Source: Bacteroidota bacterium
Lineage (GTDB): Bacteria > Bacteroidota > Bacteroidia > Palsa-948
Length of the DNA: 64,000 nucleotides
NCBI GenBank assembly: GCA_016213435.1
Contig: JACRAL010000028.1
Location: 2,196-66,195, forward strand
Direction of reading: 5' to 3'
Translations under genes and position numbers: made by a program
The notes under the pieces: generated by a model
The model's database searches: none
Told to the model about the DNA's origin: nothing
Seen by the model: only the letters and a program-made list of their open reading frames with translations
Part shown: one piece after another, positions 1-64,000 of the stretch
Numbering within the stretch: position 1 is the stretch's first letter
How the letters are laid out: each line of letters starts with the position of its first letter

Positions 1-1
1 G

Positions 2-304
2 CTGGGAATTATTGGCGAGGAAGATACCACCGACATCAACACGATTAAGCCGGTTCTGAAACTTGTTTTAAAAGGCGGGCAGGTGGAAGTGCAATGGACA
101 AAAAACATTGCCGATGGAATTAAAATTGAAGTAGACCGCAGCGATAACCAGGGCTGGCGTTTTCTGGCAGTGGATACCGAACCGCATTACACCGATACGC
201 TTGTTCCGGCTGCTGCCGCCAACTGGAAGTACAGGGCAATGTATCTTCAGCACGATTCGCCCGTTGGCTTGATGAGCGATGTGGTGAGCATCAGCGTTGG
301 ATAA
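2..304 (+). CDS. Hypothetical protein, C-terminal fragment (5' end outside window)
   Basis: Open frame runs from base 2 with no stop until 304; the listed ORF 83..304 is its in-window Met-start part. No recognisable motif. Confidence 0.4.
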   Translation: MGIIGEEDTTDINTIKPVLKLVLKGGQVEVQWTKNIADGIKIEVDRSDNQGWRFLAVDTEPHYTDTLVPAAAANWKYRAMYLQHDSPVGLMSDVVSISVG

Positions 305-554
305 AGTCGTAAAGTTTGTTTTTCCTATCCCCGCAGCAAGCTGTCGGGGTATTACGGAAAAACATCGGCCCGCTACGCTTGCCGACCACAATACGACTGA
401 ACAACAAATACAAACAGCCACCCCGCAGTAAACTGCGAGGTATTTTATGAATAAAAGCCGGACGGATAATCCCTTTCTGAAAATTCAGGAGGGGATTTTT
501 GTTTTTATAATTTCCCGCCATCTTTTTTTTGTAAATTCGTGTAAATAATATTTT

Positions 555-1649
555 ATGATTACCAGAGAGAAAGTCCTTGAAGCCCTTCGCAATGTGGATG
601 ATCCCGATCTACACAAGGACATCGTTACGCTTGGCATGGTGCAGGATATTGTAATTGAGGGAAAAAATGTTTCCTTTAAAGTTGTGCTTACAACGCCAGC
701 CTGTCCCATGAAAGATATGATCCAGCGCGCCTGCATGAATGCAATTATTCATTTTGTGGATAAAGATGCGAAACCGAATGTGATCATGACTTCCAATACC
801 ACTACACACAGAATAGATGATTATGTGCTTCTTCCCAATGTGAAAAATGTAATTGCGGTTGCTTCAGGAAAAGGCGGAGTGGGGAAATCTACCATCGCTG
901 CTAATCTTGCAGCAGGTCTTGCAAAGCTCGGAGCAAAAGTAGGTTTGATTGATGCGGATATTTATGGTCCATCGCAGACAATAATGTTTGATGTTCAGGA
1001 TCAAAAAATAAGGACAGCAGGTAATGACGAGAACAGTAAAATGATTCCTGCAGAAAGTTATGGCGTGAAAATACTTTCTATCGGATTTTTTGCTGCAAAG
1101 GATCAAGCAATTCCTTGGCGTGGACCCATGGCATCGCGTGCACTCATTCAATTATTTTCTGATGCCGATTGGGGTGAACTGGATTATATGGTCGTGGATC
1201 TTCCTCCCGGTACCGGAGATATTCATCTTTCATTTGTACAGCAGATTCCGGTTACGGGTGCGGTGATTGTAAGCACTCCTCAATTGGTGGCACTTGCCGA
1301 TGCACGCAAAGCGGTGGGCATGTTCCGAATGGATAAAATTAATGTTCCGGTGCTTGGCATAGTAGAGAACATGGCGTACTTCACTCCGGCAGAACTTCCA
1401 AACAATAAATATTTCATCTTTGGAAAAGAAGGAGCAAAAGATCTCGCAGCAGAAATCGGAGTGCCGCTTCTCGGACAAATTCCAATTGTACAAAGCATAC
1501 GCGAATCGGGCGATGCAGGAAGACCTGCAGTATTGCAGGAAAATACTCCTCAGGCAATTGCTTTGATGGAAATGGTAAATAAGGTTGTTCAACAGGTTGC
1601 TATTACGAATGCACAGAAACAGAAAAAACAGAAAGTGATAGAGGTATAG
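555..1649 (+). CDS. apbC: Mrp/ApbC-family Fe-S cluster carrier ATPase (N-terminal DUF59 + P-loop NTPase)
   Basis: Deviant Walker A 'GKGGVGKST' is present. The N-terminal MIP18/DUF59-like region and 364-aa length are typical of Mrp/NBP35. Confidence 0.9.
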   Translation: MITREKVLEALRNVDDPDLHKDIVTLGMVQDIVIEGKNVSFKVVLTTPACPMKDMIQRACMNAIIHFVDKDAKPNVIMTSNTTTHRIDDYVLLPNVKNVIAVASGKGGVGKSTIAANLAAGLAKLGAKVGLIDADIYGPSQTIMFDVQDQKIRTAGNDENSKMIPAESYGVKILSIGFFAAKDQAIPWRGPMASRALIQLFSDADWGELDYMVVDLPPGTGDIHLSFVQQIPVTGAVIVSTPQLVALADARKAVGMFRMDKINVPVLGIVENMAYFTPAELPNNKYFIFGKEGAKDLAAEIGVPLLGQIPIVQSIRESGDAGRPAVLQENTPQAIALMEMVNKVVQQVAITNAQKQKKQKVIEV

Positions 1650-1716
1650 GGTATATGTGGAGAAAATTTTCCCTTATACCTTATTTCCTTATACCTTTAT
1701 ACCATTCTTTTAAACA

Positions 1717-1959
1717 ATGACAAACTCAGTAACCATATCTAAAATCGAAGCCGCCCTTGAACAGGTTCGTCCTTTTCTGAAAGCAGATGGAGGAGATGTG
1801 TCTTTTGTGGATATTACGGATGACAACATCGTGAGGATACAATTGCATGGAGCTTGTAGAGGGTGTTCCATCAGCCACATCACCATGAAAGCCGGAATTG
1901 AAGAGGCTATTCGGAATGCTGTTCCTGAAATTAAAACTGTTGAAGCAGTAACTTTATAA
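1717..1959 (+). CDS. NifU-like Fe-S cluster assembly protein (NifU C-terminal domain)
   Basis: 80 aa with a 'CRGC' motif and NifU-C/Nfu-type fold pattern; lies immediately downstream of apbC. Confidence 0.8.
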   Translation: MTNSVTISKIEAALEQVRPFLKADGGDVSFVDITDDNIVRIQLHGACRGCSISHITMKAGIEEAIRNAVPEIKTVEAVTL

Positions 1960-2000
1960 TAATTTATAATTTCAATCTCAAACTTTCAATAATTGTAACT

Positions 2001-2441
2001 ATGAAAAAAAGTTTTATTCTTATTCTTTCAATTATTTTTATGTATTCCTGCAAAAGCGGCAGCGATGCAAATAAGAAAGAAACAGCGGACTCCGTTTCGG
2101 TGAAAAAATCGGATATGCCGATGAATATGGAAGAAAAGGAAATGAAAGAAATGGCTGAAAAGCAGAAGAATGAAAAGCCCAAAGAAAGTCCCTATAAGAA
2201 TTCTAAGATCGATGTAACCACATCTAAAAATAAAGATGGAAGCTGGGGATACAGCATTGCTATTGACGGTCGTACCTATATTGTTCAGCCGAATATACCT
2301 CCTCTTCCCGGAACCAGAGGGTTCAATACAACCGATGAAGCAAAAAAAACAGGAGAATTTGTTGCTTACAAAATCAGAAACAACATCATGCCTCCGAGTT
2401 TGACGGTGGAGGAGTTGGATAGTTTGGGAACATTGAAATAA
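2001..2441 (+). CDS. Hypothetical lipoprotein
   Basis: Signal peptide with lipobox 'MYSC', then a K/E-rich low-complexity region. Confidence 0.55.
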   Translation: MKKSFILILSIIFMYSCKSGSDANKKETADSVSVKKSDMPMNMEEKEMKEMAEKQKNEKPKESPYKNSKIDVTTSKNKDGSWGYSIAIDGRTYIVQPNIPPLPGTRGFNTTDEAKKTGEFVAYKIRNNIMPPSLTVEELDSLGTLK

Positions 2442-2457
2442 GAGCCCCAGCCCTACC

Positions 2458-3255
2458 CTACAGGGAGGGAGATGACATGATTAAATTTGTCAATTCCACA
2501 AAATTATTTACGTTAAGTTGTTCAGCACGTTTGGTAAGGAGTTCAGAATTTAATCCTTGAACTTTAAACATTGAACCCAATGAATTTCTGAGTGTTTTTC
2601 TTCTTTGATTAAATCCTGCTTTCACCACTTTGAAAAATAATTGCTCATCGCAGTCTAATCTCTTGACTTCGTTTCTGTTTAACCTAATAACTGCAGATTT
2701 AACATGGGGCGGTGGATTAAATACTTGAGGATTTACGGTAAACAAATATTCTATTTTATAATATGCCTGCATTAATACACTGAGGATCCCGTACGTTTTA
2801 TTGCCTGGAGGTGAAGCAATGCGTTCTGCAACTTCTTTCTGAAACATCCCGATTACTTCAGGAATTTGATTTCTGTATTCAAGAACTTTAAAAAGGATTT
2901 GAGTGGAAATGTTATAAGGGAAATTTCCGATGATGGCAAATGGCAAATGACAGATGGCAGATGGCAGTAAAGCCAGTGTAAAATCCAGAAAATCTTTTTC
3001 GATAATTCTTCCTTCTAATTCAGGAAAACTCTTTTTCAGAAAGGCAATGGATTCTCGGTCGATCTCTACAACATGCGTTTCAAAATACTCTTTTTTCAAG
3101 AGGTATTTTGTAAGTACGCCTGTACCCGGACCTACTTCAATTACAGTTTTATATTTTTCTTTTTCAGAAAGTGATCTTACAATCTTTTTTGCAATATTCT
3201 CATCTTTGAGAAAATGTTGGCCGAGGTGTTTTTTAGGAGTAACGGAATGTGACAT
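2458..3255 (-). CDS. rsmA: 16S rRNA (adenine1518-N6/adenine1519-N6)-dimethyltransferase
   Basis: 'LGQHFL' and 'EVGPGTGVLT' SAM-binding motifs characteristic of KsgA/RsmA; 265 aa. Confidence 0.9.
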   Translation of the reverse strand: MSHSVTPKKHLGQHFLKDENIAKKIVRSLSEKEKYKTVIEVGPGTGVLTKYLLKKEYFETHVVEIDRESIAFLKKSFPELEGRIIEKDFLDFTLALLPSAICHLPFAIIGNFPYNISTQILFKVLEYRNQIPEVIGMFQKEVAERIASPPGNKTYGILSVLMQAYYKIEYLFTVNPQVFNPPPHVKSAVIRLNRNEVKRLDCDEQLFFKVVKAGFNQRRKTLRNSLGSMFKVQGLNSELLTKRAEQLNVNNFVELTNLIMSSPSL

Positions 3256-3551
3256 CAGATAATTTCAAGTACGGTTCGGAAAGCTGCAAATTTATCTTTG
3301 AACTTTTCTTTGTGCTCTTGTTGAAGTTTAGGCGCAAATTCCTTTTGATATGTGTTTAAGTCATCCATCTTTCTGAATGTATATTGTATAGCATAGGTGG
3401 TTTCCAATTCTTCCGTAATAAGTTTACATATTCTGTTATCTACAAAAAATCCGGTTTGCATTACATCCGGAATATGAACTTCCTTCATCCATTTCATCCA
3501 TTCCGCGTGAATAGATTCTTCAATGGTAACAGTTATAGTATAGATATACAT
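3255..3551 (-). CDS. DUF4286-family protein
   Basis: 98 aa with a conserved Bacteroidota small-protein pattern 'YTITV..EE...EW..WM.EVHIP'; overlaps the rsmA start. Confidence 0.55.
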   Translation of the reverse strand: MYIYTITVTIEESIHAEWMKWMKEVHIPDVMQTGFFVDNRICKLITEELETTYAIQYTFRKMDDLNTYQKEFAPKLQQEHKEKFKDKFAAFRTVLEII

Positions 3552-3697
3552 AGAAGCCCCTCTTTATCTCCCCGAAGGGGAGAAACTAAAAAGCCAAAAT
3601 ACAAAATAAAAAAGCGTTGCCTTGCATTTGGATATTATTTTCATTTTAGATATTGAATTTTCTCCTTCCCTTCGGGAAGGGTGGGATGGGCTTTATT

Positions 3698-4177
3698 TCA
3701 GTATCCCATCAGCAGACAGATTGCATAGGCACAAATACCTTCTTCTCTTCCAACAAAGCCCAGATGTTCCGTGGTAGTGGCTTTGATAGAAATATTTTTA
3801 AGTGGAATATGTAAGGTCTCAGCCAGAATATGTTTCATTTCCGGAATGTAGGGAGCGATTTTGGGAGATTCAAGTGTTACGGTACAATCCACATTGCCAA
3901 TTTCATACCCTTGTTTCTTAAGCATTTCTGCAACTTTCTTTAAGAGTTTTTTACTGTCTATCCCTTTAAATTCCTCCGATGTATTTGGGAAATGTGTGCC
4001 AATGTCACCAAGATTTGCTGCGCCAAGAAATGCATCGCACATAGCGTGAATTAATGTATCAGCATCAGAATGACCTTCGGCCCCTTTTGTATGAGGAATT
4101 TTTATTCCACCAAGCCAAAAATCCTGTCCTTCTTTCAGTGGGTGAACATCATAACCGAACCCAACACGTATCTTCAT
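3698..4177 (-). CDS. ispF: 2-C-methyl-D-erythritol 2,4-cyclodiphosphate synthase
   Basis: 'GYDVHPL', 'GHSDADTLIHA' and 'GDIGTHFP' motifs; 159 aa. Confidence 0.9.
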   Translation of the reverse strand: MKIRVGFGYDVHPLKEGQDFWLGGIKIPHTKGAEGHSDADTLIHAMCDAFLGAANLGDIGTHFPNTSEEFKGIDSKKLLKKVAEMLKKQGYEIGNVDCTVTLESPKIAPYIPEMKHILAETLHIPLKNISIKATTTEHLGFVGREEGICAYAICLLMGY

Positions 4178-4192
4178 ACAGAAAATAAAAAG

Positions 4193-5443
4193 TTATTTTT
4201 TTTCATCTATACTGCTGGATCCACTATCTGTGAATGCGTCAAAGTCAAAAAGGAGAGTGAAACGAAGAGTATTTTGCAAAGGATTTCGCACATGTGTTGG
4301 AACAAGATAGGCAAAGTCCAGCGTAAAAACAGTATACCTCACGCCAAGGCCGAAAGTGAGGTACTTCCTCCCTCCTTTTGTATTTGCTTCGTTGAAATAA
4401 CCTGCACGCAGACAAAATTGTTTGGCGTACCAGTATTCCATTCCTCCTCCAATATTTATTTCGCGCATTTCTTCTGAAAATTTTCCAGGTGCATCAGAAA
4501 ATGAGCCGAGCATCCCGCTAACTACCCCCCGATGTGGGTCTTTTCCTTTATCAATGAGTTGGTTCCCTTGAGAATCTTTTATTGGATGTCCTGCAGAATC
4601 AGTAAGATATTTTGGAAGTGTTGGAACAAGAAGTTTATTAAAGTCCAGAGTAAGGTTTAGTTCATTGTATTCATCCAATTGCATATTGAGAGAGGTGCCC
4701 AATCTTAAATTGATAGGAATAAAATCTCTTTCACCGGTGGTGCTGTAAGAAATTTTTGATCCCATATTTGAAATGTTCATCCCTACGCGAACAATGGATT
4801 TTTTTCCGCTGATTTCTGTTTCACTACTTTGATAAAACCCGGAAATATCTGCTCCTACTGCTTGCCCGGAATGAGTAGGAGAACCTTCAACGGTAATATT
4901 GCTTGTGAGGTTTGAATGGATATAACGGATAGCACCTCCGCCTGAAAAATGATCTCCGAGTTTTTTCGCGTAACCAAGATCAAAAGCAAATTCGTTGGGA
5001 CGGAATTGACCAATCGTATTTCCAATAACATCAGTGAAAGTAATATCTCCAAGAGAAAAGTACCGGAGTGATGCTGCTATGGTTCCTGATTTTTTTAATT
5101 TGTAATAACCGGATAAATAGGCAAGATTGATATCGGGTACCAATGCACGTAACCATGGAGTATAGGACATGGATACACCTGTTTGTTTTTGAACAAATGC
5201 ATATTTAGAAGGATTCCAATGCATGGAATTCGCATCGGGAGAAGTGGCAACACCTGCATCACCCATGGCACCTGCACGCGAATCCGGAGAGATAAGCAGG
5301 AATGGCACCGAAGTGGTAATTGTATTTAGCTCATTATTTACATCTTGTCCGATTATAGTGGACTTGTTTTGTGCAAATGTAAAATCATAAAAGGAAACCT
5401 CTGAAAAAATCAGGATGGCAATTACTATTTTTTTAGCAGTCAT
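4193..5443 (-). CDS. FadL/OmpP1-like outer-membrane beta-barrel protein, possibly PorV/LptO family (T9SS)
   Basis: Signal peptide present. The FadL-type N-terminal hatch motif '..SRAGAMGDAGVATSPDANSMHWNPS' is present. The protein is 416 aa with an aromatic C-terminus typical of outer-membrane beta-barrels. Confidence 0.5.
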   Translation of the reverse strand: MTAKKIVIAILIFSEVSFYDFTFAQNKSTIIGQDVNNELNTITTSVPFLLISPDSRAGAMGDAGVATSPDANSMHWNPSKYAFVQKQTGVSMSYTPWLRALVPDINLAYLSGYYKLKKSGTIAASLRYFSLGDITFTDVIGNTIGQFRPNEFAFDLGYAKKLGDHFSGGGAIRYIHSNLTSNITVEGSPTHSGQAVGADISGFYQSSETEISGKKSIVRVGMNISNMGSKISYSTTGERDFIPINLRLGTSLNMQLDEYNELNLTLDFNKLLVPTLPKYLTDSAGHPIKDSQGNQLIDKGKDPHRGVVSGMLGSFSDAPGKFSEEMREINIGGGMEYWYAKQFCLRAGYFNEANTKGGRKYLTFGLGVRYTVFTLDFAYLVPTHVRNPLQNTLRFTLLFDFDAFTDSGSSSIDEKK

Positions 5444-5641
5444 GTTATATGCTATTTTTAAATTATAGCGAGAAGAACGTCAAAGATATATTATTATTGT
5501 TTCAAGTGGATGTGTTTTTTCTTAGAGTTTCTTGTAACACTTTTTTTCAGTTTTATTGACTAAAAGGTTTGAATTTTAGCGTATTTAGCATGAACCACCA
5601 AATAGAAACATGAGCAATTACTAAAAAGGAGATAAAAAAAA

Positions 5642-7117
5642 TCAAATCAGCCGAATAATAAAATCAGGAAAAATGCCCAATAGAAGAGCAAGCAGGATGG
5701 TGAGGATGAGAACAATTCTCAAGTCCCATCCAACCTCTGCGAAAGAGAGGAGTTCTCCCTTTTCTTCGACAGCTGTGGGTTGCGCCTGTAGGTCAGTTAG
5801 GGAGGGACTATACATTTTAATTATAATCCTGAAATAATAATACACCCCGATGAGTGAGCCAAGCACAGCAATCAGTACGAGCCAAACGTAACCACTTTGC
5901 AGCGCAGAGGTAAAAATGTAATATTTTCCAAAGAATCCGGCAAGCGGAGGAATTCCTGCGAGAGACAGCATGGAGATGGTCATGGCAAAGGATAGAAATT
6001 TATTTTGTTTTGCCAATCCGCTGAGTGTTTCAAAAGTAACAGTTGCTGGCTGTTGGTTGCGGGTAGCTTGATGATTCTCGATAATTGATAAAACGGTGAA
6101 TGCTCCAATCGTTGCAACTGAATAAGCAGCGGCATAGAACAGCACCGAACCCAAAGAATGATCGTTCATTGCAAGGATGGCAAGGAGCATGTATCCTGCA
6201 TGAGAAATACTGGAGTAAGCTAGCATTCGCTTAACACTTGTTTGATAAACGGCAGTGATGTTGCCAAGAAGGATTGTGAGAGCGGCAAGAACCCAGATAG
6301 TGTTCATCCACACGCTACCCATTCCTGAAAAACAAGTGAAGAATAGGCGGAGGAAAGCAGCGAAAGCAGCCGTCTTTACGATAGTTGCCATGAAAGCAGT
6401 TACAGGAGTAGGAGCACCAGTATAAACGTCAGGTGCCCAGAAATGAAATGGTACAGCTGAAATTTTGAAGCATAAACCAATCAGCATCATCAGTATACCT
6501 GCATACAATAATGGTTCTGCACCGGAAACTTTCCAGGTAGGAACCGTTGCTGAAGATGAAATAAAATAGCTGAGAGTTTTCAGGTCAAAAGTTCCGGTTG
6601 CACCATAGATGAGCGCAATTCCGAAGAGCAAAAATCCTGTAGCAAATGCACCCATCAGGAAATATTTCAACGAGGCTTCATTGGAAGAGAGAGAATCTTT
6701 TCTGCTTCCAGCAAGCACATACATCGGGATCGAAAGGATCTCAATGCCAAGGAAAAGCATCACCATGTTGGAATAAGATACCATGATCATTCCTCCGCAA
6801 AGGGCGAAGAGAACCAAAGCGTAATGATCGGTCTTGCTGGACCCGATAGCTATCGGGTCGCTGTCGAGAAAATTCTGCGACATCATAAACCAGAGAAAAG
6901 CAGTTGCGCAAAGCACAATAGTGAACAGAATGGCGAAATTATCGAACGTCATCATGTAATTGTAATAATGAATGTTCGTGTTCCAGTCTTTTACAGAAGA
7001 AGCAATCGCACCAAGCAATCCGATAAGTACGATTGGCAGCAAGAATTTTTTAAAGCGAAACATTTCCGCCAGCATTGCGATCACACCAAGAGCAGTGAGT
7101 ATGTACAGTGTCTTCAT
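5642..7117 (-). CDS. nuoN: NADH-quinone oxidoreductase subunit N
   Basis: 491-aa polytopic antiporter-like subunit; last gene of the nuo cluster. Confidence 0.9.
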   Translation of the reverse strand: MKTLYILTALGVIAMLAEMFRFKKFLLPIVLIGLLGAIASSVKDWNTNIHYYNYMMTFDNFAILFTIVLCATAFLWFMMSQNFLDSDPIAIGSSKTDHYALVLFALCGGMIMVSYSNMVMLFLGIEILSIPMYVLAGSRKDSLSSNEASLKYFLMGAFATGFLLFGIALIYGATGTFDLKTLSYFISSSATVPTWKVSGAEPLLYAGILMMLIGLCFKISAVPFHFWAPDVYTGAPTPVTAFMATIVKTAAFAAFLRLFFTCFSGMGSVWMNTIWVLAALTILLGNITAVYQTSVKRMLAYSSISHAGYMLLAILAMNDHSLGSVLFYAAAYSVATIGAFTVLSIIENHQATRNQQPATVTFETLSGLAKQNKFLSFAMTISMLSLAGIPPLAGFFGKYYIFTSALQSGYVWLVLIAVLGSLIGVYYYFRIIIKMYSPSLTDLQAQPTAVEEKGELLSFAEVGWDLRIVLILTILLALLLGIFPDFIIRLI

Positions 7118-8607
7118 AATATTACAGCCGGATGAATCAGTTCAACAATATGTTTTATTGCCGGTTCCGCAATGTCTAAAATTGGTTTCGGATAAACTCC
7201 CATTACTATTATCAATAACACGATTGGAACGAACACCGCTTTTTCATTAAAGTTTAAATCTGTAAAAGTTGAAGTAAGCGTATTTGTTTCTCCCAGCATA
7301 ATTTTCTGATAACTGCGAAGCATATACACTGCGCCAAGGATCACCGTAAGTCCGGCAAATCCTGCCATGTATGCATTGTATTGGTAAACTCCGTTTATGA
7401 GTAAGAATTCCCCGATGAAACCATTTGTGAGTGGAAGTGCAATGCTTCCAAGAAGAACAATCATGAACATGGTAGCAAAATATGGAATCACGTTTCGTAT
7501 TCCTCCGAATTTTGAAAGTTCTTGTGTTTGGGTGCGATTGAAAAGAATATCCACTACGAAGAATAATCCCACCACGTTAATTCCGTGTGCGAGCATCTGA
7601 ATCATTCCGCCTTGCAGTCCTTGTACTGTTAGAGAAAATATTCCTGCTGAAATTAATCCCACGTGAGCGATGGATGAATAAGCAATCAATCGTTTGAAAT
7701 CTTTTTGCATGATGGCAATGATCGATGCATAAAGAATACTTATGATAGAAAGAATCATTGCGGCATGTCCCCATTGCTGAACTCCGAGTGGAGCCATTGG
7801 CAATAGCCAGCGAATGAGCCCATAAGTTCCCATCTTCAGCATGATTCCAGAAAGAAGCATGGTGCCTTGTGTTGGTGCATTAGTATATGTATCCGGCTGC
7901 CATGTGTGAAATGGAAACACAGGCATCTTGATTGCAAATGCGATGAAAAGCGTCCAGAATATCCAGGTTTGTTCTGGAGAAGAAAGAGAAGATCCTGCAG
8001 AATATAATGCTTGAATATCGAAGGAGTGAGTTCCAGAAGTGTGAAGATAAAGATAGATAAGCCCAACCAGCATCAGCAAACTTCCAAAGAGTGTGTAAAC
8101 AAAAAACTTAAACGTGATGCGCGCGCGGTTTTCCCCGCCCCACAATAAACAAATGAACCAGATCGGAATCAGTGCGAGTTCCCAGAAGATGTAAAATAAA
8201 AATCCATCCATTGCTGTGAACACGCCCACCAACGCCATTTGCATAAAAAGAATGAGCGAATAAAAATACTTTGGATTCTTAATATCTCTGCTGAAGGAAG
8301 AAAGAATGATAAGGGGGACTAAAACAGTTGTAAGAAGCACAAGCAGGATACTGATACCATCCATCGCTACTTTGAAATGGATGCCGAGAGTTTGTATCCA
8401 AGCGAGGTTGACCATCATCTGAGGTTCTGCGTTGATTTTAAATTCAGATAAAGCGTAAATGGAAAGTATAAGCTCAATTAAGGAAAAAGCCAAAGCAAAT
8501 TTCTTCGCTTGTTCTGATTTTAAAAATAAAATCAACAAAGCAGCAACTAAAGGAAATCCTATGAGTATTGCAGTATTCATATTTTTTTTAGTTCGTCTTG
8601 CGAACAA
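7114..8607 (-). CDS. nuoM: NADH-quinone oxidoreductase subunit M
   Basis: 497-aa antiporter-like subunit with a 4-nt overlap with nuoN. Confidence 0.9.
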   Translation of the reverse strand: MFARRTKKNMNTAILIGFPLVAALLILFLKSEQAKKFALAFSLIELILSIYALSEFKINAEPQMMVNLAWIQTLGIHFKVAMDGISILLVLLTTVLVPLIILSSFSRDIKNPKYFYSLILFMQMALVGVFTAMDGFLFYIFWELALIPIWFICLLWGGENRARITFKFFVYTLFGSLLMLVGLIYLYLHTSGTHSFDIQALYSAGSSLSSPEQTWIFWTLFIAFAIKMPVFPFHTWQPDTYTNAPTQGTMLLSGIMLKMGTYGLIRWLLPMAPLGVQQWGHAAMILSIISILYASIIAIMQKDFKRLIAYSSIAHVGLISAGIFSLTVQGLQGGMIQMLAHGINVVGLFFVVDILFNRTQTQELSKFGGIRNVIPYFATMFMIVLLGSIALPLTNGFIGEFLLINGVYQYNAYMAGFAGLTVILGAVYMLRSYQKIMLGETNTLTSTFTDLNFNEKAVFVPIVLLIIVMGVYPKPILDIAEPAIKHIVELIHPAVIL

Positions 8608-8617
8608 CGTAAAGCAA

Positions 8618-10528
8618 TTATATCAGTTTAAAAAACAAAATCAAAATTATACTAACAACCATCGCAAAAATGTAAAACCCAATATGTCCTGTTTGTAATA
8701 ATCGCGCCTGTCCGCTCATCCATGTTACGCTTTCACCTGCAAAGTTTACAACACGGTCAATTGCCTTCAGTTCAATGATCTTGTGTAGTTTTTCAGATAA
8801 CCAGTTCAAAGGTTTAGTGAAAACTGCTTCGTAAATTTCATCGGCATAATATTTATGGTAGATCGTTTTTTGAACTGGGTTTACTGCAACTCCTTCTGCA
8901 ACAGGAAGATTTTCTTTCTTCACATAAAAGAACCATGCTGCACCGATTGAAGTTCCCGCTGCAAGAACGGCAACCACCATTAATATGATTTCTTTGGAGT
9001 GCGACATTTCTTTTGGAAGCATTTTGTAATCGGAAGCAGAAAATACAGGCGATAAAAATTCGTGCAACCAATGTGTGCCACCAAATACTTCAGGAATTCC
9101 GATGCATCCACCAATTGCAGAAAGTAGACCAAGAATAATAAGAGGAATGGTCATCGTGCTTGGGGATTCATGCAGGTGGTGTTCTTGTTTTTCTGTTCCT
9201 CTAAATTTTCCGAAGAAAGTGAGGAAAAGTAAACGGAACATATAAAATGCAGTGATCACAGAACCAAGCACTCCCATCAGCCAGAAGAAATTATTATATG
9301 TATATGCATGTCCTAGTATCTCATCTTTAGAGAAAAATCCTGAGCATGGAGGAATTCCGGATATTGCAATGGTTGCAATGAAGAAAGTTAGATAAGTTTT
9401 AGGTAAATATTTTTTCAGCCCGCCCATCTTGCGAATGTCTTGCTCTCCGCTCATTGCGTGAATTACGCTTCCTGCTCCTAGGAATAATAATGCTTTGAAA
9501 AATGCGTGAGTCGTTACATGAAATACAGCTCCTGTGTAGGCGCCAACACCCAATCCCAAAAACATATATCCGAGCTGACTCACGGTAGAGTAGGCGAGGA
9601 CTTTTTTAATGTCGTTCTGAAATAATCCGATCGTAGCAGCGAAGATGGCGGTGAACAAACCAACACCGGCTACAATATCCATAGAGATTGGAGCGAGTGT
9701 GTAAAGAATATTTGAACGCGCGATCATGTAAATACCTGCTGTTACCATTGTTGCCGCGTGGATAAGTGCGGAAACAGGAGTTGGACCGGCCATTGCATCC
9801 GGCAGCCACGTATATAAAGGAATCTGTGCGCTCTTTCCTGTGGCACCTACGAAAAGTAAAAGTGTGATGGCAATTATTACGGGCTGACTGGCTGGAAATG
9901 AATTTGCAACGTCAAATACTTCTTTGTATCGAACGCTTCCAAAAGTTATGTAAATAAGAATGATGCCAAGTAAGAATCCAAGATCACCAATGCGATTCAT
10001 GATGAATGCTTTGTTCGCAGCTTTGTTGTAATCGTTGTTCTTGAACCAGAAACCGATGAGCAGGTAAGAACAGAGACCAACGCCTTCCCACCCTACAAAC
10101 ATGGTGAGGTAGCTGTCGCCCAGCACAAGCAGCAACATGAAGAAAATAAATAAGTTCAGGTAAGCGAAGAATCGGTCGAACGCTGGATCATCATGCATGT
10201 ATCCGACAGAATACACATGAATTAAAAAACCAATGCCAGTTATGATAAGAAGAAACCAGCATGAAAGCGGATCAATTAAAAAATCAAATGGAGCATTAAA
10301 ATTTCCGGCAGAGATCCAGTCGAAAAGATGAATGGTGATTGCAACTCCTGACTTTTCACCGCCACCAATTAATCCTGAAAATGCATAAACAGAAAGTACA
10401 AGCGAAGCAAATACGGTACCGCAGCCAATAATGCCAACTAATCCTTTTGAAATTTTCTTGCCAAACAAACCTATGACAAGGAATCCCAAAAGAGGGAAAA
10501 CAGGAATTAGTGTAAAAATCGAGTTCAT
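8618..10528 (-). CDS. nuoL: NADH-quinone oxidoreductase subunit L
   Basis: 636-aa antiporter-like subunit with a long C-terminal extension typical of NuoL. Confidence 0.9.
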   Translation of the reverse strand: MNSIFTLIPVFPLLGFLVIGLFGKKISKGLVGIIGCGTVFASLVLSVYAFSGLIGGGEKSGVAITIHLFDWISAGNFNAPFDFLIDPLSCWFLLIITGIGFLIHVYSVGYMHDDPAFDRFFAYLNLFIFFMLLLVLGDSYLTMFVGWEGVGLCSYLLIGFWFKNNDYNKAANKAFIMNRIGDLGFLLGIILIYITFGSVRYKEVFDVANSFPASQPVIIAITLLLFVGATGKSAQIPLYTWLPDAMAGPTPVSALIHAATMVTAGIYMIARSNILYTLAPISMDIVAGVGLFTAIFAATIGLFQNDIKKVLAYSTVSQLGYMFLGLGVGAYTGAVFHVTTHAFFKALLFLGAGSVIHAMSGEQDIRKMGGLKKYLPKTYLTFFIATIAISGIPPCSGFFSKDEILGHAYTYNNFFWLMGVLGSVITAFYMFRLLFLTFFGKFRGTEKQEHHLHESPSTMTIPLIILGLLSAIGGCIGIPEVFGGTHWLHEFLSPVFSASDYKMLPKEMSHSKEIILMVVAVLAAGTSIGAAWFFYVKKENLPVAEGVAVNPVQKTIYHKYYADEIYEAVFTKPLNWLSEKLHKIIELKAIDRVVNFAGESVTWMSGQARLLQTGHIGFYIFAMVVSIILILFFKLI

Positions 10529-10603
10529 ATATTTTTTGTTGTCATTCCGAACGTAGTGAGGAATCTCTTTGTGAGATTGCTTCGCTTCGCTCGCAATGAC
10601 GAA

Positions 10604-10921
10604 TCAACCTTTCAATTTATTCAACACATCAATATCCGTAGAACCAGTATTTCTATAGATCATTACCAATATTGCTAATCCAACCGCAACTTCCGCAGCG
10701 GCAACTACCATCACGAAGAATACGAATACTTGTCCTGCGGGATCATTCCAATAGGATGAAAATGCCACAAGCAAAAGATTCACCGCATTCAGCATCAACT
10801 CTACCGACATGAAAATGACAATTGCATTTCTGCGGAACAATACTCCCAACACCCCAATGCAAAACAATACCGTGCTTAACAGAATGTAATTGGCAATTGG
10901 TATGCTTTGTATTGTACTCAT
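10604..10921 (-). CDS. nuoK: NADH-quinone oxidoreductase subunit K
   Basis: 105-aa membrane protein with three transmembrane helices; overlaps nuoJ by 4 nt. Confidence 0.85.
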
Positions 10922-11415
10922 TTGATATCACGTTTTCCCAACATTACTGCCCCGACCATAGCCGCAAGAAAAAGCAATGAAGCTGTTTCAAAAGGCAATA
11001 AGAATTGAGTGAATAATACTTGTCCAAGATTTTTTACAAGACCCATATCTGCGTTGGTGGTTGCTGGCGCAGGCAAGGTTTCCGCTCCTTTCATGGCTGC
11101 AACTAATACCACAAGCAAAAGGCCTGCTGAAATAGCAGCGGCAAATTTTACAAGGTTGCTTTTATGAGGTTCGGTTTCCTTGTTAAGATTCAAGAGCATA
11201 ATGACAAACAGGAACAAAACCATGATGGCTCCTGCATAAACCATAATCTGTACAATAAAAAGGAACTGGGCGTTCAGCAAAAGATAATGACCTGCCAGTG
11301 CGAAAAATGTAATGATCAAATATAAAACACTGTGAACCGGATTTTTTTCCAAAATCACCATAAGTCCGCAAAGTATTGCGAGGAAAGCGAGGAAGTAGAA
11401 TAAGTACATTGTCAT
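10918..11415 (-). CDS. nuoJ: NADH-quinone oxidoreductase subunit J
   Basis: 165-aa membrane subunit in conserved nuo order. Confidence 0.85.
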
Positions 11416-11418
11416 ATA

Positions 11419-11454
11419 AAGCCCCTCCTAAATCCTCCCCGTTAGGGAGGACTT
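11419..11454 (-). promoter_or_regulatory. 36-bp GC-rich element: 5'-UTR hairpin + AGGAGGGG (SD-like) immediately upstream of nuoJ start
   Basis: mRNA sense reads AAGUCCUCCCUAACGGGGAGGAUUUAGGAGGGGCUUUAUAUG. An identical copy lies at 12126-12161 before nuoI. Confidence 0.6.
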
Positions 11455-11502
11455 AATACCATTTTTATTATTTATTATTTTCTTTTTCATTTTGCAGTTG
11501 TG

Positions 11503-11539
11503 CCCCGCTTTCTCCTCCCCAGTGGGGAGGTCGGGGCTC
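11503..11539 (-). repeat. Nested GC-rich hairpin immediately 3' of nuoI stop (GAGCCCCGACCUCCCCACUGGGGAGGAGAAAGCGGGGCAC)
   Basis: Two nested inverted repeats (GCCCCG/CGGGGC and CCTCCCC/GGGGAGG); an intra-operon stem-loop. Confidence 0.5.
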
Positions 11540-11540
11540 T

Positions 11541-12122
11541 TTATTTTAATCTGTTATGTTGCAACTCTTTACGCTTTTTAAACTCCAATACTTCTTTTGT
11601 TTGTCTTTGTGAAATATCAACGCGTTTGCTTGCTTCCATGGGTTCTACTAAAAGATCTTTTCCGTAAACAAAACGTTGACGCAAAGAATCTGAAGGAACA
11701 AGCCGGTCAGTAAGAAAGATTGATTCTTTCGGACAGGCATCTTCGCAATCACCGCAAAAAATACAGCGCAGCATATTTATTTCATAGGTAGAAGCATATT
11801 TTTCTTCGCGGTATAATTTTTCTTCTCCCGGTTTTCTTTCAGCAGCTACCATTGTAATGGCTTCAGCAGGACAAGCAACGGCACATAATCCGCAGGCAGT
11901 GCAACGCTCGGCACCATTCTCATCGCGCTTCAGCACGTGCATTCCCCTGTACACAGGAGCAAATGGGCGTTTTACTTCGGGATACTGAAACGTTACTTTC
12001 TTTTTAAAGAAGTGGCCCAGCGTGATTATCATTCCGCCAAAAATTGCAGGCAGATAAATCCTTTCCATAAAGGTCATTCCCTTGTTGCTGACTACTTTAC
12101 TTCTATTTGTTAATGATTGCAT
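11541..12122 (-). CDS. nuoI: NADH-quinone oxidoreductase subunit I (2x[4Fe-4S] ferredoxin)
   Basis: Two CxxCxxCxxxCP motifs ('CTACGLCAVACP', 'CIFCGDCEDACP'). Confidence 0.9.
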   Translation of the reverse strand: MQSLTNRSKVVSNKGMTFMERIYLPAIFGGMIITLGHFFKKKVTFQYPEVKRPFAPVYRGMHVLKRDENGAERCTACGLCAVACPAEAITMVAAERKPGEEKLYREEKYASTYEINMLRCIFCGDCEDACPKESIFLTDRLVPSDSLRQRFVYGKDLLVEPMEASKRVDISQRQTKEVLEFKKRKELQHNRLK

Positions 12123-12125
12123 ATA

Positions 12126-12161
12126 AGCCCCTCCTAAATCCTCCCCGTTAGGGAGGACTTG
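12126..12161 (-). promoter_or_regulatory. Second identical copy of the 36-bp hairpin + SD-like element upstream of nuoI
   Basis: 36/36 identity with 11419-11454; ends 3 nt before the nuoI AUG. Confidence 0.6.
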
Positions 12162-12192
12162 AAATCATTTTAATTATTTATTGTTCTCCCTT

Positions 12193-13221
12193 TCATATTT
12201 TCCCGGTGATCCACATCACAATTCCGGTTATTGCAATATTCAATATCGCCAAAGGTATTAACCCTTTCCATCCTAAATTCATTAGTTGGTCATAGCGGAA
12301 ACGAGGCAATGTCCATCGCACCCACATAAATACAAAGATGAAGAAACATATTTTACAAAAGAGAAAAAATGTTCCAAGCAATGCAAGCATATTCGGATCG
12401 TGAACGAATCTGCCGAGGAACGGCATGTTGTATCCGCCAAAATAAAGTGTAGCAAGTATGGCAGAGGAAATAAACATATTGGTGTATTCGGCAAAAAGAT
12501 AAAAGCCAAGTTTCATAGAAGAATATTCGGTGTGATAACCTCCGATCAATTCGCTTTCGCATTCCGGAAGATCAAAAGGAGCGCGATTGGTTTCAGCAAA
12601 TGCGCAGATGATAAAAATTAAAAATCCAAGCGGTTGATACAAAATATTCCAGTGCCAGCCATGCTGCTGTGCTGCGATCTCACCAATGCTCAGCGTTCCG
12701 GTTGTCATGATGAGCGCGATGATGCTCAGTCCCATTCCGATTTCATAGGAGATCATTTGCGAAGAAGCGCGCAAAGCACCAAGCAATGCAAACTTATTAT
12801 TGGAAGCCCAGCCTCCGATCATGATTCCGTAAACTCCAACCGAAGTTATTCCGAGCAGATAAAGTATTCCGATGTTAACATCAGCCACCTGTAAAGAATA
12901 CTGATGCCCGAGAATTGTAAGTGAAGTTCCCCAGGGAATTATAGCGCCCGTCATTAAAGAAGTGAACATGGCAACGGAGGGCCCGAGGATAAAAAGAAAT
13001 TTATTGGAAACATCCGGGATCATTTCCTCTTTCATGAACATCTTTACGCCATCAGCAACCGGCTGAAGGATTCCGAAAGGACCCGCTCTGTTGGGACCAA
13101 GTCGGTCTTGTATAAATCCGGCAATCTTTCTTTCGGCATAGGTAGAATACATTGCAGCGACAAGCGTAATGCAAAAGACAATGACAACAAGAATTGCTTT
13201 ATATATAATGTATTCGATCAT
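12193..13221 (-). CDS. nuoH: NADH-quinone oxidoreductase subunit H
   Basis: 342-aa polytopic membrane subunit with NuoH/ND1 conservation. Confidence 0.9.
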   Translation of the reverse strand: MIEYIIYKAILVVIVFCITLVAAMYSTYAERKIAGFIQDRLGPNRAGPFGILQPVADGVKMFMKEEMIPDVSNKFLFILGPSVAMFTSLMTGAIIPWGTSLTILGHQYSLQVADVNIGILYLLGITSVGVYGIMIGGWASNNKFALLGALRASSQMISYEIGMGLSIIALIMTTGTLSIGEIAAQQHGWHWNILYQPLGFLIFIICAFAETNRAPFDLPECESELIGGYHTEYSSMKLGFYLFAEYTNMFISSAILATLYFGGYNMPFLGRFVHDPNMLALLGTFFLFCKICFFIFVFMWVRWTLPRFRYDQLMNLGWKGLIPLAILNIAITGIVMWITGKI

Positions 13222-13246
13222 TTTCTTCTGTCCAATTATACAACAA

Positions 13247-14266
13247 CTACTGATTATTCGGATTCATCACACCTTGTCCGAGTGCAAATTTACTTTCTTT
13301 CAGATGTTTCTGATGCTTTTCTATATCTGATCTTAAATTTTCCAATGCTTTTTCTGTTTCGTAATGATTTGCCGAGATCACAGAATGATGATCAACATGC
13401 GAAGGCGTTTCTAAAACCCAATCACTTGTTTTCTTGTGGTCGAATCTACAAGAGTTGCATATCCAGTCTTCCACTTCTCCGTATTTATCTTTTCTCGCTG
13501 TAACGCGAAGAACTTCTTCCCCCTTATACCATAAACGAACTTTTCCGGAGCACTTATCGCAGGTGCGATGTGCATCTACAGGTTTTGTAAACCACACACG
13601 GCTTTTGAACCGGAAAGTTTTATCGGTGAGTGCACCAACAGGGCAAACATCGATCATGTTTCCGCTCATGTCTTTGTCAACAACATTCTCAATATAAGTT
13701 GAAATTTCAGCTACATCTCCTCGGTTGATCACGCCATGATTTCTGCAGGAACAAAGCTGATCGGCAACTTTCACACAGCGGTAGCATAAAATGCAGCGCG
13801 TCATGTGAAGTTTAATTTTATCTCCGATGTCTATTTTTTCAAATTCCCTGCGCTTGAATTCATAGCGCGTTTTCATTTTTCCGTGCTCGTAGCCCAGATC
13901 CTGAAGATGACATTCTCCCGCCTGGTCACATATCGGGCAATCGAGCGGATGATTGATCAAAAGAAACTCAGTAATACCGGCTCTTGCTTCCACCACTTCA
14001 GGTGAAGTGATGTTTTCAACCTCCATTCCATCCATGACTGTTTGGCGGCAGGATGGAACTAATTTCGGCATAGGGCGCGGATCTTTTTCAGAACCTTTTG
14101 ACACTTTCACCAAACATGTTCTGCAATAGCCGCCACTCGTTTTTAACTTGGAATAATAGCACATCGCAGGCGGAACAATATCTCCACCGATCATACGTGC
14201 GGCATTTAGGATCGTTGTTCCTTCAGGAACTTCAATTGATTTGCCGTCTATGGTAACTTTAGGCAT
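13247..14266 (-). CDS. nuoG: NADH-quinone oxidoreductase subunit G, short form (2Fe-2S + 4Fe-4S N-terminal domains only)
   Basis: N-terminal 2Fe-2S ferredoxin fold, followed by 'CPICDQAGEC' and 'CILCYRC' clusters. The 339-aa length lacks the molybdopterin-like domain. Confidence 0.85.
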   Translation of the reverse strand: MPKVTIDGKSIEVPEGTTILNAARMIGGDIVPPAMCYYSKLKTSGGYCRTCLVKVSKGSEKDPRPMPKLVPSCRQTVMDGMEVENITSPEVVEARAGITEFLLINHPLDCPICDQAGECHLQDLGYEHGKMKTRYEFKRREFEKIDIGDKIKLHMTRCILCYRCVKVADQLCSCRNHGVINRGDVAEISTYIENVVDKDMSGNMIDVCPVGALTDKTFRFKSRVWFTKPVDAHRTCDKCSGKVRLWYKGEEVLRVTARKDKYGEVEDWICNSCRFDHKKTSDWVLETPSHVDHHSVISANHYETEKALENLRSDIEKHQKHLKESKFALGQGVMNPNNQ

Positions 14267-14270
14267 ATTG

Positions 14271-14933
14271 CTAATTAATCTTTCCTTCTACAATTAATCC
14301 TTTTATTCCATCATTAAACTTCTTTTTGTTTCCATAAGAAGGATGAGGAACTTTATGGCAATTTATTTTTAATTGTTTCAGAATATCTTCTGCTGCGTTC
14401 CCAACAGCAACTACATTTTTAATCTTATAAAGTTCAAGTAATTTAGTTAAATATTTTTTCCCTATTTCAATCTCTGACTGTGTTGGCTTTCTGTTTTTTT
14501 TAGTATTTGGATCAAATGGATTGTAAGGGAATGCATTCCAAAGTAAAGGGCAAAAATTTAAATTAATAAGTGTATTCCAAACCATAGTCGCAGTTTTTTC
14601 TTTTTGAAGATTCTCGTTCAGTTTTACTGTTTTTCCATTCATTTCTATTTCTTTAGGAAACCCAAACAAATCAAATGAATTTATTTTTGACATAATGTTT
14701 TCACTTGTAAAAGGGATACCTGTAATTGCACATCCATCTTTTCCTGGTGCTTCTCCTACAAATAAAGTTTTTGGTTTTTTTTCTTTCATTTGGGTCAAAT
14801 AAACTAACAAATTCATTCTTGTAGTGAAGTACTGAGGAAAATTATCGTCTTCATGATAAAAATTAAAAACCTTTGACTTATCAACTTTCTGTTTTGATAA
14901 TTGGTCAATGAATTTTTCTATATTTTCTGCCAT
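14271..14933 (-). CDS. Uracil-DNA glycosylase superfamily protein (family 4/5-like motifs, no Fe-S cysteines), inserted between nuoF and nuoG
   Basis: Motif A 'GEAPG' ('VGEAPGKDGCAITGIPF') and motif B 'HPSYGN' near the C-terminus match the UDG-superfamily fold. It is tightly packed between nuoF (end overlaps) and nuoG (4-nt gap). Confidence 0.6.
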   Translation of the reverse strand: MAENIEKFIDQLSKQKVDKSKVFNFYHEDDNFPQYFTTRMNLLVYLTQMKEKKPKTLFVGEAPGKDGCAITGIPFTSENIMSKINSFDLFGFPKEIEMNGKTVKLNENLQKEKTATMVWNTLINLNFCPLLWNAFPYNPFDPNTKKNRKPTQSEIEIGKKYLTKLLELYKIKNVVAVGNAAEDILKQLKINCHKVPHPSYGNKKKFNDGIKGLIVEGKIN

Positions 14934-16273
14934 TATGCTTCCTGCAATTTATTTATCCTATAATAATGCTTCACATCCGTCATGTATTTCCCTTTCTTCA
15001 CATATTCTTCAAACTCGCTTCTGAAATGGCGGATGGCTGCAGCCACAGGCCACGCAGCAGCTTCGCCCAGCGGACAAATTGTTTTGCCTTCAATTTTTCC
15101 TTGTATATCCCAGAGCAGATCAATGTCAGCCATTGTTGCGCGTCCTTCCAGAAATTTATGGAGAATTTTTTCCATCCATCCTGTTCCTTCGCGGCAGGGA
15201 GAACATTGTCCGCAACTTTCATGATGATAGAAGCGTGTGAAGTTCCAGAGATTTTTTACGATGCTGGTATCTTCGTCCATCACAATGAAACCTCCTGAGC
15301 CAAGCATGGTTCCGGTTTGGAAACCTCCTTCAGAAAGTGATTCGTAAGACATTAATCTTGGTTCGCCTTTAGCAGTTTTTAGGATGAGTTCAGCAGGAAG
15401 GATTGGCACCGAAGAACCTCCTGCCACCACTGCTTTCAGTTTTTTTCCATTACGGATTCCTCCGCAATAATCATCGGAATAAATAAATTCTTCTACCGGT
15501 ACTCCGAGTTCAATTTCGTAAACGCCCGGTTTATTAATATGTCCTGAAGCTGAAATTAATTTTGTTCCGGTTGATTTTCCGATCCCGATCTTGGCATATT
15601 CATCACCGCTGTTATTGACGATCCACGCAACATTGGCAAGAGATTCCACATTATTAACTACAGTGGGGCATCCATATAAGCCTACTACAGCAGGAAACGG
15701 AGGTTTGATTCTTGGATTTCCTCTTTTTCCCTCCAGCGATTCGATCAATCCTGTTTCTTCTCCGCAGATGTATGCGCCTGCTCCGCAGTGAACGTGTAGA
15801 TCCAGATCATATCCGCTTCCTAAAATATTTTTTCCGAGATACCCTGCATCGTATGCTTCCTGAATTGCTTTTTCGAGGATATGAAACACATACATCATTT
15901 CTCCTCTTATATATACGTAGGAAGTATTAGCACCCAAAGCAAAAGAAGAAATGATCATACCTTCTATAAGGATATGTGGTTTCTTCTCCATTAAATAACG
16001 ATCCTTGAAAGTTCCAGGCTCAGATTCATCGGCATTGCAAACAAGGTAGCGCGGAACTCCGGGAGGTTTCGCAATGAAACTCCATTTCATTCCCATCGGG
16101 AATCCTGCACCGCCTCTTCCACGAATGCCCGATTTTTTCACCTCTTCTACAATCTCTTCGGGCTTCATCTTCAGCGCTTTTTCAATAGCGGTATATCCGC
16201 CATGCGCTTTGTAACCGGCAAGTGTGTCGATGCCTGCTTTATCTAAATCGTTTATGAGAATCTGTTTACTCAT
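14933..16273 (-). CDS. nuoF: NADH-quinone oxidoreductase subunit F (NADH-binding, FMN, 4Fe-4S)
   Basis: 'GRGGAGFP' FMN/NADH motif and C-terminal 'CGQCSPCREG' 4Fe-4S motif. Confidence 0.9.
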   Translation of the reverse strand: MSKQILINDLDKAGIDTLAGYKAHGGYTAIEKALKMKPEEIVEEVKKSGIRGRGGAGFPMGMKWSFIAKPPGVPRYLVCNADESEPGTFKDRYLMEKKPHILIEGMIISSFALGANTSYVYIRGEMMYVFHILEKAIQEAYDAGYLGKNILGSGYDLDLHVHCGAGAYICGEETGLIESLEGKRGNPRIKPPFPAVVGLYGCPTVVNNVESLANVAWIVNNSGDEYAKIGIGKSTGTKLISASGHINKPGVYEIELGVPVEEFIYSDDYCGGIRNGKKLKAVVAGGSSVPILPAELILKTAKGEPRLMSYESLSEGGFQTGTMLGSGGFIVMDEDTSIVKNLWNFTRFYHHESCGQCSPCREGTGWMEKILHKFLEGRATMADIDLLWDIQGKIEGKTICPLGEAAAWPVAAAIRHFRSEFEEYVKKGKYMTDVKHYYRINKLQEA

Positions 16274-16316
16274 TTAGCCTATCCTAAATCCTTCCCAAAG
16301 GGAAGCATTTTTATTT

Positions 16317-16913
16317 TTATTGATGAATATCCGTATGATGCTTAATTCTTTCTTTTCTCCAGTGAGAAACATCTTCCCCTTTGTTTTTGTATTCGTCCAG
16401 AATAGTATCGCATTTTTCAAAAGTCAGATTCTCGTGATATTTTTCTCCTATCTGCATCATGGGTGCTGTTCCGCAGGATGCAAGGCACTCCACGGTTTTC
16501 AATGTAAACATCCCGTCAGGAGTTGTTTGTCCTTCTTTGATGCCTAATTTTTTTTCGATGAACTTTACCAGATCTTCAGCGCCCATCAGCCAGCAAGGTC
16601 CGGTTCGGCAAACTTCAATTACACATTTGCCAACAGGCTTTAGGTTGAACATGGAATAGAAAGAAGCTACTTCATAAACTTCAACAGGTTGAATCTTCAG
16701 AAGTGTAGCTACGTAATCCATCACTTCAACACTTAACCATCCGTTGAATTCTGCTTGGGCAATATGAAGAATAGGGAGGATGGCAGACTTCTGCCTTTTG
16801 TCCGGATAACGCTTCATTATCTTCTCTGCGAGAGCAAGAGCATCGTCTGAAAATCTCACATGCTTCTTGCCGGAATATTTTGAAGCGGATGGATCCTGTT
16901 GCATAGGCGACAA
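16317..16913 (-). CDS. nuoE: NADH-quinone oxidoreductase subunit E (24 kDa, thioredoxin-like 2Fe-2S)
   Basis: 'CRTGPCW...CLASCGTAP' Cys pattern of NuoE; first gene of the cluster in this window. Confidence 0.85.
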   Translation of the reverse strand: MSPMQQDPSASKYSGKKHVRFSDDALALAEKIMKRYPDKRQKSAILPILHIAQAEFNGWLSVEVMDYVATLLKIQPVEVYEVASFYSMFNLKPVGKCVIEVCRTGPCWLMGAEDLVKFIEKKLGIKEGQTTPDGMFTLKTVECLASCGTAPMMQIGEKYHENLTFEKCDTILDEYKNKGEDVSHWRKERIKHHTDIHQ

Positions 16914-17126
16914 ATCTATTTATTTATTTTAGATGGAAACATGATTTTTTTCATGGTCATAAATTTGGGGCTACGCTTATACTTTTAACTTTGTCATCCT
17001 TTTTATCTTTATCTGCTGAAATACGAACCAGTACGAATTTGCCAATGAAAATCAAAATATCAATACACATCGGCTGGTATTAGTAGATTAGTATCAATTC
17101 GTAATTTAGTAGAGGTCAGTATTAAC

Positions 17127-17543
17127 ATGAACAAGAACGAAATAAACTCTAGTAAAGCCCCGGAACCGGTCGGTTTATATCCTCATGCGAGGAAAGTGGG
17201 AAATCTGCTCTTTCTTTCTGGTGTTGGCCCCCGTGAAAGAGGAAGCAAAAAAATTCCGGGCGTTGAACTGAACGCCAAAGGCAAGATTGTAACCTATAAT
17301 ATAGAAGAACAATGCCACAGTGTTTTTAAGAATGTGAAATATATTCTGGAGGAAGCGGGCAGCAGCTGGGATAAGATCGTGGATGTAACGGTTTATCTGA
17401 CGAATATGAAAGATGATTTTCCTAAGTATAATAAATTGTGGGCGGAGTATTTTGCAAATAATCCTCCTTGCCGCACCACGCTTGAAATAAATTGTTTGCC
17501 CACTCCCATTGCGATTGAATTGAAAGTGGTTGCTACTATATAA
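17127..17543 (+). CDS. ridA: RidA/YjgF-family reactive-intermediate deaminase
   Basis: 138 aa with the conserved YjgF/chorismate-mutase-like pattern; abuts ileS. Confidence 0.85.
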   Translation: MNKNEINSSKAPEPVGLYPHARKVGNLLFLSGVGPRERGSKKIPGVELNAKGKIVTYNIEEQCHSVFKNVKYILEEAGSSWDKIVDVTVYLTNMKDDFPKYNKLWAEYFANNPPCRTTLEINCLPTPIAIELKVVATI

Positions 17544-20500
17544 ATGAGTAAATACACAGAATATAAAAACCTGAACCTTCCCGAAATAGGAAAGGAAATT
17601 CTTGATCTGTGGGAGAAAAACCACACCTTTGAAAAGAGCGTTACCTCGCGTGAAGGAGCTGAGCCCTTTGTTTTTTATGAAGGACCTCCATCAGCCAACG
17701 GCATGCCCGGCATTCATCACGTGATGGCACGAACCATAAAGGATTTATTCTGCCGTTACCAGACTTTAAAAGGAAAACAGGTAAAACGTAAAGCGGGTTG
17801 GGACACGCACGGGCTTCCGATCGAATTGGCGGTGGAAAAAACCTTAGGCATCACCAAGGAAGACATCGGAAAAAAAATCTCCATTGAAGATTACAACAAG
17901 GCATGCAGGACAGAGGTGATGAAGTATCAGGACAAATGGGAAGAAGTTACCCGTTTGATGGGATATTGGGTGGACATGAAACATCCGTATGTCACTTACG
18001 AAAACAATTACATCGAAAGTGTTTGGTGGCTGCTGAAAAAACTGTACGACAAAAAACTATTATATAAAGGATATACCATTCAGCCGTATTCTCCTGCTGC
18101 GGGAACGGGATTGAGTACGCATGAATTGAACCAACCGGGATGTTACAGGAATGTGAGGGATACGACTGCTGTGGCAATGTTCCGCCTCATCCCCAACCCT
18201 TCTCCGAAGGAGAAGGGAGAAATCCTCTCCTTTGGAGAGGATTTAGGTGAGGCGTATTTTCTTGCGTGGACGACAACTCCTTGGACTCTACCTTCGAATA
18301 CAGCCTTGGCTGTAGGAAAGAACATCAATTATGTTTTGATTGCTACCTTTAATCGTTTTACGTGGAAGAAATGTTTTGTGATTCTCGCGGAGGATTTATT
18401 TGGGAAGTATTTTCAGCGAATTGCAATTATTGGAAATTATACAGAAGAAGAAATTTTCAAAATACAAAACCCGTCTATTGCAGAGGCATTAAACCGCTTA
18501 GACAATCATCCGAAAGAGAAGAGAATTATTAACGGGCACGAATTAATCGGAGTTATTGTCTCAAGATTCACAGGAAAAGATATCGAAGGAATCCACTACG
18601 AACAACTTCTCCCTTTTAAAGCAAATGAAAAAGTGGAGTTGAACGGCAAACTCCTCCCCTTTGGGGAGGCGGGAGGGGCCGTTATTCTTGGAGATTTCGT
18701 TACCACCGAAGACGGAACCGGAATCGTTCACATAGCTCCAAGTTTTGGCGCGGATGACTTTAGAGTTGCGAAACAAAACGGAATTGGTTCGCTTACGCTG
18801 GTTGACAGGCGCGGAAAATTTTTTCCGGAAGTAAGAGATGATGTTTTTCTCTATGGAGACGAGTATGTGAAAGCAGAATATCTCACGGATACAGAAAAGC
18901 AAATTGAATTCCAAAAACAAAAAAAAGTTTTAGAAGCAGCTGGAAAAATTAAAGAACTGAAAGAATATCTAAGCGTTGATGAGCGCATTGTGCTGAAACT
19001 TCAGGAAGAAGGAAAGCTTTTTAAAAAAGAAAAATACGAGCACAGCTATCCTCATTGCTGGCGCACGGACAAACCTATTTTATATTATCCGCTTGACAGT
19101 TGGTTCGTGAAAGTGACTGAGTACAAAGACAGAATGGTAGAACTCAATAAAACCATCAACTGGAAACCGGCACATACAGGTACAGGGCGTTTTGGTGAGT
19201 GGCTGAACAATTTGCAGGATTGGAATTTGTCGCGCTCGCGCTTCTGGGGAATTCCGCTTCCGATCTGGAGAACAGAAGATGGCAAGGAAGAAAAAATTAT
19301 TGGTTCGGTGGATGATTTGAGAAAGGAAGTTAATAAAGCAGTACAGTCTGGTTTTATGAAGGTGTCCCCCTTTGAAGGGAGTGAGGAGGATGTGGATTTA
19401 CACAAACCGTATATCGACAGAGTATTTCTTGTTTCCGATTCAGGGAAAAAAATGACTCGTGAGTCAGATCTGATTGATGTCTGGTTCGATTCAGGCGCAA
19501 TGCCCTATGCTCAATGGCATTATCCGTTCGAAAATAAAGAAATGATTGATTCTCTCCCCTCTCCTGTGGGAGAGGGGTCTGGGGTGAGGCGGACCGGGGC
19601 TGCTTTCCCTGCCGACTTTATTGCAGAAGGAGTTGACCAAACCCGTGGATGGTTTTACACACTTCACGCTATTGCAGCTTTGTGTTTTGATTCGGTCGCT
19701 TATAAAAATGTGCTGAGCAATGGGTTGGTACTTGACAAGAATGGAAACAAGATGAGCAAACGCCTCGGCAATGCCGTTGATCCGTTCTCCACGCTTGAAA
19801 AATATGGTCCCGATGCGGTGCGCTGGTACATGGTCACAAATGCCGATCCTTGGGATAATTTAAAATTTGATTTGGAAGGAGTAGCAGAAAAGCAAAGAAG
19901 TTTTTTCGGAACGCTTTATAATACCTATGCTTTCTTTGCCCTTTATGCGAACATTGACAATTTCTCTTTTAAAGAAAAAGAAATTCCATTAAAAGACAAA
20001 CCCGAAATTGACCGATGGATTTTGTCAGAACTCAATTCGCTGATAAAATCGGTGGATGAAAGTTACAGCAGTTATGAGCCAACAAAAGCAGGCAGAGCGA
20101 TCGAAACTTTTGTGGACGAGCATTTGAGTAATTGGTATGTTCGTTTGTGCAGAAGGAGATTCTGGAAAGGAGAATACACACAGGATAAAATTTCTGCTTA
20201 TCAAACCTTATATCGTTGTCTGGAAGTGGTTGCGCAGCTTTCTTCGCCTATTGCACCTTTCTTCTGCGAGAAATTATTTAAAGACCTGAACGATATAACC
20301 GGAAGACAGAAAGCGGAGAGCGTGCATCTGAGTTTATTTCCAAAGATGGATGAGAGCTCTATTGATAAACCGCTGGAAGAGAGAATGGAAATAGCTCAGA
20401 AAATTTCTTCGATGATTCTTTCTATCCGGAAAAAGGAAAATATCCGTGTTCGTCAGCCACTTACAAAGATTCGAGTTCCGATATTGGATGATTCGTTCAA

Positions 20501-21134
20501 GAAAAAGCTGGAGCTTGTGAAAGATTTGATCCTTTCGGAAGTAAATGTAAAGGAGATTGAATATGTTGGAGAAGACGATGTACAAATCGTGAAAAACCTG
20601 AAGCTGAATTTCAAAACACTAGGTAAGAAATGTGGCAAACACATGAAAGCTGTTCAAGCGCATGCAACCGATCCTATTTATGCAAAACTTATTATCCAAT
20701 CTATTTCAAAAAATGATAGTTACGAAATAAAAATAGAGAACGAAACAATAGAACTTCTTCCTGAAGATGTTGAGATCATTCCGGTTGACATTCCGGGCTG
20801 GAAAGTGGCTAACAGCGGTGCGCTTACGGTCGCACTTGACATCACGCTTACCGAAAAATTAAAGGAGGAAGGAATAGCAAGGGAAATCGTAAATCGCATT
20901 CAGAATCTGCGAAAAGAGAAGAAATTTGAGGTTACAGATAAGATAGAAGTAAGGATAAAAGATCACAAGAAAATAAATTCAGCCATTTTAAATAATTTAG
21001 ATTACATTCGCGCGGAAATTTTGGCAAATACGTTTGAGATCGTCAGCGAGATTAATGGAAACGGCATTGAGATTGAAGTAGATGAAGAGATAAAAACAAT
21101 GGTCGAGATTGACCGCATTAAACAGTTAAACTAA
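17544..21134 (+). CDS. ileS: Isoleucine--tRNA ligase, carrying three in-frame palindromic-element insertions
   Basis: HIGH-type motif 'PSANGMPGIHH', 'WTTTPWTLP', 'WNLSRSRFWG' and KMSKS 'KMSKRLGN'. The 1196-aa length is about 50 aa longer than usual, owing to the GC-rich inserts. Confidence 0.95.
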   Translation: MSKYTEYKNLNLPEIGKEILDLWEKNHTFEKSVTSREGAEPFVFYEGPPSANGMPGIHHVMARTIKDLFCRYQTLKGKQVKRKAGWDTHGLPIELAVEKTLGITKEDIGKKISIEDYNKACRTEVMKYQDKWEEVTRLMGYWVDMKHPYVTYENNYIESVWWLLKKLYDKKLLYKGYTIQPYSPAAGTGLSTHELNQPGCYRNVRDTTAVAMFRLIPNPSPKEKGEILSFGEDLGEAYFLAWTTTPWTLPSNTALAVGKNINYVLIATFNRFTWKKCFVILAEDLFGKYFQRIAIIGNYTEEEIFKIQNPSIAEALNRLDNHPKEKRIINGHELIGVIVSRFTGKDIEGIHYEQLLPFKANEKVELNGKLLPFGEAGGAVILGDFVTTEDGTGIVHIAPSFGADDFRVAKQNGIGSLTLVDRRGKFFPEVRDDVFLYGDEYVKAEYLTDTEKQIEFQKQKKVLEAAGKIKELKEYLSVDERIVLKLQEEGKLFKKEKYEHSYPHCWRTDKPILYYPLDSWFVKVTEYKDRMVELNKTINWKPAHTGTGRFGEWLNNLQDWNLSRSRFWGIPLPIWRTEDGKEEKIIGSVDDLRKEVNKAVQSGFMKVSPFEGSEEDVDLHKPYIDRVFLVSDSGKKMTRESDLIDVWFDSGAMPYAQWHYPFENKEMIDSLPSPVGEGSGVRRTGAAFPADFIAEGVDQTRGWFYTLHAIAALCFDSVAYKNVLSNGLVLDKNGNKMSKRLGNAVDPFSTLEKYGPDAVRWYMVTNADPWDNLKFDLEGVAEKQRSFFGTLYNTYAFFALYANIDNFSFKEKEIPLKDKPEIDRWILSELNSLIKSVDESYSSYEPTKAGRAIETFVDEHLSNWYVRLCRRRFWKGEYTQDKISAYQTLYRCLEVVAQLSSPIAPFFCEKLFKDLNDITGRQKAESVHLSLFPKMDESSIDKPLEERMEIAQKISSMILSIRKKENIRVRQPLTKIRVPILDDSFKKKLELVKDLILSEVNVKEIEYVGEDDVQIVKNLKLNFKTLGKKCGKHMKAVQAHATDPIYAKLIIQSISKNDSYEIKIENETIELLPEDVEIIPVDIPGWKVANSGALTVALDITLTEKLKEEGIAREIVNRIQNLRKEKKFEVTDKIEVRIKDHKKINSAILNNLDYIRAEILANTFEIVSEINGNGIEIEVDEEIKTMVEIDRIKQLN

Positions 21135-21145
21135 TTTTTATCACC

Positions 21146-22042
21146 ATGGCAAAAGCAAAAAAGAAGGCAAAAGCCAAAGCAAAACCGGTTAAAAAGGTTA
21201 AGAAAGCTGCTTCAAAAAAGACAAAGAAAGTAACAGCAAAGAAGGCTGTTAAGAAAAAGGCTGTAAAAAAGAAACCCGTGGCGAAGAAAGCGGCTGCAAA
21301 GAAAAAAAACCTTGCGAAGAAAAAAACTGCAAAAGCGATAAAGAAGAAAGCTGTTAAGAAAGTTGTTGTGAAAAAAGCAACGAAGAAGGCCACTATAAAA
21401 GCAAAGCCTATTTCCAAGAAGGAAGAGAAAAGATTAAAAGCCATTCAGCATGCAATTCCTGTTCTTCCTTTAAAACCAATCCTTGAGGAGAAGCCGGAGA
21501 AAGAAAAAAAGAAAACCAAAGAAGAATTAGCCGAAGAGCGCGAACTGTTGGGAGAAGAAACTTATTCATGGGACAGCGGTACTTTTTCTGACATGAAAAA
21601 TTATGAACCACTTCCTGTATTCAGAAAGCCGGATCCTCCGCAACCAAAATTTAAAGGCAAGCCGGATAAGCGTACTCGTTATTCTGATAAAGAACTGAGT
21701 GAATTCAGAGGGATTATAAATGAGAAAATTGCCGAAGCAGAACGCGATTATGAACTTTTGAAGAACACGCTTGCTCATCGTGGTGAGCATGGCACGGATG
21801 ATACATCCCCCACTTTCAAAGTCTTGGAAGATGGATCGGACGCAATGTCGCGTGAAGAGATTGCTCAGCTTGCATCCCGTCAGGAACGTCATATTCAAAA
21901 TCTTAAGAATGCCCTTATCCGTATTGCAAATAAGACCTATGGAATTTGCCGTGTAACCGGAAAACTCATTCCGAAAGAAAGATTGCGCAGCGTTCCTCAT
22001 GCCACGCTCAGCATAGAAGCTAAACTGACGCAGAACTCTTAA
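21146..22042 (+). CDS. TraR/DksA-family protein with an N-terminal lysine/alanine-rich histone-H1-like tail
   Basis: The N-terminal ~115 aa are AKKA/KKAV repeats. The C-terminus, 'ELSEFRGIINEKIAEAE...YGICRVTGKLIPKERLRSVPHATLSIEAK', matches the DksA/TraR coiled-coil plus zinc-finger-like domain. The gene lies between ileS and lspA, the conserved position of the dksA-like gene. Confidence 0.7.
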   Translation: MAKAKKKAKAKAKPVKKVKKAASKKTKKVTAKKAVKKKAVKKKPVAKKAAAKKKNLAKKKTAKAIKKKAVKKVVVKKATKKATIKAKPISKKEEKRLKAIQHAIPVLPLKPILEEKPEKEKKKTKEELAEERELLGEETYSWDSGTFSDMKNYEPLPVFRKPDPPQPKFKGKPDKRTRYSDKELSEFRGIINEKIAEAERDYELLKNTLAHRGEHGTDDTSPTFKVLEDGSDAMSREEIAQLASRQERHIQNLKNALIRIANKTYGICRVTGKLIPKERLRSVPHATLSIEAKLTQNS

Positions 22043-22122
22043 AAAGTTTACAGTCTATGGTTTACAGTTTACGGTTTAAAACCAACTGTAAACCGTAGAC
22101 AGCAGACAGTAAACCGAATTTT

Positions 22123-22764
22123 GTGAAAAAAGCCGCACTCATCGTTTTTCTCGTTCTTCTGATTGATCAGGTTGTTAAGATATGGATCAAGACGCACATG
22201 ACTTTGGGCGATCAGATACCTGTTATTCAGAACTTATTTTACATACACTTTACTGAAAATTACGGAATGGCTTTCGGGCTGGAACTGGAGGGCAGTTACG
22301 GAAAATTGCTTTTGAGTTTGTTCCGCATCCTTGCGGTGGGCGGAATAGGCTGGTATCTCTACACGCTCGTGAAACAAAAAGCGCACAGCGGTCTCATCTT
22401 CAGCATTTCACTTATTATGGCAGGTGCTATAGGCAATATTCTTGACAGCGCATTTTACGGATTGGTGTTTTCAGAAAGCACCCCGATGGATGTCGCCATG
22501 TTCTTGCCGGCAGAAGGCGGCTATGCGGGTTTCCTGCATGGCGCTGTGGTGGATATGTTTTACTTCAATGTGTATTTTGAACATGTGTTCTGGAGCACAA
22601 CATCATTTCATTTCTCTTTTCCGATCTTTAATATTTCTGATTCTGCAATTACCATTGGGGTAGTTATCATCCTGCTTTTTCAGAAACTATTTTTTAAGAA
22701 GGAGGAACTGGATACCAATAACGGATCAGTTGCGAATGTTACAAATGAAAACGTTGCACCTTAA
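22123..22764 (+). CDS. lspA: Lipoprotein signal peptidase II
   Basis: 'FTENYGMAFG' and 'GNILDS' motifs of signal peptidase II, within a polytopic membrane protein. Confidence 0.85.
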   Translation: MKKAALIVFLVLLIDQVVKIWIKTHMTLGDQIPVIQNLFYIHFTENYGMAFGLELEGSYGKLLLSLFRILAVGGIGWYLYTLVKQKAHSGLIFSISLIMAGAIGNILDSAFYGLVFSESTPMDVAMFLPAEGGYAGFLHGAVVDMFYFNVYFEHVFWSTTSFHFSFPIFNISDSAITIGVVIILLFQKLFFKKEELDTNNGSVANVTNENVAP

Positions 22765-22816
22765 CATCCCCTTTTTCTGATTCGTTATATTCGTAAACAT
22801 TAGTTATTAGTAACCA

Positions 22817-23452
22817 ATGGCGAAGCCAAAGCCAAAATACTACGTAGTCTGGAAAGGAAAAGAGCCGGGTATTTTTGATTCCTGGGATACGTGCAAGAAG
22901 CAAATCCAAAATTTTACAGGGGCACAATACAAATCCTTTAAAACAAAGGAAGCAGCAGAAAGCGCATTTAAATTATCATACAAAGATGCTATCATCTCAC
23001 CCCTCACTCCCCTCTCCACGAGGAGAGGGGAAGAGGGAGAGGTGGTTGGTTATCCCATGCTCGAAAGCATCTCTGTAGATGCCGCTTTTAACGGAAAGGT
23101 AATGGAGTACAAAGGCGTTTACACCAAAACAAAACAAGAACTATTCAAGCTGGGTCCTTTTGAAGATGCAACAAATAATATCGGGGAATTCCTCGCTATC
23201 GTGCATGCCTTGGGTTATCTGAAAAAACAGCACAGCACGGTTCCCGTTTATTCCGACAGTGTTACAGCCATCCACTGGGTGAAAACGCATAAGGCAAACA
23301 CCAAACTAAAAGAAACCCCTGCAAACAAATCTCTTTTCTTTCTTATTGAAAGAGCGGAAAAGTGGTTAAGCCAGAATAAATACCCTAATAAACTCCTCAA
23401 GTGGGAGACAAAAGCATGGGGAGAGAACCCTGCTGACTTTGGCAGGAAGTAA
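22817..23452 (+). CDS. rnhA: Ribonuclease HI with N-terminal RNA/DNA hybrid-binding domain (Cauli_VI-type)
   Basis: N-terminal 'YYVVWKGKEPGIFDSWDTCKKQIQNFTGAQYKSFKTKEAAESAF' hybrid-binding domain, then an RNase H catalytic core (D..E..D..D). A GC-rich palindromic insert lies in the linker. Confidence 0.8.
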   Translation: MAKPKPKYYVVWKGKEPGIFDSWDTCKKQIQNFTGAQYKSFKTKEAAESAFKLSYKDAIISPLTPLSTRRGEEGEVVGYPMLESISVDAAFNGKVMEYKGVYTKTKQELFKLGPFEDATNNIGEFLAIVHALGYLKKQHSTVPVYSDSVTAIHWVKTHKANTKLKETPANKSLFFLIERAEKWLSQNKYPNKLLKWETKAWGENPADFGRK

Positions 23453-23747
23453 TGGAGAATCCTCCAAATTTTAAAGATGAAACACCCGCAGGAGAATGAG
23501 CTGTTAGACCTCTCTCGTTTAGAAAACAACCTCATCATTTTTCTTGTACAAGTAAAATGATTTGCTTTCCTTTTTAAAATATCTCGTTGCCTGCCTGATT
23601 CTTGGCAAGGCTATGTTTCCAAATAGGAGTGAGTTCTCTGACATTTGGCAAGGTATTTTTTTTCTCAGCATGGGCTATTCCTAATAGTGTGTATGGTGAA
23701 ATGAAGAAAAAATAATCCCGAAATAGAATCTTATAATTTTCTGATCA

Positions 23748-23779
23748 AGCCCCGCAATCCTGCGGGGCTTTTCCTTTCC
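23748..23779 (+). terminator. Rho-independent terminator-like hairpin (GCCCCGCA-ATCC-TGCGGGGC + T-tract)
   Basis: Perfect 8-bp GC stem followed by TTTTCCTTT, within a 770-bp ORF-free region. Confidence 0.5.
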
Positions 23780-24218
23780 CAAAAGTAATTAGCACAAGTA
23801 CGCACCGTTGCCCATATTACCCCGATATGTTGCCCCACTATGCGAACATCTACGCGCTCATGGGAAATACCTCATAGTGCACCCCGATCCCCTATATGGG
23901 GCTTGTTTCTAAAACTTATTAACAAGTGGGCTAATAGTGGACTAATTTACAAATAAAAAAGCCGTGAAACGTAGATTTTACCTATGAAACACGACTTTAT
24001 AGTTAGCGGACTTGATGTTTCCTATATCGAACGGTTTATGTCTGATTTACAGAAGGTCATAGAATACCGTAATACGATAGGCGGATAATGCTGTGTGCGC
24101 CTTTTAATGGTTGATATATCATTTTTACAAAGGTATAAAGTTCCTTTTTCTTTCGGTCAATGTTGCACATGGGGGCTATAGATAGGACAAAGGTAGGATT
24201 TCATAGGCAATTCGCCAT

Positions 24219-24590
24219 TTAATTCGTATTTACAGTCACATCATATTCATTCTGCCTGAAACGCTCTTTCACTATTACTGTTATTTTCCCTTTTACCTGT
24301 CCACCTTTCTGTTGGCTGTAACCTTTTGCAAAAATAGTATAAGTGTCCGGATGCAGGTTGTCAAAATATGCTTGCCCGATTGCGTCTGACCCCTGCTGTT
24401 TATCAAATCGAGTTGGTGGAACGGCAGAAGTTGTGTCATTTCCGCGCTCAAGATAGACAGAGGCTTGCTCCACAGAGTACCCATTATATTTTACAGTAAC
24501 TAAAATGCTACCATTGCCTTCTTCTTTTTTACAAGATGCAATAAAAATAATTGATAATAATAAAATCAAAATATGCCTTAGTAGTTTCAT
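24219..24590 (-). CDS. Hypothetical lipoprotein (carboxypeptidase-regulatory-like beta-sandwich?)
   Basis: Signal peptide with 'ASC' lipobox; 123 aa. Confidence 0.5.
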   Translation of the reverse strand: MKLLRHILILLLSIIFIASCKKEEGNGSILVTVKYNGYSVEQASVYLERGNDTTSAVPPTRFDKQQGSDAIGQAYFDNLHPDTYTIFAKGYSQQKGGQVKGKITVIVKERFRQNEYDVTVNTN

Positions 24591-24601
24591 TGTGACTGTT
24601 T

Positions 24602-25390
24602 TTAAATTCTAATAGTCCCGCCAATAAAGATAAAAGGTTTTCTTTCAGGAATAAAATAATAAATACCGCAGTCTATTTGCCAATTTTGCTTTGGCGTAAA
24701 AGTTATACCGGAATCAACAGAATAGTTATGGGTTAGACTGCCTGAGTTATTATACCTGTAAGACACTTCAGCGAATTGTCTTAAATCACCAACTAACTTG
24801 TAGTCAAAACTGACGGTGGAAAATAACTCTGTCTGCTTTAACATCGGATTGACTGAAAAGGAACTTATACCTCCAGTATATCCCACTCCAAATTTTTTCA
24901 TTACCTCCCATTCGGCATTGAGAAGAAGTCCGCCATTTAAAACCCGAAAGGTATCTTGGAAAAAATTTGTGGTTCTAATCAATGGCATAATTGCTAAAGC
25001 AAAATTGCCCGAATCATTTCCTGTAATGTTGTACTTATAACGTAAAGTAAAATCTTCAAAATAACTATGCTTGGGAACAGAACTCATTTCCGAAAATCTG
25101 TTTTTGTAACAGCCTGAAATTAATTCAATATCCATTTTTTTAGTAATTCCAACTTTAACATTAAGAAATCCGATACCAAAAGTAGAAAAGGTTTCTTTTA
25201 ATTGTGTCTCCTTCGTATAATTGATTAAATCAAGTTCAAACATTATATGCTTTTTGTCTACCGTAATGGGCGATTCTGTCTGATGCGGGCGATCAGGACT
25301 TAATTCCCTAAGTTTTTTATTATTTATAGATTGGGCAAACAAAAAAAAAGAATTTGACAATATGAAAACCGAAATAATTATTTTTTGCAT
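24602..25390 (-). CDS. Putative outer-membrane beta-barrel 'transporter' family protein (MetA-pathway-like, PF13557-like)
   Basis: Signal peptide, an N-terminal 'SPDRPHQTESP' motif and an alternating beta-strand pattern. Start chosen at the internal Met (MQKIII...). Confidence 0.45.
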   Translation of the reverse strand: MQKIIISVFILSNSFFLFAQSINNKKLRELSPDRPHQTESPITVDKKHIMFELDLINYTKETQLKETFSTFGIGFLNVKVGITKKMDIELISGCYKNRFSEMSSVPKHSYFEDFTLRYKYNITGNDSGNFALAIMPLIRTTNFFQDTFRVLNGGLLLNAEWEVMKKFGVGYTGGISSFSVNPMLKQTELFSTVSFDYKLVGDLRQFAEVSYRYNNSGSLTHNYSVDSGITFTPKQNWQIDCGIYYFIPERKPFIFIGGTIRI

Positions 25391-25570
25391 GACATATTTT
25401 AGATAATCTGAAGTCCGTTTTTTTGTATGGCAATTCATAAAATATAAGTAACGACTATAAAGATAATCAGTGCATAGATTGCTATTACACCAATTAAAAG
25501 TAAAATAGCGTACTTCTTTATATCATTGTCTCCACGCATTATAAATGCCATTCAAAATTAACTATATTTT

Positions 25571-26995
25571 TTATCTCCATCCGCCTCCCAATGCTTTGTA
25601 TAGGTTTACAGTCGCTATGAGTTTATTTTTACTTGCGTCTATGAGTTCAAGTTGCGTTTCCAATGAATTTTGCTGTGCCAATAAAACTTCCAAATAAGTT
25701 GCCCTTCCTGTTTTATATAATTCCTTAGAACTTTCAACTGAGAGCATCAATACACTACTTTGTTCTTTTTTCAGAGCATTTATTTCCTGAAAATATTTAA
25801 TGTTTGAAAGTCCATTTACTACTTCTGCATATCCATTCAAAATAGTTTCCTGATAATAATACATTGCAGTTAACTGATTTGCTTTTGCAGTATTGAATTG
25901 TGCTTTCAAAGCATTTCTGTTAATCAGTGGTGCAACCAAATTACCTAAAGCTGAATACGCTAATGATGTTGGAGTCATAAACAAAAACTGTGGATTGAAT
26001 GCTTGAAAACCATACCCTGCTGTGATATTCAGATTAGGAAAAAATGCTGCTTTTGCAGATTTTAAATCGAATTTACTTGCTTGAACTTGAAACTCTGCCT
26101 CGCGAATATCAGGTCGGTTTCTTAATAATTGAGAAGGAATGCCCGCAGTAAACTGTTGGGTAATCTCATTAAACAGAACTTCTTTAGTTCGTTGTATTGG
26201 TTGCGGAAACCGACCTAACAGAAAATTAATTCTATTTTCTAACTCTATTATTTGTCTTAATGTTTCCTTCTCTAATGCTTGTGAATTTATCAGCGCTGCC
26301 TTAAACTGTTGAACTGCTATTTCAGTTGTTTTTCCTGTTTCCATTTGAAGTTTTACAACATCCAAAGCATCTTCTTGACCTTGTATCGTTTGCCGAACAA
26401 TTTCTAATTCATTATCCAACCCCAATAACTCATAATAGGAAATAGCCACATCAGCCACCAAATTTGAAATGACAAAATTTCTTCCTTCTATACTTGATAG
26501 GTATTGTGCAATAGCAGATTTACGTTGGTTCCTCAACTTTCCCCAAATGTCAATTTCCCAACTGGCTTGTAAGCCCAAATAATAATCTTGCAGAGGATTG
26601 GGAACAATTTTACCGGGTTCATATTCAGTTGTTGTGTTGCCTGCATAGTCGGGAGTATATTTTGCATATTTATCAACTCCAACGGAACCGTTAATGCCAA
26701 CCATAGGTAGTAGTTGCCCATTAGCGAATTTTATTCCTGAACGGGCAATTTCAATTCGCTGTAAAGCTATTTGTAAATCAATATTGTTTACAAGAGCTGT
26801 GTCTATCAGTTTCACCAAAATCGTATCAGCAAAATATTTTCGCCAATTGATATTCGCTATATTGTTAGAATCATTTTGATTTTGGAAACTTGTCGGGACA
26901 TCTTTTTTTGAAATTGACAAGTTTGTATCAAGTGTTTTGCAACCGCTTACGATTAGCAACAAAAACGCGATGTATATGATATTTCTTTTCCTCAT
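25571..26995 (-). CDS. RND efflux outer-membrane factor lipoprotein (TolC/NodT family)
   Basis: Lipobox 'VSGC' and two OEP repeats; 474 aa. Confidence 0.85.
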   Translation of the reverse strand: MRKRNIIYIAFLLLIVSGCKTLDTNLSISKKDVPTSFQNQNDSNNIANINWRKYFADTILVKLIDTALVNNIDLQIALQRIEIARSGIKFANGQLLPMVGINGSVGVDKYAKYTPDYAGNTTTEYEPGKIVPNPLQDYYLGLQASWEIDIWGKLRNQRKSAIAQYLSSIEGRNFVISNLVADVAISYYELLGLDNELEIVRQTIQGQEDALDVVKLQMETGKTTEIAVQQFKAALINSQALEKETLRQIIELENRINFLLGRFPQPIQRTKEVLFNEITQQFTAGIPSQLLRNRPDIREAEFQVQASKFDLKSAKAAFFPNLNITAGYGFQAFNPQFLFMTPTSLAYSALGNLVAPLINRNALKAQFNTAKANQLTAMYYYQETILNGYAEVVNGLSNIKYFQEINALKKEQSSVLMLSVESSKELYKTGRATYLEVLLAQQNSLETQLELIDASKNKLIATVNLYKALGGGWR

Positions 26996-27007
26996 TGTAA
27001 TTTGTTC

Positions 27008-30000
27008 CTAAATGATTTCTGAAAATGGTTTTTCTTCTTTTCTGTTTCTGCTGAATTTTTCTGCAAGTGTGGCGAACACTACATACAAGCCCGGAATAAT
27101 AATTACTCCAAACACGGTTCCAAATAACATACCGCCTGCTGCTGCTGTTCCGATGGTGCTATTGCCAACTGCACCCGCACCGCTTGCAAACATTAGCGGA
27201 AGTAATCCCGCAATGAAAGCAAATGATGTCATTAAGATTGGGCGCAAACGGACTTTTGCTCCTTCAATGGCGGCTTGTAATGGTGTTTTCCCTTGACTGT
27301 GTCGTTGTGCCGCAAACTCCACGATAAGAATTGCATTTTTACCTAACAATCCAATAAGCATAATCATCGCTATTTGTGCGTAAATATTATTTTCTAAACC
27401 AAATGCACTCAACAATAAAAACGCTCCAAAAATTCCTGTTGGTAATGAAAGTATAACTGGCATTGGCAATAAAAAACTTTCGTATTGTGCCGCTAAAAGT
27501 AAATACACAAACAGCAAACAAATTATGAAAATGATAATTGCTTCGTTGCCACTGTTTGCTTCATCTAATGAAATTCCCAACCAGTCCACATCATAACCTC
27601 TCGGCAATTTTTCTTTTGCTGTTTGCTTAATGATTTTTAAAACTTCTCCACTGCTTACACCTTGTTTTCCTTCACCATTCATTTGAGCACAGAGGTATAA
27701 GTTGTAGCGGTCAATTTGGTCAACTCCATACGATTTTTCAACGGTCATAAAAGCCGACATAGGAACCATTTCGCCTTTGTCATTCTTTACATACAATTTC
27801 AATAAATCTTCGGGTAATGCCCTATATTGTGGCAATGCCTGAACCATTACTTTATACATTTGTCCGAAACGGATAAAATTAGTTGCATAATCGCTTCCTA
27901 AAAGTGTTTGCAAAGAACTCATTGCGTTGTTTACCGTTACACCTTTTTGAGCCGCCTTGTCCATATCAACTCGTAAAGTGTATTGCGGAAAACTTGCATT
28001 GAAAAAACTGTAAGCACTGGCAATTTTCGGGTTCGCTTTTAAGTCACTAATGAATTGTGTTACTACACTTTCCATTTTTTTTTGGTCGCCACTTCCCGTT
28101 TTATCTAATACAACCATTTCAAAACCACTTGCGTTTCCGTAACCGGGAACAGCAGGCGGTGGAAAAAATTCAATATCAGCGTCTTTGATGTATTTGGTTT
28201 TTTCTTCCAAAGTTTTAATCACATCGTCCACAGAAACCTTTCGTTCACTCCACGGTTTTAAATTAATCAGTGCCGTTCCGTAAATTGAACCTGTTCCATC
28301 AGAAAGAATATTTGTTCCTGCAAGTGTTGATACACTTTGTATTCCTTCTAAATTTTGTGCTTCTTTCTGAATAGCGTTTACTACTTCTTTTGTTCGTTCC
28401 AAAGTCGCACCTTGTGGAGTTATTACGCTTGCATAAAAAGTTCCCTGGTCTTCGTTTGGAATAAAACCTGAAGGCAGAATTCTTCCCAAAATCCCTGTGC
28501 CGATTAAGAATAAAAGCAATACACCAAAAGTGATAAATCTGCGATTAAGAATTTTTTCCAACAGCTTTTTATAGCGTTCTTCCAAGCCATTATACCAATT
28601 ATTAAAACCGTCAAGAAGTTTTGAAAACCAATTTTTCTTTTTCGTTACTCCATAATGATTTTTTAAAATAATCGCACACAAAGCAGGTGTTAAAGTGAGT
28701 GCCACAACACCTGACAGCACAATGGCAATAGCCATTGTCAAAGAAAATTGTCGGTAAAAAATGCCCGAAGGACCCGACATAAAAGCAACCGGAATAAATA
28801 CGGCAGACATTACCAAAGTAATAGCGATGATTGCACCGCTGATTTCTTTCATGGCTTGTTCGGTTGCTTTTTTCGCACCAATTTTTGAATGTTCCATTTT
28901 CGCATGAACCGCTTCAACAACCACAATGGCATTGTCCACCACAATTCCAATTGCCAGTACCAATGCAAAAAGTGTAATGAGGTTTAATGAAAATCCTAAA
29001 AACTGCATAAAGAAGAAAGTCCCAATGAGCGAAACAGGAACTGCTATTGCAGGAATTAAAGTGGAACGCCAATCCTGCAAAAAAATAAATACCACAAGCG
29101 CAACCAAAAGAAACGCTTCCAAAAATGTTTTGATTACTTCATGCACCGAAGCATCTAAAAACTGACTTACATCATAACTCAATTCGTAGTCCATTCCCTT
29201 TAGAAAACTTCTTTCTTTTAATTCTTCCATTTTCGCTTTAACGGCTGCAATTACTTCACTTGCATTACTGCCCGGTGATTGTTTGAGCATAATAGCAGCA
29301 CAGGTTTTACCATTGAATTTTGCTTCCACGTCAAAATAGGTTGTGCCAAATTCTACCTCTGCCACATCTTTAATTCGCAAAATTTTTCCTGTGGTTTCCG
29401 ATTTAAGCGGAATGTTTTCGTATTGCTCTTTGGTGTTGAATTTCCCCGTGTATTTTACTGTGTATTGTAATGGCTGTCCCTGACCTTTTCTTTCAGAACT
29501 CTCACCGATTTTTCCGGGTGCTGCTTCCACATTTTGTTCATCTAATGCAGTTAATACATCTTCGGTTGAAATGTTGTAAGTAAGCATCTTGTCGGGCTTC
29601 AACCAAATACGCATAGCGTATTCCTTCACTCCCATAATATCAATAAAACCAACTCCTTTAATTCTTTTCAGTTCTGCAAGAACATTCAGGTCAGTGAAAT
29701 TGTAAAGGAATTTTTCGTCAAGCGTTGTGTCTGAACTGTAAATATTCAGATAGGTGAGCATAGCGTTGTTTACTTTGGTTATTTTAATTCCACTCTTTAC
29801 CAAATCAGGGGGAAGCTGTGGAATTACTTCAGCAACACGATTCTGAACACTCATGGCAGCTACATCGGGATTTGTTCCAACCTCAAAAATTATTTTGATT
29901 AACCCTACACCGTCATTTCCTGCGTCACTAAAAATATATTTTGCACCTGCCACACCGTTGATTGCTTTTTCAAGAGGCACAATGGCTGTTTTCACAACTG

Positions 30001-30166
30001 TTTCGGCATTTCCACCGGGATATTCAACCGTTACATTTACTTCCGGTGGGGTTATACTTGGAAATTGTTCTACAGGCAAACGGAACAATGTTAATATTCC
30101 AAGTAAAAATATTATCAGCGATATTACTATCGCCATAATTGGGCGATGAATTATTTTTCCTGCCAT
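27008..30166 (-). CDS. RND-family multidrug efflux permease (AcrB/HAE1-like)
   Basis: 1052 aa with 12 transmembrane helices and large periplasmic loops in an AcrB-type conservation pattern. Confidence 0.9.
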   Translation of the reverse strand: MAGKIIHRPIMAIVISLIIFLLGILTLFRLPVEQFPSITPPEVNVTVEYPGGNAETVVKTAIVPLEKAINGVAGAKYIFSDAGNDGVGLIKIIFEVGTNPDVAAMSVQNRVAEVIPQLPPDLVKSGIKITKVNNAMLTYLNIYSSDTTLDEKFLYNFTDLNVLAELKRIKGVGFIDIMGVKEYAMRIWLKPDKMLTYNISTEDVLTALDEQNVEAAPGKIGESSERKGQGQPLQYTVKYTGKFNTKEQYENIPLKSETTGKILRIKDVAEVEFGTTYFDVEAKFNGKTCAAIMLKQSPGSNASEVIAAVKAKMEELKERSFLKGMDYELSYDVSQFLDASVHEVIKTFLEAFLLVALVVFIFLQDWRSTLIPAIAVPVSLIGTFFFMQFLGFSLNLITLFALVLAIGIVVDNAIVVVEAVHAKMEHSKIGAKKATEQAMKEISGAIIAITLVMSAVFIPVAFMSGPSGIFYRQFSLTMAIAIVLSGVVALTLTPALCAIILKNHYGVTKKKNWFSKLLDGFNNWYNGLEERYKKLLEKILNRRFITFGVLLLFLIGTGILGRILPSGFIPNEDQGTFYASVITPQGATLERTKEVVNAIQKEAQNLEGIQSVSTLAGTNILSDGTGSIYGTALINLKPWSERKVSVDDVIKTLEEKTKYIKDADIEFFPPPAVPGYGNASGFEMVVLDKTGSGDQKKMESVVTQFISDLKANPKIASAYSFFNASFPQYTLRVDMDKAAQKGVTVNNAMSSLQTLLGSDYATNFIRFGQMYKVMVQALPQYRALPEDLLKLYVKNDKGEMVPMSAFMTVEKSYGVDQIDRYNLYLCAQMNGEGKQGVSSGEVLKIIKQTAKEKLPRGYDVDWLGISLDEANSGNEAIIIFIICLLFVYLLLAAQYESFLLPMPVILSLPTGIFGAFLLLSAFGLENNIYAQIAMIMLIGLLGKNAILIVEFAAQRHSQGKTPLQAAIEGAKVRLRPILMTSFAFIAGLLPLMFASGAGAVGNSTIGTAAAGGMLFGTVFGVIIIPGLYVVFATLAEKFSRNRKEEKPFSEII

Positions 30167-30177
30167 GTTTTCAATGT

Positions 30178-31329
30178 TTAAGGGTTAATAATTTGAGAAA
30201 ACATAATCGTTTCAGGCATTATATTATCGCCATCTTTTACTTTTTGTACGCCCTCATAAATAATCCTTTCATTTGGTGAAAGCCCTGAACTGATAACATA
30301 CAATTGTAGTAAACGAAGTGAAGGGGTAACTTTGCGTTGCTGCACCTTACCCTCTTTATCCACAACAAAAACATAAATATTTTCCTGAACCTCAAAAGTT
30401 GATTTCTGAGGAATAAGCATTGCGTTTTTCAATTCTGTTTTCACCAATATTTTACCACTGCTTCCGTGTTTCAAAACTTGTTCGGGATTCGGAAATTTCG
30501 CTCTGAAAGCAATGTTGCCTGTACTTTTGTCAAATTCGCTTTCGGTAGTTTCAATCAAGCCTTTGTGATTATATAAACTTCCGTTTGCCAATACCAACGA
30601 AACTTCTTTTGATTTTCCTTGCTGTTTTGAAAGAGTATAATCTAAATAATCTTTTTCAGAAACATTGAAGTATGCAAATACTTCTTTGTTATTGGAAATA
30701 ACGGTGAGCAAAGTTCCCTCTTCAACCAAACTGCCTGTTTTGTTTGGAATGCGGTTTATGATGCCGTCAAATGGGGCTTTAATTTCTGTAAAAGAAAGAT
30801 TGAGGATGGCTTGCGCCTCATCTGATTGGGCTTCTTCTACCTTTGCCTTTGCAGCATCCACTTTCGTTTCCAACATATCAAGTTCGGTTTTAGAAACAAT
30901 TTTCTTGTCCAGCAGTTTTTTTGTGTTCTCCAAATCAATTTCCGTTGATTTTAAATCAGCCAAAGCACTTTTCAACCCGGCTTTTGCCTTTAGCAAATCT
31001 TGTTCGTATTGCTTGCTGCTAATTGTGAATAGCGTTTGCCCTTGTTTCACTATTTGCCCTTCGTCCACGTAAATATTTTCTATGAATCCTTTAATACGTG
31101 TTCTTATCTCTACGTTTTGGAGCGCATTTATTTCAGCGACATATTCGTTTTGATAAGTGGTATCCATGATGAGAGGACTAATTACCTGAAACTTTTCAGG
31201 CGTTTCCTTTTTACTATCTGTTGAGCAAGCTGATAGAAATATCATAGCAGAAATGCTCAATTGCAATGCGATTTTCCTCATTGAATTGAAAGAATTTAAA
31301 ATGAAAAATGAATGATGGGCAAAACCCAA
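30178..31329 (-). CDS. RND efflux membrane fusion protein (AcrA/HlyD family)
   Basis: Lipoprotein signal, coiled-coil hairpin and beta-barrel domains; first gene of the MFP-RND-OMF operon. Confidence 0.85.
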   Translation of the reverse strand: MGFAHHSFFILNSFNSMRKIALQLSISAMIFLSACSTDSKKETPEKFQVISPLIMDTTYQNEYVAEINALQNVEIRTRIKGFIENIYVDEGQIVKQGQTLFTISSKQYEQDLLKAKAGLKSALADLKSTEIDLENTKKLLDKKIVSKTELDMLETKVDAAKAKVEEAQSDEAQAILNLSFTEIKAPFDGIINRIPNKTGSLVEEGTLLTVISNNKEVFAYFNVSEKDYLDYTLSKQQGKSKEVSLVLANGSLYNHKGLIETTESEFDKSTGNIAFRAKFPNPEQVLKHGSSGKILVKTELKNAMLIPQKSTFEVQENIYVFVVDKEGKVQQRKVTPSLRLLQLYVISSGLSPNERIIYEGVQKVKDGDNIMPETIMFSQIINP

Positions 31330-31375
31330 GCGCTGTTAAGACCTGTTAGGATCAAAACATGAATTAAAGAAAGAA

Positions 31376-31810
31376 TTAAGCCTTAGGTGGAGGGGGTACT
31401 ACATCGGAGCAAAATTGCCCAATGATTTCTTCATTTTTTATAGTATGCATTAGTTTCTTTTCAACATATGGTGCAACTATAAAAACAGTGGTTGGCTCAT
31501 TGTAAAATGAGAATATTACGTCCATATCAACAGGCGCGCCTTTGTCATCATCATCCTGTTCATCAGACTCCGGAAAAAGATTGTCTATATGAAGTATTTG
31601 TTCACAAATGATTTCGCTAATGCTTTCCATATCATTTACCGATAAATCCTCCGGGATAGAATCTAAATCTGCATCAGGAGGATCTACGCTAATATTGAAT
31701 ACATGAAGCGCAAATAAAAAGCAGAGGATTTTAGAAATAATATGTGTGCGAATAAAATTCATCGGACGTGAAGGTACTATTTTTCTTGAAAAACCTATAA
31801 TCCAATGCAA
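31376..31810 (-). CDS. Hypothetical acidic secreted protein
   Basis: ORF with a signal-peptide-like internal start (MNFIRTHIISKILCFLFALHV) and an acidic body; no homology recognised. Confidence 0.35.
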   Translation of the reverse strand: MHWIIGFSRKIVPSRPMNFIRTHIISKILCFLFALHVFNISVDPPDADLDSIPEDLSVNDMESISEIICEQILHIDNLFPESDEQDDDDKGAPVDMDVIFSFYNEPTTVFIVAPYVEKKLMHTIKNEEIIGQFCSDVVPPPPKA

Positions 31811-31969
31811 AACCCTATAAGGGGTGCGTTTTACCTATGTTTAACTTTTCAACATCTCTAAAAACCTTAAAATCAGCAAGGATTAGGGTGAATTTAAAAT
31901 AATTATGGTAATATATTTGGTCATATTAGAAAAAATGTTTTCCTTTGTCGCGGATAATAAATAATACTT

Positions 31970-33016
31970 ATGACAGCATCCGAAATACAAATTAATCCCA
32001 AAATGGTAGCCCTTGGCCGTGAATCACGCGGTCTCTCTCAAACAGACCTTTCAGGCAGGTTAAATACCACTCAGGGGTTCATCAGCCGAGTTGAAACGGA
32101 TATGAAGTCCATGTCAAAAGACACATTAGAAAGGTTGAGCAAGATTCTGAAATATCCCATTGATTTTTTCTATCAGGAAGGCGAAGCGTTTCTGCCCATG
32201 AGTTTGAACTTTCGCAAGCGCGACCATGTGAACGCAAAAGTATTGATGCCGTTTGAAGCGCAATGCAATTTATACCGCCTCAATATTGAAATGCTTTCAC
32301 AAAAATTAAAATTCCCTGCGCTGAATATTCCTGACTTGGATGTAAAAAAAATTGGCTCGGAAGAACAAGTTGCAAAACAGCTTCGCAAGTTTTGGAAAAT
32401 TCCAAAAGGACAAATTGAAAATTTCACTGAACTTTTAGAAGCAAATGGAATCATCATTATTTCATTTGACTTCGGAACAGAACGAATTGATAGCAGAACA
32501 ATTCTTACAAAGGACAAGCATCCAATTATAGTTGTAAATAAAAATCACCTTGCGGACAGACAGCGTTTCAGTTTGGCGCACGAGCTTGGGCATTTAGTGA
32601 TGCACTCACATACGCTTCCTTCGCATGACAGAGATATTTCACACGAGGCAAATATGTTTGCCGCAGGTTTCCTTTTGCCTGAAAGCGAAGTGAGAAAAGA
32701 TTTTGAGAAAGGAATTACCATTGCTTTGCTTGCTGAACTAAAAAAGAAATGGAAAGTTTCAATGATTGCGCTTTTATACCGCGCATTTGACTTGGGATTT
32801 TTTACTGAGAATCAAAAAAAATATATGCTTGCTCAGTTCAATCAAATGAATATACGCAGGCGCGAGCCGATTGAATTGGATTTTCCGAAAGAGAAACCGC
32901 ATTTGCTCCGCGACCTGATTACAAAATATAAAAACGCTCATAAATTTTCAGCAAAAGAGTTAGCAGCGAGCTTTCATCTCGAACTGGAGGAGTTTATGAG
33001 CAAATATGGAGAGTAA
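31970..33016 (+). CDS. XRE-family HTH regulator fused to ImmA/IrrE-family zinc metallopeptidase
   Basis: N-terminal HTH_XRE ('LSQTDLSGRLNTTQGFISRVE'); a 'HELGHLVMH' HEXXH motif sits in a COG2856-like domain. Confidence 0.8.
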   Translation: MTASEIQINPKMVALGRESRGLSQTDLSGRLNTTQGFISRVETDMKSMSKDTLERLSKILKYPIDFFYQEGEAFLPMSLNFRKRDHVNAKVLMPFEAQCNLYRLNIEMLSQKLKFPALNIPDLDVKKIGSEEQVAKQLRKFWKIPKGQIENFTELLEANGIIIISFDFGTERIDSRTILTKDKHPIIVVNKNHLADRQRFSLAHELGHLVMHSHTLPSHDRDISHEANMFAAGFLLPESEVRKDFEKGITIALLAELKKKWKVSMIALLYRAFDLGFFTENQKKYMLAQFNQMNIRRREPIELDFPKEKPHLLRDLITKYKNAHKFSAKELAASFHLELEEFMSKYGE

Positions 33017-33154
33017 AATATCGTGAAATGATTCCGGGACGATTGAAAATATTTTGCATTGACTGTGGAGAAGCATGGAAAAGCATGGAGAAGCGCGGGG
33101 AGATTCCGGGAAGGATTCTGATTAAAACATTTATTTACCGATAAAACATTTGCT

Positions 33155-33730
33155 ATGAAAAAACAAAAGAAAAATTCCTCAGAAATTTATTTAACACGAG
33201 AGATTATGATGAGGGAAATAATCTCAAAACTACTCGATACAGATTTACTTTCAGGAGAAGTAGAAAACAAGGTACTGAAAGAATACCTGATTTATGGAAA
33301 AACATACAAAGAAATCGCGCCTCTGTTCAAGCTCACGCATTTCAGGGTAAAACAGATAGTGAATAATGCTTTTGCAATAATAAAATCGAGATTATCTCGC
33401 CATGAAAATATTTTTTCCACGCTGAAAAAACAGCAGACTGAAATAGAAGAATTAAAAAGCAGCATTGCTGAAAAAGAGGAAACGGAAAATCAATTCAATT
33501 CTCTGCCGGAAGAAACGCAGAAACTTTTATCAGAAAAAATAGAAACGCTCCCTTTGGATGTGCGAATCATAAATTCCTGTATTAAGAACCATGATATTTT
33601 CTTTTTGCGGGATTTGGTAAAACTGACCAGACGCAAATTTGCCGGGATGCGAAACATAGGAAAGAAATCCATAAATGAAATGGATGAATTCCTAAACTCT
33701 AAAAGATTGACATGGGAAATGAATGTTTAA
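33155..33730 (+). CDS. Hypothetical protein with sigma-70 region-4-like HTH and RNA-polymerase alpha-CTD-like helix-hairpin-helix domain
   Basis: 'LKEYLIYGKTYKEIAPLFKLTHFRVKQIVNNA' resembles sigma region 4. The C-terminal 'LPLDVRIINSCIKNHDIFFLRDLVKLTRRKFAGMRNIGKKSINEMDEFL' matches the RpoA alpha-CTD consensus. Confidence 0.5.
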   Translation: MKKQKKNSSEIYLTREIMMREIISKLLDTDLLSGEVENKVLKEYLIYGKTYKEIAPLFKLTHFRVKQIVNNAFAIIKSRLSRHENIFSTLKKQQTEIEELKSSIAEKEETENQFNSLPEETQKLLSEKIETLPLDVRIINSCIKNHDIFFLRDLVKLTRRKFAGMRNIGKKSINEMDEFLNSKRLTWEMNV

Positions 33731-33780
33731 TCCCAAAACTTATCTATGAAAAAATACAATTTATTTAATATATAATTCAG

Positions 33781-34017
33781 ATGACAACAGTACGAAAACT
33801 TGAGTTGAAGCCGTATTCAGTAACAGACCTTGCTAAGATTTACGGAGTATGCAACCGCACCTTCAAAAAATGGGTGAAAGACATAAAGGAAGTGGGTCCG
33901 AAGAAGGGGCGATATTATTCCATTCCTCAAGTAAAAATTATTTTTGAAAACATGAAAGTCCCTACTCAAATCATTATTGAGACGGGGACACAGAAATCGG
34001 AATTGGATTTAGTTTAA
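33781..34017 (+). CDS. Small HTH-like protein, paralog 1 (DUF4248-like; Xis/MerR-type HTH?)
   Basis: 78 aa with 'LELKPYSVTDLAKIYGVCNRTFKKWVK...GRYYSIPQVKIIFE', shared with two downstream paralogs. Confidence 0.55.
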   Translation: MTTVRKLELKPYSVTDLAKIYGVCNRTFKKWVKDIKEVGPKKGRYYSIPQVKIIFENMKVPTQIIIETGTQKSELDLV

Positions 34018-34065
34018 CATCATCTTCTTCCTGCCCTAATCCGATAGTTTTTATTTTTCTTCTTT

Positions 34066-34092
34066 AAGCAGAGAGGCTTCTCTGCTTTTTTA
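34066..34092 (+). terminator. Rho-independent terminator (AAGCAGAGAGGCTTCTCTGCTTTTTT)
   Basis: 9-bp perfect stem plus T6; downstream of paralog 1. Confidence 0.6.
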
Positions 34093-34305
34093 TTACCCGA
34101 ATTTTTCTTCAAAAAAATTTCTTGCCGTAAAACCGGACAAGAACGGAAATTGTTTTGCACGAAGTGGAATAATTCGGCACGAACGGACACAAACTTACAT
34201 AAACCTACATAAACGGAAACTGCCCGGAATCCGACACGCGACCTTTACAAAAAATCAGGGAGAAATCCCTAATGCAAAGGGAAACTAATCATAAAATAAA
34301 TTAAA

Positions 34306-35076
34306 ATGGAAAACACAAATCAACACAGGGCTGAAAAACAGAACATGATTCTGAGACCCTGCACAGTAAAAGAACTCTCGGCATTTTACCGGGTTTCAAA
34401 AACCACAATTAGAAAATGGCTTGAACGCTACAAGGAAGAAATTGGTGAGCGCACCGGACATTTCTATATGATTGAACAAGTAAAAATCATTTTTGAAAAA
34501 TTCGGTGTTCCGTCAGGAAAACAAATAGTATTTCCAAAACCCGAAACTTTTACCGATGAAGTTTCTGAATTTACAGAGGCAGCATGGGATTTTGCTTGCG
34601 CGTTATTATGGAAAGACAAAATCTTCTGCACGGAAGAAATTGCACTAAGCAAAAATCACCTGCGGGAATTTTTTACCATTCCCAACAAGAGCGGAAATCC
34701 AATCTCTCTGTCCAAACGCCTTTCCGTATTCTGCCAGCGAATCACGCTCACGCGAATGTTCCTTGATTATAAACCTCAGCGTTTCATTCCCTCCCCCGCA
34801 CTTTGGCTTGACCGAAATTACAAATACGGATTTGCCGGAACGCTCAAATGGTTCAAATGGATTAGCGAAGAAAGAAAAGAGAATCCCTATGTGCGCGAAG
34901 AACTCCGTGTGCTTGCCGATTTATACTGCGAGTATATCAAAACAAAATCTGCTGCCGAAGTAATGAATAAGGCAGGAGATTATTTCCTGAAGAAAAATTT
35001 CATGCACCTATTCAGAATTTTTTCCGATTGCATTTCTCATATCGGCAACAAAACTAACTATCAACTCGCTGCATAA
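34306..35076 (+). CDS. HTH-like paralog 2 with ~170-aa C-terminal extension
   Basis: N-terminus 'ILRPCTVKELSAFYRVSKTTIRKWLERYKEEIGERTGHFYMIEQVKIIFEKFGVP' is paralogous to 33781 and 35119. Confidence 0.55.
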   Translation: MENTNQHRAEKQNMILRPCTVKELSAFYRVSKTTIRKWLERYKEEIGERTGHFYMIEQVKIIFEKFGVPSGKQIVFPKPETFTDEVSEFTEAAWDFACALLWKDKIFCTEEIALSKNHLREFFTIPNKSGNPISLSKRLSVFCQRITLTRMFLDYKPQRFIPSPALWLDRNYKYGFAGTLKWFKWISEERKENPYVREELRVLADLYCEYIKTKSAAEVMNKAGDYFLKKNFMHLFRIFSDCISHIGNKTNYQLAA

Positions 35077-35118
35077 AATTAATTTTTCAAATAAAGAAAG
35101 ATAATTCACTATAAATAT

Positions 35119-35373
35119 TTGACTATGAAAAACGAACAAGCAAACGAAAAAAAGTCAACAGTAAGGTTGGAACTTAAACCGTATACACCCTTGCAACTAT
35201 CGAAAATTTACGGAGTGAGCAAAGTAACATTCCTTAAATGGATAAAGGAGCTAAAGCAAGAACTCGGAAAGCGCAACGGACATTATTATTCCATTCCGCA
35301 AGTGAAAATAATCTTTTCAGAATTCCTGTTGCCTTCTTACATCGAAATTGAAACGGACATAATCGTAAAATGA
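35119..35373 (+). CDS. Small HTH-like protein, paralog 3
   Basis: 'LELKPYTPLQLSKIYGVSKVTFLKWIKELKQELGKRNGHYYSIPQVKIIFSEF'. Confidence 0.55.
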   Translation: MTMKNEQANEKKSTVRLELKPYTPLQLSKIYGVSKVTFLKWIKELKQELGKRNGHYYSIPQVKIIFSEFLLPSYIEIETDIIVK

Positions 35374-35476
35374 TTTACACAATCGTAAAGAGTTTGGCAA
35401 AATCGTTTAGGGTCGTTTAAAATCGTAAACCCCTCCGAAAATACAGTCAGACCTTTGTAAAAAATCCGGAAGGAAT

Positions 35477-35671
35477 ATGCAACAAGATACACATACATCA
35501 AACAGCACTTCTTCGGTGGTTCTCACCGGAGCCATCCTGTTCGCAAACCTTGACGCTTCAGGGCTTGCAGAATACGCGGTGAAAGCCGCCATCGGTGGAG
35601 CGATATGGCTTGTGTTCAAAATCACGAGCGATTATGTAAGCGAAAGAATTAAAAACAAAAAAGAGAAATGA
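35477..35671 (+). CDS. Small membrane protein
   Basis: 64 aa with one hydrophobic helix; overlaps the next ORF by 4 nt. Confidence 0.35.
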   Translation: MQQDTHTSNSTSSVVLTGAILFANLDASGLAEYAVKAAIGGAIWLVFKITSDYVSERIKNKKEK

Positions 35672-36147
35672 GCCTAAAAAAAATACTTGTCGGTTCTGCC
35701 ATTGGCGGAGGAATAATCGCAGGGGTTACATATTTCTTTCGATTAAAAAGAACGAGCGTGGAGCTTGAATCTTATGCGAAGGTGAACATTTTCAAACTTG
35801 ATTTAAGCGGATTGGTTTTGCAGGTGGACGTGCAACTGAAAAATCCAACTCGCACAAAATTCAAAATAAAGTTCCCCTTCATCAAACTCATTTATAAAGA
35901 TGCGACCATCGGAAGCTCTCAGGTTGTGGACAAGGACATCACGATTCCCGCCTACGGAGAAGCAGTCGCAGAAAAAATAATGATAACGATTCCACCGCGA
36001 AATATTTTTTCGGTGAGCGCAGGGCTGATAAAATCCCTTTTGGCAGGTGAACAAGTGAAGCTGAATTCAAAAACAATCTCAACGATTGATTTGGGCTGGA
36101 AAAAACTCCCCTACGAAAAAACAGAAGAAGTAACCCTGAAAAACTAA
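35668..36147 (+). CDS. TM-anchored LEA_2/WHy-like (Hin1-type) beta-sandwich protein
   Basis: N-terminal transmembrane helix, then a 'VDVQLKNPTRTKFKIKFPFIKLIYKDATIGSSQV...IPAYGE' pattern typical of LEA14/WHy domains. Confidence 0.4.
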   Translation: MSLKKILVGSAIGGGIIAGVTYFFRLKRTSVELESYAKVNIFKLDLSGLVLQVDVQLKNPTRTKFKIKFPFIKLIYKDATIGSSQVVDKDITIPAYGEAVAEKIMITIPPRNIFSVSAGLIKSLLAGEQVKLNSKTISTIDLGWKKLPYEKTEEVTLKN

Positions 36148-37655
36148 TGGAAGCATTAAAACATAGAAAAATAAAAAGCGGAGCGCAGTACGAACACCTG
36201 TTTCCTTCAGCGAACCTGAAAGACGAAACTGTTAAGAAGGGCGCTTCTGTTTACGATACGGTGAAGTTCATTCCAAAAGTAGTAAGGGAAACTCTGCCGC
36301 AGACCGAAGGAATTTCAAAAATGCTTCGCGGAAATACCTTGAGCGAAACCTGCAAGAATATTTGGGATTTTGTTTACCATCATATCAACTACAACAAAGA
36401 CGAAGATGGAACAGAGCAAATCCGTTCACCTGCCCGGACGTGGCATGACCGTTCGCGTGGAGTGGACTGCGATTGCTACACGGTATTCATCAGCAGCATT
36501 CTTTCAAATCTGAAAATACCGCACACGCTTCGCATAGCAAAATACCGGAAAGATTATTTCCAGCACATCTATCCGATAGTCCACAAAACCAACGGCAAGT
36601 ACATCACGATTGATTGCGTGGTGGACTATTTCAACTACGAAGAACCATATACAGAAATAAAAGACAAAACAATGGATTTACAATACCTAAGCGGAATAGA
36701 AAATTCCGAATCAGAATTCGGAAACTCCGAAGATGAATCTCTCGGAAAAAAGAAAGGCAAAGGAAAGTTGAAAGACCTTCTGAAGAAAGGACTTCACATC
36801 GCCAACCGCGCGAATCCTGCCACGCTTCTTCTTCGCAACGGGCTTCTCGCCTCCATGAAGCTCAATATTATGAAAGTCGGGCAACGGCTGAAGTATGCTT
36901 ACATGAGCGATGAGCAGGCAAAGCAGAAGGGAGTTGATACGGCAAAATTCCAACACCTGAAAACAATCAAAGACAAACTCGAAAAGATTTTTTACGGAGC
37001 GGGAGGAAAACCTGAAAACCTGAAGAAAGCAATTCTAACAGGAAAGGGAAATAAAAAAGGCAAGCACGATGTAGACGGGCTTGGAGATTTTGAATATGAC
37101 ACGAATCTCGGAGACATGAACGAAGCAACTCCGCTTCCTCAACTGCTAGGAGATGAAATGTATCGTTCTGAAAATGCAGAAACGCTCGGTGCGCTCGGAG
37201 AACCAGTAACGGCAGCATCCATCACGGCAGCCACAGGCGCGATTGCGAGCATCGCGGCTCTTTTGAAAAAGATTGGAAATATTTTTCCGAAGAATGATAA
37301 AGAAGACGAAAGTGCAAAAGATTTTCAAACTACGGATAAGGACACAGACCCAAATAATGTTCAAAAGGAAATCGAGCAAAACAAAGATGAAATAGTAAAG
37401 ATGGACGCATCCACAAAAAAAGTGGACACATCAACCGATGATTCATCGGGAAGCGGAGATGATTCCACCAAGCAGGGATTTTGGGACAAGAATAAAAAAT
37501 GGATAAAGCCAACTGCAATCGGAGTAACAGGTTTGGGCTTGCTTTATCTCGGCTATCGCGCAATCACAGGACACAAAGAAGAAAACCATCCAAAGCAGTT
37601 ATCAGGAACGAAAAATAAAAAGCATCCCAAAAAAGAACCTGTGGCTTTGATGTAA
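36147..37655 (+). CDS. Transglutaminase-like cysteine-protease-domain protein with long disordered K/D/G-rich region and C-terminal TM helix
   Basis: TGase-core triad pattern: 'RSRGVDCDCYTVF' (Cys), 'YFQHIYPIV' (His), 'YITIDCV' (Asp). The central 250 aa are low-complexity, and there is a C-terminal hydrophobic helix. Confidence 0.55.
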   Translation: MEALKHRKIKSGAQYEHLFPSANLKDETVKKGASVYDTVKFIPKVVRETLPQTEGISKMLRGNTLSETCKNIWDFVYHHINYNKDEDGTEQIRSPARTWHDRSRGVDCDCYTVFISSILSNLKIPHTLRIAKYRKDYFQHIYPIVHKTNGKYITIDCVVDYFNYEEPYTEIKDKTMDLQYLSGIENSESEFGNSEDESLGKKKGKGKLKDLLKKGLHIANRANPATLLLRNGLLASMKLNIMKVGQRLKYAYMSDEQAKQKGVDTAKFQHLKTIKDKLEKIFYGAGGKPENLKKAILTGKGNKKGKHDVDGLGDFEYDTNLGDMNEATPLPQLLGDEMYRSENAETLGALGEPVTAASITAATGAIASIAALLKKIGNIFPKNDKEDESAKDFQTTDKDTDPNNVQKEIEQNKDEIVKMDASTKKVDTSTDDSSGSGDDSTKQGFWDKNKKWIKPTAIGVTGLGLLYLGYRAITGHKEENHPKQLSGTKNKKHPKKEPVALM

Positions 37656-37695
37656 AAAGAAAAAACAATTCACTAACAATTAAAAACAAAAAACA

Positions 37696-38331
37696 ATGAG
37701 CAAAAATTCTTACGAAAGAGCCGCACAGAAAAAATCCCTGCTTGGTGAAATCACCAAAGACCTGGAGACAAAAGGGGATTTGAAAAATACTGCGATAGAG
37801 ACATTGAAAGATGTCGTGATAGGAGTAGTCGCAGGAGGCGTAGCCGGTTCCGCCATCGGGCGCGCTTCACTTCTGATTGGAGCGGCAGTAACAGGTCTTG
37901 GACATTATTACAAAAGCCGTCTCGCTTCCATTTTCGGAGTGGGCATGATGGCAGCGAACGGTTTTCAGCAAACCGACACGCAGATGAAAGGAACTCCGAA
38001 AGACGGATTGGAAGGCGCACTCGAAGGAGCTAAAGAGCGCGTGATGAATTTCAAAGACACTTTCGGTCAGAAACTTTTCCTCGACAAAGTTTTGAAAAGC
38101 AAAGAGCAAAAGAAAGAGGAAGAATCCACCAAAGGAGTTGGCGATGTTCAGTATTTCACTTATCCCGAAAACAAAGAACTCGGAGAAGGCAAGGAACAAC
38201 TTGACCTCACCGCGCTTGACAAACTGGAAAAGCAAGTTGCCGAAAGCGGAGCATCTTTTTCACAGAAAGGAACAGGAAATCTTCCCGCGAACGAAATGGG
38301 AGAGATTGACCCAAGCGAACAAAATTTTTAA
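37696..38331 (+). CDS. Hypothetical protein with glycine-zipper TM segment
   Basis: 'VVIGVVAGGVAGSAIGRASLLIGAAVTGLG' and an acidic C-terminus. Confidence 0.4.
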   Translation: MSKNSYERAAQKKSLLGEITKDLETKGDLKNTAIETLKDVVIGVVAGGVAGSAIGRASLLIGAAVTGLGHYYKSRLASIFGVGMMAANGFQQTDTQMKGTPKDGLEGALEGAKERVMNFKDTFGQKLFLDKVLKSKEQKKEEESTKGVGDVQYFTYPENKELGEGKEQLDLTALDKLEKQVAESGASFSQKGTGNLPANEMGEIDPSEQNF

Positions 38332-38378
38332 AACGAAAATCAAAAACAATTATCACTAACAATTAAAACCCAAAAACC

Positions 38379-39107
38379 ATGTTCGGAGATTTAAATGCAA
38401 CAGAAGAGTACAACAACGCGGGAGCGTTGCTTGGACTGGACGGAGACAACGAGGAACTCGTAGGCGATGTGCTTGGAGTTCTCAAACAAATGAACCCATT
38501 AAAAAGGTGGCGCACGATGAACCGTCTCACCGCGCCCGCGCCTGCAAGCAAAGGAAGCCGAGCTGAAATGGAAAAACATTTCCACGAACTTCCCAAGCAC
38601 ATTCAGGAAGGGTTGAAAAAAGGAGAACTGCGCTTGGCGGACACCGTGATTTATTCCATCAAGCCCGCAAATTCCAAAACCATCAAGCTGTTTGAAACGC
38701 AGGATGTGAGGGAAATCGGATTGAGGAATATTTCCAACGCCAAACTTCCAAAGAACCAAGCTCTGCTTGTGAGCGGAATTATTTTGCTCGCAGGAGTTTC
38801 AGAAAACCAAACTCCCGATGCGGTGATGGCAACTGCTTTTGCAGGAATTGAAACTGTTCCCGCTTTCAGCACAGGAGAGTTTGATTTGAAAGCGAACAAA
38901 AAGCAAATAGTTCCTGAAACAAGCAACAATGTTTTCAAAACCGCTGGCTTCACAATGGTTCCGGCAGGGTATTACAAACTCGCCAACCCTCGCCTCATCC
39001 ACGATGACATCCTGATTGAGCTGACCATTTCGCTCGGCACGATGCAGGGCGTGAACCCCAACGCGCAGATCTGGGCAGGGCTTCACGGAACCATCACCAC
39101 TCCGTAA
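38379..39107 (+). CDS. Hypothetical protein (candidate virion/structural)
   Basis: 242-aa ORF in a co-directional block; no motif recognised. Confidence 0.4.
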   Translation: MFGDLNATEEYNNAGALLGLDGDNEELVGDVLGVLKQMNPLKRWRTMNRLTAPAPASKGSRAEMEKHFHELPKHIQEGLKKGELRLADTVIYSIKPANSKTIKLFETQDVREIGLRNISNAKLPKNQALLVSGIILLAGVSENQTPDAVMATAFAGIETVPAFSTGEFDLKANKKQIVPETSNNVFKTAGFTMVPAGYYKLANPRLIHDDILIELTISLGTMQGVNPNAQIWAGLHGTITTP

Positions 39108-39218
39108 AGCGGTGAATTGGCAAAAAGCAGGTGGCAGAGCGTGCAAATGTAAAATGCAGCCTGCCTCTGCTACGCCAATTTTTTTAAAACGAATGACAAA
39201 CGATTAACAACAAACGCG

Positions 39219-39605
39219 ATGATAAAAACAGAATACAAACGATTTGACCTCAAGGTAACGCAGGCGAATAAAACCGTCTCGCAATCTTTTGAGCTTGACA
39301 AAAATTTTGTCGCGGTGAAAGGAATGATGCTCACTTCTGACAGGCGCGATTTGCTTTTCTTTCGCGGGTCTCAGCGAATTGAAATCAACAAGGACGAATT
39401 ATTTCCATCTGAATACCTGAGTGAAATGCTGATGTCAGGAATAAATGTTCCGATAAACGAGCGGTATCACAATTTAGGAAGCGTTGACACAGGAAATAAA
39501 ATCGTGAAGATGGAATTCACAGACAGCGATGCCTTCGGAACTGCTTTCGCACCCTACACAGTTTACCTCTTTTTAAAATGCGATAAAAAAGATTCAAATG
39601 ATTAA
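39219..39605 (+). CDS. Hypothetical protein
   Basis: 128 aa; overlaps the next gene by 8 nt. Confidence 0.4.
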   Translation: MIKTEYKRFDLKVTQANKTVSQSFELDKNFVAVKGMMLTSDRRDLLFFRGSQRIEINKDELFPSEYLSEMLMSGINVPINERYHNLGSVDTGNKIVKMEFTDSDAFGTAFAPYTVYLFLKCDKKDSND

Positions 39606-40224
39606 GCGAAGAATCATAGCGACAAAAATCAGCATCACCAAACAGGGAGAAATAAAATTCTTTCAGGTGAAAGTTCCATTCGATGCGAAAGTCATTATCG
39701 GGATTGAAACAGCCATGCGCCTGAAAACATTTCGGGTTTTTCCAAGCCAACCGATTTTAGTTCCATTTGATAATCCCTACGGAAATATTGTTGCCTTCAA
39801 CGGAACAGGAAATCCAACTGGTCAGGCAATAAATGGTTCCGGGATTTTTCCGATAAATAATTTTTCACCCTCTCCGATTGATTCACCGATTGGCGCAACA
39901 AGAAATTCTCTTGTCGGTGAATTGAAATTGCAAAGCAGCGATGATTCAAATATTTTTTACGCAACGAATATTTCAGACCCGTCCGTGAAAGAAGGATTGG
40001 ACAAAGTTCCTTCGGTGAATTTCATGATTGAAAATGTGTGGACGCACGGCTACAAACGCCAATTAGAGGAAGTTCTTGTGGATGCAAACACAACGGTTAT
40101 CGCTGGGCTATACAAAGACAGGCTCGGAGAAATGCTGAAGGCGGATGTTTCCTACGATGTCTTCCTATATATATGGTACAAGTTTGAAAAACCCATTGAC
40201 AATGACAATCAACCTTGCTCTTGA
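39598..40224 (+). CDS. Hypothetical protein
   Basis: 208 aa, with a beta-rich G/P/N-rich middle region. Confidence 0.4.
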   Translation: MIKRRIIATKISITKQGEIKFFQVKVPFDAKVIIGIETAMRLKTFRVFPSQPILVPFDNPYGNIVAFNGTGNPTGQAINGSGIFPINNFSPSPIDSPIGATRNSLVGELKLQSSDDSNIFYATNISDPSVKEGLDKVPSVNFMIENVWTHGYKRQLEEVLVDANTTVIAGLYKDRLGEMLKADVSYDVFLYIWYKFEKPIDNDNQPCS

Positions 40225-40522
40225 ATACATCCCGCGAAGAATGGAAGAACTGGGTTTCGGAAACGATTACTACCTGCGCTTCCGGCACTTTGTTCTGCAA
40301 CCCTCAGAACAGTTGGATGTCCCCGCATTCAACCAGTTCTTCATCCTCGTGGAAGAAGCGCAGGACGTGAGCGTGAAATCAGAATTCGGAATTTTTGATT
40401 TGAGTTTGAAGAACGCGAATGAAATGTTATACGAACATCAGGGGCAAATCACATTACAAAACTACGCTTCGGCAGTAAATCATATCCGGTTTATTCAGGT
40501 AATCCCGAAGCATAAAATTTAA
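40202..40522 (+). CDS. Hypothetical protein
   Basis: Internal ATG at 40202 chosen to minimise overlap with the previous gene. Confidence 0.35.
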   Translation: MTINLALEYIPRRMEELGFGNDYYLRFRHFVLQPSEQLDVPAFNQFFILVEEAQDVSVKSEFGIFDLSLKNANEMLYEHQGQITLQNYASAVNHIRFIQVIPKHKI

Positions 40523-40527
40523 AAACA

Positions 40528-40779
40528 ATGAAAACAGAAGAACAAAGTAACGAGAGATTCTTTTTGGAAAAGATGATTTCTGAAAATATAAAGAACCACC
40601 GCATAGAGTGGGAATTGGAGCAAGCAAAAAGTGAATTGACACAAAGCCGGTCTCAACTCTCCGATGCGGAAGAATACATCAGTAAGCTCGAATCGCTGCT
40701 GAAAGAGAAGAAAGAGAAAATAGAAAAACTGGAAGCACACGCAATCGCGCTTCAGTTTATACAGCTCTTGTGGCAGTAA
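40528..40779 (+). CDS. Small coiled-coil protein
   Basis: 83 aa with heptad-rich E/K/L sequence. Confidence 0.4.
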   Translation: MKTEEQSNERFFLEKMISENIKNHRIEWELEQAKSELTQSRSQLSDAEEYISKLESLLKEKKEKIEKLEAHAIALQFIQLLWQ

Positions 40780-40827
40780 ATCACATACGATTAATAAACG
40801 TTATTCCAAAGCATAAAACGAAATAAA

Positions 40828-41631
40828 ATGGAAGAAAAACAAAAGGAAAATCCGATTTCTAAAAAATATTCTCCTTTCAATCTCGAACAGTTTAAAAACT
40901 GGTTGAAGGATATGAAAGAAAAAGGAGAGACAAAATACATTGAAGTTTATGTGGACGATTTCAAAGTCGTCTCCAAAACGGATAACCCCGACCACTTCGA
41001 CAGCCACGAACAGTTTGTAGATGATGAGACGGAAAAAATAAGGGTGCTTGTTTACAACACGGAAAAATCCAACCGCTCCAAGCAGCACATTTTTAAATTG
41101 AAAGATTCTTCCCAGTCGTTGAACGGGATTGAAGTGGAAAAGAAAATTGAAGACGGAATAAACAAGGGACTGAAAGCAATGGAGGAAAAACTTCTCTGCG
41201 ACCAAGTGAAGAAGGAACTTGAGGACACAAAATTCAAGTTAAAGGAATCGGAAGAATGGAATGAAAAGCTCGAAGGTGTCATTGAGGAAACGAAAAAGAA
41301 ACTGGAGGATGCAAAAGGAATGTCCGATTTCACAGGGATTATCAAAGACCTGGCACTCCCTCATATTCTCGGAAAAAAATCGGAAGAAAAATCTTCCCTC
41401 TCAGGAAACGAAAAGCCAAAGGAGGAAGCGAGCTTCAAAATGAAATCCTCTGAAGAAAGCGGCTTATCGGAAGATGACAAATTCTATTTGGATTTCGGAG
41501 GCAAAATGAAAGCCGCTTTTTCAAAAGAAGAATTTGACATGGTGTTCGACATCATTGGGGAATTCGTGAAAGATAAAACCAACATCAAACCCGTAACGGA
41601 ATTATTAAACATTAACCAAATAAAAAAATAA
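40828..41631 (+). CDS. Acidic coiled-coil protein
   Basis: 267 aa, E/K-rich (scaffold-like). Confidence 0.45.
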   Translation: MEEKQKENPISKKYSPFNLEQFKNWLKDMKEKGETKYIEVYVDDFKVVSKTDNPDHFDSHEQFVDDETEKIRVLVYNTEKSNRSKQHIFKLKDSSQSLNGIEVEKKIEDGINKGLKAMEEKLLCDQVKKELEDTKFKLKESEEWNEKLEGVIEETKKKLEDAKGMSDFTGIIKDLALPHILGKKSEEKSSLSGNEKPKEEASFKMKSSEESGLSEDDKFYLDFGGKMKAAFSKEEFDMVFDIIGEFVKDKTNIKPVTELLNINQIKK

Positions 41632-41635
41632 CAAA

Positions 41636-42001
41636 ATGGAAAAACTGAATTATCAAATTTCATTCTACGCAGAAGATGAAATCGAAGCGTACGAACGGCT
41701 TAAAAAATTCCTGCTTCGCAATTTCCCTCCTTATTACAGGGTAAAACTTCTGGAACCGGAAGAAGTCATCGAAACGGAGATTGACAAAATGTTTGAGGAA
41801 TTATACGGAGGACTGAATAAACAAAAACCCAAAGAAACGGAAGTTCCAAAAGAAACTGAAAAGGAAAAGTTTCTGAAAGGTTTAATGGAATTTGAAACGG
41901 TCATTCAAATCATCGGAAAATGCCTGAGCGATGAAACCGCCCTTGACCGAATCGCAAAGATGTTCGGAATAAATGTTAAACCTGAAACAACAAAACCCTG
42001 A
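41636..42001 (+). CDS. Hypothetical protein
   Basis: 121 aa; its stop overlaps the next start (ATGA). Confidence 0.4.
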   Translation: MEKLNYQISFYAEDEIEAYERLKKFLLRNFPPYYRVKLLEPEEVIETEIDKMFEELYGGLNKQKPKETEVPKETEKEKFLKGLMEFETVIQIIGKCLSDETALDRIAKMFGINVKPETTKP

Positions 42002-42183
42002 TGAAAAAATTCAACTGTGATTTTTCCGTACCTGCAAACACGCAGGCGGAAGCCGAAATGAAGATGGACGCGCTGACCATACTTGCCACCTTCCTTACTG
42101 CGGATGAGCTGAAAAAACTGGCGCACGTTGTAAAAAATGACCCGATAAAAACATCATTGGCAAAATCCTATCTCGGAGTATAA
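42001..42183 (+). CDS. Hypothetical small protein
   Basis: 60 aa, translationally coupled with neighbours. Confidence 0.3.
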   Translation: MKKFNCDFSVPANTQAEAEMKMDALTILATFLTADELKKLAHVVKNDPIKTSLAKSYLGV

Positions 42184-42184
42184 A

Positions 42185-42880
42185 ATGAAAACGCTTGGCA
42201 ATAAGGAAAAGGAAGATTTCACTCTGAAGGAAAAGCTCCTTTATGCAGGCGGGACAGTTGTCGTAACGCTGGGGACATTCTTTCTCGGAAGAAAAATAAT
42301 TCGCGGTGCTGTTTCAAACAGCGAGGAGAAAAGGACTTTCGATGAGAATTCCCCAGCGACTTACGCCAAGAGAATCAAAATGGCTTTTGATAATGATGGA
42401 TGGTTCGGAACGAACACGCCTGAACTGAGAAAAATTCTGATTGAGATTCCGAGCAAGAAAGCGATGACACAGGTTTCCAATTCCTATCAGAAACTTTATC
42501 ACTCTCCTCTTTACAAGGACATGGCAGATGAACTTCAAAGCACGGAGTACAATGAGATGCTTGCGATTGTAAATGCCAAGCCCGACAGGATTGAAAAAAG
42601 AAAAAAAGGAAATGCTCCGAACAAACCTACTGCAACGCAATATGAGGATTGGGCAAAGCGGATGAAGGCGGCATTTGATAAATCCTACGGACCATTCCCC
42701 GGTACAGATGAAGATGCAGTCAAAGCGGTGTTTACCGAGATGCCAACGCAAGACGCATTTGTTGAAACAGCAAAAGCATATTTCAAACTATACAACAGCA
42801 ATATGCTTGACGACTTAAAGAGCGAAATGGACGACTGGCAGGACTACATGAAAATAATAACATCGAAACCTCAGAAATAA
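42185..42880 (+). CDS. Membrane-anchored protein with two annexin-like repeats (bacterial annexin)
   Basis: N-terminal transmembrane helix. Two ~70-aa repeats follow: 'YAKRIKMAFDNDGWFGTNTPELRKILIEIPSKKAMTQVSNSYQKLY...' and 'WAKRMKAAFDKSYGPFPGTDEDAVKAVFTEMPTQDAFVETAKAYFKLYNSNMLDDLKSEM'. Both match the annexin repeat consensus, including 'GTDE'. Confidence 0.55.
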   Translation: MKTLGNKEKEDFTLKEKLLYAGGTVVVTLGTFFLGRKIIRGAVSNSEEKRTFDENSPATYAKRIKMAFDNDGWFGTNTPELRKILIEIPSKKAMTQVSNSYQKLYHSPLYKDMADELQSTEYNEMLAIVNAKPDRIEKRKKGNAPNKPTATQYEDWAKRMKAAFDKSYGPFPGTDEDAVKAVFTEMPTQDAFVETAKAYFKLYNSNMLDDLKSEMDDWQDYMKIITSKPQK

Positions 42881-42881
42881 A

Positions 42882-43775
42882 ATGGAAAAGGAAAAACCAA
42901 ACAAGAAGAAAAAATTCCTTCTCATAGGATTAGGAGTTGCGGCAACGGGATTACTCAGCTATTTCGGTTGGGAATATTATCAGAAGAAGAAAAAAGAAAA
43001 AGAAGGTAATGCTGATGATTCATCATCCGACACCGATACTCAGCCAGTCATTCCGCAGAAAAGCACATTCGCACCGAAATTTTTTACGCAACCGCAAACA
43101 CGGAACGATGATTTTCCATTGAAGAAAGGAAGCAAGGGAGCAAAAGTGAAATCAGTACAGGATGCTCTTATTGCAAAAAATGGAAAAGGAATTCTTCCGC
43201 GTTACGGAGCCGATGGAGATTTCGGAAGCGAAATGGTTACCGCTCTGAAGAAACTCAACCTGCCCGACACCATTGATGAAACTACTTACAATGTAATCGT
43301 GCAGTCATCCTCATCTTCTTTTGATGCAGGCGCACTTGCCAAAGCTCTCTACAAAGATGCCGTGAACAAAAACATCAATGGAGTTATCAATTCCCTGAAG
43401 AAGATGAGTACGAAAGACGATTACACCGCAGTCAGCAACGAATTCAAAAAACTCAGCCTGCGCGGAGTAAGCCAAACGCTTGTGAACGGATTGCTCGGCA
43501 GTTTCCCGGACGAAAATCAGAAACAGCAAATCCGTTTGGAGTTTTCACGGATGGGTTTGAAGTACGATGGAAAAAAATGGTCGCTTTCAGGATTGGATGG
43601 ATTCAAAGTAATCACTACTGAGGCTACAACCGTTTGGAGAACTCCGAATGAAGGCGCGAAAGTTCCCGCGAAAATGATTTTAGGAACTGAAATAGCTACG
43701 AGTAAAGGATTCACCCTTTTTGAAAACAACGGAAGAAAATTCATAGTCAAAACATCAACGATAAAATATTTATAA
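42882..43775 (+). CDS. Membrane-anchored peptidoglycan-binding (PG_binding_1) domain protein
   Basis: N-terminal transmembrane helix. 'LKKGSKGAKVKSVQDALIAKNGKGILPRYGADGDFGSEMVTALKKLNLPDT' fits the PG_binding_1 consensus. The C-terminus has a weak annexin-like repeat. Confidence 0.55.
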   Translation: MEKEKPNKKKKFLLIGLGVAATGLLSYFGWEYYQKKKKEKEGNADDSSSDTDTQPVIPQKSTFAPKFFTQPQTRNDDFPLKKGSKGAKVKSVQDALIAKNGKGILPRYGADGDFGSEMVTALKKLNLPDTIDETTYNVIVQSSSSSFDAGALAKALYKDAVNKNINGVINSLKKMSTKDDYTAVSNEFKKLSLRGVSQTLVNGLLGSFPDENQKQQIRLEFSRMGLKYDGKKWSLSGLDGFKVITTEATTVWRTPNEGAKVPAKMILGTEIATSKGFTLFENNGRKFIVKTSTIKYL

Positions 43776-43788
43776 AAAACAAAACACA

Positions 43789-44226
43789 ATGAGAATAATA
43801 AATTTCATCGTGGTGCATTGCACCGCCACACCGCCAACGGCAACAGTTGAGGCGATAAAAAAATACTGGAAGGAAGTAAAAAAATGGGGCGACACGCCCG
43901 GCTATCACTACTTGATTCACCGTGATGGAGAAATCGAGCAACTGCTTGACGAAAGCAGAATGAGCTACGGAGCATACGGACACAATCCCGAATGCGTACA
44001 TATTTCTTACATCGGGGGAATTGACAAAGACGGAAAACCGATTGACAACCGGACTTCCGCGCAGAAACATTCCATGTTCGATAAGCTCATGGAGCTTTCT
44101 GAAAAATATCCGCAGGCAAAAATTCTCGGACACAGGGATTTTCCAAATGTGGCGAAAGCGTGTCCGAGTTTTGATGTGAGAGAATGGCTACGCAATTACG
44201 AACCCGATTTAAAAGGCGCAGCATGA
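43789..44226 (+). CDS. N-acetylmuramoyl-L-alanine amidase (Amidase_2 / PGRP / T7-lysozyme family)
   Basis: 'IVVHCTATPP', 'GYHYLIHRDGEIEQL', 'HISYIGG' and 'CPSFD'; 145 aa, like phage endolysins. Confidence 0.85.
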   Translation: MRIINFIVVHCTATPPTATVEAIKKYWKEVKKWGDTPGYHYLIHRDGEIEQLLDESRMSYGAYGHNPECVHISYIGGIDKDGKPIDNRTSAQKHSMFDKLMELSEKYPQAKILGHRDFPNVAKACPSFDVREWLRNYEPDLKGAA

Positions 44227-44891
44227 TTTTTCCGAGAGTAAAATCCATACTTCGCAGAAACGGTTATGTGTTGCACACGCGCCCTTACGAACTGAACATC
44301 GTGGGAGTTCGCACACGAAGCACAATTCCTAATCGCTTTGATGATGAGATACACGTTTTCTACAAATCAAAACCAACGAAATGGGAGTATCACATTTTTA
44401 AGGCGACAACGGACCCCGGGACATTTTGGTTGGAGAATCCGATGCAACCACAGGGGACAGCCATACTTGCACAAGGGCAATATGTAAATGCCTACCAAAT
44501 CGGAATGCACTTGGGAAAATACAAAGCCCTCGTGCAAGTGGCTCCCGTTGCTATCATGCGCGACTATAACCGCAATGCGAAGTTGGATTTTCTCAACGGA
44601 AAAAAAGAAGAAGGAATTTACGGAATCAACATTCACAGGGCAATGGCACAGGGGAAAACAAAATACATAGACAAGTTTTCCGCAGGATGCCAGGTCTTTC
44701 AAAGCGCAGAGGACTTTGAACATTTTATGGAGATGTGTGATAAGCATAGCAAGTTGTACGGAAACCGATTCACTTACACCTTGCTTGACTTTCGCGCCCT
44801 GCGGAGAGAATCCATCAAAAGAATTGTAATCGGAACATTAACTCTCGGTTTGGGATTAATCGGATATATCAACTACGACACCAATGAATGA
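44223..44891 (+). CDS. Hypothetical protein (possible second cell-wall-active domain)
   Basis: Start overlaps the amidase stop (ATGA); a conserved Cys in 'FSAGCQVF'; no confident family. Confidence 0.4.
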   Translation: MIFPRVKSILRRNGYVLHTRPYELNIVGVRTRSTIPNRFDDEIHVFYKSKPTKWEYHIFKATTDPGTFWLENPMQPQGTAILAQGQYVNAYQIGMHLGKYKALVQVAPVAIMRDYNRNAKLDFLNGKKEEGIYGINIHRAMAQGKTKYIDKFSAGCQVFQSAEDFEHFMEMCDKHSKLYGNRFTYTLLDFRALRRESIKRIVIGTLTLGLGLIGYINYDTNE

Positions 44892-45126
44892 TTTCATAAA
44901 ACAATTAATGAAGGACAAAGAGGGAAATTATTCTCTCAGGGAAGCAGTAACACTTGTGTTTGTCGCGGCTACGCTCGTGAGTTGGCTCGCACAGCAATTT
45001 TTCTCAGTAGCAGTTCCCGAATATATGTTTTACTCTTTCGTCAGCATCATCGGTGCAGGTTGCTTCGGTTATTCCATCGAGAAGAAAACAAAAACATTTA
45101 CTAACGAAAAAAACGAAAACCCATGA
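44884..45126 (+). CDS. Holin-like small membrane protein (2 TM)
   Basis: 80 aa with two hydrophobic helices and a charged C-terminus; follows the amidase. Confidence 0.4.
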   Translation: MNDFIKQLMKDKEGNYSLREAVTLVFVAATLVSWLAQQFFSVAVPEYMFYSFVSIIGAGCFGYSIEKKTKTFTNEKNENP

Positions 45127-45809
45127 TTGACTTTTTAACAGAAACCAAAATCAAAATCCTGAACAAGCGTACTGTAATCATTACATTCATGTTCGGTTTT
45201 TTTTCCGCGCTTTCTTCCTTGCTCCTTTATCATTCGATAGAGGGCTTTAAAAGCGAATTGAAAGAATCCAAGATTGTAATAAAGGAAATGACCGCTCAGG
45301 TAAGTTCCATTGAAAGCAATTATCAATCACAGCTTCAATACTGGATTCGGAAAAACAATTACCTGCAAGAGCAGATTCAGAAAACTGATTTTGCTTTGAC
45401 AGAATCAAAGCAAAAAGAAAAATCCTTGCAGGGAAAAATTCTGGGATTGATTTCAGAAAGCAAAACCCTGACCGATACTTCTGAAATAATTTCCAACTGC
45501 GGTTCGATAAAAGAAAAAACAGAACAATTTATTTCAGAAACTAATTCGAGAGATAGTTTATGTGATACGGAAATTACCGAATTGAAAATTGTAATTCAGA
45601 ACAAGGATTCTGCTATGGCAGTATGTCAAAACAGTTTCTCCATACTGAAACAAGTTACGGATTCATCCCTCACGTTTCAAAACAAACTAACGGATGAACT
45701 GAAACTTGCCGATAAGAAAATAAGGCGGGGAAATATCAAATCAAAATTTCTAACCGCAGGCATAATGATTCTATCCGGGGTAACAACCACTCTATTATTG
45801 AAAAAATGA
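45123..45809 (+). CDS. Spanin-like coiled-coil membrane protein
   Basis: N- and C-terminal transmembrane helices flank a ~160-aa coiled coil; sits within the lysis-like cassette. Confidence 0.4.
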   Translation: MIDFLTETKIKILNKRTVIITFMFGFFSALSSLLLYHSIEGFKSELKESKIVIKEMTAQVSSIESNYQSQLQYWIRKNNYLQEQIQKTDFALTESKQKEKSLQGKILGLISESKTLTDTSEIISNCGSIKEKTEQFISETNSRDSLCDTEITELKIVIQNKDSAMAVCQNSFSILKQVTDSSLTFQNKLTDELKLADKKIRRGNIKSKFLTAGIMILSGVTTTLLLKK

Positions 45810-46018
45810 AAGCACCCATGAAAGAAAAGGTGATTGTATCGTCTCTCACCTTGATAACATCGCTTACAGGATATTTCTACGCCAAGAGTGCAGAGAAAGA
45901 TGTTGTGCCTTACATGATGGTAAGCGGCTTTCTCGGTGCAATTCTCGGTGAAGCAATCGCTCACACCTTTTTCTCAGACGACAACGATAAAAATAACAAA
46001 CCTAAAAAACCAAAGTAA
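45806..46018 (+). CDS. Small membrane protein (2 TM)
   Basis: 70 aa with a basic C-terminus. Confidence 0.35.
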   Translation: MKAPMKEKVIVSSLTLITSLTGYFYAKSAEKDVVPYMMVSGFLGAILGEAIAHTFFSDDNDKNNKPKKPK

Positions 46019-46020
46019 CA

Positions 46021-46571
46021 TGACAGCATTTGCAACACAAATCCTAAACAACGGAGCCTCGCTGAAAATTATTTCAGCCGATGGAACTCGTAATATTTTG
46101 AAAAATCAAATCCATGAAGTGAGCGTAATCAACGACACGGTAATTAAAATTGATATTGGTCAGGGAGCGTTGAACAATATCTTCATCAATTTTCCCGAAG
46201 TCAGCAATCCTCAAACGCCAACTCCTGATGCACTCGTGGATGCAATCAACATAATGCTTCAAAATACTATTGTAATTCCTCCCGGCATTTCCACCGAGCT
46301 GAACCAACAAAAGGAAATTACGGACTTGGACAGCATAAAATCTTCCTTGCTGTTTCAGGCTCCGCAGATTTCCGATGAAACGAATCCGAAAACTATTTAT
46401 AAAGGATTCGCAGTTCCCGGCTCAAGAACTTCTGATGCAGTTTGGGCGATTCAGAAAATCACAAACAACAGGGGAATCTACACTTACCTGTGGGCGGGTG
46501 GAAATCAAAACTTTGACAAGGTTTGGGACAACCGAGCAACATTAATTTATCCGCCAAGTGCTAATGCGTAA
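46021..46571 (+). CDS. Hypothetical protein
   Basis: ATG at 46021 within the listed ORF 45936..46571; ends by overlapping the giant gene start. Confidence 0.4.
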
Positions 46572-49500
46572 GCATAAACCATATCAGGTAAAACCCGAAA
46601 TGATTTTCACGCTTGGGTATTTGCAGCAAGGCGAGATACCCGAAGTGAAACTGCGATTGAACAGGTCTTCCCGAAAAAAACTTTTCGGGAAGATTGGTTC
46701 ATCGAAAGATGTAGCAGATTTCATCCGTAAGATTTATAAACGCGGTGAAATTGAATTGCAGGAACAATTTATCGTGCTGTATCTCGACAGGGGAAATAAT
46801 ATTATTGGATTTTACAGGCATACCACAGGTGCGATAAGCGGAACGATTGCCGATGTGAGAATTATTCTTGCGGCTGCTTTGAAAAGCGCAAGCACTTCCA
46901 TTATTATAGCTCACAATCATCCAAGCGGAAACCTTCAACCAAGCCAAGCAGACATTGACCTCACAAAAAAGATAAAGGAAAGTGCGAACACAATGGATAT
47001 TTCCCTGCTTGACCATGTGATTGTAACAAAGGATGGTTATTATTCCTTCGGAGATGAAGGATTGGTTGGCTTGGAAGAAAATGAAATCGGTTTTGTAAAC
47101 AGCAAGCTCAAGCCGGATATCAATAAAGTGATTCAAGGCGATGTTCTCGAAACCCTAAAAGATTTTCCCGATGAGAGCGTGGACTGTGTTATCACTTCAC
47201 CTCCGTACTGGCAACTGCGCGACTATGGATGGAAAGGGCAATGGGGCTTGGAAAAAACTTTTGACAAGTACCTTGAGAATCTTTGGAAACTCATGGATGA
47301 AATCAGGCGCGTACTTAAACCGAAAGGAACTGTTTGGATTAATCTTGGCGACACTTACGGAACACAGTCGGGAACGGGCCGGGGAACGCAGTACATCAGC
47401 AAAAGCACAAAGCACCATGTAGAAAACGGAGCAACTCTCATCAAAGGAAAAGCTCCGCATAAATCACAATTATTAATTCCGCATCGCTTCGCTATCGGGT
47501 GTATGGAACGCGGATGGATTGTACGCAATGATATTATTTGGGCGAAGAAAAATTCAATGCCTGAAAGCGTGAAAGACCGTTTTGCAAAAAAGCATGAGTA
47601 CGTTTTCTTGATGGTAAAAGAAAAGGATTATTATTTCGATTTGGACAGCGTGAGAGAACCGCATAAGGCAGAATCAGTCGAGAGAACAAAGCGCGGATGG
47701 AACGGACACAGGGAAAAAGGAAGTTCGTATGAAAACATGGATGAAAAAAAGATGTGCCACCCTGACGGAAAGAATCCCGGAGACATTTCTGATTTTTGGA
47801 AAATTCAAAACAAAGGCGGACACGATAAACACTATGCAAAATACAGTTCCGACTTACTCACCAAGCCGATTCTTGCAGGTTGTCCCAAAGGCGGAATTGT
47901 ACTGGACCCGTTCTGCGGGACTGCAAGCACAGGCGTAAGGGCGATTGAACTCGGAAGAAAATTCATCGGCATTGAAGGGAAGAAAGAATACTGCCACATA
48001 GCCGAAAAGAATCTGAAAAATATTTCCCTGAACGGATTGGGATTACTCAGCACTATTCCCAAGTGGCAGTTCGTTGAAAAAGTTGAAAAGGATTTGGAGA
48101 AAAAAATTTCCTACAACAAACGCTCTATTGAAAAACTTGCAGCAACCTTCGGAATCCACGATAAAACTTTGGTGAAGGAACTTACAGAACTTGCTATTGT
48201 ACGCAGGGCAAGATCCCTCGCGCACAGTCAGGAAAGCGAAAAGGAAAAATTTGATTCCATTGTTGAGCTATACAACAGCCAGGTCAATCTTTCCCACCGC
48301 ACAAGCCAAAGTATTTTATTGCAACAATATTCTACGCCCGCGCCAATCACATTCCTCGCAGGAATATTTGTTGGCGCGGACAAAGGCGTTTCTGTTTTTG
48401 AACCAAGCGCAGGAAATGGATTATTGACGATTGCAGGAACAGAGCAGAATATTATTGTAAATGAAATTGATTCTGTACGCAGGGAAAATCTGCACACGCA
48501 GGGGTACAAAATGGTTTTGAACCGCGATGCGACAAAACCATTTCCTGAGTTTTATCAAAAGATGAGCGCAGTTATTACCAATCCCCCTTTCGGTACGCTT
48601 GATACCGAAGTGATGTACGATAACTTTCCGATTAAAACGCTCGACCACCTGATGGCTCTGCGTGCGCTCGATACGATGAGGGACAACGGAAAGGCATCCA
48701 TCATAATCGGTGGGCACACGCAATGGGATGAGAAAGGCAGAATACAGGCAGGAAAGAACCGAATCTTTTTCAATTATCTGTATAGCCGCTATAACGTAAT
48801 TGACGTAATCAATATTGACGGCAGTTTATATTCACGGCAGGGAACATCCTTCGATGTGAGATTGATTTTGATTGACGGCAGAAAAAAAAATCCGCAGGGA
48901 GCCGCGCCTGTAAAAAATTCCGAACTATCTAATACTGTAAAAACATTTGATGCTTTATACGAAAGGGTGAACGATGCAATTAGCGCAAGCGGGCTTTCGG
49001 AAATCAAAAGATTCAATTCTCTGAAAGAAAAATATCCCGATGTGGTTTTGCTTTTAAATACAGGAAGTTTTTACGAAACATTCGGGGAAGATGCTGTTGC
49101 AACCTCAAAAATTATCGGAACTGTTTTATCGCATCGCAACGGTATTCCCGTAACGGGCTTCCCGCTTGTTTCCCTCGACAGTTATTTATCAAAACTCGTG
49201 AGAAGCGGAAACAAAGTAGCGATTGCCGATGAATTACAAAATCCAAAATCAATGAAACAAAATATTTCTTCTTTAGAACGCGAAGCATTGGCTTTGCAAA
49301 GACAACTTTTAGGCGAGGAACTTGGCTCGCCCTACATTCCCGCTTCCGAATCCTGCGTTGTGCTGAATACGCAAGTTCCCGATTCGATGAGCTTTGAAAC
49401 GCAGAAAGCACTCGAACAAATCCGTGAAGAAGTTGGCGGAGACATTGATGCGTTTGTACGGCATAGATTAAATTTTCGTAGTAAGATGGAACTCTGCAAG

Positions 49501-56517: not shown

Positions 56518-58446
56518 CTATTTAGGCAAGGATGAATTTTGTTGTGCCGAATTCAAAGCGGCTCTTGCTTTCTGAAGGTTGCCTGCAATATTTTTGTTGT
56601 TCGGATTCAACTGAAGTGCTTTCTCATAGTACGAAACAGCAGTTTTATAGTCCCCAAGGTTATGATTGATCGCCCCAAGATTCCCAAGCGCATCCGGATT
56701 ATTTGCATCATATTGGATTGCCTGCAGAAAATATTTTTTAGCCGACTCATAATCTTTGCGTTCAAAATAGATCACTCCGAGGTTATTTGCAGCAGAGGTA
56801 TAATCAGGCGAAACTTTTAGAGTCTGCTCGTAAACCTTCTCAGCGTTTTCCCTGTCTCCCATTCCATAATAGCAAACACCGGCATTGTAAAGTGCTTCCG
56901 TATTGTCAGGTAAAATCTCAATTGCTTTTTTATAATATGCAATTGCTTTTTGAAAAAGAGCAGATCGTTTGTTGGGAACCGGTTCTTTTTCCGCGAGTTC
57001 TCGATAGGAAGAACCGAGCGCACTTTCCGCCCTTGAACTTTTAGGAGTTGCTTCAACTCCTGATGCAAAAAGCGAGAAATTATCTTTCCAGTCTTTGTTG
57101 CGGTTAAATGTTTTGAAGGAGAACAACGCAAGGACAACAAACAAAATGATGCCCCGACCCTGAAGGGAGAAGAAGGAACTGCGATTGCTCCCTTTAGGGT
57201 TGGGGCAAATCACTACTGCAACAGCAATACAAAACGCCAATGACGGAGTGAACAAAAACCGTTCTCCCAGCGTTGCACCGATCATGATGAAGATGTTTGA
57301 TACCACCGACATCGTAACAAAAAAAAACAAAATGCAGTAAGCATAAACAGCCATTGCTGATTGCTGATTTCTGGTCTCTGGTTTTCTGAGCAATTGGACT
57401 AAAAAATGTAAAGAATAAATTCCAAGTACGGCAAACACACACAATATGAGAATAACTTTAATATCCGAGAAAGAAACAATCGGTATTTGATTGAAAGAAT
57501 AATCCCACGAAAGGGGATGAGGAAAAAATAAAAGCAGAATATATTTTCCAAGAATTAAAAGCGCAGTGGCTATCCTGTCTGAACCGTTTGTAGCTGCAGC
57601 CAGTGCGTTGTTCACCACTTTCATTTTCTCAGCAAAAGTTACGGTCTCAAGCACCGAACTTCGTATAACCATATAAACTCCGAATGCAGCAGCAAAAGAG
57701 ATCATGCCGAGTCCGATTTTTTTCAAAGGAACACTTCGAAAAAAAAATATCGTCAGCGGGATAATCGCAAGAAATGTTACCGCCATTTCTTTGCAAAGAA
57801 GAGAGAGAAAGAAGAACAGAACGCTCAAAAAGAAATATTTTTTAAAACCCGTATCAATATGTTTAAGGATGAAAAGAAGTACGAACTCAAAAAAAATAAA
57901 GTTCAATATGTCGTCTCTGCCTTTTATGTTTGCCACTGCTTCGGTGTGAATGGGATGAGCAGCAAAAAGCAAGGTGATGACCAGAGGAATGACCTCACCC
58001 CCAACCCCTCTCCCAAAGGAGAGGGGAGAAGATTTCTCGTTAAACAATTGTTTCATCAAACGAAAAAGTAAAACACACGACAATGCAAATAACAAAACAT
58101 TTATAAAATGCCCCGTATGCGGATTATTTTCAAAAAAATGTTTTTCGATTGCAAAAATGACAGACACCACAGGGCGGTAGGACTGATCATTATGCCCCGT
58201 GAAACCGTAAATAAAACTATGATGGAGAATACTTGGTATGCCGCTCAATCCCGCCTGAACATCTTTGTTCTTCAAATACACCACATCGTCATCCAGCACA
58301 TAGCCGTGGTTCAGCGTGTTTGCGTAAAGCAAAAATGCAAAAGCAAAAACAATAAATGAAAGTAAACGGTCTTTTGTGGAAAGAGAAGGCTTGTTTGCAG
58401 GTCGGGATTTAAAATCCCGACCAACTGACTTCTTTTTTTTGTTCAT
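56518..58446 (-). CDS. Multi-pass membrane protein with C-terminal TPR repeats (TMTC/PMT_2-like glycosyltransferase-type architecture)
   Basis: ~11 transmembrane helices, then at least four TPR motifs ('ALYNAGVCYYGMGD', 'AANNLGVIYFERKDY', 'ALGNLGAINHNLGDY'). The CDS contains two in-frame GC-rich palindromic inserts. Confidence 0.7.
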   Translation of the reverse strand: MNKKKKSVGRDFKSRPANKPSLSTKDRLLSFIVFAFAFLLYANTLNHGYVLDDDVVYLKNKDVQAGLSGIPSILHHSFIYGFTGHNDQSYRPVVSVIFAIEKHFFENNPHTGHFINVLLFALSCVLLFRLMKQLFNEKSSPLSFGRGVGGEVIPLVITLLFAAHPIHTEAVANIKGRDDILNFIFFEFVLLFILKHIDTGFKKYFFLSVLFFFLSLLCKEMAVTFLAIIPLTIFFFRSVPLKKIGLGMISFAAAFGVYMVIRSSVLETVTFAEKMKVVNNALAAATNGSDRIATALLILGKYILLLFFPHPLSWDYSFNQIPIVSFSDIKVILILCVFAVLGIYSLHFLVQLLRKPETRNQQSAMAVYAYCILFFFVTMSVVSNIFIMIGATLGERFLFTPSLAFCIAVAVVICPNPKGSNRSSFFSLQGRGIILFVVLALFSFKTFNRNKDWKDNFSLFASGVEATPKSSRAESALGSSYRELAEKEPVPNKRSALFQKAIAYYKKAIEILPDNTEALYNAGVCYYGMGDRENAEKVYEQTLKVSPDYTSAANNLGVIYFERKDYESAKKYFLQAIQYDANNPDALGNLGAINHNLGDYKTAVSYYEKALQLNPNNKNIAGNLQKARAALNSAQQNSSLPK

Positions 58447-58679
58447 TCAGCCAAGACAGTGATCTTGTTTTTTAAAACTTCTACCACTCCGCCTTTGATG
58501 GGGAAAGAATGACTTTGTTTTTGTTCGTCAACCACTTTTACACTTCCTTTTTTGAGAGAGGAAATAAGCGGAGCGTGATTTTTCAAAACCCCGAATGAAC
58601 CGGCTGAGCCGGGAAGTTTTACAGATTTAACTTCTCCGCTGAAAAGTTTTTTGTCGGGAGTGATTATTTCAAGAAGCAT
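58443..58679 (-). CDS. atpC: F0F1 ATP synthase epsilon subunit (short form)
   Basis: 'LLEIITPDKKLFSGEVKSVKLPGSAGSFGVLKNHAPLISSLKKGSV' matches the AtpC N-terminal beta-sandwich; internal Met start chosen. Confidence 0.7.
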   Translation of the reverse strand: MLLEIITPDKKLFSGEVKSVKLPGSAGSFGVLKNHAPLISSLKKGSVKVVDEQKQSHSFPIKGGVVEVLKNKITVLAE

Positions 58680-58802
58680 ATATCTAAGATTTAATAACAA
58701 TGAGTTAAAGCAGTTGTCGCAAAAGTATGAAAAAGTTTTTCCCCAGCCCTAAAGGGAGCAATACAACTTATATTCTCCCTTTAGGGTCGAGGCGGCTGTT
58801 GG

Positions 58803-59363
58803 TTATTTATCCTTCCATTTAATATTACATCCGATACTTGGTTTTTGCTCCGCAGGAACCGATTTCCCGCTGAGAAGAAGATCAAGTGCTGCGCGAATGT
58901 CTTTTCCAGTAACAGGAATTTCATTGGAAGGGCGCGAATCATCCAGCTGTCCGCGGTATGCAAGTTTGAGATCCTTGTCATAAATAAAAAAGTCAGGCGT
59001 ACAGGCGGCATCATAGGCACGTGCGACTTCCTGCGATTCATCGTAGAGATAGGGAAAAGTGTAACCTAGTTCTTTTGCGGTCTGTTTCATTTTCTCCGGG
59101 GAATCTTCAGGGTGATTTACCACATCGTTTGAACTGATGGCAATGAATGAAACTCCTTGCGGAATGAAATCATCCGCCAGCCGGACCAATTCTTTGTTCG
59201 CATGTTTCACGAATGGGCAGTGATTACAAATAAACATTATCAATGTTGCTTTGTCCGATTTCAGATCGTTGAGAGAAAGTGTTTTTCCGGAAACTGTATC
59301 GGGCAAAGAAAAGTCAAAAGCATTGCTTCCCAGCGGAATCATGACGGAAGGAGTTAAAGCCAT
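58803..59363 (-). CDS. Thioredoxin-fold (redoxin/TlpA-like) protein
   Basis: 'CNHCP' CxxC motif in a thioredoxin-like context; 186 aa. Confidence 0.7.
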   Translation of the reverse strand: MALTPSVMIPLGSNAFDFSLPDTVSGKTLSLNDLKSDKATLIMFICNHCPFVKHANKELVRLADDFIPQGVSFIAISSNDVVNHPEDSPEKMKQTAKELGYTFPYLYDESQEVARAYDAACTPDFFIYDKDLKLAYRGQLDDSRPSNEIPVTGKDIRAALDLLLSGKSVPAEQKPSIGCNIKWKDK

Positions 59364-59375
59364 TTTCTTGTGTAT

Positions 59376-60161
59376 TTAAAGCGAGAGAGTTCTCCCTCCA
59401 TCCACCGGAAGATTTACTCCATTTATATAAGAAGCGGCAGGTGAGGCGAGGAAAGCAGCAGCAGCAGCAATTTCAGAAGCATCGGCAAATCTACCGACAG
59501 GAATTTCTTTCAGCCATTCTTGTCCTTCTTCCTTAATGGAGATTCCCAATTTCTTTGCTTTTGCATCGAGCAAGGAATTTAATCGTTCGGTGTTGGTTGC
59601 GCCCGGAAGAATATTATTTACGGTAATTCCATACTGCCCTAATTCTCCTGCTAAAGTTTTTGACCAGTTTGCAACCGCAGCGCGAATGGTATTCGATACA
59701 CCCAATCCTTTTATCGGCTGTTTCACCGAAGTGGAAATAACATTGATGATGCGCCCGTATTTTTCTTTTTTCATTCCGCCAACTACTGCCTGAACCAAAA
59801 TGTGATTGCAGAGCAAATGATTTGAAAATGCCTGCGTGAATTCTTCGGTCTTTGCGTCAATAATTGGTCCACCTGCCGGTCCCCCGGTATTGTTGATCAG
59901 TATGTGAATGGAATTTTTATTTGCGTATTCCTCCACTCTCTTTTTCAATTCATCGGGCTTGGTGAAATCAACCACAATATAATTGTGCTTCTGTCCTTTC
60001 GAAGAATCGAGTTCGCCAGAAACATTTTTCAACTTACTTTCATCTCTCGCAACAAGTGTAACATTCGCGCCAAGCAAAGCAAGTTCAACAGCAATGGCTT
60101 TGCCGATTCCTTGCGTACTACCACAGACAAAGGTGTTTTTATGTTTCAGGTCTAAATTCAT
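59376..60161 (-). CDS. SDR-family oxidoreductase (FabG-like)
   Basis: 'GSTQGIGKAIA' Rossmann motif and a YxxxK-type active-site region; 261 aa. Confidence 0.85.
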   Translation of the reverse strand: MNLDLKHKNTFVCGSTQGIGKAIAVELALLGANVTLVARDESKLKNVSGELDSSKGQKHNYIVVDFTKPDELKKRVEEYANKNSIHILINNTGGPAGGPIIDAKTEEFTQAFSNHLLCNHILVQAVVGGMKKEKYGRIINVISTSVKQPIKGLGVSNTIRAAVANWSKTLAGELGQYGITVNNILPGATNTERLNSLLDAKAKKLGISIKEEGQEWLKEIPVGRFADASEIAAAAAFLASPAASYINGVNLPVDGGRTLSL

Positions 60162-60239
60162 TTCCTACTAAACTACTAATCAGCACTAATATACTAATTT
60201 CATTATTTTGAAGAGAGGTCATTGCCGACTGCCAATTTC

Positions 60240-60680
60240 CTACTTGTTGTTTGTGATTACAATCTTTTCAATCTTATCACCCGCAACAATTTTATCGATC
60301 ACCTCCAATCCATCCGTAACTTTTCCAAAACAAGTATGAACACGATCCAGGTGTGAAGTATTATTTCTGCTGTGACAAACAAAAAATTGTGAACCTCCCG
60401 TGTTTTTTCCTGCGTGAGCCATACTCAGCACACCACGATCGTGATATTGATTGTCGCCCGATGTTTCGCAATCAATTTTATATCCCGGTCCTCCTGTGCC
60501 GGTTCCATTCGGACAGCCGCCTTGAATTACGAAATCAGGAATCACCCTATGAAAAGTAAGCCCGTCATAATATCGTTTTTCGCTTAACTTAATAAAGTTT
60601 GCTACGGTGTTTGGCGCGTCTTTTTCGTAGAAGTCAACCTTCATTACGCCTTTTGCTGTGTGTATCTCTGCTTTTTTCAT
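60240..60680 (-). CDS. Peptidyl-prolyl cis-trans isomerase, cyclophilin type
   Basis: '[13 protein letters not shown]', 'GTGGPGY', 'LSMAHAG'; 146 aa. Confidence 0.9.
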
Positions 60681-60738
60681 ATTAAAGTTTTTACAAAAGT
60701 AAAATAATTACAGAGTAATCTTAGTTTACCTTTGTAAT

Positions 60739-61572
60739 ATGATCAATCTCGGAGTTTATAACTCATTGGCAGTCTTAAGGAGCGCAGAGCAAGGTTTTTA
60801 TCTTGGCGATGATTCGGGAGAATCCGTGTTGCTCCCCAACCGCTACATTCCCGCAGGTGCGCAGATAGGAGATACGCTCACTGTTTTTATCTACAACGAT
60901 TCCGAAGACCGGATAATTGCCACTACGCTCACGCCAAAAATTACACTGAACAAATTCGCCTGTCTCGATGTAGTGAGCGTTACGAGTCACGGAGCATTTT
61001 TAGATTGGGGATTGGCAAAAGATATTTTTGTTCCTTTCAACGAACAATCAAAAAAACTGGAAGCGGGAAATCATCCGATCGTTTTTCTCTACCTCGATAA
61101 AGTCACGAACCGATTAGCGGCATCGGCAAAAATCAATAAGTTTCTCAACAACGAAACCATTGAAGTAAAAGAAAAAGACGAAGTGGAATTATTGATTGCG
61201 GAGATAACGGATATCGGCATCAATGTGATCATCAACGACTGCTACAAAGGAATACTTTATCAGAATGAAATTTTCCGGAAGCTGCAATATGGCGAACGCG
61301 TGAAAGGTTATATTAAAAAAATAAGAACAGACAATAAAATAGATGTGAGCTTGGAAAAATTAGGATATGATAAAGTGCAATCGCACGAAGAAAAAATAAT
61401 CAGCAAACTGAAAGAGGGTAACGGATTTCTGAAACTGAACGATTACAGCTCTCCTGAAGAAATCACCGAGGTGTTGGAAATGAGCAAGAAAACTTTTAAA
61501 AAAGCGATCGGTTCTCTTTTCAAACAGAGAAAAATTCGAATTGAAGAGAAAGGAATTTATCTGAATAAGTAA
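60739..61572 (+). CDS. CvfB/YitL-family S1-domain RNA-binding protein
   Basis: Three S1-like segments plus a C-terminal winged-helix ('KKTFKKAIGSLFKQRKIRIEEKGIYL'). Confidence 0.75.
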   Translation: MINLGVYNSLAVLRSAEQGFYLGDDSGESVLLPNRYIPAGAQIGDTLTVFIYNDSEDRIIATTLTPKITLNKFACLDVVSVTSHGAFLDWGLAKDIFVPFNEQSKKLEAGNHPIVFLYLDKVTNRLAASAKINKFLNNETIEVKEKDEVELLIAEITDIGINVIINDCYKGILYQNEIFRKLQYGERVKGYIKKIRTDNKIDVSLEKLGYDKVQSHEEKIISKLKEGNGFLKLNDYSSPEEITEVLEMSKKTFKKAIGSLFKQRKIRIEEKGIYLNK

Positions 61573-61621
61573 CAATTAAGTTCTTTCCAAATCAATTTCT
61601 GCTCTCTATCTTTTTCTATAT

Positions 61622-62755
61622 TTGCCGACTAAAAAAATCTTTATGTCAACAAAAAAATCCGGTATCATCACTCCACAGTCAATGGACTTTTTAAAAAACT
61701 ACATCAATCTTCCTTCCCCCACCGGATTCGAGTGCCGTTTGCCTCATGGTGAAAAAACAGGTCAGCAGTTATGGCTGGAATACATCAAGCAGTACTCCGA
61801 TGATTTTTTTGTAGATACCTATGGCACAGCGGTAGGGATCATCAATCCGAAGGAAGAATATAAAATTGTGATCGAAGCGCACGCAGACGAAATTTCCTGG
61901 TACGTTCATTACATTACAAAAGAAGGATTCATTTATCTCAGGCGCAATGGCGGAAGCGACCATCAGATCGCTCCTTCCAAACGCGTGAATATTCACACCG
62001 ATAAAGGAATTGTAAAGGCAGTGTTCGGCTGGCCTGCTATTCATACACGCGAGGCAGGAAAAGAAGAAACGCCTTCTATGAAAAACCTTTTTCTCGATTG
62101 CGGGTGCAAGTCGGACAAAGAACTTGAAAAACTTGGAGTACATGTGGGTTGCGTGGTTACCTATGAAGACGAGTTCATGGTGCTGAACAATAATTTTTAT
62201 GTTGGACGCGCGCTCGATAACCGCATGGGAGGATTCGTGATCGCGCAGGTGGCGAGATTGATAAAAGAAAAGAAAATAAAACTTCCTTTCGGATTGTATA
62301 TTGTAAATTCTGTGCAGGAAGAAGTCGGATTGAATGGAGCAAGGATGATCGCGAGCAACATCAAACCTGCCTGTGCCATCGTTACCGATGTTACCCACGA
62401 TTCTCAAACTCCGATGATGAACAAAATACAAAGCGGAGACATTGCCTGCGGAAAAGGTCCTGCGCTCACCTACGGTCCTGCAGTTCACAACATACTTCTT
62501 GATCAGATCATTCATACTGCAAACAAGAATAAAATTCCTTTCCAGCGCGAAGTGGCATCACGTTCAACCGGAACAGATACCGATGCGTTTGCATATTCAG
62601 GAAGCGGCATTGCTTCTGCGTTAATATCTCTTCCACTGCGCTACATGCACACCACGGTTGAATCGGTTCACCGCGATGATGTGGAGAGTGTAATCAAACT
62701 CATTTATGAAACATTGCGGAGCATCAAGAAAAATCAGAAGTTTAACTACTTGTAA
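61622..62755 (+). CDS. M42-family aminopeptidase/endoglucanase (FrvX/CelM-like)
   Basis: 'EAHADEI' and 'GRALDNRMG' metal-ligand regions of peptidase M42; 377 aa. Confidence 0.8.
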   Translation: MPTKKIFMSTKKSGIITPQSMDFLKNYINLPSPTGFECRLPHGEKTGQQLWLEYIKQYSDDFFVDTYGTAVGIINPKEEYKIVIEAHADEISWYVHYITKEGFIYLRRNGGSDHQIAPSKRVNIHTDKGIVKAVFGWPAIHTREAGKEETPSMKNLFLDCGCKSDKELEKLGVHVGCVVTYEDEFMVLNNNFYVGRALDNRMGGFVIAQVARLIKEKKIKLPFGLYIVNSVQEEVGLNGARMIASNIKPACAIVTDVTHDSQTPMMNKIQSGDIACGKGPALTYGPAVHNILLDQIIHTANKNKIPFQREVASRSTGTDTDAFAYSGSGIASALISLPLRYMHTTVESVHRDDVESVIKLIYETLRSIKKNQKFNYL

Positions 62756-62825
62756 ATCGGACAGACATCGGAATTAACAGCAACACATATTTCCTTAATC
62801 ATTACTTATTGCCTGCTGATAATTT

Positions 62826-63725
62826 ATGCCTATTTTTGCCATAGAAAATTTCTTAATCATCATGCCGAAAAAACTTCCTTTTCTCATCATATTTTCATTG
62901 ATCATATTCCTGGTTTTCTCCTGTGGAAATGGGAAAAACAACAAAGATGTTACTACAACCCATGGAACATCTTCTGCCTCAACTAACGACACAAGAAAAA
63001 TTGATGGTCTGACTCAATCAAAATACAACAAACTCATAAGCAATATTCCTATTCCGTTTGATATCCTCCGCACTCATGCAGAAGTTCCTTTGATTTATAA
63101 TGCAAGTGTGCTTAATCCAACTTCCAATCTTCCGTTCTATTCTTCTAATTTGTCAAAAGCACTGAACCTTGGAATTTACGGAGGCGATCTTGCATACAGC
63201 ATCACCTACGAAAAATTTGACGACATGGGAAGTTATCTGAAGTGCGCAAAAAAACTTGCTGACGATCTGGGAATTCCCCTTGCCTTCGACCAACATGCAC
63301 TTTCTACTTATAAAGAATTCGGAACAAACAAAGACAGTTTGGAGAGAATTATTTTTTCGTCTTACAGCGAAGTGGATAAAACATTAAAGTCGAACGAACG
63401 CATCGGACTTGCCTCTCTTGTTGTTTCAGGGGGCTGGTTAGAAGGATTGTACACTACGTTAAAAACATTCGAAAGCACTCCCCAAAAAGATAAGTCAAAA
63501 ACGCTGCGCAATAAAATAGTGGAGCAAAAAACTCATCTTTATATGATCCTGAATTTGCTCGGACAATTTAAAGACGATCAAACATACTCTCCCATCTTAG
63601 AGGAATTCAGCAGCATCAAAGCCATTTACGATGGGCTTTCCGTTAAGTCCGAAATTAATGAAACTGCAATTTCCGCCCTCACTAAAAAGGTGGAAGAAGT
63701 GCGCGGCAAGATCGTTGCGCGATGA
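62826..63725 (+). CDS. Hypothetical lipoprotein
   Basis: Signal peptide with 'FSC' lipobox; 299 aa. Confidence 0.5.
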   Translation: MPIFAIENFLIIMPKKLPFLIIFSLIIFLVFSCGNGKNNKDVTTTHGTSSASTNDTRKIDGLTQSKYNKLISNIPIPFDILRTHAEVPLIYNASVLNPTSNLPFYSSNLSKALNLGIYGGDLAYSITYEKFDDMGSYLKCAKKLADDLGIPLAFDQHALSTYKEFGTNKDSLERIIFSSYSEVDKTLKSNERIGLASLVVSGGWLEGLYTTLKTFESTPQKDKSKTLRNKIVEQKTHLYMILNLLGQFKDDQTYSPILEEFSSIKAIYDGLSVKSEINETAISALTKKVEEVRGKIVAR

Positions 63726-63956
63726 TTTTTTATACCTCTGAAAACTTTCCGGATTAGAAAAACAAAACAATTTTCTTTCTTTATGTGTTTCTTGCTGAAA
63801 CTCATCCTGAGGTATACGCTGCACTTCATTTCAACCTCAATGTCCGGGTAAATTCTTTTTCTCTACTTTTGTCCGCAAGAGTAAAGAGCAGAAAGTAGAA
63901 TAAGAAAATCCTCCTACTTGCAGCTTTCTGCTTATTCTTACTTCTTGATACATAGT

Positions 63957-64000
63957 ATGGCAGCCGATCTTTTTCAAGCACCCGATTATTTTAACGTGGA
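63957..64000 (+). CDS. Start of an ORF continuing beyond window (MAADLFQAPDYFNV...)
   Basis: ATG with an open frame to the window end, preceded by a hairpin at 63850-63905. Confidence 0.25.
   Translation, partial: MAADLFQAPDYFNV

Follow-up and report, generated by a model that had tools for sequence, protein, structure and literature searches.

Hairpin modules with an SD-like tract upstream of nuo genes in a Bacteroidota bacterium as probable units of a dispersed BoxC/PIT-type triplex-motif repeat

Triplex motifs of the BoxC/PIT kind have been studied mainly in enterobacteria and cyanobacteria, and the PIT (potential intrastrand triplex) elements of E. coli and its relatives were reportedly described by Hoyne and Maher in 2000. 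In these bacteria BoxC/PIT repeats are also designated as "TMECO" triplex motifs (Holder et al. 2015, PMC4666352), and those of E. coli barely differ from copy to copy, possess neither promoter nor terminator activity and show no link to mobile elements, while the motif formed a triplex in vitro and was undetected in vivo by DMS footprinting (PMC4666352). Bacteroidota are absent from the main text of that study, the supplements of which give per-genome counts only (PMC4666352), and a literature search with the exact sequences considered below returned no papers. Since the modules described here carry a Shine-Dalgarno (SD)-like tract, the peculiarities of translation in this phylum are also relevant: ribosomes of Bacteroidia do not recognize SD sequences in vitro (PMC7797042, PMC13000453) and are SD-blind unless bS21 is missing (PMC7797042, PMC9976891), bS21-less ribosomes of Flavobacterium johnsoniae translate strong-SD reporters better, and rpsU sequences reach SD energy values below -13 (PMC9976891).

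The window, i.e., the whole analyzed stretch of 64,000 nucleotides from contig JACRAL010000028.1, was previously noticed in a sequence-only reading to contain a hairpin followed by an SD-like tract in front of nuoJ, nuoI, nuoF and a DUF4286 gene, the identities of which were all confirmed by Pfam. Identical 36-mers (AAGCCCCTCCTAAATCCTCCCCGTTAGGGAGGACTT) are indeed present before nuoJ and nuoI; the first was correctly placed at 11419-11454, the second, proposed at 12126-12161, is off by one and occupies 12125-12160. Distances to the start codons required revision: the 36-mers lie 2-3 nt (not 3-5 nt) upstream of them, and the tract ends 1-3 nt (not 1-8 nt) before AUG. Both related modules, one in front of nuoF (a degenerate copy) and one in front of the DUF4286 gene, were also found. 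In mRNA (minus) sense the nuoJ and nuoI modules read UCCUCCC-UAACG-GGGAGGA-UUU-AGGAGGG-GCUU, followed by UAU-AUG at nuoJ and AU-AUG at nuoI, the nuoF module reads CUUCCC-UUU-GGGAAG-GAUUU-AGGAUAGGCUA-A-AUG, and the DUF4286 module UCUCCCC-UUCG-GGGGAGA-UAA-AGAGGGG-CUUCU-AUG. Similarity of the first two extends beyond the 36-mer over 75 nt with 88% identity (11419-11493 vs. 12125-12199; family D1), covering nearly all of the nuoH-nuoI spacer and, on the other side, the right part of the nuoI-nuoJ element (Table 1). The latter has inverted repeats at its ends (ATAAAGaGCCCC ... GGGGCTTTAT), and the nuoE-nuoF unit (CTTCCC-TTT-GGGAAG-GATTTAG-GATAGG) has a 6-nt stem and 1 mismatch. Taken alone, AGGGGCTT stays within chance (3 matches vs. 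1.65 expected; 24/100 shuffles reach 3), and the composite pattern has 3 matches in the window vs. 0 in 100 shuffles.

Table 1. Triplex-motif (TM) units and elements of the window. Y, pyrimidine arm; R, purine arm; RH, reverse-Hoogsteen arm
Feature	Position	Strand	Composition
TM unit before nuoJ	11423..11451	-	triads G.G-C / A.A-T, zero mismatch
nuoJ unit, Y arm	11451-11445	-	TCCTCCC
nuoJ unit, loop 1	11444-11440	-	TAACG
nuoJ unit, R arm	11439-11433	-	GGGAGGA
nuoJ unit, loop 2	11432-11430	-	TTT
nuoJ unit, RH arm ("SD-like tract")	11429-11423	-	AGGAGGG
nuoJ unit, 3' side	11422-11413	-	GCTT 11422-11419, TAT, ATG 11415-11413
Whole nuoI-nuoJ spacer, one full element	11416..11543	-	A/T-rich core between left unit and right unit 11419-11454
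nuoI-nuoJ element, degenerate left unit	11504-11543		ATAAAGAGCCCCGA-CCTCCCC-ACT-GGGGAGG-AGAAAG-CGGGGC; overlaps nuoI stop codon
TM unit before nuoI	12129..12157	-	sequence identical to nuoJ unit
nuoI unit, RH arm and 3' side	12135-12120	-	RH arm 12135-12129, GCTT 12128-12125, AT, ATG 12122-12120
nuoH-nuoI spacer, 70 nt	12123..12192	-	solo unit and A/T-rich inner segment
nuoE-nuoF spacer, 43 nt	16274..16316	-	degenerate solo unit at 16278-16305
ispF-DUF4286 spacer, one full element	3552..3697	-	
ispF-DUF4286, start-proximal unit	3557-3583	-	TCTCCCC-TTC-GGGGAGA-TAA-AGAGGGG
ispF-DUF4286, stop-proximal unit	3664-3690	+	CCTTCCC-TTC-GGGAAGG-GTG-GGATGGG, then GCTTTAT
Compact full element inside isoleucyl-tRNA synthetase (IleRS) CDS, 2 inverted TM units	18185..18252		18185-18217 minus, 18223-18252 plus
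Solo TM unit inside IleRS CDS	18653..18678	+	CCTCCCC-TTT-GGGGAGG-CG-GGAGGGG
Solo TM unit inside IleRS CDS	19556..19589	+	CCCCTCTCC-TGTG-GGAGAGGGG-TCT-GGGGTGAGG
TM hairpin inside ORF 22817-23452	22995..23042		reverse-Hoogsteen-type arms on both sides
TM unit inside ORF 56518-58446	57993..58026	-	CCCCTCTCC-TTTG-GGAGAGGGG-TTG-GGGGTGAGG

These modules follow a common plan, according to which a unit on its purine-rich strand is composed of a pyrimidine arm, a loop of 3-5 nt, a complementary purine arm, a second loop, a third purine arm and terminal GCT(T). The order Y arm-loop 1-R arm-loop 2-third arm is kept by all four modules and by about 12 units of the window, where a finder based on the triplex rule gave 16 hits (the same ~12 distinct units) vs. 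0-1 in 20 shuffles. The second loop is usually 3 nt long (TTT, TTA, TTG, TCG, or CCG; 101/148 units among the matches listed), its variants including the TTA and CCG types known from E. coli (PMC4666352). The IleRS-internal copy at 18223-18252 (TCCTCTCC-TTT-GGAGAGGA-TTT-AGGTGAGG) shares both the three-segment plan and the TTT second loop with the nuoJ module, which bears out the earlier guess that the modules are the intergenic face of a palindromic family residing inside CDSs.

The "SD-like tract" mirrors the purine arm rather than complementing it. Of 208 listed pyrimidine/purine hairpins lying outside the search pattern, 88 have a third segment that mirrors the purine arm and is located 1-7 nt to its 3' side, 50 of the 88 being perfect, as compared with 26 direct repeats (5 perfect). 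Of the mismatches listed, 27/38 place T opposite an arm A, and the key position left free in the scan was occupied by A in 62, T in 61, C in 1, and G in 0 of the listed matches, which is exactly what A.A-T and T.A-T triads permit. Polarity is nearly absolute, with 393 pyrimidine-first vs. 4 purine-first hairpins among the matches listed and 11 vs. 0 in the window, and the mirror rule together with A/T alternation holds over more than 30 different arm sequences (again among the matches listed). Two units, that of nuoF and the left one in the nuoI-nuoJ element, fit the triplex rule poorly. Units also combine into full elements of 65-270 nt, in which two of them are inverted and the ends resemble terminal inverted repeats (AGCCCC...GGGGCT); 51 inverted pairs were found among the matches listed, the ends (A)AGCCCC / GGGGCT(T) recur across 136 listed units, and in the outer flank A accounts for 48-61% at -2 to -4 vs. 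29% background (matches listed).

Pattern scans revealed at least 120 loci in genomes, about 110 of them from several orders of Bacteroidota, and at least 120 loci in metagenomes; all were selected by our own patterns, and genes were called by crude ORF rules. Mucilaginibacter, Winogradskyella and Polaribacter exemplify Bacteroidota with many such units. Among the matches listed, 185 units comprise 50 adjoining stop codons, 35 adjoining start codons and 39 inside CDSs, while solo units have no orientation bias (16 beside starts vs. 20 beside stops), and unit ends mostly fall 0-10 nt from gene boundaries, nearer than random intergenic insertion predicts. The enrichment upstream of start codons that a 5'-UTR regulatory motif implies is thus largely lacking in the listed matches of this phylum-wide unit, and the module does not represent a 5'-UTR device specific to nuo genes.

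The same is evident from relatives of the nuo operon with 87-92% NuoI identity. At these junctions their genes are separated by 5 or 18 nt or overlap, and the module is missing from these nearest operons, contrary to its presumed status of a conserved leader: the nuoI-nuoJ spacer is 18 nt in four loci (L001-L003 and L007), the nuoH-nuoI spacer is 5 nt (TGA-CATTG-ATG), nuoE and nuoF overlap (ATAATG) in L007, and BLAST alignments of relatives to the window break at gene boundaries. Since the junctions of the closest relatives are that short, the modules are, as judged by sequence comparison, lineage-specific and recent insertions into formerly tiny nuoE-F, nuoH-I and nuoI-J junctions of complex I genes. 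The nuoI-nuoJ junction houses TM elements with different arms in the window and in L004, and an unrelated 66-nt palindrome in L005; a TM unit directly precedes nuoK in another contig (L150). The ispF-DUF4286 element has the same anatomy as those at the nuo junctions, to which the relative-based evidence of insertion is confined, and its left unit matches that of L004 in 32/33 positions. Unrelated contigs (e.g., L128) contain near-identical copies of 41 nt. A target-site duplication could not be defined by comparing the window with relatives, as ancestral spacers (e.g., CTGAATAG) are simply missing and the relatives' spacers are too diverged; flanks are A/T-rich, and TA is readable at both ends of some copies. 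Neither a mobilizing enzyme nor a clean pair of empty and filled sites was found in the loci examined, so that mobility is read from the distribution alone.

At the RNA level, when each short UTR was folded alone, the module hairpin had about -19 kcal/mol and the purine tract remained unpaired. The nuoI-nuoJ spacer folds with -50.3 kcal/mol (z = -5.6) and its two ends paired, the ispF-DUF4286 spacer with -47.4 kcal/mol (z = -4.0); as ViennaRNA considers Watson-Crick pairs only, these folds describe the hairpin part, the third-arm triplex being outside the model. An Rfam scan at gathering threshold detected a tRNA only, and a permissive one just chance miRNA-precursor-like hits, attributable to the long hairpins of the elements. 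Promoter-like and terminator-like signals did not exceed those in shuffles, which is why an intrinsic terminator or promoter was rejected, and the Bacteroidota -7 box (TAnnTTTG) is absent by eye from the two nuo spacers.

Altogether, we consider each module to be a single unit of dispersed repetitive DNA of the BoxC/PIT, or triplex motif (TM), type, with a probability of about 0.8 based on sequence features. The likeness to BoxC/PIT/TMECO encompasses class II order with a first loop of 3-6 nt, a second one of 3 nt and a reverse-Hoogsteen arm, triads of the G.G-C, A.A-T and T.A-T types with a characteristic T facing one arm A, TTA/CCG-type second loops, the frequent pairing of unlike units in inverted orientation, and multicopy occurrence with no preference for strand or gene class and no known mobilizing gene. 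Here too, the copies are dispersed without strand bias, unlike units pair in inverted orientation, and the third arm is an antiparallel mirror repeat obeying the triads. By contrast, stems of the nuo-associated subfamily are 7 nt long rather than 9 nt as in E. coli, the host belongs to Bacteroidota, the GCT(T) terminus is conserved, copies also occur inside CDSs whereas those of E. coli are "always intergenic", and their ends lie a few nt from starts or stops instead of 10-310 nt with no preferred distance; beside start codons only the GGAGG spelling occurs among the matches listed. The unit at 19556 shares 30/37 aligned columns, in a shifted register, with TMECO no. 1 (PMC4666352, Table 1), the nuoJ module shares 20-22/36, and the consensus CCCTCNCCC-N3-6-GGGNGAGGG-N3-GGGNGAGGG has no exact counterpart either in the window or among loci L001-L128. 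On these grounds, the Bacteroidota repeat is, by its sequence, of the BoxC structural kind and a member of a related sequence superfamily outside TMECO sensu stricto.

In structural terms, the "hairpin" of the earlier description corresponds to arms 1 and 2, its "A/U spacer" to loop 2, and the "SD-like tract" to the reverse-Hoogsteen third arm. As single-stranded DNA the unit would fold back twice giving a class II purine-motif triplex (G.G-C, A.A-T, T.A-T), a proposal based on covariation together with what is known from E. coli; d(TCCTCCCTAACGGGGAGGATTTAGGAGGG) and its AGGTGGG variant would be expected to form it, and a molecule with a scrambled third arm would not. The selected state would be the DNA fold, because to our knowledge purine-motif triplexes do not form in RNA, and copies probably spread while DNA was single-stranded. 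For mRNA the expected consequence would be a stable hairpin and, between it and the AUG, a purine tract left exposed close to the start, and in full elements pairing of the ends would bring the upstream stop and downstream start codons together. A pyrimidine-motif, RNA-capable triplex of the C-rich strand was rejected as the conserved state, since the T variants would have A facing an A-T pair on that strand (rule from PMC4666352). The G-quadruplex reading of GGGGAGG-TTA-GGAGGGG fails to explain the A/T alternation and the requirement for a C-rich arm.

The TM interpretation has to be weighed against the idea that the module is primarily a translation-initiation device, its stable hairpin either presenting an exposed GGAGG SD at canonical spacing or switching with it, the repeat serving merely as a vehicle and the readers being Bacteroidia ribosomes with free anti-SD, e.g., those lacking bS21. 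We find this doubtful, though the spelling of the tract speaks for it. At the position where A or T is permitted, units beside starts (within 0-12 nt of an ATG opening a long ORF) have 39 A : 0 T, i.e., GGAGG is kept, vs. 166 A : 88 T in the others (p = 3e-7, among the matches listed). Also among these matches, one subfamily with GGTGG in place of GGAGG in half of all copies splits 13:0 beside starts vs. 48:60 elsewhere (p = 1.2e-4), partner status and loop type giving no explanation, and T variants return once the ATG is at least 15 nt away. GGAGG is spaced 4-8 nt from ATG, folding of the short UTRs leaves the tract unpaired, and strong-SD reporters are translated better by bS21-less F. johnsoniae ribosomes (PMC9976891). 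The host is SD-poor, as had been supposed (median predicted SD:anti-SD energy of -0.5 kcal/mol over 56 crude gene calls), and only nuoJ and nuoI among these 56 genes are at or below -8, both with predicted -10.7 kcal/mol. Against this stand the SD blindness in vitro (PMC7797042, PMC13000453), a pairing weaker than that of rpsU, the expression of nuo genes in the closest relatives without any module, and the excess of stop-adjoining over start-adjoining ends with many units inside CDSs. Under a stricter definition of start the contrast weakens to 11/61 vs. 1-3/60, and the GGGAAGG subfamily, with third arm GGATGGG devoid of GGAGG, is nevertheless beside starts in 7-9 cases (both among the matches listed). 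Opening of the region from -12 to +12 costs about 1.4 kcal/mol more for the U variant, so selection for an unstructured start region would yield the same A bias. Avoidance of upstream GUG is unlikely to be the whole story, because at the most frequent spacing the GUG would be in frame, and units of the GGAUGGG subfamily are tolerated with their upstream AUG. The supposed alternative pairing of hairpin and tract does not hold, and a conserved switch was rejected, as the third arm is mirrored and T variants, which make up half of one subfamily, break any alternative helix. Translational control is not supported as the primary explanation in view of distribution and relatives, yet retains a foothold in the exclusive use of GGAGG beside starts: as the T variant is absent directly upstream of start codons, selection at the level of translation on the tract is likely there, judging by sequence; given the A-only bias the tract is not functionally inert in this position, and it is possible that it matters for initiation as a secondary exaptation. 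A parallel is offered by rpsU of Bacteroidia (bS21 autoregulation), which likewise has a GGAGG-type tract at SD spacing in an SD-blind lineage (PMC9976891, PMC13000453), but here the tract is supplied by a repeat, lacks orthologous conservation and is predicted at -10.7 vs. below -13 kcal/mol.

It is quite unlikely, in our estimation, that the repeat is an ordinary MITE or REP/REPIN-type element served in trans by a DDE or HUH (RAYT/IS200-like) transposase recognizing the hairpin and terminal AGCCCC, with no triplex involved and the mirror symmetry being a by-product of protein recognition or descent. The inverted-repeat-like ends, seen in the listed pairs and paired in the spacer folds, the size of full elements, the folding of whole spacers into long hairpins with weak Rfam hits across them, the A-rich outer flank suggesting a target preference, and the near-identical copies in unrelated contigs would all suit it, but a mirror repeat is meaningless for recognition of a double strand or hairpin and yet is kept in more than 30 arm sequences. 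MITEs are not known to follow such a mirror rule within their units, and in distinction from MITEs neither a target-site duplication nor a parent insertion sequence was identified here (a non-systematic look at 240 listed loci revealed no transposase-bearing parent). E. coli BoxC is likewise unlinked to mobile elements (PMC4666352). REP/BIME/REPIN sequences share with our units their short G+C-rich palindromes, location in transcribed operon spacers, and occurrence as singles and inverted doublets; REP families often touch ORF ends or run into them, may provide stop codons and in some cases are located within ORFs (PMC3733652), but they lack the mirrored third arm, and the GTAG/CGTC tag that defines them (PMC3733652) is absent from the ends of the 136 units listed. 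Compared on general knowledge and the background text of PMC3733652, Correia, ERIC and Rickettsia palindromic elements (RPEs) also have inverted-repeat ends, long RNA hairpins and insertions into operon spacers (65-270 nt here), and RPEs have copies inside ORFs. Very improbable, finally, is selection of the nuo hairpins at the mRNA level as a stabilizer, processing site, attenuator or means of stop-start coupling that tunes subunit stoichiometry. Repeated occupation of the nuoI-nuoJ junction (window, L004, L005), the unit before nuoK, the pairing of the element ends, which brings the nuoI stop and the start of nuoJ to the base of a single helix, and the effect of REP hairpins on mRNA stability (background in PMC3733652) speak for it; all three junctions are, however, hairpin-free in the closest relatives, units adjoin many unrelated genes and lie inside CDSs (matches listed), no terminator-like tail was detected, and PIT elements of E. 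coli have no promoter or terminator activity (PMC4666352).

With the TM repeat as the preferred interpretation, what looked like a special 5'-UTR motif becomes the end of a repeat family, and annotation of such tracts in Bacteroidota as ribosome-binding sites or riboswitch-like elements calls for caution. BoxC/PIT triplex motifs appear to be abundant across the phylum, with dozens of arm sequences keeping the mirror and A/T rule; a comparable analysis of many arm sequences is not contained in PMC4666352, and their diversity under one rule provides comparative evidence for selection on a fold-back DNA structure. The absence of GGTGG beside starts (among the matches listed) offers a handle on whether SD-like sequences matter in an "SD-blind" phylum. 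A more speculative and rather doubtful extension is that TM repeats beside starts may survive only as GGAGG because Bacteroidota ribosomes, possibly bS21-free or otherwise exposing their anti-SD, read the tract. If so, SD-dependent genes would arise time and again from a selfish DNA repeat, in this case those for the complex I subunits NuoI and NuoJ, the translation of which would become tied to ribosome composition.

The identical 36-mers preceding nuoJ and nuoI, noticed in the sequence-only reading, are present at 11419-11454 and 12125-12160 (the second had been placed one nucleotide off), and their similarity continues to 75 nt with 88% identity, which makes them the longest direct repeat of the window. 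Read as mRNA, both copies have the sequence UCCUCCC-UAACG-GGGAGGA-UUU-AGGAGGG-GCUU and end 2-3 nt 5′ of AUG; the modules before nuoF and the DUF4286 gene are kin to them, as had been supposed, yet non-identical. The composite pattern gave 3 matches in the window vs 0 in 100 shuffles, and AGGGGCTT by itself showed no significant enrichment there. Units of identical plan (pyrimidine arm, loop 1, purine arm, loop 2 and a third purine arm, the "SD-like tract") also reside within the gene of isoleucyl-tRNA synthetase (IleRS) and within two further ORFs, which bears out the earlier side remark that the modules belong to a palindromic-element family.

Genes adjoining the modules and putative triplex-motif (TM) units found inside coding sequences of the window
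Feature	Position	Strand	Basis
nuoE	16317-16913	-	Pfam
nuoF	14933-16273	-	Pfam
nuoH	12193-13221	-	Pfam
nuoI	11541-12122	-	Pfam
nuoJ	10918-11415	-	Pfam
ispF	3698-4177	-	Pfam
DUF4286 gene	3255-3551	-	Pfam
TM units inside IleRS	18185-18252, 18653-18678, 19556-19589		
TM units inside other ORFs	22995-23042; 57993-58026		

The closest NuoI homologues come from uncultured Bacteroidota. In the related loci L001-L003 (92% NuoI identity) and L007/L008 (87%) the nuoH-nuoI spacer occupies 5 nt and the nuoI-nuoJ spacer 18 nt, nuoE and nuoF overlap in L007, and BLAST alignments of the relatives to the window end exactly at gene boundaries. The window modules thus appear to be recent insertions into nuo operon spacers. 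The more distant L004 (76% DNA identity) has an independent element of two units, whose arms differ from those in the window; it is confined to the nuoI-nuoJ spacer. In L005 the same spacer contains an unrelated 66-nt A/T-rich palindrome (1648-1713, GACAATAGACAGTA...TACTGTCTAC); structured inserts have come to occupy this junction at least three separate times. Other peculiarities of these operons are a PF03167 uracil-DNA-glycosylase (UDG)-superfamily gene between nuoF and nuoG (14271-14933, minus strand), an order shared by L007 (2326-3006) and not by L004; a purine-rich tandem repeat GAGGAGGGAAATACCGATTAA of about 3-4 copies in the nuoF-UDG spacer of L007 (2081-2326), not found in the window; and an inserted small gene that directly precedes nuoH in the closest relatives and belongs to the bAvd/23S-rRNA-intervening-sequence-protein family (PF05635, PF22296; L001 667-1020, L002 563-916), likewise not in the window.

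Two further units lie on the plus strand: GCCCCG-CTTTCT-CCTCCCC-AGT-GGGGAGG-T-CGGGGCTCTTTAT at 11504-11545, overlapping the nuoI stop codon, and CCTTCCC-TTC-GGGAAGG-GTG-GGATGGG-CTTTAT at 3663-3697, adjoining that of ispF. Since they are opposite in orientation to the start-proximal modules, the nuoI-nuoJ and ispF-DUF4286 spacers each represent one element of two inverted units with inverted-repeat ends, spanning the space from stop to start codon. As RNA, both are predicted to fold with paired ends (-50.3 kcal/mol, z = -5.6, and -47.4 kcal/mol, z = -4.0, respectively). The loci listed contained 51 such inverted pairs, 65-270 nt in length. Units occur solo, in inverted pairs and in tandem arrays, the latter being head-to-tail with a period of ~42 nt (three copies in L232, two each in L059 and L082). 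Start-proximal units of three Flavobacteriaceae loci (L051, L053, L121) have a second conserved hairpin on the inner side, AACTCTTACTYGGGCG...AAGAGT, which points to a longer composite element.

The outer segment mirrors the adjacent purine arm in every subfamily, being neither its complement nor its copy (GGGGAGG/GGAGGGG, GGGGAGA/AGAGGGG, GGGGGAG/GAGGGGG, GGAGGGG/GGGGAGG, GGGAAGG/GGATGGG). Among 208 hairpins outside search-pattern selection, the third segment was mirrored in 88 (50 perfectly) and directly repeated in only 26 (5 perfectly). T faced an arm A in 27 of 38 mismatches, and a metagenome scan leaving the diagnostic position free returned A 62, T 61, C 1 and G 0 among the matches listed. 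Hairpin polarity is constant (393 vs 4), and loop 2 is sharply 3 nt long. Mirror symmetry with G.G, A.A and T.A correspondences is the rule of an antiparallel purine-motif triple helix, and the "SD-like tract" probably owes its existence to being the third arm of the triplex.

Holder et al. 2015 (PMC4666352) describe class II purine-motif intrastrand triplex motifs under the names BoxC/PIT/"TMECO": E. coli K-12 has 23 of them and >260 genomes carry the motif, the second loop is 3 nt long (TTA or CCG type) and inverted pairs of unlike units are common; the discussion of TMECO there does not extend to Bacteroidota. The triplex forms in vitro by CD and NMR and was undetected in vivo by DMS footprinting; the elements have neither promoter nor terminator activity and are linked to local genomic instability, and purine-motif triplexes are impossible in RNA (PMC4666352). 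TMECO no. 1 has 30/37 aligned columns in common with the IleRS-internal unit at 19556 and 20/36 with the nuoJ module; the strict TMECO consensus gave 0 matches in the window or loci L001-L128, and a literature search for the unit sequences found no paper containing them. We consider it probable (about 0.8), judging from sequence, that the module represents, in Bacteroidota, the BoxC/PIT family of triplex-motif repeats.

The unit-derived pattern matched at least 120 loci in species-representative genomes, with ~110 Bacteroidota among the matches listed (Flavobacteriales, Chitinophagales, Bacteroidales, Cytophagales and Sphingobacteriales), and a second one, specific to the nuoJ/nuoI subfamily, at least 120 metagenome loci; the family is phylum-wide. 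One Pirellulaceae MAG (Planctomycetota) repeats a unit of its own, AGCCCCTCCCCAGCCCTCCCCGAAGCGGGGAGGG, at three loci (L063, L073, L081), so related triplex-type families occur outside Bacteroidota too. A rule-based finder with crude ORF calls placed the outer end of 185 units among the loci listed next to a stop codon in 50, next to a start codon in 35, within a long open frame in 39 and elsewhere in 61; solo units were at starts in 16 cases vs 20 at stops. Given these counts, the motif is no specific start-codon feature, and the dedicated 5′-UTR control module proposed earlier gives way to a repeat family whose units are also found at stops and inside genes. Over all loci, the ends of units mostly fall within 0-10 nt of a start or stop codon, their outer flank is rich in A (48-61% at positions -2 to -4) and element ends often overlap a TAA stop codon (TAAAGCCCC), with target preference and selection both candidate causes. 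The window IleRS (1196 aa) has three insertions, and in a Bacteroidia ELA109 MAG contig (L072) a unit at ~3001-3031 falls into the alignment gap matching 19514-19596, so that one site is occupied in both genes, which are 66-72% identical. Elsewhere in the window, ~32000-56000 shows strong positive AT skew (0.16-0.27) and dense same-strand ORFs, one of 2126 aa, with a tRNA gene at 56353-56440; this stretch may be an integrated mobile element.

Bacteroidia ribosomes are SD-blind unless bS21 is missing (PMC7797042, PMC9976891, PMC13000453), and the host is SD-poor, in agreement with what the earlier reading had said of Bacteroidota in general. A role in translation was addressed with units whose purine arm contains a single internal A; in these, the third-arm base deciding GGAGG vs GGTGG may be A or T. 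Where a unit precedes an ATG opening a long ORF by 0-12 nt, the count was 39 A vs 0 T (36 loci); for all other units it was 166 A vs 88 T (p = 3e-7, with crude gene calls and contigs possibly related to one another), the contrast being weaker under a stricter start definition; within the nuoJ-type subfamily the ratio was 13 to 0 at starts and 48 to 60 otherwise. Partner status and loop type did not explain this bias, and the downstream genes are diverse, including another nuo gene, nuoK. The U variant is computed to make the start region ~1.4 kcal/mol harder to open, and units of the GGGAAGG subfamily, devoid of GGAGG, are tolerated beside starts. The A-only bias, as a natural experiment, speaks for a translational role, and of the SD idea a plausible secondary exaptation is all that survives.

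Follow-up and report, generated by a model that had tools for sequence, protein, structure and literature searches.

A uracil-DNA glycosylase-like gene, probably acquired horizontally, at the nuoF–nuoG junction of a Bacteroidota bacterium

RESULTS

An intact glycosylase-like gene between nuoF and nuoG

In this study we analysed a stretch of 64,000 nucleotides from a Bacteroidota bacterium, here called the window, which carries an operon for respiratory complex I. Between nuoF and nuoG of this operon lies an open reading frame (ORF) of the uracil-DNA glycosylase (UDG) superfamily. The features of the locus are as follows, with residue numbers referring to the UDG-like protein:

13247..14266, minus strand: short-form nuoG (339 aa), the flank downstream of the insert; Pfam Fer2_4, NADH-G_4Fe-4S_3 and Fer4_Nqo3; GC 43%
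14267..14270, minus strand: spacer of 4 nt (coding strand CAAT) from the TAG of the UDG-like ORF to the nuoG ATG at 14266
14271..14933, minus strand: UDG-superfamily ORF, ATG start, 220 aa, TAG stop ending at 14271
14328..14345, minus strand: motif B, HPSYGN, residues 197–202; H197 is the predicted leaving-group stabiliser
14526..14540, minus strand: WNAFP, residues 132–136; the Asn of motif 3, N133, is predicted to read the base and coordinate the water
14709..14720, minus strand: GIPF, residues 72–75, aligning to SMUG1 TGVPF; the aromatic F75 is predicted to stack on the base
14742..14756, minus strand: motif A, GEAPG, residues 60–64, a family-4-type motif core
14933..14935, minus strand: TAA stop of nuoF, which has one base in common with the ATG of the UDG-like ORF (14933–14931) and reads TAATG
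14933..16273, minus strand: nuoF, the flank upstream of the insert; Pfam Complex1_51K, SLBB and NADH_4Fe-4S; GC 43%

Pfam places nuoE upstream of nuoF in the same operon. The short nuoG was aligned by TIGR01973 over model positions 1–300 of 606 only. A preliminary description of this DNA had reported a 220-aa ORF with GEAPG and HPSYGN between nuoF and nuoG, overlapping the nuoF stop and ending 4 nt before nuoG. Both motifs were checked by hand on the sequence, the overlap of 1 nt and the gap of 4 nt were read from it directly, and the flanking genes were identified by Pfam; the reported layout is correct. The possibility of an assembly chimera was ruled out by an independently assembled Logan contig of 1,439 bp (run SRR12113407), which covers the 3′ end of nuoF, the UDG-like ORF and the 5′ end of nuoG with 100% identity. 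Since this contig runs across both junctions, the arrangement is not an artefact of the metagenome-assembled genome (MAG) or of its assembly. With coupling on both sides, through TAATG upstream and the 4-nt gap downstream, the insert would leave the operon unbroken. We saw no terminator-like site on the coding strand inside or adjoining the insert.

A UDG-superfamily protein outside the defined families

The UDG model of Pfam (PF03167) matched the protein with 52 bits (E 1e-13) against a cut-off of 24.3, so that the profile search for a UDG fold was positive. Its AlphaFold2 model (pLDDT 95.6, pTM 0.90) was compared with the PDB by Foldseek. The top matches were all UDG-superfamily structures and the top 17 were SMUG1 or SMUG2: SMUG1 of Xenopus, human and Geobacter ranked first (E 1.9e-10 to 1e-7, TM 0.61–0.68, with 0.66 for the best match), followed by SMUG2 (TM 0.68–0.69) and then by UdgX and family 4 (TM 0.45–0.55). 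When the profile of an alignment of 24 sequences was run against solved structures, SMUG1 again came out best (1oe4, E 4.5e-7, residues 43–199); the next matches were family-4 UDGs, over residues 140–190 only (E 7e-5 to 5e-4). The curated family models stayed below their cut-offs. TIGR00758 (family 4) reached 35.1 bits against 125.3 and NF040953 (archaeal Udg) 28.7 against 250, both over residues 146–196 only, and the UdgX model TIGR03914 reached 13.4 bits against 189.95. The preliminary description had placed the protein in the UDG superfamily, as an unclassified UDG-like family that might be compared with DUF4918. Membership of the superfamily is borne out by the Pfam score and by a fold search that gave only UDG-superfamily structures, and the protein does fall outside every curated UDG family model tested. 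The comparison with DUF4918 has to be dropped, as Pfam gave no DUF4918 match to the protein at E ≤ 1.

Both by sequence profile and by fold, the best match is SMUG1 (family 3; Xenopus 1OE4/1OE5, human 9GK0, Geobacter 5H93). The two proteins have in common a 16-residue motif-A block, G-x-x-P-G-x-x-G-x-x-x-T-G-[IV]-P-F, and their motif-A loops align without gaps (GEAPGKDGCAITGIPF in the UDG-like protein and GMNPGPFGMAQTGVPF in SMUG1). They are also alike in the Asn of motif 3 and in a motif B with HPS, and neither has an Fe-S cluster. However, motif A reads GMNPG in SMUG1 and GEAPG here, with Ala62 in place of the catalytic Asn of SMUG1. Identity to SMUG1 is 17–21%, the UDG-like protein is about 25 residues shorter, and the full alignment has an RMSD of about 7 Å. 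SMUG2 of Pedobacter heparinus (5H0J/5H0K), likewise from Bacteroidota, has a similar fold (TM 0.68–0.69, RMSD about 4 Å), but its identity is 14% and its profile match is confined to the motif-A region (residues 42–84, E 1.4e-4). The family 4 UDGa enzymes (Sulfolobus tokodaii 4ZBX, Thermotoga maritima 1L9G/1VK2, Thermus thermophilus 1UI0) resemble the protein in motif A (GE[AG]PG) and in the HPS motif B, whereas their four-Cys [4Fe-4S] site is absent from it and the fold match is weaker, at TM 0.45–0.55. The defining features of UdgX, as given in PMC10359453, are the motif GEQPG and the R-loop KRRIH, and the UDG-like protein differs in having GEAPG. In the DR0022-like acid UDG, motif 1 starts with Leu (LEAP; PMC9796141), whereas a Gly (GEAP) stands there in the UDG-like protein and all its homologues. 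The protein is a hybrid, in which a SMUG-like fold and a SMUG-like extended motif-A loop are combined with a family-4-type Glu-Ala core and no Fe-S cluster, and it is a member of none of the biochemically defined UDG families.

Predicted active site

Residue conservation was read from the alignment of 24 homologues, which are 33–67% identical. Invariant positions are G60-E61-A62, G67, G72-I73-P74-F75, E112, W119, N133, P136, P139, N147 and H197-P198, and S199 of motif B is nearly invariant. The GIPF stretch stands at the same spacing from motif A as TGVPF does in SMUG1; N133 aligned with the Asn of SMUG1 ‘VHNHCP’ and motif B with SMUG1 HPSPRN. That E61, F75, N133 and H197 are invariant over this range of identities indicates purifying selection on the active site. 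Of its three cysteines (C68, C127 and C192), none is invariant across the 24 homologues, so that the four-Cys Fe-S signature of family 4 is absent, just as the preliminary description had stated.

The conservation at the catalytic positions makes an active, monofunctional glycosylase the most likely reading of the protein. With an Asn in motif 3 and the SMUG-like loop, its pocket suggests uracil or 5-substituted uracils as substrates in preference to cytosine derivatives. Motif A has neither the Asn nor the Asp of SMUG1 and UNG, so that the predicted chemistry would have to be of the family-4 style within a SMUG-like fold. A uracil or a 5-substituted-uracil-type base would be flipped out of the DNA and F75 would stack on the flipped base. 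N133 would read the Watson-Crick face of the base and position the water, by analogy with N89 of family 4, and H197 would stabilise the leaving base, by analogy with H155, the product being an abasic site; for both residues the roles described in PMC5387724 served as the analogy.

The Ala in motif A, where SMUG1 has its catalytic Asn, might also be taken as the mark of a catalytically dead UDG fold with no enzymatic role, passively carried and either binding DNA or uracil or in decay. Non-canonical UDG folds do exist, for example UdgX, which cross-links to DNA (PMC4787834). However, the ORF is intact and of full length and has kept every family-invariant residue, and active family-4 enzymes normally show the same E/A pattern in their motif A (PMC5387724, PMC10359453). 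Moreover, the subfamily is conserved as thousands of clusters across phyla, which argues for a selected activity. We consider a dead fold very improbable.

Size, spread and genomic contexts of the subfamily

A profile search of 1.84 billion representatives gave 673 proteins at E ≤ 1e-30 (counted as representatives at 50% identity) and 1,401 at E ≤ 1e-10. With a profile of the close clade, a word-indexed search at E ≤ 1e-20 gave at least 2,539 clusters, formed at 90% identity. Nearly all matches to the subfamily profile are full-length, with 200–230 aa. Identity to the UDG-like protein of the window exceeds 45% in only about ten proteins. The hosts of the subfamily include Cyanobacteria, Firmicutes (Tissierella, Terrilactibacillus, Paenibacillus, Epulopiscium) and a nanoarchaeal MAG, and many members come from metagenomes; those that are named carry the generic database label ‘uracil-DNA glycosylase’. 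In IMG/VR, 13 contigs encode subfamily members of 26–37% identity. The viral fold search in BFVD returned generic UDG folds only (TM < 0.5), many of them domains of phage DNA polymerases, and no close viral relative, and in PHROGs the protein had a chance-level match only.

In the wider subfamily the gene is solitary and found mostly in housekeeping contexts: beside moaA, in a conserved cyanobacterial synteny near ligA, and on a Tissierella chromosome. Among 118 immediate neighbours there was no consistent partner other than a lineage-specific adjacency to moaA. PADLOC reported ‘viperin’ matches near some homologues. Their number is about equal to that of the radical-SAM (MoaA) neighbours, and we read them as cross-matches.

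Foreign composition and clean borders

With a GC content of 28.5%, the UDG-like ORF ranks last among the 55 genes of the window, for which the value is 40.6 ± 3.8% (z = −3.2). At third codon positions the difference is of the same kind (GC3 20.5% against 39.9% in the window genes, z = −2.9). The closest homologues, at 55–65% identity, sit on contigs of 33–38% GC. Judged by composition, the ORF fits a low-GC donor.

At the borders of the insert we searched for a target-site duplication, direct or inverted repeats, promoters and terminators, and found nothing above chance. No recombinase was seen near the insert, the neighbours being nuo subunits. An origin as an integron cassette was rejected, since the ORF has no more than 0 and 4 nt on its two sides and the 4 nt before nuoG are too short for an attC site.

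No conserved link to complex I

The nuoF–nuoG junction was surveyed in the best 80 of at least 597 NuoF relatives (75–93% identity), in which NuoF, NuoG and the UDG-like protein were located by tblastn. Both nuoF and nuoG were present in 68 of the 80 fetched loci, and these 68 are the denominator of the junction counts. In none of the 68 related Bacteroidota junctions, drawn from these best 80 of at least 597, did a UDG-like gene lie between the two genes; genomes beyond this sample may have the same layout. The closest relative among the best 80 of at least 597 (L004; NuoF and NuoG both 93% identical) reads TAA-TTATTAA-ATG, a spacer of 7 nt, and together with the two next closest relatives (L005, NuoF 86%; L006, NuoF 82%) it has 2–7 nt from the nuoF stop to the nuoG start. 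We also looked from the side of the glycosylase, at 99 loci of homologues, of which exact look-ups gave 6, metagenomes 80 and IMG/VR 13, and found a nuo operon near none of them. In one of these 99 loci a NuoE-like gene of 34% identity lies about 7 kb from the homologue, the sole nuo-type match.

The preliminary description had seen in the locus a DNA-repair-type enzyme functionally paired with complex I, perhaps with a non-repair role. Such a partnership might mean that the glycosylase repairs pyrimidines oxidised by respiratory reactive oxygen species, or that it acts as an accessory or assembly factor. In its favour one can name the tight packing in the operon with start/stop coupling to nuoF and nuoG, the fact that SMUG-type enzymes excise oxidised uracils, and the presence of plausible respiratory accessories among the cargo of other nuo junctions, such as the di-haem cytochrome c that the closest relative has at nuoG–nuoH. 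However, linkage is found in 0 of the 68 related junctions and 0 of the 99 homologue loci, the gene is absent from the closest relative with its 7-nt spacer, and its composition is foreign, the strongest GC outlier of the window. In addition, the cargo of the same junction in other genomes, from toxin-antitoxin genes to nucleases and secreted proteins, has no respiratory logic. A partnership with complex I is therefore extremely improbable, and the same synteny and composition results lend no support to a special non-repair role linked to respiration. From sequence and synteny, the pairing of glycosylase and complex I looks like an accident of insertion and not a functional link. As its own grounds for doubt, the preliminary description had named a recent, strain-specific insertion with mobile-element flanks; the strain-specific insertion is what we found, while mobile-element flanks were not seen.

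The nuoF–nuoG junction as a recurrent landing site

Other cargo, of 280–1,690 bp, occupies the nuoF–nuoG junction in 24 of the 68 relatives (from the best 80 of at least 597 by NuoF). The largest ORFs of these inserts belong to about 12 unrelated sequence families. By Pfam the cargo includes Polbeta/NTP_transf_2 nucleotidyltransferases and HepT RNases, that is, MNT-HepT toxin-antitoxin genes, and further Uma2 restriction-endonuclease-like proteins, ORF6N-domain proteins, 23S_rRNA_IVP four-helix-bundle proteins, Zn_ribbon_TFIIB proteins and several secreted TonB_C-domain proteins. Two types of cargo are without Pfam match, namely a protein of about 280 aa with a predicted signal peptide, found at six loci, and a protein of 554 aa. 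All Pfam-supported cargo ORFs lie on the nuo strand and are tightly packed, and in most cases the GC content of the cargo is below that of nuoF.

Elsewhere in the operon, cargo was found at 10 of 76 nuoE–nuoF, 4 of 66 nuoG–nuoH, 3 of 63 nuoH–nuoI and 0 of 55 nuoI–nuoJ junctions. Where no cargo is present, the spacer has a median length of 56 nt at nuoF–nuoG as against about 1 nt at nuoE–nuoF and nuoG–nuoH, and because of this longer spacer nuoF–nuoG may tolerate insertions best. The di-haem cytochrome c inserted at nuoG–nuoH in the closest relative (L004) is absent in the window, and the UDG-like gene of the window is absent in that relative. The two genomes hence differ at both junctions, and junction content turns over even between near neighbours. 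In the Bacteroidota clade examined, the nuo junctions, and above all nuoF–nuoG, are by these sequence comparisons recurrent landing sites for unrelated co-oriented genes.

DISCUSSION

In this study we show that an intact gene of the UDG superfamily lies between two complex I genes of a Bacteroidota bacterium, at a junction that holds other cargo in about a third of the related loci. The gene is probably a horizontally acquired, promoter-less gene for a stand-alone glycosylase, and its position would reflect the tolerance of the junction and not a partnership with complex I. We infer its history, co-transcription, catalytic activity and substrate as follows. The gene would have landed in the short nuoF–nuoG spacer of one Bacteroidota lineage. 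There the nuo promoter would drive its transcription, and its translation would be coupled to that of its neighbours, by TAATG upstream and by the distance of 4 nt to nuoG. The substrate and the activity would be those predicted from the active site, the excision of uracil or a 5-substituted uracil. As part of this explanation, and with the same good confidence, we take the gene to be a recent, strain-specific passenger.

For the arrival of the gene, two routes may be proposed. It is plausible that an illegitimate insertion took place and that selection then favoured non-polar, co-oriented and terminator-free arrangements. As a second route, the gene might have come from an unsampled relative by allelic exchange, with the conserved sequences of nuoF and nuoG on either side as the points of exchange. 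The neat, ORF-only insert could be either older and streamlined or the result of such an exchange.

In the literature covered, a search for a precedent of ORFs within nuo operons found no usable one. Xu, Matsuno-Yagi and Yagi reportedly described, in the early 1990s, unidentified reading frames inside the nqo (complex I) cluster of Paracoccus denitrificans. These too are described as non-subunit ORFs among complex I genes and co-oriented with them. They differ from the present case in phylum and in the genes concerned; moreover, the Paracoccus reading frames are said to be conserved among alphaproteobacteria, whereas the cargo here varies by genome.

What the enzyme does for its host might be sought in repair or in defence. 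UDG-superfamily proteins have been described as stand-alone antiphage defences, namely Brig1 (PMC11078745), Brig2 (10.1101/2025.10.29.685425) and Brig3 (10.64898/2026.02.25.707755). A Brig-like antiphage glycosylase would attack the DNA of infecting phages at modified bases such as 5-hydroxymethyluracil or hypermodified thymidines; removal of the base would leave abasic sites, and these would block replication. Like the three Brig proteins, the protein of the window is the product of a single gene and has a UDG fold, a likeness taken from their published descriptions; no Brig entry stands among the top 50 PDB fold matches of Foldseek. Homologues of Brig2 are reported to occur in Bacteroidetes and to lie in A/T-rich regions of recent acquisition (10.1101/2025.10.29.685425), and the window gene matches this setting in being low in GC relative to its surroundings and in looking horizontally transferred. 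A further possible resemblance to the Brig proteins is that close homologues of the gene adjoin restriction and other defence genes. In the closest clade (55–65% identity) all three informative contexts hold defence-type genes within three genes, the neighbours being HsdR of a type I restriction system (PADLOC REase_I, E = 0), the candidate defence gene PDC-S26 and an SLFN/AlbA_2-HATPase protein with matches to pAgo-associated models; three contexts, however, are too few for enrichment. The SMUG-like fold is also in keeping with a defence role, as SMUG1 naturally handles 5-substituted uracils.

Several observations stand against a Brig-like role, and those from the wider subfamily favour housekeeping repair. 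In the wider subfamily the GC content of the gene equals that of its surroundings (median difference −0.003) and the neighbourhoods are mostly of the housekeeping kind, with moaA in 12 of the 118 immediate neighbours and a conserved cyanobacterial synteny. The copy of the window itself lies within a respiratory operon and not in a defence island. PADLOC gave no match to the protein itself, a result that is uninformative because its 2023 library predates the Brig proteins. Brig1 uses a Glu (PMC11078745) where the UDG-like protein has the Asn of a uracil-type pocket in motif 3. On balance we regard a role in antiphage defence as a tentative possibility. A Brig-like reading would rival only the repair role of the enzyme; it is compatible with the account of the gene as a hitch-hiker in the operon.

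One might go further and propose that the protein stands for a new UDG family with a Brig-like, low-GC Bacteroidota clade directed against phage DNA with 5-substituted uracils (modified thymidines), and, linked to this, that nuoF–nuoG is a hotspot for scar-less insertion. This combined proposal is speculative and on the sceptical side of our estimates, as we think it rather unlikely. If it were true, genes of Bacteroidota would integrate without scars at a hotspot not described before, nuoF–nuoG, and to a lesser degree at the other nuo junctions. Promoter-less accessory genes, such as those for toxin-antitoxin systems, nucleases, glycosylases and secreted proteins, would then gain constitutive expression from a respiratory operon.

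In conclusion, we characterized an intact glycosylase-like gene inside a complex I operon together with the junction that holds it. The UDG-like protein stands for a large uncharacterised branch of the UDG superfamily, whose substrate range is worth testing after the discoveries of the Brig type. With differing scar-less cargo in about one third of the nuoF–nuoG junctions of the clade, the junction is a natural example of operon hitch-hiking, and it might serve as a useful locus to study the gain and exchange of promoter-less genes.

Genes inserted at the nuo junctions

Among the loci of the 80 genomes with the most similar NuoF, 68 have both nuoF and nuoG, and in 24 of these related Bacteroidota genomes we found cargo of 280-1,690 bp at the junction between the two genes. 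The junctions compared are:

14267-14935, nuoF-nuoG junction of the window
roughly locus positions 5330-7030, nuoF-nuoG junctions of the relatives (L004-L083)

The cargo of the relatives is unrelated and co-oriented, mostly of lower GC, and falls into about 12 kinds, including MNT/HepT toxin-antitoxin, Uma2, ORF6N, 23S_rRNA_IVP, Zn_ribbon_TFIIB and TonB_C proteins. Two further cargo types at this junction, a protein of about 280 aa with a predicted signal peptide and a protein of 554 aa, gave no Pfam match. Cargo is rarer at other nuo junctions: nuoE-nuoF (10/76), nuoG-nuoH (4/66), nuoH-nuoI (3/63) and nuoI-nuoJ (0/55).

In L004, the locus of the window's closest relative (93% identity in NuoF), a 334-aa di-haem cytochrome c gene (6361-7365, plus strand) lies between nuoG and nuoH and overlaps both; its product has two CxxCH motifs and matches Pfam Cytochrom_C. 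The corresponding spacer in the window is only 25 nt.

NuoG itself (13247-14266, minus strand) is, in the window as in all relatives, a short form of about 320-340 aa. It spans the N-terminal Fe-S domains only (positions 1-300 of 606 of the TIGR01973 model, with a score below the cut-off), and the C-terminal molybdopterin-like domain is missing from it.

Upstream end of the nuo cluster

Directly upstream of nuoE (16913-17544), plus-strand genes diverge from the nuo cluster, so nuoA-D are not contiguous with nuoE-N in the window:

16317-16913, minus strand, nuoE, first gene of the cluster
17127-17543, plus strand, 138-aa ORF
17544-21134, plus strand, 1,196-aa class I aminoacyl-tRNA-synthetase-like ORF with a KMSKR motif

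The N-terminal half of a 298-aa ORF (21146-22042, plus strand) is extremely Lys/Ala-rich and histone-H1-like, and the C-terminal end of this ORF, judged by eye only, resembles a DksA/TraR-type zinc finger. A Phe/Ala-rich mirror ORF on the strand opposite to it (21118-21444) is probably spurious.

Neighbourhoods of the UDG-like family elsewhere

Within a single clade of the UDG-like proteins, that of the high-GC soil metagenome loci (L090-L152), MoaA (Radical_SAM and Mob_synth_C) accounts for 12 of the 118 immediate neighbours, which probably reflects lineage-specific synteny. PADLOC 'viperin' matches are about as numerous among the neighbours of UDG-like genes as MoaA and are probably radical-SAM cross-hits. 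Around the cyanobacterial member (L180, L181, L185) the gene order is conserved, with CRR42-like and CbiX-like genes upstream of it and a gene for NAD-dependent DNA ligase a few kb away; this synteny fits a resident housekeeping role in Cyanobacteria.

Follow-up and report, generated by a model that had tools for sequence, protein, structure and literature searches.

The isoleucyl-tRNA synthetase gene (ileS) of the window, the whole 64-kb stretch of Bacteroidota DNA analysed here, raises the question of what its GC-rich palindromic segments are and how they came to lie in frame inside an essential gene. The product of ileS is 100% identical to the NCBI entry 'MAG: isoleucine--tRNA ligase [Bacteroidetes bacterium]', contains PF00133, PF08264 and PF19302, and aligns with the solved IleRS structure PDB 8c8w at E = 1.6e-222. 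The original prediction, made from the sequence alone, was that three segments of ~60% GC had been inserted into the gene without breaking it, in the manner of Rickettsia palindromic elements (RPEs), and that such elements were new to Bacteroidota. The segments had been placed correctly, including the positions ahead of WTTTPWTLP and of GDFVTTEDGTG, and their in-frame translation gives the peptides quoted; the GC figure is roughly right (0.53 for 18191-18252, 0.77 for 18651-18680 and 0.72 for 19551-19600 vs 0.40 in the remaining ileS). The number of elements needs amendment: three loops are occupied, but by four units, since the first segment holds two. All four share one three-block architecture.

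Each unit has a pyrimidine arm, followed by a loop of 3-6 nt and the complementary purine arm; a further short loop leads to another purine block, a mirror repeat of the first one. Window copies are 26-34 nt long, and the mirror block often carries a single T mismatch, GGG(G)TGAGG, the same as in E. coli. Two types can be told apart by their blocks, type I with CCCCTCTCC/GGAGAGGGG/GGGGTGAGG and type II with CCTCCCC/GGGGAGG/GGAGGGG. Full three-block units (Y-loop-R-loop-mirror R, arms of at least 6 nt, at most one mismatch) number 10 in the window vs 0.005 expected from 200 dinucleotide shuffles. Simpler descriptions of the same feature are likewise enriched: CTCC-N2-10-GGAG occurs 15 times vs 3.0 expected, a count reached in 0 of 100 shuffles, and C-rich hairpins with a polypyrimidine arm occur 12 times vs 0.1 expected. 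In all there are ~11 copies per 64 kb, with one inverted pair (ileS site 1) and two copies within one nuo spacer, and 6 of the ~11 are translated in frame in at least three genes (four in ileS, one each in the RNase H1 and TPR genes).

Table 1. Repeat units and host gene in the window, with the sequence of the empty ileS site added for comparison; blocks are written as arm/loop/arm/loop/mirror block.
Feature	Position	Strand	Blocks	Context
ileS, type-2 isoleucyl-tRNA synthetase, 1196 aa	17544..21134	+		Host gene, from ORF list
ileS site 1a unit	18185..18217	-	Y CCCTTCTCC/TTC/R GGAGAAGGG/TTG/mirror GGGGATGAGG, 1 mismatch (- strand)	C-rich strand coding; residues 214-225, RLIPNPSPKEKG
ileS site 1b unit	18223..18252	+	TCCTCTCC/TTT/GGAGAGGA/TTT/AGGTGAGG	G-rich strand coding; residues 227-237, ILSFGEDLGEA
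ileS site 2 unit	18653..18678	+	CCTCCCC/TTT/GGGGAGG/CG/GGAGGGG, mirror block perfect	Residues 370-379, LLPFGEAGGA; old, conserved copy
ileS site 3 insertion, 42 nt = 14 codons	19549..19590	+	CCCCTCTCC/TGTG/GGAGAGGGG/TCT/GGGGTGAGG	Contains unit 19556-19589 (LPSPVGEGSGVR)
Empty ileS site sequence				GAYGARRGAAARGCNTTCCC
RNase H1 linker unit, outer blocks both sides	22995..23042	.		ORF 22817-23452; residues 60-76, ISPLTPLSTRRGEEGEV
TPR/TMTC-like membrane protein unit, in frame	57993..58026	-	CCCCTCTCC/TTTG/GGAGAGGGG/TTG/GGGGTGAGG	ORF 56518-58446, - strand; peptide SPLSFGRGVGGEV
Intergenic unit	3557..3583	-	TCTCCCC/TTC/GGGGAGA/TAA/AGAGGGG, 0 mismatches	~10 nt 5' of ATG of small - strand ORF
Intergenic unit	3664..3690	+		Just 3' of ispF stop codon (YgbB, 3698-4177, - strand)
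Intergenic unit	11423..11451	-		Directly 5' of nuoJ start codon; within ~75-nt repeat
Degenerate unit, 2 mismatches	11503..11530	-		Just 3' of nuoI stop codon
Intergenic unit	12129..12157	-		Directly 5' of nuoI start codon; sequence = 11423-11451

The related copies that had been noted elsewhere in the window are real, and they comprise the RNase H1 linker, the TPR/TMTC-like gene (Pfam TPR and TMTC_DUF1736) and five intergenic positions. In the TPR gene all three blocks are identical to those of ileS site 3. The RNase H1 copy is made up of two units that overlap, one on either strand (fold -38.4 kcal/mol, z = -5.5); it is flanked by the Pfam domains Cauli_VI and RNase_H and stands in place of a linker of equal length in the related loci L001 and L003. 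The nuo spacers are longer than in relatives because of the units, the nuoJ-nuoI spacer measuring 125 nt in the window vs 18 nt in L001 and L003, and the nuoI-nuoH spacer 70 nt vs 5 nt in L001. Rfam at its gathering threshold places no RNA family over the units, its sole match in the window being a tRNA (56353-56440).

Within ileS, units 1a and 1b lie head to head as a cargo-less inverted pair with a 5-nt gap, 68 nt overall, which together with an outer 9-bp stem (CGCCTCA...TGAGGCG) folds into a three-way junction (-45.6 kcal/mol, z = -7.4). Hairpin stabilities in the window range from -17 to -46 kcal/mol by Watson-Crick folding only, and the z-scores of solo units are unexceptional. We took loop placement from alignment gaps against PDB 8c8w: sites 1 and 3 are both opposite gaps, at site 1 the 1b region being the part concerned. 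An AlphaFold2 model was set aside as proof that the loops are exposed at the surface, as its mean pLDDT, from a 35-sequence alignment, reached 55 and that of the catalytic core stayed under 50. A candidate fourth element at 19362-19392 (VSPFEGSEED) was also dropped; it has neither the hairpin nor the three blocks and aligns with ordinary variable sequence.

It might be argued that there is no repeat element here at all, and that these segments are either loops that vary between lineages in the ordinary way or an artefact of assembly; sites 1 and 2 do lie in regions of variable length across all IleS sequences. The copy counts given above and the recovery of the same units at the same sites in independent assemblies (JGI, ENA, NCBI, Logan) refute this reading, the same sequence recurs in intergenic DNA and in other genes, and we give it practically no credence.

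Comparison with the closest IleS genes shows that site 3 is a clean in-frame insertion: L001 and L003, whose IleS is 83% identical, have a clean 42-nt gap there. The 'KGGA' of the L001 empty site was considered as the footprint of a lost unit and rejected, ~60 empty sites being generally purine-rich at this point (ID-xxKA-FP). The units at sites 1 and 2 are of greater age, and relatives share them in a patchy pattern. An orthologue alignment had been proposed as the check on insertion, with lineage-specific indels as its expected outcome, and the result is mixed. Peptides of this kind do occur in the same three loops of IleS relatives at 57-79% identity; however, their carriers are dispersed over the IleS tree and have different unit variants, and the closest relatives of carriers have empty sites, which argues for recurrent or long-lived DNA elements and not for ancestral protein features. 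Of the 16 units found across 1.15 Mb of related loci, 10 fall in the same three ileS loops.

Site 2 behaves somewhat differently. Its hairpin is found at the DNA level in L005, L006, L013 and L055 as well, with a variant in L008, and it is conserved at synonymous positions between IleS proteins of 63-79% identity: 7-8 of 9 codons are identical vs ~50% gene-wide (p = 0.02-0.15 per pair, few codons being sampled). This suggests selection at the host or nucleic-acid level rather than passive junk. One may therefore ask whether the copies within genes, and site 2 in particular, are no longer selfish and are kept by the host for their structure or peptide, such as an mRNA hairpin that paces translation between IleRS domains or a functional loop. 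The use of CCC, GGG and CTC, which are minority codons in ileS, and the stability of the hairpins point the same way. Yet most relatives have no insert at site 2 and a short PKDGDAF loop instead, the pattern would equally result from gene conversion by other copies in the genome, the codon sample is small and the folding scores of solo units are ordinary. We regard this explanation as improbable.

The palindromes belong to a known family of short repeats in bacteria, that of the BoxC, PIT or 'triplex-motif' (TM) repeats (Bachellier, 1990s; Hoyne and Maher 2000; Holder et al. 2015, PMC4666352). This intrastrand-triplex repeat, also termed TMECO, is known from E. coli and 262 proteobacterial genomes, with the consensus CCCTCNCCC-N3-6-GGGNGAGGG-N3-GGGNGAGGG (PMC4666352). 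Ten window copies, all four ileS units included, have the three blocks with at most one mismatched triplet, and dispersed copies as well as an inverted pair are present in the window, as in triplex-motif repeats. Type-I copies fit the TMECO consensus after a one-base register shift, and type II is a variant. The sequence, too, is nearly that of BoxC, namely a CCCTCNCC(C) arm, the complementary GGGNGAGGG and a mirror block, GGGTGAGG, in which the T mismatch is the same, and the likeness extends to conserved stems, variable loops, dispersal, frequent inverted pairs and unstable adjoining DNA. Matches to the exact 25-base pattern derived from the window units number at least 120 loci and span many phyla, and their boundaries coincide sharply with the ends of the units; Enterobacter, Klebsiella, Pseudomonas and Xanthomonas are among the genera matched, and the enterobacterial copies fit the TMECO consensus exactly. 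The site-3 48-mer matches 3998 of 5426 E. coli genomes at 80-95% identity, each match being weak alone (E ~0.8), and no annotated feature lies beneath the match among the ten matches listed. Novelty of the element for Bacteroidota, as originally claimed, can thus no longer be upheld.

The window copies also depart from what has been reported for BoxC. Earlier reports concern Proteobacteria plus GC-rich motifs in cyanobacteria, whereas the present genome is that of a Bacteroidota with 40% GC. In E. coli, which has 23 BoxC copies, cargo-less inverted pairs occur, and the copies of strain K-12 are described as always intergenic (PMC4666352); six translated copies in the window contradict the intergenic-only rule, which is a habit and not a structural criterion. 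Coding sequence may accommodate the units for three reasons. At least five of six frames are open in 168 of 226 units, while random 32-mers are expected to have 3.1 open frames; the encoded peptide would be flexible and hydrophilic; and selection would retain only copies of 3n length in insertion-tolerant loops.

The likeness to RPEs that had been proposed holds for behaviour and fails for the element itself. RPE-1, which is described as a longer palindromic insert, is ~100-150 bp long. RPEs (RPE-1 to RPE-8; Ogata et al. 2000, 2002) are, like the window units, palindromes inserted in frame in conserved genes, where they add surface peptides and leave function intact, and no transposase is known for them. 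However, they are longer, confined to Rickettsia and its relatives and unrelated in sequence, and they have neither a mirror block nor an endonuclease ORF. The window units share their in-frame, dispersed, ORF-preserving insertion; they do not have the long palindromic body and are set apart from RPE descriptions by their 26-34 nt and three-block mirror design. That they might be RPE families or a direct Bacteroidota counterpart spreading as RPEs do, already disfavoured by the match to the BoxC/TMECO consensus and by the presence of the units in dozens of phyla, is therefore scarcely credible.

A second known system deserves comparison. GTAG- and CGTC-tagged REPs, palindromes of 20-40 bp often arranged as inverted dimers (REPINs) and moved by RAYT, an IS200/IS605-like tyrosine transposase, are sometimes found inside repair, replication and tRNA synthetase genes, where they encode 20-30 extra residues (Di Nocera et al. 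2013, PMC3733652). In-frame repeats of REP type outside Rickettsia had thus already been reported, tRNA synthetase genes included. If the units were of this kind, tags and a transposase would be expected. Neither a GTAG nor a CGTC tag lies at the flanks of any of the 12 window copies listed, no Y1 transposase is present among 20 window ORFs scanned with Pfam, and the gene found consistently between paired units is DUF559, a PD-(D/E)xK endonuclease family by sequence comparison, and not RAYT. A REP/RAYT origin is very unlikely on these grounds.

We then turn to this DUF559 association. In the IleS relatives P0027, P0034, P0047, P0065 and P0071, a unit-DUF559-unit composite lies in frame exactly between YPFENKE..ID and FPADFIAEG. 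At the DNA level it is seen in L206 and L207, and its location is the site-3 codon. The insert is flanked in IleS by the repeat-encoded peptides PSPxGxG and LPxGEGxGG; flanking peptides of the unit type, in frame, accompany DUF559 homologues in IleS, RecG and an AMP-binding enzyme (P0129), and the composite is also found inside LeuRS, MetRS, ValRS, RecG and MetH genes. Bracketing of the DUF559 ORF by inverted units is consistent. It holds for all 10 DUF559 loci examined apart from E. coli ycjD; these include each of the 6 such ORFs in the 120 unit-bearing loci, and a stand-alone DUF559 copy in L208 is bracketed likewise; in L210 (valS) unit-like matches bracket the composite only at a looser threshold (stem of at least 5, up to 2 mismatches). 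DUF559 copies that share a host site are more closely related to one another than to other copies. In the literature outside subscription journals we found no paper tying BoxC to DUF559, nor one tying DUF559 or ycjD to repeats or in-frame insertion.

The DUF559 ORFs of the relatives carry PF04480 on record and match PDB 3hrl (E = 6.8e-20) and 3r3p, the mobile-intron endonuclease I-Bth0305I (E = 0.0034). Judged by these matches, DUF559 is a predicted Vsr-like PD-(D/E)xK endonuclease related to the homing endonuclease I-Bth0305I. Like homing endonuclease genes of the Vsr-like EDxHD class (I-Bth0305I; Dassa 2009, Taylor 2011), it is a small ORF at a fixed position in housekeeping genes, patchily distributed in aaRS, RecG and MetH, with a probable Vsr-like fold. 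Unlike inteins and introns, however, the insert appears simply translated through, bounded by repeat-encoded linkers: the precomputed Pfam families of DUF559-bearing IleS are only tRNA-synt_1, tRNA-synt_1g, Anticodon_1, DUF5915, DUF559 and MTES_1575, with no Hint splicing domain or intron on record. The composite further differs from homing endonuclease genes in having MITE-like solo-end derivatives. With MITEs it shares many short cargo-less copies, few gene-carrying ones and ends that are inverted repeats (site 1 and the composites). Yet its cargo is no known transposase and each end is a hairpin plus mirror block. Target-site duplication, which together with inverted repeats and derivation from an IS defines MITEs, is not convincingly present at the three junctions comparable with empty sites (ileS site 3 and the nuo spacers included), and no IS partner was found.

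That repeats of this kind bracket a DUF559 gene at precisely the site-3 codon in relatives points to a selfish element able to settle in essential genes and leave them intact. The explanation that we favour, and hold to be probable, is that BoxC-type units are the inverted ends, or the preferred target, of a small selfish element that carries DUF559 and inserts in frame. Such an element would measure ~440-570 nt, with the DUF559 ORF as its sole cargo; in a variant of the model, the units would instead be the preferred target of the DUF559 element. On entering a gene in frame, the composite would be translated within the host protein, where the P/S/G/E-rich peptides encoded by the units may act as linkers. 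Cargo-less remnants would arise when the interior is deleted or when the ends are mobilised in trans on their own, and could take the form of an inverted pair (ileS site 1), a single hairpin flanked by both outer blocks (RNase H1) or units standing alone (ileS sites 2 and 3 and the TPR gene). A putative step, cleavage of the unit structure or of the empty site by the DUF559 endonuclease, would drive the spread. The window units look like cargo-less derivatives of this kind, and we infer how they moved.

Site 3 allows a direct comparison. Its unit agrees in codon position and in orientation with the right-hand unit in the L206 and L207 composites, but its arm is CCCCTCTCC where theirs is CCCTCCCC; the window unit is thus not simply a leftover of those composites, and an independent solo insertion at this site is equally possible. 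Since no DUF559 ORF was found in the 64-kb window (regular expression and tblastn), and the window is the part of the genome that was read, an autonomous partner in the source organism stays hypothetical.

The main competitor reverses the roles of units and gene. According to it, the units arise and spread otherwise, for instance by structure-induced replication or repair errors or by gene conversion, and a homing-type DUF559 gene enters unit pairs that already exist. The polarity of the composites is relevant here: in Bacteroidota the outer block points outward, while in L092, L094 and L113 it points toward the ORF, and with both polarities in evidence units as target fit as well as units as ends. 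Cargo-less inverted pairs exist, TMECO sites are hotspots of local rearrangement (PMC4666352), and only one of the 23 E. coli BoxC copies lies next to a DUF559 gene, ycjD of K-12, which is adjoined on its 3' side only by one BoxC and one degenerate unit. Nevertheless, this scenario leaves unexplained both the de novo origin of mirror repeats and the near-identity of 30-nt units, with the same T mismatch, across phyla, and the composites of IleS, LeuRS, MetRS and RecG would each need a prior unit pair at the exact codon. We consider it unlikely, if a good deal less so than an origin from RPEs or REPs. In assessing the preferred model, in which the units belong to the DUF559 element, we counted against it the missing target-site duplication, the opposite polarities, the single DUF559 neighbour among E. 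coli BoxC copies, the window without a DUF559 ORF, the deviating site-3 arm and the synonymous conservation of site 2. TMECO, moreover, has been described as showing neither association with transposons, phages or plasmids nor promoter or terminator activity (Holder et al., PMC4666352), and its lack of a link to mobile elements was counted likewise.

A wider generalisation can be offered only tentatively, and we lean slightly against it: BoxC/PIT/triplex-motif repeats may be the ends and cargo-less derivatives of pan-bacterial miniature selfish elements whose sole gene is DUF559 and which invade IleRS, LeuRS, ValRS, MetRS, RecG and MetH unspliced. Flexible linkers encoded by the repeat arms would let the host genes tolerate them with no splicing of RNA or protein. 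If true, this would provide a source for repeats that have been orphans for 30 years, and would add to introns and inteins a third means by which a homing-type endonuclease can reside inside an essential gene. BoxC/PIT/TMECO repeats have been catalogued since the 1990s without known origin, mobilising enzyme or function; their consistent bracketing of DUF559 now offers a concrete candidate enzyme with defined substrates, and the same composite recurs at one fixed IleRS codon and in other aaRS and repair genes. The in-frame copies in essential genes of low-GC Bacteroidota extend to a pan-bacterial repeat family the ORF-dwelling habit previously reported for Rickettsia RPEs and some GTAG/CGTC REPs.

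One further resemblance was noted and discounted. The 11 residues ahead of the site-2 unit (NEKVELNGKL) recall the C-terminal tail of DUF559 ORFs (KIKTELDALKT-LPFGEG); the sequences are too short and L013 and L055 do not share them, so that the resemblance is speculation only. The units also bear on annotation. In bacterial proteomes they account for many 'low-complexity' inserts rich in P/S/G and for many small ORFs called in error, and they are a source of annotation errors: genes are split at units, and the homopolymer runs within units may give rise to frameshift errors. In valS of Draconibacterium halophilum the frame changes at every unit, through either sequencing errors or recoding. 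Among the DUF559 homologues, several fragments have MetH as their label or contain a Pfam domain of MetH, and one stand-alone copy bears the label guanylate kinase.

The 1196-aa type-2 isoleucyl-tRNA synthetase encoded by ileS has an identical counterpart in NCBI, assigned to a 'Bacteroidetes bacterium' MAG. The three palindromic segments originally described in it were found in place, with the quoted peptides as their in-frame translations; their GC contents of 0.53, 0.77 and 0.72 compare with 0.40 in the remaining gene. The 64-kb window contains 12 C-rich polypyrimidine-arm hairpins where dinucleotide shuffles give 0.1, and 15 matches to CTCC-N2-10-GGAG where 3.0 are expected. Alignment of the window copies reveals a constant block adjoining each hairpin. 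Read on the G-rich strand, each unit starts with a pyrimidine arm (Y), joined through a loop of 3-6 nt to its purine complement (R); a 1-6 nt loop then leads to another purine block, the mirror of R, as in CCCCTCTCC-TGTG-GGAGAGGGG-TCT-GGGGTGAGG at ileS site 3. Ten such units with at most one mirror-block mismatch are present in the window (0.005 in shuffles), and a further unit has two mismatches. They come in two sequence types: in one the arm is CCCCTCTCC and the mirror block GGGGTGAGG, in the other these are CCTCCCC and GGAGGGG. The first ileS segment comprises two inverted units 5 nt apart, so ileS carries four units in three loops. The three-block scan also confirmed the further copies originally noted in other genes and in intergenic DNA; the copy in the TPR gene matches that at ileS site 3 in all three blocks, the loops alone differing. 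The units are well suited to coding DNA: at least five of the six frames are open in 168 of 226 units (3.1 open frames are expected for random 32-mers), and the encoded peptides are rich in Pro, Ser, Gly and Glu.

Coordinates of repeat units and neighbouring features (window positions unless a locus or accession is named)
Feature	Position	Sequence	Remark
ileS ORF	17544-21134 (+)		four units within
ileS site 1	18185-18217 (-), 18223-18252 (+)		inverted pair
ileS site 2	18653-18678
ileS site 3	19549-19590		unit at 19556-19589
Unit in RNase H1 gene	22995-23042		in linker
Unit in TPR/TMTC-like membrane protein gene	57993-58026
Intergenic unit			at end of ispF
Intergenic unit upstream of small ORF	3557-3583 (-)		~8-12 nt upstream of start codon
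Units in two nuo-operon spacers (nuoJ, nuoI)	11423-11451 (-), 12129-12157 (-)		~8-12 nt upstream of start codons
Dispersed inverted repeat, nuoL-nuoK spacer	10535-10600	GTCATTCCGAACGTAGTGAGGAATC...GATTGCTTCGCTTCGCTCGCAATGAC
Imperfect inverted repeat	22046-22114	GTTTACAG/GTTTACGG-type	between dksA-like gene and lspA
Perfect 12-nt inverted repeat	58747-58786	CCCTAAAGGGAG ... CTCCCTTTAGGG	between TPR gene and AhpC-like gene
Putative island	~33000-56500
RadC/methylase/MutS-I/helicase fusion	46558-52944		island
Serine recombinase	54788-56512		island; abuts tRNA gene
tRNA gene	56353-56440 (-)
Duplicated DUF559 3' fragment, fabI-ycjD	L205 NC_000913.3, 1351040-1351410	GGTTCAG.CCTTGC.GAATATTCTCCAGCACCGTCTCC	adjoins BoxC copy
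Units in Draconibacterium halophilum valS	L210 CP048409.1 (complete genome), ~1429-1452, 1829-1855, 2568-2594		reading frame shifts at each
Reversed unit polarity	L092		Acinetobacter
Reversed unit polarity	L094		betaproteobacterial MAG
Reversed unit polarity	L113		Beijerinckiaceae

In the three minus-strand units that precede start codons, the free mirror block is (A)GGAGGGG or AGAGGGG and resembles a Shine-Dalgarno sequence, which is unusual in Bacteroidota. The nuoJ and nuoI copies belong to a duplicated segment of ~75 nt made of a unit and an AT-rich tail.

An exact 25-base pattern derived from the window (CCTCACCCC-N2-4-CCCTCTCC-N3-6-GGAGAGGG), scanned on one genome per GTDB species, matched at least 120 loci. 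Among the matches listed are Pseudomonas, Xanthomonas, Enterobacter, Klebsiella, Acinetobacter, Geomonas, Akkermansia, Chloroflexota, Planctomycetes, Acidobacteria, Verrucomicrobia and many Bacteroidota, and conservation is lost sharply at the unit ends. Full-text search on the sequence blocks of the unit led to the TMECO motif, formerly the BoxC and PIT elements, with the consensus CCCTCNCCC-N3-6-GGGNGAGGG-N3-GGGNGAGGG (Holder et al. 2015, PMC4666352). Window units of the first sequence type fit this consensus with a one-base register shift, and those of the CCTCCCC type are a variant of it. That study counted 3610 copies over 262 proteobacterial genomes, noted abundant GC-rich motifs in cyanobacteria, observed triplex formation by the single strand in vitro and detected none in vivo, and found raised local instability in neighbouring DNA; the motif showed neither promoter nor terminator activity and was not associated with mobile elements. 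Its 23 copies in E. coli K-12 are 'always intergenic', whereas six of the ~11 window copies lie in frame within ORFs. The 48-mer of ileS site 3 has a match of 80-95% identity in 3998 of 5426 complete E. coli genomes, each match being weak when taken singly (E ~0.8), and no annotated feature lies under it in the ten matches listed. Given the motif agreement and the matches across phyla, the window elements belong to a repeat family already known throughout the bacteria, or are a close variant of it. The original prediction was thus right that the repeat sits inside ORFs and keeps the frame, and wrong in assigning it to the Rickettsia palindromic elements, an identity we reject in favour of the TMECO/BoxC/PIT motif. 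An assignment to GTAG/CGTC REPs was also rejected, because such tags are absent from the window copies. REPs that keep the frame have already been described in bacteria other than Rickettsia, tRNA synthetase genes being among the sites (PMC3733652).

We compared 35 aligned IleS homologues and ~80 IleS loci fetched with their DNA. Site 3 is a clean insertion of 42 nt (14 codons) relative to the two closest ileS genes (83% identical), and at ~60 other loci the site is short and empty, reading ID-xxK(A/Y)-(F/Y)P. The site 1 loop varies in every lineage, and several unrelated lineages have units of their own there, including another inverted pair in locus L069. Both the site 1 and site 3 peptides align to gaps in the solved IleRS structure 8c8w; an AlphaFold model of IleS was set aside for its poor quality. 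Site 2 is older: its hairpin and an 11-residue upstream extension recur in lineages with IleS identities of only 63-79%, and the hairpin is missing from closer relatives. At synonymous positions 8 of 9 site 2 codons are identical against ~50% gene-wide (p = 0.02-0.15 per comparison), which could reflect host-level selection or gene conversion. A neighbour-joining tree shows the carriers of each site scattered. Of the 16 units in 1.15 Mb of related loci, 10 fall in the three ileS loops, and the RNase H1 linker accounts for 2. Given the scattered carriers, the clean gap at site 3 and the recurrent use of the same loops, the in-gene copies are DNA elements repeatedly gained and lost at a few tolerant loops and not ancestral protein features, site 2 having nonetheless been long kept. 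The RNase H1 unit substitutes for a linker of equal length with no net addition. Two nuo spacers of 125 and 70 nt correspond to ones of 18 and 5 nt in relatives, the extra DNA containing units; no target-site duplication was seen when these spacers and site 3 were compared with empty sites.

About one third of the copies listed from the species scan (47 of 142) lie inside long stop-free stretches, as do 11 of the 26 listed at low-GC loci. The ORFs concerned include those for LeuRS (L106, L191), MetRS (L094) and a methyltransferase (L179), and in all four of these loci a DUF559 domain lies between two units in a single shared frame. Inverted units 430-570 nt apart bracket all six DUF559 ORFs among the 120 listed loci. 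The homologue list also holds IleS proteins of 1260-1325 aa with PF04480, and five of these carry the composite exactly at site 3, between YPFENKE..ID and FPADFIAEG, with the flanking peptides PSPxLPKGKG and LPxGEGxGGA. In the DNA behind two of these five (L206, L207), two inverted units enclose an AT-rich DUF559 body and the host frame contains no stop codon. IleS, RecG and an AMP-binding enzyme contain in-frame homologues of this domain with the same flanking peptides, and several fragments are labelled MetH or bear a MetH Pfam domain; the IleS-borne domain is most closely related to other IleS-borne copies (60-69%) and next to those in RecG. A stand-alone copy bracketed by units lies between etfB and etfA (L208). 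In the PDB, the domain has a match to 3hrl (E = 7e-20) and a weak one (E = 0.003) to 3r3p, the group I intron homing endonuclease I-Bth0305I, with which a survey of PD-(D/E)xK enzymes also groups it. In E. coli K-12, a BoxC copy and a degenerate unit lie directly downstream of the DUF559 gene ycjD, and a duplicated DUF559 3' fragment separates the two; the position of this fragment beside BoxC suggests that tandem or nested DUF559 elements may formerly have been present. The isolate D. halophilum has a composite in valS, where flanking unit-like matches appear at a looser threshold only. Its valS is called as four ORFs because the frame changes at its three units; these changes are likely indel errors at G/C homopolymer runs, and recoding is possible.

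The evidence best supports reading the units as inverted ends of a miniature element carrying a Vsr-like endonuclease, which may mobilise them. The window contains no DUF559 ORF, and its copies would descend from such composites as cargo-less derivatives. Site 1 would represent the left and right element ends, 5 nt apart; this pair, with complementary outer blocks, is predicted to fold into a three-way junction (-45.6 kcal/mol, z = -7.4). The RNase H1 copy would be one hairpin retaining both outer blocks (predicted fold -38.4 kcal/mol, z = -5.5), and the units at sites 2 and 3 and in the TPR gene would be solo ends. The inserts are probably retained and not spliced out. Alternatively, the units may be a preferred target of the DUF559 endonuclease element. 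Against simple descent from the IleS composites, the window unit at site 3 is not of the sequence type that flanks them. Unit polarity around the DUF559 ORF is reversed in three non-Bacteroidota loci, which agrees as well with units as target as with units as ends.

The element is not new as originally proposed, the triplex-motif repeat being already known and its units occurring in many phyla. A literature search of incomplete coverage gave no earlier account of BoxC-type units either within coding sequence or in Bacteroidota. As far as this search shows, the residence of the repeat inside ORFs of a Bacteroidota genome is new, and so is the systematic way in which it pairs with DUF559 endonuclease genes at set positions within aminoacyl-tRNA synthetase and repair genes; both are open to direct testing.

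Other repeats occur nearby. A different dispersed inverted repeat occupies the nuoL-nuoK spacer, and in the 35-homologue alignment the IleS homologue P0032 has, at a fourth loop near residue 605, an insert (VIASEAKQSQ...SSASGLAMT) that looks like a translation of this kind of repeat; if so, a second repeat family also lies in frame in IleS. Three further homologues (P0019, P0025, P0005) carry long lineage-specific inserts of 40-60 aa (e.g. ...GERMTGVALSVMRGRNESRGRFDDYSK...) in a further loop near window residues 595-615, unlike triplex motifs. The imperfect repeat between the dksA-like gene and lspA has arms of 24-26 nt that are 73-83% complementary. The GC-rich perfect repeat beside the AhpC-like gene has a 16-nt spacer and was negative in the three-block scan, which found no units from 23.1 to 57.9 kb of the window. 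Much of that interval resembles an integrated island of mobile or defence type, with a serine recombinase, a 2128-aa fusion of RadC, N6/N4 DNA methylase, MutS-I and SNF2-type helicase domains, and an AAA_24 protein.

Follow-up and report, generated by a model that had tools for sequence, protein, structure and literature searches.

The window analyzed here, a stretch of 64,000 nucleotides from a Bacteroidota genome, contains between ileS and lspA a single ATG-started open reading frame (ORF) of 298 amino acids plus a stop codon in its ORF list, exactly as claimed in a first-pass annotation of the same DNA (table 1). The frame begins 11 nt after the stop codon of ileS and ends 80 nt before lspA, and an RNase H-like gene sits 3' of lspA. 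Given the short distance between the ileS stop and the start of the 298-aa gene, the two are likely co-transcribed. The gap before lspA holds a strong hairpin, which could be an attenuator or a stem that stabilizes the mRNA, and which was not called as an intrinsic terminator by a consensus scan. A sigma-70 consensus scan around the gene yielded no useful promoter or terminator, as is to be expected because Bacteroidota promoters depart from the consensus that was scanned. No second DksA-like gene was found within the 64-kb window.

The F-rich ORF that overlaps the beginning of the gene on the opposite strand was rejected as a gene, since it is the sense frame that shows conservation and purifying selection. 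The first-pass annotation had judged it to be an artifact, and it indeed merely mirrors the Lys-codon-rich sense strand.

Table 1. Features of the tailed DksA-like gene and its surroundings (positions are those of the window, residues those of the 298-aa protein)
Feature	Position	Strand	Evidence
ileS (1196 aa)	17544..21134	+	ORF list; Pfam tRNA-synt_1 on orthologous neighbors
Antisense F-rich ORF (108 aa)	21118..21444	-	ORF list; complement of AAA/AAG-rich (Lys-codon) sense strand
Tailed DksA-like gene	21146..22042	+	ORF; >100 full-length homologs; identical protein in separate public assembly L081
Disordered Lys/Ala/Val-rich tail, residues 1-96	21146..21433	+	Composition; pLDDT below 50; dN/dS 0.14-0.21
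Spacer, residues 97-172 (76 aa)	21434..21661	+	Mixed charge, proline-rich; dN/dS ~0.1
Conserved spacer motif YSWDSGTFSDMKNYEPLPVFRKPDPPQPKFKGK, residues 140-172	21563-21661	+	Conserved in alignments A1 and A2
DksA/TraR-fold core (126 aa), residues 173-298	21662..22039	+	Pfam PF01258; PDB matches; Foldseek; dN/dS 0.04
Coiled-coil hairpin: helix 181-215, tip loop 216-235, helix 236-261	21686..21928	+	AlphaFold2 secondary structure
Degenerate zinc-ribbon region, residues 264-292	21935..22021	+	Pfam match; sequence
Strong hairpin in the gap between the gene and lspA (80 nt)	22046..22114	+	Inverted repeat, 31-nt arms; RNA fold -29.2 kcal/mol, z = -6.15
lspA (213 aa, Peptidase_A8)	22123..22764	+	ORF list; Pfam PF01252 on identical L081 gene

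Integrity of the Reading Frame

The first-pass annotation described the frame as a fusion of a basic tail to a DksA-like core. The rival possibility is that a frameshift, an assembly collapse, or a mischosen start joins an H1-like ORF or A-rich noncoding DNA to a dksA-like gene of ~126 aa, and it can draw on the composition of the tail DNA (51% A, with A-runs of up to 8 nt) and on an assembly gap within the tail repeat of a related genome (L038). Thousands of relatives emerged when 5.8 billion proteins were searched, and ~115 of the best 120, which were the ones examined, are independent sequences of 260-360 aa in which an in-frame tail starting MAKAKKK or MAKK, rich in Lys and Ala and in part also in Pro, runs unbroken into the core. 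The MAKAKKK N-terminus directly after the ileS stop is conserved among the homologs, and the order RidA-ileS-X-lspA-RNase H is kept around the close relatives P0004, P0005, P0013, and P0050. The same protein, identical over all 298 aa, also occurs on a public contig that was assembled separately (Logan assembly of run SRR12113407; L081).

The tail is under purifying selection. When codons were compared with those of three relatives, dN/dS was 0.04 in the core, ~0.1 in the spacer, and 0.14-0.21 in the tail, where synonymous divergence was 0.43-0.85. The coding frame runs without a stop through the first 172 codons, in which each of the other two forward frames meets 8-9 stops; given the base composition, the chance of an open frame over this length is ~5e-5. 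Lysine codons in the tail are enriched in AAG over AAA when compared with the neighboring genes (48% vs. 28%, p ~0.01), which would fit an avoidance of long poly-A runs. The repeat that the annotation had called slippage-prone was not borne out as an exact tandem repeat, Tandem Repeats Finder giving only weak arrays, the best of them with a period of 33, 2.5 copies, and 76% matches. The tail DNA of the window is therefore only weakly periodic and not a clean tandem repeat, so that repeat collapse is unlikely there.

The in-frame homologs, the second assembly, the dN/dS values, and the closed alternative frames together refute the artifact for practical purposes, and we give it hardly any credence. 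Gene order can be added to the first three of these in favor of a genuine fusion of a DksA-like core with a basic tail; together they argue against the refuting condition that the annotation had named, a frameshift or assembly error splitting an H1-like ORF from a DksA-like ORF of ~125 aa. The frame is one real gene encoding one protein.

Tail, Spacer, and DksA-Like Core

Residues 1-96 form a polycationic tail (48% K, 22% A, 10% V; pI 11.3; net charge +45) with an irregular (A/V)KK spacing, and a 30-aa stretch of the ORF has 16 of its 30 residues as K or R, unmatched by any other ORF in the window. The N-terminal Lys/Ala tail noted at first pass is thus present, but its length had been put at ~115 aa and the K/A-rich part ends near residue 96. 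AlphaFold2 predicts residues 1-122 to be disordered, with no folded domain there. The likeness to H1 or Hc1 that had been noted holds for composition and fails for homology: the Pfam models for H1, Hc1, and HC2 gave no match to the 298-aa protein at E<=1, and the tail has only 3% Pro and is devoid of S/TPKK motifs. True homology to H1, Hc1, or HC2 was rejected for this protein because of the missing Pfam match and the lack of a folded domain in residues 1-122, and the resemblance of the tail to the C-terminal domain of H1 is compositional only. A precomputed match to PF07382 is found in only two relatives, P0083 and P0106.

The spacer consists of a charged segment, EKPEKEKKKTKEELAEERELLGEE, followed by the conserved motif YSWDSGTFSDMKNYEPLPVFRKPDPPQPKFKGK. 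This Pro/aromatic motif reads YSWDSGTFSDMKNYEPxPVFRKPDPPQPKFKGK, and in alignments A1 and A2 its residues P162, P167, and K168 show no or almost no variation. Related versions of the motif, with a common RKP...PKP-x-I core, are found in sister clades. In the AlphaFold2 model the spacer contains short helices at residues 126-137 and 147-151, with pLDDT values of 67-73 from about residue 150 to residue 180.

The core is best classed as a DksA-family protein that is not a canonical DksA equivalog. Pfam zf-dskA_traR (PF01258) matches residues 264-292 with 32.4 bits, above its gathering cut-off of 24.9, and the cut-offs of the NCBIfam DksA equivalogs are not reached (TIGR02420, 39.2 vs. 115.5 bits; NF033459, 36.2 vs. 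105). The best NCBIfam match is yteA (TIGR02890) with 49.9 bits, below the subfamily cut-off of 134.4. By sequence, the core comes closest in the PDB to Chlamydia trachomatis Dks (6ptg, E = 1e-7) and Pseudomonas aeruginosa DksA2 (4ijj, 8e-6). An AlphaFold2 model built on a 116-sequence alignment predicts helices at residues 181-215 and 236-261 (mean pLDDT of 10-residue blocks 88-94), a beta hairpin with strands at 265-267 and 274-276, and a C-terminal helix at 290-297. The top Foldseek matches of this model include 4ijj, 1tjl, 7khi, 5vsw, and 6ptg, the top six all being DksA2, DksA, or Chlamydia Dks (probability 0.92-1.00), with Escherichia coli DksA represented both free and bound to RNA polymerase.

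The first-pass annotation had assigned a DksA coiled coil and a C-terminal sequence stretch to this part of the protein. The DksA/TraR core is supported by Pfam, the PDB matches, and the coiled-coil fold seen with AlphaFold2 and Foldseek, but the finger is not of the C4 type, as the four zinc-ligand positions are occupied by C268, T271, S289, and A292. Among 75 Bacteroidota sequences of long and short forms, C268 is invariant and T271 and A292 are nearly so. Having a single Cys of four, the finger resembles the zinc-free type of DksA2 and Chlamydia, and the core as a whole is predicted to be a zinc-free (zinc-independent) DksA/TraR-fold module. The tip loop of the coiled coil comprises ~20 residues and includes T217-K225 (TDDTSPTFK, invariant in long forms) and E228-D-G-S-D232, and D218-D219 are invariant except in one short form. 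In alignments, D229 and D232 fall on the pair of Asp residues at the tip of DksA2, although either this pair or D218-D219 may form the functional tip; in the 75 sequences, D229 is conserved as D/E and D232 is mostly D/E. The position of the Ala in the DxxDxA motif is taken by Met, Leu, Asn, or Thr in Bacteroidota forms. Because the loop is not the tight DxxDxA turn and its Ala is replaced, insertion into the secondary channel is proposed by homology only.

We consider it very unlikely that the core is no secondary-channel factor but a divergent protein of the DksA/TraR fold whose function, served also by the tail, would be connected with ileS/lspA. Scores below threshold against the curated DksA, YteA, and TraR models, the degenerate zinc finger, and the unusually long tip loop would be in keeping with such a role, as would a literature search that found no experimental work on the Bacteroidota ortholog. 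The top structural and sequence matches are, however, all RNA-polymerase-binding DksA-family proteins and the acidic tip residues are conserved; moreover, YlyA, the product of the Bacillus gene at the ileS-adjacent position, reportedly binds RNA polymerase.

Distribution within the Bacteroidota

A scan of GTDB species genomes for the gene gave at least 80 loci among the 600 pattern matches listed, and every one of these whose flanks could be seen has the gene between ileS and lspA, in agreement with the first-pass claim that this is the conserved position of a small dksA-like gene. The annotation had also proposed a comparison of the lengths of ileS-adjacent dksA-like genes across the Bacteroidota, which separates long from short forms. 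Of the 80 loci listed, ~48 carry a long form (226-456 aa) whose tail is rich in Lys, Ala, and Pro, ~28 carry a short form (123-151 aa) starting a few residues ahead of the RYSD motif, and a few are cut by contig ends. Several of the short forms retain just a brief MAKKK... N-terminus. The best identity of an isoleucyl-tRNA synthetase to the ileS product of the window is 67% among the GTDB loci listed.

In a neighbor-joining tree of the core (126 residues, no bootstrap support), the half that contains the window consists entirely of long forms, and long and short forms occur side by side in the half with genomes labelled Flavobacteriales and Bacteroidales. As far as the core tree can be taken as a guide, the tail must have been gained or lost several times in the Bacteroidota to produce this mixture. 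Near-perfect tail repeats exist in some other lineages, and that of L038 has a run of N inside it. In some relatives the tail is followed by a long acidic block and an RGRGRRKK motif.

With HMMER, 3195 relatives of the core were found at E <= 1e-3 among 1.84 billion cluster representatives. Of the best 150 of these 3195 representatives (50%-identity clusters), 84 are extended at the N-terminus by a K-rich stretch of 41-331 aa (median 186). Long forms probably weigh too heavily in this share, since divergent tails fall into clusters of their own. Some representatives also have C-terminal extensions, which were inspected and dismissed as read-through or frameshift junk. Database names for members of the family are only "DksA" or "DnaK suppressor protein", and a literature search found no paper describing the tailed protein of Bacteroidota. 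The tailed layout is widespread in (mostly uncultured) Bacteroidota and not annotated as such.

Proposed Function and Comparison with Known Systems

DksA-family factors are usually pictured as small, soluble proteins that reach RNA polymerase by diffusion. A whole branch of the Bacteroidota carries 40-330 residues of polylysine-type disorder on its DksA-like ortholog. With moderate confidence, and by analogy, we propose that the Bacteroidota long form may be a DksA-type RNA-polymerase factor that is tethered to or concentrated on the nucleoid by a DNA-binding tail, a tethering that the first-pass annotation had also suggested. The core would insert into the RNA-polymerase secondary channel as its homologs do, the conserved Pro/aromatic spacer would link it to the tail, and the polycationic tail would bind DNA nonspecifically in the manner of the N-terminal domain of Streptomyces DdbA. 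Judging from DdbA and CarD-type proteins, such binding would hold or enrich the factor at the nucleoid, and it might condense DNA as well. Counted against this reading are the subthreshold NCBIfam DksA scores, the loss of three of the four zinc ligands, the long tip loop with its replaced Ala, the missing match to H1, Hc1, or HC2, the low proline content and lack of S/TPKK in the tail, and the many Bacteroidota orthologs that are tail-less.

DdbA (SCO2075) of Streptomyces coelicolor is the only studied counterpart of the tailed DksA-like layout and combines 93 H1-like residues at its N-terminus with a C-terminal part that is DksA-like (Aldridge et al. 2013, PMC3643593). The N-terminal domain has a pI of 10.5, and the tail binds and condenses DNA in vitro whereas the C-terminal domain alone does not (PMC3643593). 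Nucleoid condensation and supercoiling are altered in a DdbA mutant, and overexpression of DdbA suppresses a relA phenotype (PMC3643593).

DNA is not the sole candidate ligand of the window tail, because the comparable tails of AlgP and PhaF bind polyP or mRNA. AlgP of Pseudomonas, which has an H1-like Lys/Ala/Pro tail, localizes to polyP granules (PMC9239181), and the KPAA region of Pseudomonas PhaF binds specific mRNAs (PMC12818456). The tail could accordingly target another polyanion, either polyP granules or RNA (mRNA, rRNA, or nascent transcripts), and so place the factor in starvation condensates, and since the tail is a featureless polycation, charge alone cannot tell these ligands apart. 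We nevertheless think this rather unlikely, given that DdbA, the only studied protein with the same two-module layout, binds and condenses DNA via its tail, and that RNA polymerase acts on DNA, which makes DNA the nearest polyanion.

The tail might instead be a ligand-free disordered appendage that controls turnover, solubility, or self-association, for example through the polyP-stimulated proteolysis of Lys-rich proteins. Such a role would suit a tail that shows little sequence conservation, ranges in length from ~40 to 330 aa, and appears to have been repeatedly gained or lost, and the long acidic block after the tail in some relatives suggests charge patterning over motif. The extreme Lys content is, however, held by purifying selection in all lineages, and tails of this kind bind a polyanion in every studied bacterial case, which leaves the ligand-free appendage distinctly unlikely in our view.

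Beyond the nucleoid-tethered long form itself, it is possible, although we advance this only tentatively, that a large branch of the Bacteroidota has a housekeeping DksA-type factor constitutively bound to the nucleoid or to a polyanion condensate, and that the fusion arose at the ileS-X-lsp locus independently in Streptomyces and in the Bacteroidota, and several times within the latter. If true, a nucleoid-bound factor and a recurrent fusion would indicate a general advantage of coupling a secondary-channel factor to chromatin. The hundreds of natural length variants and the matched tail-less orthologs make tethering to DNA, polyP, or RNA directly testable.

The short TraR/DksA proteins of other Bacteroidota (123-151 aa) are orthologous to the core of the window protein (50-70% identity). 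They agree with it in the ileS-X-lspA position, in a finger with a single Cys, and in the tip motifs TDDTSPTF and EDGS(D/E), but have neither tail nor spacer. Similar to the window protein, P. aeruginosa DksA2 (4ijj) and Chlamydia Dks (6ptg) have a coiled coil and a ribbon in which Cys ligands are replaced. They differ in having no polycationic extension, in sequence (19-28% identity), and in a tight-turn tip where the window protein has its 20-residue loop.

Other bacterial H1-like tails, stand-alone or fused, are those of chlamydial Hc1/Hc2, HupS, mycobacterial HupB, AlgP, and PhaF. All are disordered polycations rich in Lys and Ala (in part also Pro) with a polyanion as ligand; none of these is on a DksA fold, and their ligands vary between DNA, polyP, and mRNA. 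Myxobacterial CarD has an HMGA-like tail and Anaeromyxobacter CarD an H1-like one. The design is akin to that of the window protein, in that a module of the CarD/TRCF family, described as RNA-polymerase-interacting, is coupled to a basic DNA-binding tail of eukaryotic type that is essential for activity (PMC2919716), and the relatives of the window protein with an acidic block and RGRGRRKK motif have an HMGA-like layout. CarD differs in its unrelated fold (CarD_CdnL_TRCF family) and in the C-terminal location of its tail.

Gene position connects the window gene with two further lineages. In Bacillus subtilis, ylyA adjoins ileS and has a role in germination (PMC5282499). The YlyA/YteA family (TIGR02890) is the best NCBIfam match of the window protein, although the score is far under the cut-off and YlyA is without a basic tail. 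In Streptomyces, SCO2074 is lsp (PMC4941574) and SCO2076 is the isoleucyl-tRNA synthetase gene ileS (PMC3276577), so that ddbA is flanked by ileS and lsp just as the window gene is by ileS and lspA. The three genes ylyA, ddbA, and that of the Bacteroidota are thus occupants of one ancient ileS-X-lspA position.

DdbA resembles the window protein most closely, in a comparison based on its published description: both have a basic Lys-rich N-terminus before a DksA-like domain, two conserved tip aspartates, and a location between ileS and lsp. Unlike the window protein with its one Cys, DdbA keeps a four-Cys zinc finger, and its tail has five S/T-A/T-A-K-K pentapeptides where that of the window protein is built of irregular (A/V)KK with weak periodicity; the conserved Pro/aromatic spacer is an extra feature of the window protein, and the two belong to different phyla. 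Short forms lie between the Bacteroidota and Streptomyces lineages, suggesting that the tails were probably acquired independently. DdbA orthologs, above all their N-terminal half, were described as streptomycete-specific by the authors of that study (PMC3643593); a layout thought to be confined to Streptomyces thus extends to the Bacteroidota. The tailed-DksA design is not new in principle, the Bacteroidota long form being a second occurrence of the DdbA design, in another phylum and at the same locus. Its breadth, its recurrence at one locus in two phyla, and the natural pairs of long and short forms open the tethering hypothesis to direct tests.

Variation in the lysine-rich tails

The dksA-like orthologues in the ileS-X-lspA unit of other Bacteroidota carry several variants of the Lys-rich tail. 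In one clade, labelled mostly as Sphingobacteriaceae and including loci L016 and L072, the tail is followed by a long Asp/Glu acidic block and then by a KRGRGRRKK or TRGRKK motif, giving a basic, acidic and AT-hook-like layout N-terminal to the DksA core that is similar to that of HMGA proteins. Some Flavobacteriales-type relatives have tails with near-perfect tandem peptide repeats, for example GAIIIAPSKKKAVIAPSKK in locus L068 and AKKAAPAKKVVAKK, common to L036 and L040; these repeat-bearing tails probably grow and shrink via slippage. Several short forms of 131–144 aa (L044, L046, L047, L070 and L074) retain a MAKKK or MAKKV start ahead of the core, possibly a relic of the Lys-rich tail or a seed for one. 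In locus L038, a run of Ns (an assembly gap, ∼5700-5810) falls within the tail-coding repeat, so that the gene is wrongly taken for a short form of 128 aa and 590 nt appear as an "intergenic" gap. Cases of this kind call for caution in automated surveys of gene length.

Locations of the features described (window positions, or positions on the named orthologous locus)
Feature	Location	Remarks
dksA-like orthologue, tail with acidic block	L016 5335-6432; L072 5398-6423	Also L019, L021, L023-L026, L028
dksA-like orthologue, tandem-repeat tail	L068 3408-4673	Some Flavobacteriales-type relatives; also L033, L036, L040
Strong hairpin	Window 22046-22114	Immediately 3' of dksA-like stop codon, upstream of lspA
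2128-aa ORF, 491-aa ORF and tRNA gene region	Window 46558-54459 and 56353-56440	
GC-rich palindromic element, 4 copies	Window 18224-18240, 19558-19575, 23011-23028, 58007-58024	

Intergenic hairpin and large ORF region

The hairpin has imperfect arms of 31 nt (fold −29.2 kcal/mol, z = −6.15) with only a short T-run downstream, and might act inside the ileS-X-lspA unit as an attenuator or as a stem that stabilises the mRNA. Elsewhere in the window, a 2128-aa ORF combines a RadC/JAB-like N-terminus with motifs of DNA methylases and a region resembling helicases. After it comes a 491-aa ORF that includes a K/E-rich stretch, and a minus-strand tRNA gene lies nearby. This region looks like a portion of an integrated mobile element.

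Palindromic element

The palindrome CCTCTCC-N3-4-GGAGAGG, found four times in the window versus zero in 100 shuffles, lies within a surrounding consensus of ∼35–45 nt. Two of the four copies are in ileS, both in frame, one of them constituting a 14-aa insertion (LPSPVGEGSGVRRT) that close relatives lack in their IleRS, and a third is carried by the RNase H-like gene. The element appears to be a miniature palindromic repeat that invades coding sequence, much as the Rickettsia palindromic elements do.
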